From Cirrosporium novae-zelandiae (lineage: Eukaryota): DNA of 20,000 nt. Shown piece after piece: positions 1 to 20,000 of the stretch. Position numbers and translations under genes: made by a program. Every line of letters begins with the position of its first letter. The stretch's first letter is position 1. The stretch spans positions 433,650 to 453,649 of the forward strand of contig JAPETS010000028.1 of the NCBI GenBank assembly GCA_026023565.1, given 5' to 3'. The notes under the pieces are model-generated. The model was not told the origin of the DNA. It made no database searches and saw only the letters and a list, made by a program, of their open reading frames with translations.

Positions 1-496
1 CCCGTTACTCTTTCTTGCAACAAAAATAAAGAAAGCCTTCTCCTCAACACCCGAGCCGGTAACGCCTGAATGTCATTATTATTGGCTTCGACTCTTTGAT
101 ATGGTCTATGGCTATTTGAGAATAATCTTGGGAAATACATATTCGCTGGGGGTTTGACCTCCTTTTGAGAACCTTGGGGTCTTAACAACACTCGGGGAAC
201 GTCCGTCAACAGCTGAGGCCCTTTATTACCTACGCCTGGTGAGTCGGGATTTATTCTACAGGAAACATTACCTAACCATAACAATACCTTTTCTTGAATT
301 GACTTTCCCTGATCGAAATATTCAAGACGAAGCTTTCACAGCGTCCTAGCCGATTGGTACCTGAATATGCTCAGCTGACCGCTTCAATATATAGTCCCGA
401 TAGTAGCCTCCCATTTGCCAACATTCAAGCAAGCCGGATCTGCTTGTTGTATAATTATCTTCCAAGGGAAACTATTCGCTATAATACATCGCTCCC

Positions 497-2108
497 ATGG
501 CGTCCTCTTCCTCATCCAATGTGGTCGGCGTACACTACCGCGTGGGCAAGAAAATTGGGGAGGGCTCGTTCGGTGTCATTTTCGAGGGGACCAACTTGCT
601 CAATGCCCAGCAGGTTGCAATCAAATTCGTACGTTGTTGGACACTGTCTGTACGAGTTTCGAACAATACTAACGGTCATTCTTCTAGGAACCACGAAAGA
701 GTGATGCACCACAGTTAAGAGATGAATATCGAACATACAAGATTCTCGTTGGTTGCCGTATGTCAAACCTCCATATCATTTGCTATCACATCATTAACCT
801 CTCACAGCTGGTATTCCTAATGTCTACTACTTTGGCCAAGAAGGTCTTCATAATATCTTGGTCATTGATCTTCTTGGACCCAGTCTTGAGGATTTGTTTG
901 ATCATTGCAACCGGAGATTCTCCATTAAGACCGTTGTAATGGTCGCCAAACAGATGGTAAGTTCATTGAATATTCAGTTCTCGTATATGTTTTGACAAAG
1001 TTATTAGCTTTCGCGAGTACAAACAATCCATGAGAAGAATCTCATCTATCGTGATATTAAGCCAGACAATTTCCTTATTGGTAGACCTAACACCAAATCC
1101 GCAAATGTTATCCATGTTGTCGATTTTGGTATGGCCAAACAGTACCGAGACCCAAAGACCAAGCAACATATACCTTATCGTGAACGGAAGTCGCTTTCGG
1201 GAACTGCCAGATATATGAGTATCAATACACATCTTGGAAGGGAACAAAGTCGAAGAGATGATCTTGAAGCGCTTGGACATGTGTTCATGTATTTCCTCAG
1301 GGGTGGATTGCCATGGCAAGGCTTGAAGGCGGCGACCAACAAGCAAAAGTATGAGAAAATCGGAGAGAAGAAGCAAACTACTGCCATCAAGGATCTATGT
1401 GATGGTTTTCCAGGTATGTACCGTCTCGATACTAAATTAGGTTATGATTCTAACATGAGATTCCAGAGGAATTCAACAAGTACCTGAGCTACGTGCGAAA
1501 CCTCGGCTTTGAAGATACTCCGGACTATGATTATCTCAGAGACCTATTCACGCAAGCACTAAAGAACACCGGAGAAGTCGAAGACGGAGAGTACGATTGG
1601 ATGAAGCTTAATGGTGGACGAGGCTGGGATGCCGTCAAACAGCACCCATCTCAACACCATTTACATCAAGCCAATGCACAGCCAAATTCTTCTGCCCGAG
1701 AACTCCATGGAACACCACGTGGACAGACACCAGCTGTGACTGCTGCTCGTTTAAACGCCGCGCAGCCCCCGCCTCCATCTCCAGCCAAGCCTGGAGTGGG
1801 CAAAACGCGCGACCGGCCAAACGCCTCCGGCGTGCCAGCGGTAAAGCGTCAGAGCGGAGCGGCGGGGGGCCTCGATGCGGTAACACCCACGGCGTCGACA
1901 CAAGCGCAATTCCAGAACTCCAATGCAAATCTGCCTCACAGGATGACTCAGCAATCGGGCATGGCGCAGGCGTCAGCTCAGCAAACTTCAAGGCAGAACT
2001 CGGAACAGAAACCCACGTTCATGCAGAAGCTCATGAAGGCTCTATGCTGCGGTAAATAATGGCTTGTGCCAATCTCAGAGCTATGCAGACTGACCCCGTA
2101 TAGGCTAA
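497..2108 (+). CDS. YCK1: Casein kinase I, Yck1/Yck2 (CK1-gamma-like, C-terminally lipidated) type; exons 497-628, 688-757, 808-956, 1008-1413, 1467-2051, 2104-2108 (448 aa), or ending at 2059 if the last intron is retained (449 aa)
   Basis: GT-AG introns 629-687, 758-807, 957-1007 and 1414-1466 join the ORF pieces in frame. Kinase motifs: [53 protein letters not shown]-rich tail ends in ALCCG, the di-cysteine typical of palmitoylated Yck-type CK1. Confidence 0.96.
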
Positions 2109-2399
2109 AAGGGATAATCCAGCCTTCTCCTAATCCTTGACCCCTCTCAAGCTATCTCGAGATGGCATGGGTTGTGGCCCTTTTCACATTTATTTTCTTT
2201 CCGGACATAGGGTTACATGAAAGCACTCGTTGCATTATGCCATCAGGGAAAAAAATTACGGATCTTTGCTCGGTCAGGGCGTAGCGGAACTAAACACTCT
2301 ATTCCATCACGCACGTCACATCACCATATCACATTACATTTTACGTATGGGTCCTGTCAATTCCTCCACATCATATAGAACATTCCGGCATGGGGCGCA

Positions 2400-4750
2400 T
2401 GATTCATCTCTTCATCAAACCAAATCACCAAAAACCAGCTAAACCACTTAAAAAAACTGGCAAAAAAAAACCAAACGATTCTGTTCCATATCTTCGGCTG
2501 TCCTTGGACGGTTGTCGGTTTCACCCTCATTTTATTTCTCTACGAATCCAACAGAGACGTTTGATACTAATACTGCCCATACACTGCTGGTATAATAATG
2601 GTTCTGAGGGAGAGGGGAAGCACCATGTCCACCAAAGTAGTTAGTCTTTTTTTGGTTCTGTGAAAGAGACGACCCGTTATGACGTCCGTTTTAGTTATTT
2701 CATATATGTTTTTCTCACTCGTTTTTCTCGTCTTGTGTGGGCTGTATACTTTCTTTGTCTCTCTTTTCGAGGACAGGTGGGAAATGGAGTGTGGGGGTAG
2801 ATGGAACTGGAGTGCAAGGGAAATGTGGTAGTGGTGGTGGTGGTAGTTAGTGATGGAGAGGATGTGGAAAGGGAATAGAAGATGGGTGTGTGTGTCCGAC
2901 CGTCCTCCTTTTTTTGTTAACTGTCCAGCGTACGTGCGTGTGGTCATCGTCGTTTTCTCGTGCGGGTTGCATTATCTGGGGCAAATAAGAATTGGCAAAC
3001 AACAAACACTGGGGTCTTTGTGGGAATCATGTCATATACGGTAATTTTTTCTTCTCTTTTCTCTTTTTTTCCTTTTTTTTTCCTCTCCGGTCTCTAGGTG
3101 ATTTGGGGTGGGGGAGTCAGTCGTCCGCATTACATTTCATTACAAATTACCAATTACATACTTGTTCCCTTGTATGTATGCGTGTGTTGTGTGGTATGTT
3201 ATGGAATGTGATTGGCCCCCCCCCTCTCTTGGAGAACCTTTTGGCTGGAAGGGGAATGGGAAATGGGAAAGAGGGGATTTGGGGGATAGGAGGGAAGATG
3301 TGAGATGAGATGAGTGGTGGTTTAGTTGGTAGAGTTGTTGTGGGTATAGGTGGTTTTTCTTACTTACCTTACCTTAACCTTAGGTACTTACTTAATTAGT
3401 TAGGTAGTTTAGGTAGGGAAAATGGATATGGGTGTAATAGGGTTTTTGGTTTGTTCTTTTTTTTTTCTCCCTCCCGATGTGGAAATGGAAGCGGATATAG
3501 AAGTAATTAAGTGGGTAGAGAGGAGAAAAAGAAAAAAAACGAGAACGGCTCAGCGGGCGGGCGGGTAAGTAAGTGGGCTAAAAAAGCACTCTAAGTATAA
3601 GTGTAAGTTTAAGTAAGTGTGAGGAACAAAACAATACTAGCCAACAGAGATGAAATGGGGCGGGAACTATGGAAGTTTGGAAGGTTATATACTTTTTTTT
3701 GAGGGAGAGAGACGGTTGGATTTGTTTGTGAATTGGGTTTGTTTGGATGGAGGTAAGCTAATTAACAACACTCATTCTTATTGTACCTAATCAAACCAAG
3801 CCAAAAGGCACGTGGGATATACCCAGTGTTAAGATGTATATAATTAGATGGTTTACTGGGTATGTGTATTATGTGTAAGTTATGTGGACTTCTAGACTTC
3901 TAGACTGGCTAGTTAATTGCAGGTAAGTAGGTCATTGAGGTGGCTTGGATGGCTTGGATGGCTTGGATGGCTTGGATGGCTGGACGGCTGGATTGAGGTT
4001 GGATGAGTGGGCGTTATATTCTAGTTCATGTGTTTATTTATTTGTGGAAAGTAGTGTAGATACTAGCGTAACTGAATGGTGGACCGAGGTTATTTTATCT
4101 TTATGGGTTTCGCTTTTTCTTCTTTTCTTTTTTTTGGGGGGGGATATATATAGATTTTTGTGATTGGTTGATTAATTTGCTTGGTATGTTAGTTTAGTTG
4201 ATTTATTAGTGGAGGTCATTCTTGTTAAGAGGTGAAGAGGATTTTTTTTGTTACGGTATGAGTGAGTAGGTAGGTAATTAGATGAGTGAATGTGTTTTAT
4301 TCGGGGGATGGATATATGTATATGTCTAGTGAGCAGGTAGTCTAGAAATGATATCTATATCTCTAAGTATATTTTGAAGGGAGGATGGTGTGATAAGTAC
4401 CTAGGTAGGCCTTCTTTCTTCATCCTTGATGCGGAATTGATTATAAGTACGGAGTTGGGGGGTTGAGGTCGTAGCTTGGGTTGGATTTGTTCATATTCAT
4501 AGTCATGTTCGTGGATATCGTGAGTGCGTGAGTGTGTGCGAGTGTATGCATGTACGCGCGAGGGTGGTATATATAAATCCAAATGGATTGAGTCTGATGT
4601 CTAATAAATATACCTGTTGCCGGGATGGGAAGGAGGGTTTGTTGGTCGTTGGGTGTTAATAATGGAGTGGTTTTTTTAGATGGTAGATCTGGGCTTTGTG
4701 GGAGATGTTCCCTGAGAAGAGTATCCATCGTCATGAAGGAAGGGTCCAAG
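2400..4750. other. Low-complexity, strand-skewed intergenic/3'UTR region between the convergent CK1 and TatD genes
   Basis: Homopolymer A/T runs, (GTG)n, (GAGAT)n and TACTTACC/GTAGGTAG-like microsatellites, and a G/T-rich plus strand. The ORFs here have only compositionally biased translations. Confidence 0.7.
3942..3977. repeat. Tandem repeat (GGCTTGGAT)x4 plus degenerate copies
   Basis: Four perfect 9-bp units at 3942, 3951, 3960 and 3969, followed by GGCTGGAC GGCTGGA. Confidence 0.9.
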
Positions 4751-4821
4751 TAGCTCGCCTCTTCGAGCTGGTTTTATTCATATATTTCGGTTTCCCTTGT
4801 CCCTTTTCGTCGAAATTGTCA

Positions 4822-6008
4822 TCAATTCACTACTTCCCCAAGTCCAAACATCTCAATTGAATTTCTCCATGCTGCCTCTGCCACCTCTTCGACCGGGATC
4901 CCTTTAACCCCGGCAACAACCCAACACACATGAGCGATAGCACACGGTTCATTCCTCCCCTTAACCATGCACCCTTTCTCCCACTTTTCCTTCTTCACCG
5001 CCTTCGGTAGCGGTGGTGCATTAGTTTTATACTTGGCGCTGGCGGCGCTGGCGCGCATCTCGCACCAAGGGGCATCAGTTTCAATTTGCAGATGTGAAAG
5101 CGGTATTGCCCTCACAACCTCTAGATTTTCTTCTGTTTTTAAGCTACACCCGTTAATACCGATGTGCAGTCCCAGCTCCAGGAGCCGTTTCATTTCCTCT
5201 ACCGAGCCTGTGAAGCTGTGGACTAACCCCCCCTTTGGTAATTTTGGTAACCTCGGTTTTAGCAGGCGTTCAAAATCCTCTGCCGCAGCGCGGGAGTGGA
5301 GGAATAATGGAAGGGGTGGGTCCAAGGCCGTGGCGATATCGAGCTGAGCTTCAAAGTATTTGAGTTGGGTTTCTTTAGGAGAGAGGAAGAGGCGGTCGTA
5401 GTCGAGGCCGATTTCTCCAAAGGCAACGGCATGGTTGGTGGTGGAGGCGGCTTTTGCGAGGGTGGCGAGGGAGGCAAGGAGGCCGGTTGGGTTGGGGGAT
5501 TTGGTGAAGGTCGTTGTGGAGCAGGGGTGCACGCCGATGGTTGCATAGCAAATGCTAGCTAGGGAGAGGGGAGATGTAGATGTTAGTAATTGGGGTTATA
5601 TATCGTAGGACGCCTTTGTTACGAAATTGCGAAACCAATTCATCATGAAACCTGGCTTGAAAAAAAACCCCCTCATTATCAGAACCAGAAAGGAAACGCA
5701 CGATACTGCTCCGCAATCTCCACCGCCTTTTTACTCTCCTCTAAATTGCTTCCCGTAATCATAAACTTCTCACATCCAGCATTCACGGCCCGTTTTATTA
5801 CGTCCGAGAGGTCATCATCGTGCGCGTGCTTCCCATGGTAGATTCCGCGAAAGATAGGATCCGAGAGATTTGCGCCGACCTAGTAAAGAAAATGTTAATC
5901 AGTTGAGGTGGGCTTCGGAGGTAGAGAGAGTGGTAGGGGGAAAGTAGGCGCACCTACGTCTGCGTAGCGGAGCTTTTTGGGCGGAGAGGAGGTCGCCATG
6001 GTGGTCAT
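4822..6008 (-). CDS. tatD: TatD-family DNase (TATDN1-like); exons 6008-5958, 5879-5702, 5558-4822; 321 aa (alternative start at 5999)
   Basis: Introns 5957-5880 (GTAGGT..TAG) and 5701-5559 (GTGCGT..TACTAAC..TAG) give one open frame. Motifs: DVGANLSDPIFRG, GVHP, GEIGLDYDR, LPLFLHSR, VHSFTG, ETDAPW, GRNEP. Confidence 0.94.
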
Positions 6009-6491
6009 GGACCTCTGGCGGGAAGATGCCAACGGGTGGTGGAGGAGCGTACTATGAGGAATGATCTGAACAAGCGATACAGATAGACAGTATGGTTTCC
6101 AAGAAGCAAAAATGCTACTTCTAGTTAAAGAGCCGATTGCATACACCATCAAGACAGCTGAAGTTGGTTCTGAATAGTAGGTTGGAGTGATGTTTCGACC
6201 TACCTTGGTGGCTCACGCCAGGTCAAAGTTAGAATAACGTACTTTCATCTCAATATAATTTATTCATACACCTGAGCAACGGAGGAAAATATCCAAAGCG
6301 AGCACGACTCTATACTACAAGAGCTTACAGGAGATGTACAGAATACCAATATCATTCAATTATTCATTCAATTCATCGACACTCATAAATACTACATAAA
6401 TATATATAAATATATACTTGTACAATCAAGGGTATAGTCCCACCCAAATACCCCACCAAATCCTCCAGCGCCTTGTTCGCCCATTCATTCA

Positions 6492-8121
6492 TTAAGGCGA
6501 GTTATCTCTGCACGAGAACGGCTTTCCAGCAGCTTTGGAATCTGTCTCAATTGACGAGCCTGTCGAATACAAACCGAGTACGCACACGGCTGCTCCAATC
6601 ACAATGGTGAAGAGGTTAAATACGCACATCAAGCTCTTCCACAATCCGGCTTTCCTACCAAAATGCTCCCCCAATCCCCAGCCTCTCCTCCATCCCTTCG
6701 CCCTTTCAAGGTTCAGTGCGATCCAGAAAAATCCACATAGACCAAAGGTAAACCAAGAGGCAAAAAGAGACGAGGTAAGGCCAAGAAGATCTTCGAATAT
6801 TGGAACTGCGGACGCGATAAGCCAGGCGACAGTCCAAAAGCCGATGCACAAAAGCGTCCAAATTCCCATGGTGAATGGAGTGTTGGCGTGGAGGTATTGC
6901 TTCTTGTTGCGGAAGAGGCGGACGTAGATGTATTTGCAGACAACGTGACCGTTAACTACACCTGCAATGACAATCTAATAAAGATAATCTTAGTTTAGAA
7001 CGAAATAAATTTAGGGGTCTAGTAAGGCTTACCGTTGGAATTGCCAAGCCCCAAGCAACTTTACCCATTATCTTGCCCGCACTACCCAGTGCTGGTGAAG
7101 CAACGTCATTCCCAACAAACCAATAAATCACAATTGCTGAAATCAGATACAGACTGGTATCCATTCCTTGCAGTAGATATAGTGCTTTGGGATAATCTTG
7201 TGGGTCTTCAAGCTCTGTGATAAACCCGAAGAATGCGACGTGTCCGGCATATGCAAAGACGATATTGGTAACAGCGAGGAAGCCTTCCTTCAGACTCACG
7301 GAGCGGAAAAGGTCGATAGTTGCAATAGAGTCGGGTTCTTGTCGCGGATTTATCACTCCAACCGAGATCATGGTGGTTAGTACGGCCGCGAGTATACTCA
7401 CGCAACTTGGAATACTAATCCATGCAATCTTCTCTAGCTGCCGCGGTAGCGTCAAAAGTATTGACAATACTGTGCCTGTAGCCGAGAACGCCAGAGTGCA
7501 CGCACCATGGTTAGTTATCACGTTCATCATGATACTGAAAACCTGGACATGGGAGCCCATGACTAGGACAAAGAAGAGGAGCTGAGCGCAGCCGAAGAAT
7601 TCTTTACCCCACCGACCGAAGAAAATCTGGCCAGCGTCTGCCATACTGTGGACACCAGGGTATACAAAAGCAAATTGGCCAATCATATAACCAGTATAGG
7701 TAGCGAGAAGACCACAGACGACTGTTAGGATAATACCGCTATCAGGAATATTAGGATTGGATCTTAATGGCCGAGGGTACATTGTACGAATAAGATAGAA
7801 GACTTACGGAATCAATCCTAGCACTGCGAAAGAATGAGGAAGAGCCAGAATACCCATGGATACGGTCTCAGCAATCATAAGCATTCCTGCCTGCCACCAC
7901 TTCATGGTTCTATACTTTGTCTCCGCACCATCTTCGTCACCGAATGCATTGACAGTAAAGTCGTTATCGGGAATAGCACTAGACTTTTCCAGATCGTAGA
8001 CTTTAGAGGAGTCTTCCGGGGTTGTGTTGTCTGGGTATCGGGGGAGTACACCATCATCAATTCCTGGGAGAGGAGCGAGAGGGGCGGCAGGGGAAGATTT
8101 GGTTGGTGAGGGAGACGCCAT
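6492..8121 (-). CDS. mtr: Neutral amino-acid permease (Aa_trans/AAAP family, Neurospora Mtr-like); exons 8121-7808, 7738-7033, 6974-6492; 500 aa
   Basis: Introns 7807-7739 and 7032-6975 join the frames. The protein has many hydrophobic segments and the family motifs YRTMKWWQAGMLMIAETVSMGILALP, TNIVFAYAGHVAFF and IVIAGVVNGHVVCKYIY. Confidence 0.92.
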
Positions 8122-8129
8122 TTGCAATA

Positions 8130-8155
8130 ATTGTGTCGAGATTGTGTCGAGATTG
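8130..8155. repeat. 11-bp tandem duplication (ATTGTGTCGAG)x2.4 just upstream of the permease start codon
   Basis: ATTGTGTCGAG ATTGTGTCGAG ATTG is read directly, beginning 9 bp upstream of the ATG at 8121. Confidence 0.8.
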
Positions 8156-8478
8156 AACACTGAAGGGTCCAGAGAGTGTTGTCAAAAGCTCTTCGAGGAT
8201 TTGGTCAGAGTTTTAGTAGTCAGTTTTTATGTAGTATCGATTTGCAAATCGAAACCTGAACCATGCAGGCAAAACTCGCTTGTCCCCACGGATTCTGCTT
8301 TTAAAGGTTAGTCGGCTATTAGACAAGGCAGGTTCTTAGTAGTAATAGATATTCCGAGGGAAAATGCATGTATGATGAGAAAAAAGGATGCAGGAAGAGG
8401 AGAGGAGAGAAAGCAAGTTAAATAGTGGGCTTCCCTTAAGCTCAGGCCCGGTTCCCTAATATGAAGGAACAACAGAGG

Positions 8479-8622
8479 CGATAAGGGAAGTAATTTTTTA
8501 TGATGCACATGCAGTTGCGTTCCAGATCCCATTGTGTAGATTCATGTAGGTTCGTGAGTTTTGTCATGGTGATAATGCAACCGATCTGAGTGCAAGACAG
8601 TCTGAAAGTAAACGCTGATAAG
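8479..8622. promoter_or_regulatory. Cluster of HGATAR sites (candidate AreA/NIT2 nitrogen-regulation elements) upstream of the permease
   Basis: CGATAAG at 8479, TGATAA at 8570 and TGATAAG at 8616, about 360-500 bp upstream of the ATG. The motif is short, so function is inferred. Confidence 0.4.
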
Positions 8623-9187
8623 AACCACAGCTTATTCTTGCGATATACAGTGTTTGATCAGAGAAAGATTAGGATAAAAGAACCCCAAGGTGACCTGTGC
8701 TTAGCATTCTTGATTCGATATATAGGAAAATGTTGATTAATGGTATGATATATATGATCTAGGTTGGAGTATTGTCTCGGAGTAAGTAGAAGGTTGGACA
8801 TTAGGGTTTGGTTGACATTGGACAAGTTGTCTCCTTTGCCAAGACCTAGTATAGCCTCAGGCATAGAATCTTTCAACCATCAACACCGACCGATATCGGG
8901 GCTCACAATTTAACATGACTAAAAACCTCGAATTTGGGCATGAAAGATGCTGGCACTCACCGTTAGATCAACTAGGTATGTCCTGTTTACGGCATTAGAT
9001 CAATCTATATATCACTAATTACTAATTGAGCACTACGGAAACCCTGTCCCCACTGGCATTTCAATATTCGTAATGAACGTGGGGTGCTACATATCCAACG
9101 ATAATAATATGTAATAATACGTTAATATGTTGCGGAGTAAATATGGGTTACAGTAAATGGTTAGTCTATGTTAGCTTCACAGCCTTT

Positions 9188-11523
9188 CTATTTGTTAGCA
9201 CCTGAGTCTTCTCCCATCACCAGGTTATGTCCAGGTGGAAATTTCGAATCACTCTCTAATATGTCCGCTGGGCCGTCTTTAAATACGAAAAATAATTAGC
9301 CCGGACTTTCCAACAGCAATGTTTTGTCAATACTTACCATGTCTCGAATATAACCTCCTTTCATGTTCATCGAACATCTTCGCCTTTCCTGTTTCTACGT
9401 CTTTTCTAGTAACAGCTAACTTACTCTTCGGCAATCCCATGCTTGCCAAAAACTTGACGCTTTCCCTCCACTCAAGTTCTCGCCTCTTCTTATCCCAGCC
9501 CAATTCTTCGCTCATCAAGTCAATGACCGTTGGGAGTGCCTCCAACGCTGCTTGAGCATTCAGGAATGCAAGCCGCGTTCGTCGAGCAATGACATCAACA
9601 GCTGTTTGGGCGTACTCATGGCGGACTGCATATCGAACCTCGCCATCGATAAAAGGATACAAAGTTGAAATCCTGGTTCCACGGACAGGGAAACGTTTTT
9701 CTGTGGGGGCAGCAAGGGCAGCAACAGTCCAGGCTCTATCACCGTAGGATTCGGTGAGATGCTTTGCTACATCAGTTTCGATACCGAAATGCTGGATCAA
9801 GTTGATGAAAAGGGTCTTCGAGAAACCGTGGGCGCCAATAAGTTTGACTTGGTGTGTTTGACATGAACCGTCTAGAATGGAGGCATCATGGTACATGCCC
9901 AGACCACTGATATCGGGAGCGTGAGAAACCGGTGTAGGGTTTAAGGAGAATAGATTAATAGCTTCATCGATAGTGTCTTCAGCCATCTGTCTATATGTTG
10001 TCCATTTCCCGCCGGCGCATGTTAAGAGACCGGAGTCAGAGACAGTGATAAGATGGTTACGAACTAAAGATTCGGTATTTTTCGCTTTGGGGTCACGGAC
10101 AAGAGGGCGAATACCAGACCAAGCAGCAAGAACATCACCACGACGTACGTTGATGTCGGGAGCAAGATAACCACGGATTTCAGAAAGAATCCAGTTAATT
10201 TCTTGCTCGCCAGCTATTGGGTTTGGGGTAATTTTTGTGGGCGCATCAGTTGTACCAGCAATAGTGTTGCCTTGCCAAGGTAAGAAGAATATGACTCTAC
10301 CATCAGACGTTGAAGGGTCAATTAAGCCCATGTTTGAAGGACTGTAATAACCTGGTAGAATGATATGGACACCCGAGCTTGGAGCAACTATTTCAGAGGC
10401 TTCTTGGCTATCCATCTTCCGTATGGAGTCGGTAAAAGGGCCAGTAGCGTTGATTATCCCTTTGGCTCGGATCGAAAATTCTTTGGCTGAACCACCATTC
10501 TTTTCGTCAACCAAGTCCCTAGCTCGGGCACCTATAAGTTTTCCAGATGCATCTTTATCAAGACCGACAATTTCTAAATGATTGACAACAGTCGCGCCGT
10601 AAATAGCTGCGGTCATTGCAATCGAGACATTCATCCGGGAGTCGTTATGGGCTCCATCTGTAATATTGATCAGGGAGGTCTGAATGTCTCCAATCAAAGT
10701 GTTTGATCTTACCGTAATAAACCAGCGCTCCAACGAGATTTTCTCTCTTCAGCATCGGGAAAGCATCCAGGGCTCTACTCTTTGTTAAGAAGTAAGAGCT
10801 TTCGATACCTTCAGACCCAGCAAGAAAATCATAAAACTTCGTACCAGCCCAGAAATATGGCGCTTGCCACCATTTTTGTATTGGAATCATAATTGGAAGC
10901 CATGAGGATAAATGAGGAGCTGTATCGAGGAAATATTTGCGTTCTCTCAGCGCCTCTTTGACTAATGCATACCTTTCCGCCGTTTAGCCAAAGAATAACT
11001 CAATCGCAAAGGAAATGACCACATACTGATTATAATCAAGTTCCCAAACTGCCTTTTCCAAATATCTTACACCTCCATGTACCAACTTTGTACTCTTGCT
11101 GCTTGTCCCACTGCTAAAATCATCTCTCTCCACGACAGCCACCTTCAAGCCTCTTGTGGCCGCATCGAGGGCAATACCAGAACCTGTTGCACCACCGCCA
11201 ATAATTAAGAGATCATATGGCTCCTCTTCTTTGCTTTCTTCTTGGCCACGACGAAATATCTTGTCTTTAATACCATCCTTGTTCTCCTGTGGAGCTGATT
11301 TTTTTAGATCTTGTATCTGTTCGGCACGGGTTATGACTTTGGGGAACCGTGGCGGGATGAATGTACCTCCTTTGCCATAACCGGGGGGTTGAACAACAGC
11401 AGGATCGGAACCAGGAATATTACGTGGTCTGTATGAAATGTAGAGAAGGGATCCCCCTAGACCGGCGGCGGCAGAGGTGTACAGCAAAGGTTTAAGGAAG
11501 CGGCGAGAGCCTCGATAAGCCAT
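9188..11523 (-). CDS. GUT2: Mitochondrial FAD-dependent glycerol-3-phosphate dehydrogenase; exons 11523-11027, 10972-10713, 10657-9338, 9276-9188; 721 aa
   Basis: Arg-rich N-terminus plus a hydrophobic anchor. Motifs: FAD-binding [81 protein letters not shown]. Introns 11026-10973, 10712-10658 and 9337-9277 keep the frame to the TAG at 9190-9188. Confidence 0.96.
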
Positions 11524-11794
11524 ATTGGATAATAATTTGGAGTAAGGTCAAAAGCGGCGGATGGGGAGGCTCGATGGCGATGAAAGTACAAGCAATTGGG
11601 GTAAAAGGGATTGAAAAATGTTATACAGGAATTCTCGTGGTTCAGGCGCACCGCACCTGTCAGGATGAAGGAAGAGATTATGTTAGATAATTAAATGCCG
11701 AACTCTGCTCGCCGAGTTAGATGGGTTGTGCTACTGAGCAGTAGACTTTATGCCGAGCCTAGACAAGGCCTTTCAGTGAAAACAAAACAGATGT

Positions 11795-11988
11795 CCGGAG
11801 GATGAATCATGGTTAATGACTTTTTATACGGGTTCTGAGGAGGATGATGAATGGAGCTGGAGAGGTGGATTATTGTTCCTTACAGCTCCACCATTTTGTC
11901 ACCTGGAGAGGCTGAATCGATGATAGGAGAATGAATGGGAGACGTGCTATTATCATTGGTTGAATATAGGTTGACTTCATGTGTGGGG
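11795..11988 (-). promoter_or_regulatory. Candidate GUT2 promoter: TATAAAAA (11828-11821) and five SYGGRG (CreA/Mig1-type) sites
   Basis: CCGGAG at 11795, CTGGAG at 11857, CTCCAC (=GTGGAG) at 11886, CTGGAG at 11903 and GTGGGG at 11983. The TATA-like box is about 300 bp upstream of the ATG. Confidence 0.45.
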
Positions 11989-12629
11989 CAAGAACATCAT
12001 TCCTTGTCTAGACACTTCATCAATTGTCGTTGTGAAGATATGAAGGGATTCACTTGGCTATATAACAAGTTGACATTTTACAATACAACAATTACTGGTA
12101 AAAAATAAAAAGACTCAATGTAAATTATCACAATTGTACAGGTTATTAATTTCATGTATTATATATCATGTGAAAGTACCAGGAACCCATCGGTGACAAC
12201 CTTGGAATTTCCAATCTCTCCAATCAGGTCCTAGTGCCTGGCGTGCTGGAAGACGATCACGGCGACGTCATTCCTACCCAGCCTACGATCATCTGATACG
12301 ACATGCCCTGAAAAACTCAATTACATATAGATATCCAAACTTCTACATGTACTATTTCTCTATTCTCATCTTCTAGAATACATATAAATTGATATATATA
12401 TATATAAGGGTCATAAGAAACGAGTCATAAGTTATGTTCATCTCACAAGTTTATAAAAAAGCGAATTACATGAGGCCATTGCAACCATGCTTCATTTACG
12501 CACGTCTGAAGGAACAATAAAAAATAGATATCTTAAGAGTTGCCAAGGTAAAAATGTAAGGGAATCGAAGTTGACATATACGTGCGCATGTTATAATCAA
12601 ACAAACCATCGATTTCAAGGGAGCAATAA

Positions 12630-13955
12630 TCAAGAGCTCCCAACAATAGCGTTCCAGTTGATTATCCCACTAACACAGTTAGTAGTTATCGTTGGACCTG
12701 TAGTTGATGAGATTATTTGCCCATTGCGTGTCATGGTAAATTTCACTACACCCGTGCCCAATGATGATGTGTCATATGGCACACTGAAATGATTCACGCC
12801 TACGGTTGTTGCACTCAAGGTGGTGACAACACTACCGATTTGGACCGTGATTGTTGCTGGGAATGAGAGAAGAGCGCTGAGGAAAACTTTGTTGGTTGCA
12901 ACAAGAGCTGGATTGGTTGTAGGTTGCCAGGGGGCGTTTCCAGTAGTACCAGGTGAACAACCGCTGGCGTCGTTAGGATTAATTCGATACCAGTAGATGA
13001 GTTTTTCCTGGGTGACGCTGGGTATAGTGGTGTTGTTGGATTTATAGGCTGCAATATAATAAGGGAGTACATCTCGCCAGTGGTCATGAACCATGTTATT
13101 GACATATTTGGTAGCCTCTGCAACGACAGCGCTTTCGTAAATGGGGCCAATATAGTGACTCTCACCAAAGTCATTCCAGGACAGGATTTGAACAAATTCG
13201 GGTTGTAATTCAATAACCTGTTGCCAGCGTTGGTGCCAGAGGGAGTCACCACGCCAAGTCCAGTTCTTGCCATACGCAGGAAGGTTGGTGTAAAACCAAG
13301 GGGAGACGGGCATCATATAGGGCTTTGTGCCAAGAATATTTCTATAGGCAACATCCACATCGGTAGTTTTGTCTGCTGCACCCACGGGCCATGCATCCCA
13401 AGAGAGAGCGCCATCGACCAAGGAAACAGGGTAAGCAGGCGTAGGCCCAATAGAACTCCAATCCGGTATAAAAAAGCAGTTAGTTGAAGCTCTGATAGTG
13501 GCCCAGTCGCCTTGGTTGGCAGGACCCTCAAAAGTAGAAACGAGGGGTTTTCCACTAACTCGGTACTGGGAGGAATAGAAATTGTAGGTATTGATTATGG
13601 TAATGGCGTCGCTTTGAGAGAACGTATGTGCTGCATAATCAAAGGATATAAACATCTTGAATTCACCAACTTCTATAGCAGCTGTGTAGGCATTCACAAG
13701 TGATCCTGCCGTATAAGGGTCACCGCCAATATTTAAAGCAAAGCCATCAATACCAGCAGCTTTGGCGAGGGTAATGTCATTCTTCCAATCATTATATGCC
13801 ATGGAAGCGGTATTACCAACCTGCAATTTGGTTAATCATTGAACTTTGATATTTCATTGGACAATAGGGACGAACAAAAGCATTATACTTACAATCATGT
13901 GAGCAAAGACCGTCTTTGTGGCTGTGCCGGAAGCACTGCTTGATGTAGAGCTCAT
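12630..13955 (-). CDS. Glycoside hydrolase family 71 alpha-1,3-glucanase (mutanase); exons 13955-13893 and 13820-12630; ~417 aa, no signal peptide in this model
   Basis: Intron 13892-13821 (GTAAGT..CAG) gives KTVFAHMI|VGNT. GH71 motifs: GIDGFALN, FISFDY, KPLVSTFEGP, FIPDWSS, SWDAWP, YMMPVSPWFYTNLP, WNDFGESHYIGP. The family call is firm; the start codon is inferred. Confidence 0.88.
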
Positions 13956-15123
13956 TGTGAAACTTGTCGTAGAACTCGATGTTGGGCTGGTGGTTGAAGA
14001 CGAGGTAGACGAGGCGGTAGATGAAGAACTGGATGAAACACTTGAAATGATTTATGTGGAGCTAATAGTCGACGATGTTATTGAAAAGGTGCTCGAAGAA
14101 GTACTTGATATAGTCAGATTTGAACTAGTGATGGTGCTGGTAGTGGAAATCGAGGAGGTAGTTGACGAAGTGCTCGAAGTTGAGATACCCGTAGAGTTTG
14201 TGCTAGATACTACGCTATTTGTGGAACTTGTTGTAGCTGTAGTGCCTAAAGGCGGGCTGCTGCATGAGGCGAAGAGATGCTTGATATCGAACTGCTGCCG
14301 GTACTAGAAGTGGAGGTGGATGCTGGACTTATGATAAAGCTGGTACTAGACCTTACACTTGCACTTGCACTAGTGCTTGTACTAGTACTTGTACTAACGC
14401 TCGCACTTGAGATCGAACTGGTGGTGACCAAGCTAATAGAAATTGACGTAGAGTTTGCAGAACTTGGAGTACGTGTGGAGCTTGATGTGGAACTCGTAGA
14501 GGTTTTAGAACTTGATGCAGAGATTGACCTCGTGCTGCTAGATGTGGAGCTGCTAAGCGTGACGGTTCTTGACGTGGCGGTGCTTGACGTGGCGATGCTT
14601 GACGTGGCGGTGCTAGTTGAGCTAGTTGTCTAATGGGGTGGAACATTTATAGTAGACCTTTGAGGGAAACAATAACTATAACTAGTAGTAGTGACAGTAA
14701 CTGTTCCTGCAATGGTTATATATACTCCAGATTGATAGGCTACTGTCGTGCTTGATCTTGTGATTGTTGTTGGAGCCGTCGGGGTCATGGTTGTGGTAGA
14801 AAATGTATTAAGTTCCAGGAGTAGGACGGACGCAATATTTAGGGCAGAGATCAAATGACCTGTGCTTCGCTTTGCAACTACTACATTTTTGGTAGTAGCG
14901 GGTATTGAGTTAGATTGAACCACTGTAGTATTTATCATCAGTTTTCTGGCTAATGGACGTGTATTTGTAGCAATAACATATAGGTTGGTTCTGCCCAGTA
15001 TGTCGTCAGATAAGCTGCGCAGCCACATATGCCAAGTACATCTCATCTTTCTAGCTGGGGGGCGACAGAGATAAGGGTAGCGGATAACGCTGCTAGAAGG
15101 AAGGAAAGTATGGTTGCTTTCGT
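13956..15123 (-). pseudogene. Decayed 5' part of the GH71 gene: relic signal peptide, pro-site and Ser/Thr-rich stalk
   Basis: Reconstructed reading: (ACG)KATILSFLLAALSATLISVAPQLER*DVLGICGCAAYLTTYWAEPTY / VIATNT...VPPH*TTSSTSTATSS...SISS / ASCSSPPLGTT...ISST*IISSVSS...MSSTSSSASGTATKTVFAH. Lesions: ACG 15123-15121, TGA 15045-15043, frameshift ~14978, TAG 14632-14630, frameshift ~14270, TAA 14054-14052. Confidence 0.75.
14568..14612. repeat. 15-bp tandem repeat (CTTGACGTGGCGRTG)x3 encoding (T/I)ATSS-like units on the minus strand
   Basis: Units start at 14568, 14583 and 14598, inside the Ser/Thr-rich relic. Confidence 0.85.
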
Positions 15124-16546
15124 CGTAAGATATCCGTACTTTGATAAAGCTATTGTCTCTATTAGAAATTAAACCACTTCGACTGTATCCTTACAGCCAG
15201 AAAAAAAAGAATGAAATCAAGTTGGTTGAGCTGGGTCGTTTGAAAAGCATGGCAACACAGCACTGCTTGAAAGGAATGACAATATTACAATAAAGACAGC
15301 CCGCTCTGAATTTTCAAAATCCAGAGTAAACGGCACACAATAAAGGAGAGTGGCTTAAGGGATCATATATCGATGGAAGCAAGGACAGGAGTTTGTCCGA
15401 CCTATCAAATCACAATCGAACCGGTTTCTGTAGCACCTCTTTCACTAGAATCCTAGATATTCTTCTTCAATAGCCCAAAGTTGATGCACAACAACCAAGC
15501 TTGAAGCCGAAAAAGACCGGATCCATGTGGTGCTGGATACATTTCTACAGGAACACAAGCTCTAACAGAGCCAAATTCCACTAGCGATGATTAGCTTCAT
15601 CCTTTTAATAGGGACATAGAAGAGAAGAATGGGCATGAAGATGATTAGATGTGATGTCTTGTAGTAGAGAATATAGTGCTGTGAACCTTTATAGTGAAGA
15701 TTAAGTGAAGGTTAAAGTCAATTATGTAGATACAGCGCCCTTAGCCTCGCCCAACCCTGATATCCAAGCCTCTAAGCGAGCTCCTTGAGCTTTGATATTA
15801 TTCTCGCCTTACCACAATATATTTTTTCTAATTTTTCAGATTACTTTACCCACCTATCTTATAAGTACGTAGGTAGTGTTGGAGAGACCGATACCTCCAG
15901 TATTTACCAACCCCCATGCATAGCAGGTTACTTGTAACTAGAGTAGATGAAACAGCGTCGAAATATAAATGATAGAACACGTAAAGCTCCTCCACCTCGA
16001 ACTTCACTATTATATTAAATACTCTTCCCTCAACATATCCTATGTCTCATTAACGTTCATTATCAGATCCCGGTGCATTGACTGTCAGCATGCCTATGTT
16101 TTACTTTTTGTAATTCGGGGTGTAAAAAGTTGTGAAGGAATAAATTGTTAATACTGTACGGGTATTGTACTGAAGTAGCCAATTTGTATATTCGCCACCT
16201 AATGTATTTTTTGGTTCCTGAGTTCCTAGTAATCAAGTGCGGATTTCAGTGCTTAATAGGCACCTCAGCGTTCAGTCAGGAGCACGAGGGGTATTGAAAG
16301 TATTGAAGAGAAGATCATTTCCCATTTAGCTCTAGACCAAACTAAAAATCACAATATTACAAAACCCGGAAACTCCCCAAACCTCAACACCACAAAAATT
16401 CTCTTATTACCATAAAGTTTATACCAATAGACTTTAGGCAGTTATTGTCGAGTCGGTCTACAATAGACCGCCTGCTTGTCCTAGTCCATTCCTTTCACTG
16501 GCTGCTATTCTGTCATACTTCCTCCCGCTGGCTACATTGTGGAAGC

Positions 16547-17190
16547 CTACTTTTCCATTAAGAAACAGACAACAGATAAAGTGATGGGGAAAAGACTGCG
16601 GGTGTGACCATCGGGGTCGCGTCCGAGCAGAATGAGGTCAAATATGGAGAGCCTGACACTATCCTTTGCAGCAAAAGTTTTCATCAACTCCTCTTGATAT
16701 AGATCAGCCATCTCTTGGATATCATCAAAGTATTTTATATCAACAGGATGAACTGATGGTTTTCCCACTTTTGCAGATATCTTGTAGGGGAGCTCATGTT
16801 ACAGGATGGAACAGCAAGGGGCGAATATTCTAGAGACTGAGATGGTGGTTCCCTCATCGTATTTAGGGGATGATAGTATTCCTGTGTTAGGGATACTGGT
16901 GTATAGGCTGTGTTGTTGTGCATTGCTGGGGAGGGATTGAGGTGAATGAGATGTAGGGTGTGCGGGTTTGGTAGTTGGAGGAAGACATATGGCGGGTTGG
17001 GAGGATAGGTGTTGTTGTTATGGGTTGATGGTAGTTTTGCAGCTCTTTCAGAAGTTTATGATTGCTGGTAGGATGGTCTAAAGGGACGTCGCGCTCGTCT
17101 GCGAAGAAAATCTCCCATTTGTTAAAGTGTATCACGTCATCGGACCCTTTACTGGGAGTGAGGAGGGCTTTTGCCAATGTGTGAGGCAGG
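16547..17190 (-). pseudogene. pgl: 6-phosphogluconolactonase (Sol3/Pgl-like) pseudogene fragment interrupted by an insertion
   Basis: LPHTLAKALL...WEIFFADERDVPLDHPTSNHKLLKEL and GKPSVHPVD...DSVRLSIFDLILLGRDPDGHTRSLFP match the 6PGL motifs FFADER.VP.DH..SN and FDL.LLG.G.DGHT.SLFP. No N-terminus is recognisable, a TAG follows soon after SLFP, and a 245-bp insertion splits the two halves. Confidence 0.85.
16797..17041. mobile_element. Probable solo LTR (245 bp, TGTTACA...TTGCA) with 5-bp target-site duplication
   Basis: Starts TG at 16797 and ends CA at 17041. Flanks are GCTCA (16792-16796) and GCTCT (17042-17046). Removing the insert and one flank (250 bp) restores the 6PGL frame (LLKELPYKISAKVGKP). 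Confidence 0.72.
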
Positions 17191-18399
17191 GTCTATCGTG
17201 TTCCGTGAAAGATTGAATGGTACTTGGTCGGTCATAAAGGCGTTACTGATAGGAGGGTCTAAAGGGTTTGAACCAAAGATAAAAGTAGAAAGTGGTTTGA
17301 GCTAGAAAAGGTAGTTGTAAGGGTGACTTTCAAAAGGAGGTTCTCAATACCAACTTAAGTACCAAGCCACTCACTCTATGTCAGGATAATCTAGCTGTTA
17401 TATAAGCTATGTTATCATAGCCTTCAACCCGTTCTAGGTGTGAGTCTCCGTTCGCAACTTCCATTCCCAGACTCGTCCCCAGTAGTCAGAACTCGTGAAG
17501 ACCTCATGCAAAATCTTCGGAATGGCCGTGGTGTATCCCAAGTTCGAGCCAAGTTCACAACAAAGAATGGTAATTTCTCATACCAGCTTAGCAGCTCTGG
17601 CAGCCTCTACCCATACCGAGGTCGAGGACCTACGTGGATCGCAGCAACTTACACCCTGGTTAGAACACTTAAGTTCGAAAGTTTTGGTGCTTTTTGAATG
17701 AATAAAAGAGAGCTGATAATAGTCTTCTTAGAAAAGAATTGTAATATAAGACCAGTGAGGTCATGCTACCATTTGTTGGGGAAATGCACTGGTGTGACAT
17801 TAATATAGATTTCTAGCAGTAGAAGAAGTACTTATATACCCCACCAGGGGGCCCGTGCTTAATGCAAATGGAGTAAACTAGCTATTCAGGTAACCACGAT
17901 GTAATTCTATAATATCAAGTGAGCAATATTGCCTTATGGCGTAGCATGGTGTGAATTTTCACAGGTGTTATAATGTTGCCCTACTATAAATAATCAGGGC
18001 GAAGTCAATGAGGATGATAAAAAAGGAAAATTGCAGCTAGACGATGAACTCGATACATGTTTAAGGACAGTTAAAAGACTTCTTCCTCTGAAACATCGGA
18101 CGAGGCAGATATCGACAAGGAGCATAATAGGCAACGGTGAAAAGGCCGAAGTCCACGAGAATCCTCAAAGAAATTAATATTATTGGAGTTGTTGAGAATT
18201 GCTGATGATTATTTATACAAACCCCCACACGAGCTGACCTCTTTCTCATCCGACTTCTCTCTCACAGGGACGTTATATTTCTTATACAATAACAATATCA
18301 TCAATATAGACTAAGAAATTCAACACCTCAGAGTCCATGTGTTAAGGCATACCAAACTGTCCGCAACGCATCATACCAATCAGTCCCTTATAGAAAAAA

Positions 18400-20000
18400 C
18401 CCTTACCTGAATATGACCACCCAAATCAAGGTTCAACTTATTACATCTACCTAAAGGCGCAAAAGCGCCCCAAAACCATTAAAAATCCAATACACAATCT
18501 CAATACCAACATATAACCCACCCCCGTCACCTATCTAGCCATCCACACCACACCACCATAACCCCCCCACACGTACCACAGTATAATTTAAGCCCCACCC
18601 GAAACAAACAAGCGAACAACAACAACAACACCATCCCTTCCTTCGCCCCGGGAATCTTCGCCCCGGGAATTCCCATTCCTACCAAGATCTCAGATCTTGC
18701 TCGGCACACCCGGCACTCTCGGCAAAACCAGGCCTCGCTCGGAAAACCGATCCGACGGGGTCCCAGCCCTACGGGCTCGCCCCACACATACACACAAAAT
18801 ACAGTCCGGATAAAGTTTCCCAACCCGAGTCTTCAAGGCGACTTCGGACCCTTAACGTTAGTCCTGTAAACTGACCTTTCACCAAAAGTCGGTTTGCTCG
18901 ACCACCTCTTAGATAATTATGCCAAGGGACCAACCAACCTCCTGGTCAATTATGTTAAAAAAAATCGGGGGGTTTTGTTTTGTTTTTTCTCAACCTTAAC
19001 TAAGGAAAAATTTCCGATTTTTTGATTTTAGGCTATTATTACTGTGTATGAAAAGGGTTTTTTTTTTGGGAAGGTGGTACGGTACCACGAAACGGGCACG
19101 AACATAGCTGGTAGACATGGGCATGGGTAAGGGAAGGAAGTTGATGGATGATATTGGTATTGGGGTGGTGGTGATGAATTATGGATTGCCGGTATGTATA
19201 TTTTTCTTCTTTTCTTTTCTTTTCGTTATTCATTTGTCCTTTTTTTTTCTACAGACCTGGGCAGACCATTTGAAGTCTTACAAGGAATACACAACTACAA
19301 CGATTATAGACGACACACCCTCGATACATCCAACCATCCAACCATCTATCAAAAGAAAAAAAAATGAACCAACCAACGAACCAACCAACGAACCATTAAC
19401 AACGACAATGATAATGTTACACACGAAAGCCGATCCCTTCCCTCCTTCTGCCGTTTCTCACCCACCTCACATAATCTCACCTAATCTCACTCGCTTGCTC
19501 CCCTCATATTGTACCTTCCCTCTTTCCCCCATATCCCATATCTCCACAAACCAGCTTTAAGCCATGATGATGATCGCTAGCGATTGCACTATTCACAACA
19601 ATAATGATAGCAATACCACGCCCTTCCCAAAAAAAGAAAGAAAGAAAAACTTCTCTCTTTCTCTCTCTCTCTACTTTCCACTCCAGAAGATTCTTAAGAA
19701 ACAAACACATAGTATATTATTAAAAAAATACTACTTTTCATGTCGTCTCTTTTTCTTTCTTTTTTCTTTTCTTTCTCTTATTCTATTTTGGTCTGTCTAG
19801 CTTCATTTCACCTAACTAACTAGCTATAACACTATCTCTTTTTTGGTTTTGGTATTTTGTACATGTCGGGGGTAGGGGGGGGGGGGTAATATCTATCCCT
19901 TTAGTTCTGTTCTGTTCTGTCGTACCTTTGGTTGACTGACTGCCTGACAGTCTGATCAGCTTTCATCAGCTTTCATCAGTGCATCTGTCTGTTTGTCTGT
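18400..20000. other. Low-complexity non-coding region, possibly the promoter/5'UTR of a gene beyond the window end
   Basis: (AAC)n, (GAACCAACCAAC)x2, (GTTCT)n, (ATCAGCTTTC)x2 and pyrimidine tracts. No credible protein-coding frame. Confidence 0.5.
18641..18670. repeat. Perfect 15-bp tandem duplication (CTTCGCCCCGGGAAT)x2
   Basis: Read directly at 18641-18655 and 18656-18670. Confidence 0.9.

What the first reader, a model, noticed from the sequence alone, without database searches (positions are those of the whole stretch)
12630..15123. GH71 glucanase whose secretion leader and stalk have decayed while the catalytic domain stays intact: possible switch to a leaderless enzyme
Seen: the ~1.17 kb upstream of the catalytic domain can be rebuilt into one ancestral frame, but it carries six apparent lesions (start ACG, three in-frame stops, two frameshifts). 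The adjacent ~1.25 kb of catalytic coding sequence has none and keeps its intron signals and GH71 motifs. An in-frame ATG at 13955, in favourable context (CACA-ATG), lies downstream of the last stop and gives MSSTSSSASGTATKTVFAH, with no signal peptide. Established: most GH71 enzymes are secreted, but S. pombe Agn2 lacks a signal peptide and acts in ascus wall lysis. Inference: the 6-versus-0 split is hard to explain by whole-gene neutral decay. It suggests selection kept a truncated, non-secreted alpha-1,3-glucanase while the old exon became UTR or promoter.
Basis: partly seen in the sequence, partly recalled or inferred. Interest (0 to 1): 0.78.

Follow-up and report, generated by a model that had tools for sequence, protein, structure and literature searches.

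The report
GH71 glucanase with decayed secretion leader

Summary
On the minus strand, a 417-aa GH71 ORF (ATG 13955, one 72-nt intron, stop at 12630) is intact. It equals the GenBank model M1834_004595 of Cirrosporium novae-zelandiae. The 1.17 kb upstream carries a strong coding imprint: 61-81% Ser+Thr in the rebuilt frame against 0-13% in the other frames, and a 186-codon open frame. It is broken by a frameshift near 14255 and by stops at 14632 and 14054. No consensus intron rescues it. An independent 350x contig from the same sample is identical. The catalytic part shows constraint: the DxxE dyad is present, 45 of 45 near-invariant columns are kept, and only 2 of 43 lineage-specific changes fall in conserved columns. 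A rough model favours "domain constrained while the leader decayed" 30-670 fold over whole-gene neutral decay.

Caveats:
- No RNA data exist.
- The signal-peptide/ACG piece is the weakest part.
- The upstream region has no homologue.
- The sister paralogue's gene model is also leaderless.
- A decayed 6PGL duplicate lies nearby.

Leaderless GH71 enzymes (S. pombe Agn2) and relocalisation of duplicates are already known. This is a new member of a known kind, of moderate interest.

The parts
12630..13820 (-). GH71 exon 2 including the TGA stop (12630-12632). It holds most of the catalytic (beta/alpha)8 domain and the C-terminal part, with no stop or frameshift.
   Evidence: ORF. Pfam PF03659 at 433.9 bits. 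The spliced CDS equals P0002.
13821..13892 (-). The only consensus intron: 72 nt, GTAAGT donor, TTAAC branch, CAG acceptor, phase 0 after ...FAHMI.
   Evidence: The same intron position is retained as unspliced insertions in homologue models P0008, P0018 and P0025.
13893..13955 (-). Exon 1 coding part from ATG 13955 (context CACAATG). It encodes MSSTSSSASGTATKTVFAHMI, which has no hydrophobic leader.
13956..14051 (-). Ser/Thr tract in the GH71 frame directly upstream of the ATG (81% S+T). It is relic coding sequence and the predicted present 5'UTR or core promoter. It is part of a 309-nt stretch (13956-14264) without any ATG.
14052..14054 (-). In-frame TAA (lesion). It lies inside the string CACATAAATCA.
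14055..14243 (-). Ser/Thr tract in the GH71 frame. S+T is 61% over the open frame 14055-14303.
14243..14268 (-). Zone in which the Ser/Thr reading frame shifts by one base (frameshift lesion).
14249..14629 (-). Ser/Thr tract of 127 codons in the neighbouring frame (68% S+T). It holds short in-frame tandem repeats of period 6, 12 and 15.
14630..14632 (-). In-frame TAG (lesion) between the N-terminal open frame and the Ser/Thr tract.
14633..15040 (-). Thr-rich N-terminal region of the relic. It is part of a 186-codon open frame (14633-15190) and has no recognisable family.
   Evidence: The frame is open in 3 of 20000 shuffles. No Pfam family. No true homologue among 1.84 billion representatives. 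Atlas best score 0.76.
15043..15045 (-). TGA that ends the signal-peptide-like frame. The frame change to the 186-codon frame lies near here.
15046..15123 (-). Signal-peptide-like 26 codons, (T)KATILSFLLAALSATLISVAPQLER, headed by ACG 15121-15123 where an ATG would be expected. This is the least secure part.

Best explanation
The locus encodes an alpha-1,3-glucanase of family GH71. Today it can only be made as a 417-residue protein without a signal peptide, starting at ATG 13955.

Its ancestor at this locus was a longer secreted protein with three parts: a signal peptide, a Thr-rich region plus a Ser/Thr-rich (O-glycosylation-type) stalk of about 390 residues, and the GH71 domain. The 5' part lost its start and reading frame and has since drifted. 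Selection kept the catalytic domain, which is translated from the first ATG after the last stop.

The old stalk-coding DNA is C/T-rich and free of ATG for 309 nt. It now serves as 5'UTR and presumably as core promoter, so the transcription start should lie between 14264 and 13956.

By analogy with the leaderless S. pombe Agn2, the enzyme would act on alpha-1,3-glucan from the inside of a walled compartment (ascus or conidiogenous cell), or reach the wall by an unconventional route.

Shown: the anatomy, the lesions, the coding imprint, the intact and constrained domain, and the lack of a leader.
Inferred: expression, start-site use, compartment, substrate, and that the relic once worked as one protein with the domain.
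For: 1. The spliced CDS is intact and identical to the annotated protein P0002.
2. Family membership: GH71 Pfam 433.9 bits. It aligns over residues 11-416 to the solved AnGH71C chain 9fnf (E 1.7e-69), including WNDFGE opposite WNDYGE. That motif is the DxxE dyad shown to be catalytic (PMC12394665 passages).
3. The Ser/Thr tract runs in the GH71 frame straight into the present ORF. The first 13 residues after the Met are still part of it. The tract and the domain therefore shared one ORF.
4. Coding imprint upstream: 61-81% S+T in one frame against 0-13% in the others, mixed TCN/AGY serine codons, and a frame switch exactly at the frameshift. The 186-codon frame is open in 3 of 20000 shuffles.
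5. No rescue by splicing. Only the known intron has consensus signals. The single GT-AG path that restores a frame needs three non-consensus introns of 143, 299 and 276 nt.
6. Constraint on the domain. Among 195 GH71 domains, P0002 keeps 45 of 45 columns conserved at 98% or more, and 53 of 54 at 97% or more. Of 43 P0002-specific changes, 2 fall in the 94 most conserved columns, and random placement does as well in 3 of 10000 trials.
7. By mutational target size, all stops and frameshifts falling upstream has P about 0.01-0.03. A rough likelihood model gives a ratio of 31-671 for a constrained domain.
8. An independent contig at depth 350.6 is identical.
9. The architecture signal peptide + S/T-rich N-terminal region + GH71 exists in 2 of 241 homologue models, P0175 and P0218.
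10. Leaderless GH71 has a working precedent. Agn2 lacks a signal sequence and sits in the epiplasm (PMC4384723 and PMC9214231 passages).
Against: - There is no expression evidence of any kind.
- The constraint tests cover the whole branch since the duplication. A recent death of the whole gene would leave no trace yet.
- The P0002 end branch is 1.8 times as long as its sister's (0.49 against 0.27).
- The signal-peptide call is weak. There are 15 comparable hydrophobic windows on this strand in 20 kb, an ACG instead of an ATG, and likeness to family leaders reached by 8 of 300 shuffles.
- The N-terminal 163 residues have no homologue.
- Close relatives carry the leader directly on the domain, and the sister paralogue P0003 is modelled leaderless. 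A stalked secreted ancestor is therefore not the most parsimonious state for the pair.
- A decayed 6PGL duplicate 1.4 kb upstream shows that this stretch collects dying duplicates.
- Indel rates in Ser/Thr repeats may exceed those assumed.
Confidence: 0.5

Rival explanations
1. Same present state, different history. The enzyme is leaderless and selected, but it was never a working secreted, stalked GH71. A duplicate of a GH71 gene that lacked its own 5' end (or was already leaderless like its sister) landed inside or just downstream of an unrelated secreted Ser/Thr-rich wall-protein gene. It borrowed an in-frame ATG from that gene's Ser/Thr tract. The host gene was destroyed by the event and decayed.
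For: - P0002 and P0003 are sisters (SH-aLRT 96), and P0003 is modelled as MSITQVNAKAVFAH, without leader or stalk.
- The nearest relatives have the signal peptide directly on the domain.
- Only 8 of 241 homologue models have more than 80 residues before the domain.
- The upstream region shows no GH71 likeness and has no homologue.
- A fragment of a duplicated 6PGL gene lies 1.4 kb upstream, so duplicated pieces did land here.
Against: - Frame agreement between the tract and the domain over 116 codons has a 1-in-3 chance under this view.
- The relic leader resembles GH71 leaders slightly more than its shuffles do (8 of 300 reach the score).
- No 3' remainder of a host gene is visible below the GH71 stop.
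- The P0003 model may simply be truncated. Its first residues resemble the end of relatives' leaders.
Confidence: 0.2
2. The whole locus is a dying or dead gene. The first upstream lesion (or loss of the promoter) silenced it. The catalytic part is intact only because too little time has passed or by luck. The 417-aa model is a gene-caller's artefact.
For: - No RNA evidence exists.
- The end branch is longer than the sister's (0.49 against 0.27).
- It sits next to another decayed duplicate.
- Lesion asymmetry alone is only P 0.01-0.03, and 0.05-0.13 if only the stops are counted.
- A redundant paralogue exists (P0003).
Against: - 0 of 45 near-invariant columns are changed.
- 2 of 43 lineage-specific changes fall in conserved columns, matched by 3 of 10000 random placements.
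- The likelihood ratio is 31-671 against equal neutral decay.
- The intron signals, the stop codon position and the catalytic dyad are intact.
- A good-context ATG is the first ATG after a 309-nt ATG-free stretch.
Confidence: 0.2
3. Nothing is broken. The lesions are assembly or consensus errors, or are removed by unusual splicing, recoding or non-AUG initiation. A secreted stalked GH71 is still made.
For: - Ser/Thr repeats are hard to assemble.
- ACG with A at -3 can initiate at low efficiency (recalled, not tested).
- The only read evidence comes from what may be the same sample.
Against: - A second assembler's 13168-nt contig at word depth 350.6 shows 0 differences and 0 gaps over 12500-15300.
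- Five to six separate events would all have to be errors.
- The tandem units have periods 6, 12 and 15, so a collapse would keep the frame.
- No consensus intron spans any lesion.
- No ATG precedes the leader in its frame.
Confidence: 0.05

Closest known systems
Schizosaccharomyces pombe Agn2 (leaderless GH71 endo-alpha-1,3-glucanase of ascus-wall endolysis)
   Same: It is a GH71 catalytic domain made without a signal sequence or transmembrane segment. It exists as a paralogue beside another GH71 gene. The proposed mode of action is the same: wall lysis from within. (PMC4384723, PMC9214231 and PMC3846778 passages.)
   Different: Orthology was not tested, because the Agn2 sequence was not in hand. 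The window gene sits in a Pezizomycotina clade next to its own paralogue. Agn2 is not known to me to carry a fossil leader upstream (recalled; no search made). Localisation and phenotype are known for Agn2 and unknown here.
Secreted single-domain GH71 enzymes: S. pombe Agn1 (PDB 8yfh, 9m6l), A. nidulans AnGH71C/MutA (PDB 9fnf), Paracoccidioides Agn1p
   Same: They share the same fold-length catalytic unit, with E 1.7e-69 to 4.3e-65. The DxxE dyad and the conserved cysteines are kept. The closest full models, P0004 and P0005, are 56-58% identical.
   Different: Those enzymes carry a 20-25-residue signal peptide directly before K-x-VFAH (PMC3692533 passages). Here that position is occupied by Ser/Thr residues and the only leader-like sequence lies 1.17 kb upstream and is broken.
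GH71 models with a signal peptide and a long S/T-rich N-terminal region (P0175 Sclerotinia sclerotiorum, P0218 Phlyctema vagabunda)
   Same: The order of parts matches the rebuilt ancestor: leader, then 170-240 residues with 31-34% S+T, then GH71.
   Different: They are intact ORFs, with long C-terminal extensions (1272 and 1416 aa). They are only 46-48% identical in the domain. They are unverified gene models.
Protein subcellular relocalisation of duplicate genes (general evolutionary model)
   Same: One of two paralogues loses or changes its N-terminal targeting signal and is retained. (PMC2817416, PMC2397506 and PMC3879971: titles and abstract starts seen in the search listing.)
   Different: Those are genome-wide statistics in yeast, Arabidopsis and other eukaryotes. 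Here a single locus still shows the discarded targeting region as a datable relic.

Membership tests
Glycoside hydrolase family 71 (Pfam PF03659) | Sequence match to the family profile above the curated cut-off, over the full profile length. | tested here: met
   433.9 bits against a cut-off of 34, E 5.6e-130, profile positions 7-373 of 375, for exon 2 alone. The missing first positions are encoded by exon 1 (TVFAHMI).
Glycoside hydrolase family 71 (Pfam PF03659) | DxxE catalytic dyad: Asp general base and Glu general acid of AnGH71C. | tested here: met
   WNDFGE aligns with WNDYGE of 9fnf. The dyad and its mutants are described in PMC12394665 (passages). Residue numbering in the chain was not checked.
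Glycoside hydrolase family 71 (Pfam PF03659) | A complete catalytic unit as in the solved structures. | tested here: met
   Residues 11-416 of 417 align to 33-427 of the 430-residue chain 9fnf_A, and residues 16-415 align to 2-398 of Agn1 8yfh_A. No structure was predicted here.
Glycoside hydrolase family 71 (Pfam PF03659) | Hydrolysis of alpha-1,3-glucan or nigero-oligosaccharides. | not testable with these tools
   Needs recombinant protein and an assay.
Leaderless (Agn2-type) GH71 | No N-terminal signal peptide or transmembrane segment in the translated product. | tested here: met
   The 15 residues before the domain are MSSTSSSASGTATKT, with a maximal 9-residue hydropathy of -0.16. Relatives with leaders score 2-3.6. 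This is hydropathy only. No SignalP was available.
Leaderless (Agn2-type) GH71 | Orthology or common descent of the leaderless state with Agn2. | not tested
   The Agn2 sequence was not fetched. The tree places the gene with its own paralogue inside a Pezizomycotina clade that mixes models with and without leaders, so an independent origin is likely.
Leaderless (Agn2-type) GH71 | Cytoplasmic or epiplasmic localisation and a role in wall lysis from within. | not testable with these tools
   Needs tagging and deletion in the fungus or in a surrogate host.
Pseudogene (whole gene) | Reading-frame lesions or loss of conserved residues within the part homologous to working proteins. | tested here: not met
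   There are 0 stops and 0 frameshifts in the 1254-nt CDS. 45 of 45 near-invariant columns are kept. The lesions are confined to 14052-15123.

The most novel reading that the evidence does not exclude
A relocalisation caught in the act. A secreted, O-glycosylated, stalked wall glucanase was turned into an intracellular (Agn2-like) enzyme by starting translation inside its own linker. The linker's coding DNA is pyrimidine-rich and free of ATG by its very codon make-up, so it was ready-made to become the new core promoter and 5'UTR. On this reading, Ser/Thr linkers would be preferred break points for converting secreted enzymes into leaderless ones. The same genome may have done it twice, since its sister paralogue is also modelled without a leader.
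Probability: 0.3. Interest if true: 0.55.

Novelty: new member of a known kind. Interest (0 to 1): 0.35.

Why it matters
GH71 enzymes remodel alpha-1,3-glucan in fungal walls. Nearly all are predicted to be secreted, and the few leaderless ones (Agn2) pose an open question: how and where do they meet their substrate?

This locus would give a second, independent leaderless GH71 whose origin can be read from the DNA. It offers a dated relic of the discarded targeting region beside a domain that stayed under constraint. It also yields a concrete, cheap prediction: a transcription start between 14264 and 13956.

If confirmed, it is a textbook-style example of relocalisation after duplication. It also warns annotators that 'short' leaderless models can be real rather than truncated. 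It does not reveal a new kind of system.

Tried and rejected
- Whole genome: none is held for this window. The paralogue's locus and any further GH71 copies could therefore not be read.
- RNA evidence: no RNA holder is listed. Runs X2 and X3 of the same study gave nothing or only two short low-identity scraps.
- Homology of the upstream N-terminal region. Pfam found no family for 4 of 4 upstream pieces. HMMER against 1.84 billion representatives gave one hit, P0122, a translated tandem repeat matching 32 residues, which I rejected as an artefact. The Atlas best score was 0.76, below the lead level.
- A second, older GH71 exon 1 behind the relic leader. I suspected one from a by-eye likeness of DVLGICGCAAY... 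to the domain start. A max-sensitivity search with my own GH71 profile on all six frames of 13950-16500 gave only negative scores, so I rejected it.
- Rescue by introns: rejected.
- Cysteine loss as a sign of a reducing compartment: both widely conserved cysteines are kept, so this is uninformative.
- Repeats or mobile-element ends around the locus: only one 24-nt direct pair and one weak 34-nt inverted pair, so nothing.
- Earlier findings of this scan: none.
- Papers. Dekker et al. 2004 (PMC491845) is not held, and Dekker et al. 2007 was not seen. Both are cited only through other papers' passages. No supplements were opened.
Full report
**What is there**

The window matches a named GenBank record of the ascomycete Cirrosporium novae-zelandiae (class Xylobotryomycetes). 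On the minus strand, the finding's coordinates hold a two-exon GH71 gene:
- exon 1 at 13955-13893
- a 72-nt intron at 13892-13821 (GTAAGT...TTAAC...CAG)
- exon 2 at 13820-12630

The spliced 1254-nt CDS translates letter for letter to the 417-aa database protein P0002, 'hypothetical protein M1834_004595'. The public annotation therefore already uses ATG 13955. Exon 2 alone scores 433.9 bits on Pfam PF03659 over profile positions 7-373 of 375.

The protein aligns over residues 11-416 with the solved A. nidulans AnGH71C (9fnf, E 1.7e-69), and with S. pombe Agn1 (8yfh, 9m6l). WNDFGE stands opposite WNDYGE. That motif is the DxxE dyad whose Asp and Glu were shown by mutation to be catalytic (PMC12394665, passages).

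**The upstream relic**

- A leader-like peptide, (T)KATILSFLLAALSATLISVAPQLER, runs from ACG 15123 to TGA 15045.
- A neighbouring frame is open for 186 codons (15190-14633) and then meets TAG 14632.
- That frame is open again for 127 codons (14629-14249).
- The GH71 frame itself is open from 14303 down to the ATG, apart from TAA 14054.

This is real former coding sequence, not just open frames in biased DNA. The three Ser/Thr tracts give 68%, 61% and 81% Ser+Thr in the rebuilt frame, against 0-13% in the other two frames. Serine is written with both codon families (for example 30 AGY and 28 TCN in tract B). Third positions are mixed. The Ser/Thr frame jumps by one base between about 14268 and 14243.

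The 186-codon frame is open in 3 of 20000 shuffles of its own bases.

The Ser/Thr tract continues across ATG 13955 into the present protein (MSSTSSSASGTATK...). The tract and the catalytic domain were therefore parts of one ORF.

The lesion count is five at minimum: the missing ATG, two frameshifts, TAG 14632 and TAA 14054.

**Are the lesions real, and could splicing remove them?**

A contig built by another assembler from a public run holds the whole stretch 12500-15300 at word depth 350.6, with 0 differences and 0 gaps. This run may be the source sample, so it excludes random consensus errors but is not an independent specimen.

The tandem units in the tract have periods 6, 12 and 15, so a collapsed repeat would keep the frame.

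A scan of 13800-15300 for donors of the GTRNGY type with a branch site and a YAG acceptor returned 2 candidates. Both end at the known acceptor. An exhaustive search over all GT-AG pairs of 40-300 nt found one frame-restoring path. It needs three introns of 143, 299 and 276 nt with donors GTTATC, GTTCCA and GTACCG, and it deletes most of the stalk. No ATG precedes the leader in its frame. A secreted product is therefore not encoded in any ordinary way.

**Is the catalytic part under selection?**

There is no orthologue DNA, so I used protein-level tests.
- Among 195 GH71 domains with complete models, drawn from the 240 listed hits, P0002 keeps 45 of 45 columns conserved at 98% or more. It keeps 53 of 54 at 97% or more and 90 of 94 at 90% or more. 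Its rank is ordinary: 51 of 195 rows have as many or more deviations.
- I built a tree of 46 rows. These were hits P0002-P0069 with complete domains plus 4 outgroups. 26 of the 68 were dropped for truncated models.
- In that tree P0002 is sister to P0003, a second GH71 of the same species (SH-aLRT 96). The end branches are 0.49 and 0.27.
- With five outgroups to polarise changes, P0002 has 43 changes of its own and P0003 has 27. Only 2 of the 43 fall in the 94 most conserved columns (24% of 397). Random placement does as well in 3 of 10000 trials.
- By mutational target size, a nonsense mutation has a 0.36 chance of falling upstream, and a frameshift 0.48. All of them falling upstream has P of 0.011 (3 stops + 2 shifts) to 0.030 (2 + 2). 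The figure is 0.05-0.13 for the stops alone.
- A rough Poisson model combines upstream lesions, absence of lesions in the domain, and hits in conserved columns. It prefers 'domain constrained' over 'same neutral decay' by 31-671 fold, depending on the assumed indel rate. It puts the neutral divergence of the relic at about 0.02-0.08 per site.

These tests show constraint over most of the branch. They cannot exclude that the whole gene died very recently.

**What the relic was**

The least secure piece is the signal peptide.
- Hydrophobic 17-mers of its strength occur 28 times in the six frames of the window, 15 of them on this strand.
- Its best likeness is to the leader of homologue P0009 (TILSFLLAALSATL against TIFSLALAVISATL). 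That score is reached by 8 of 300 shuffles.

The 163 residues behind it have no relative.
- Pfam finds nothing.
- 1.84 billion representatives gave only a repeat artefact.
- The Atlas best score was 0.76.
- No hidden GH71 remnant lies upstream.

A long Ser/Thr stalk makes biological sense only for a protein that enters the secretory path. This is an inference from the general knowledge that O-mannosylation occurs there. It supports a secreted ancestor whatever the exact start was.

The order leader, S/T-rich region, GH71 exists in 2 of 241 homologue models (P0175, P0218). Overall, 8 of the 241 have more than 80 residues before the domain.

Against a simple 'decay of the family's own leader':
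- The nearest relatives carry a 20-25-residue leader directly before K-x-VFAH.
- The sister P0003 is modelled as MSITQVNAKAVFAH, without leader or stalk.

The stalk is therefore derived in this copy. It arose either by expansion or by fusion with, or insertion into, another gene. I could not read the P0003 locus, because no genome is held.

**Neighbourhood**

The minus strand at 16586-17192, 1.4 kb upstream of the relic leader, holds a fragment of a 6-phosphogluconolactonase (SOL) gene.
- It covers only residues 46-95 (88% identical) and 92-165 (78% identical) of the 262-aa protein P0243. That protein belongs to the same species but sits on another contig.
- No trace of the rest was found, and there is no 100% database protein for it.

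This stretch therefore holds at least one clearly dead duplicate. That makes an insertion or fusion history, and also whole-gene decay, somewhat more plausible than they would otherwise be.

The rest of the window carries ordinary genes:
- a protein kinase
- a TatD-type DNase
- an amino-acid transporter
- an FAD-dependent glycerol-3-phosphate dehydrogenase

**How it most likely works now**

Translation can only give the 417-aa leaderless enzyme. A transcript from the old promoter would carry nine upstream ATGs. The 309 nt before ATG 13955 hold none. Only 857 of 20000 shuffles lack an ATG, and the lack follows from Ser/Thr codon make-up. The working transcription start should therefore lie between 14264 and 13956, inside former coding DNA that is 60% pyrimidine.

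Pyrimidine-rich blocks act as core promoter elements in filamentous fungi. This is recalled from older Aspergillus work, not checked here.

Leaderless GH71 has a functional precedent:
- S. pombe Agn2 lacks a signal sequence (PMC4384723, passages).
- It localises to the epiplasm and is needed for ascus-wall endolysis (PMC9214231 and PMC3846778, passages).
- PMC12394665 states that, apart from few exceptions, GH71 and GH87 enzymes have predicted signal peptides.

Several other models in the hit list also lack a leader, for example an Aspergillus group starting MKHLDR..., though some are surely truncated gene models.

**Comparison and verdict**

The gene is a full member of GH71. It is a leaderless member like Agn2, probably of independent origin. 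Relocalisation of one paralogue by change of its N-terminus is an established evolutionary model (PMC2817416, PMC2397506, PMC3879971; seen only as titles and abstract starts).

What is particular here is the readable fossil of the discarded part beside a constrained domain. I found no paper on this gene. Three papers mention the species, all taxonomic by title, and none was read.

| Reading | Probability |
|---|---|
| Leaderless enzyme kept by selection after loss of a secreted stalked N-terminus | 0.5 |
| Same present state, but the relic belongs to a gene into which a GH71 duplicate landed | 0.2 |
| Whole locus dead or dying | 0.2 |
| Errors or exotic expression restoring secretion | 0.05 |

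Interest is moderate to low. This is a neat, testable case of a known process in a little-studied fungus, with no expression data.

Noticed in passing
window 16586-17192 (-): A fragment of a 6-phosphogluconolactonase (SOL) gene. It covers only residues 46-95 (88% identical) and 92-165 (78% identical) of the 262-aa protein P0243, which belongs to the same species but sits on another contig. The GxGxDGH-type motif reads LGRDPDGHT instead of LGCGPDGHT. The rest of the Pfam profile was not found in neighbouring frames, and no database protein matches at 100%. It is probably a dead partial duplicate.
   Followed up: partly
window 14049-14059 (-): The TAA lesion lies inside CACATAAATCA, a TATA-like string about 100 nt upstream of ATG 13955. 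The mutation that broke the old frame may have helped to make a new core promoter. This is pure speculation.
   Followed up: no
window 13903-14633 (+): Two long open frames on the opposite strand (134 and 121 codons, rich in Leu, Val, Glu and Asp). They are the mirror image of the Ser/Thr codons, not genes.
   Followed up: no
database proteins P0124-P0167: 25 of the 120 listed long GH71 hits, mostly Aspergillus, are models that join GH71 to an aminopeptidase I domain (PF02127). P0037 is even named aminopeptidase I. This is either a conserved gene pair merged by gene callers or a true fusion. Several of the GH71 parts in this group lack a leader (MKHLDR... starts).
   Followed up: no
database protein P0003 (same species, other contig): The sister paralogue is modelled from MSITQVNAKAVFAH. 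These residues resemble the last residues of relatives' signal peptides (...SIQAQAKEVFAH in P0005). The model may be truncated, or this copy may have lost its leader too.
   Followed up: partly
database protein P0122: A 1576-aa 'protein' made of a translated tandem repeat. It was the only hit to the relic's N-terminal region and scored E 8.6e-16 through many copies of a 32-residue match. It is an example of a repeat artefact in the representative library.
   Followed up: yes
window 1008-11547: Ordinary neighbouring genes by Pfam: a protein kinase (1008-1487 +), a TatD DNase (4825-5595 -), an amino-acid transporter (6495-7803 -), and an FAD-dependent glycerol-3-phosphate dehydrogenase with DAO_C (9330-11547 -).
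   Followed up: partly
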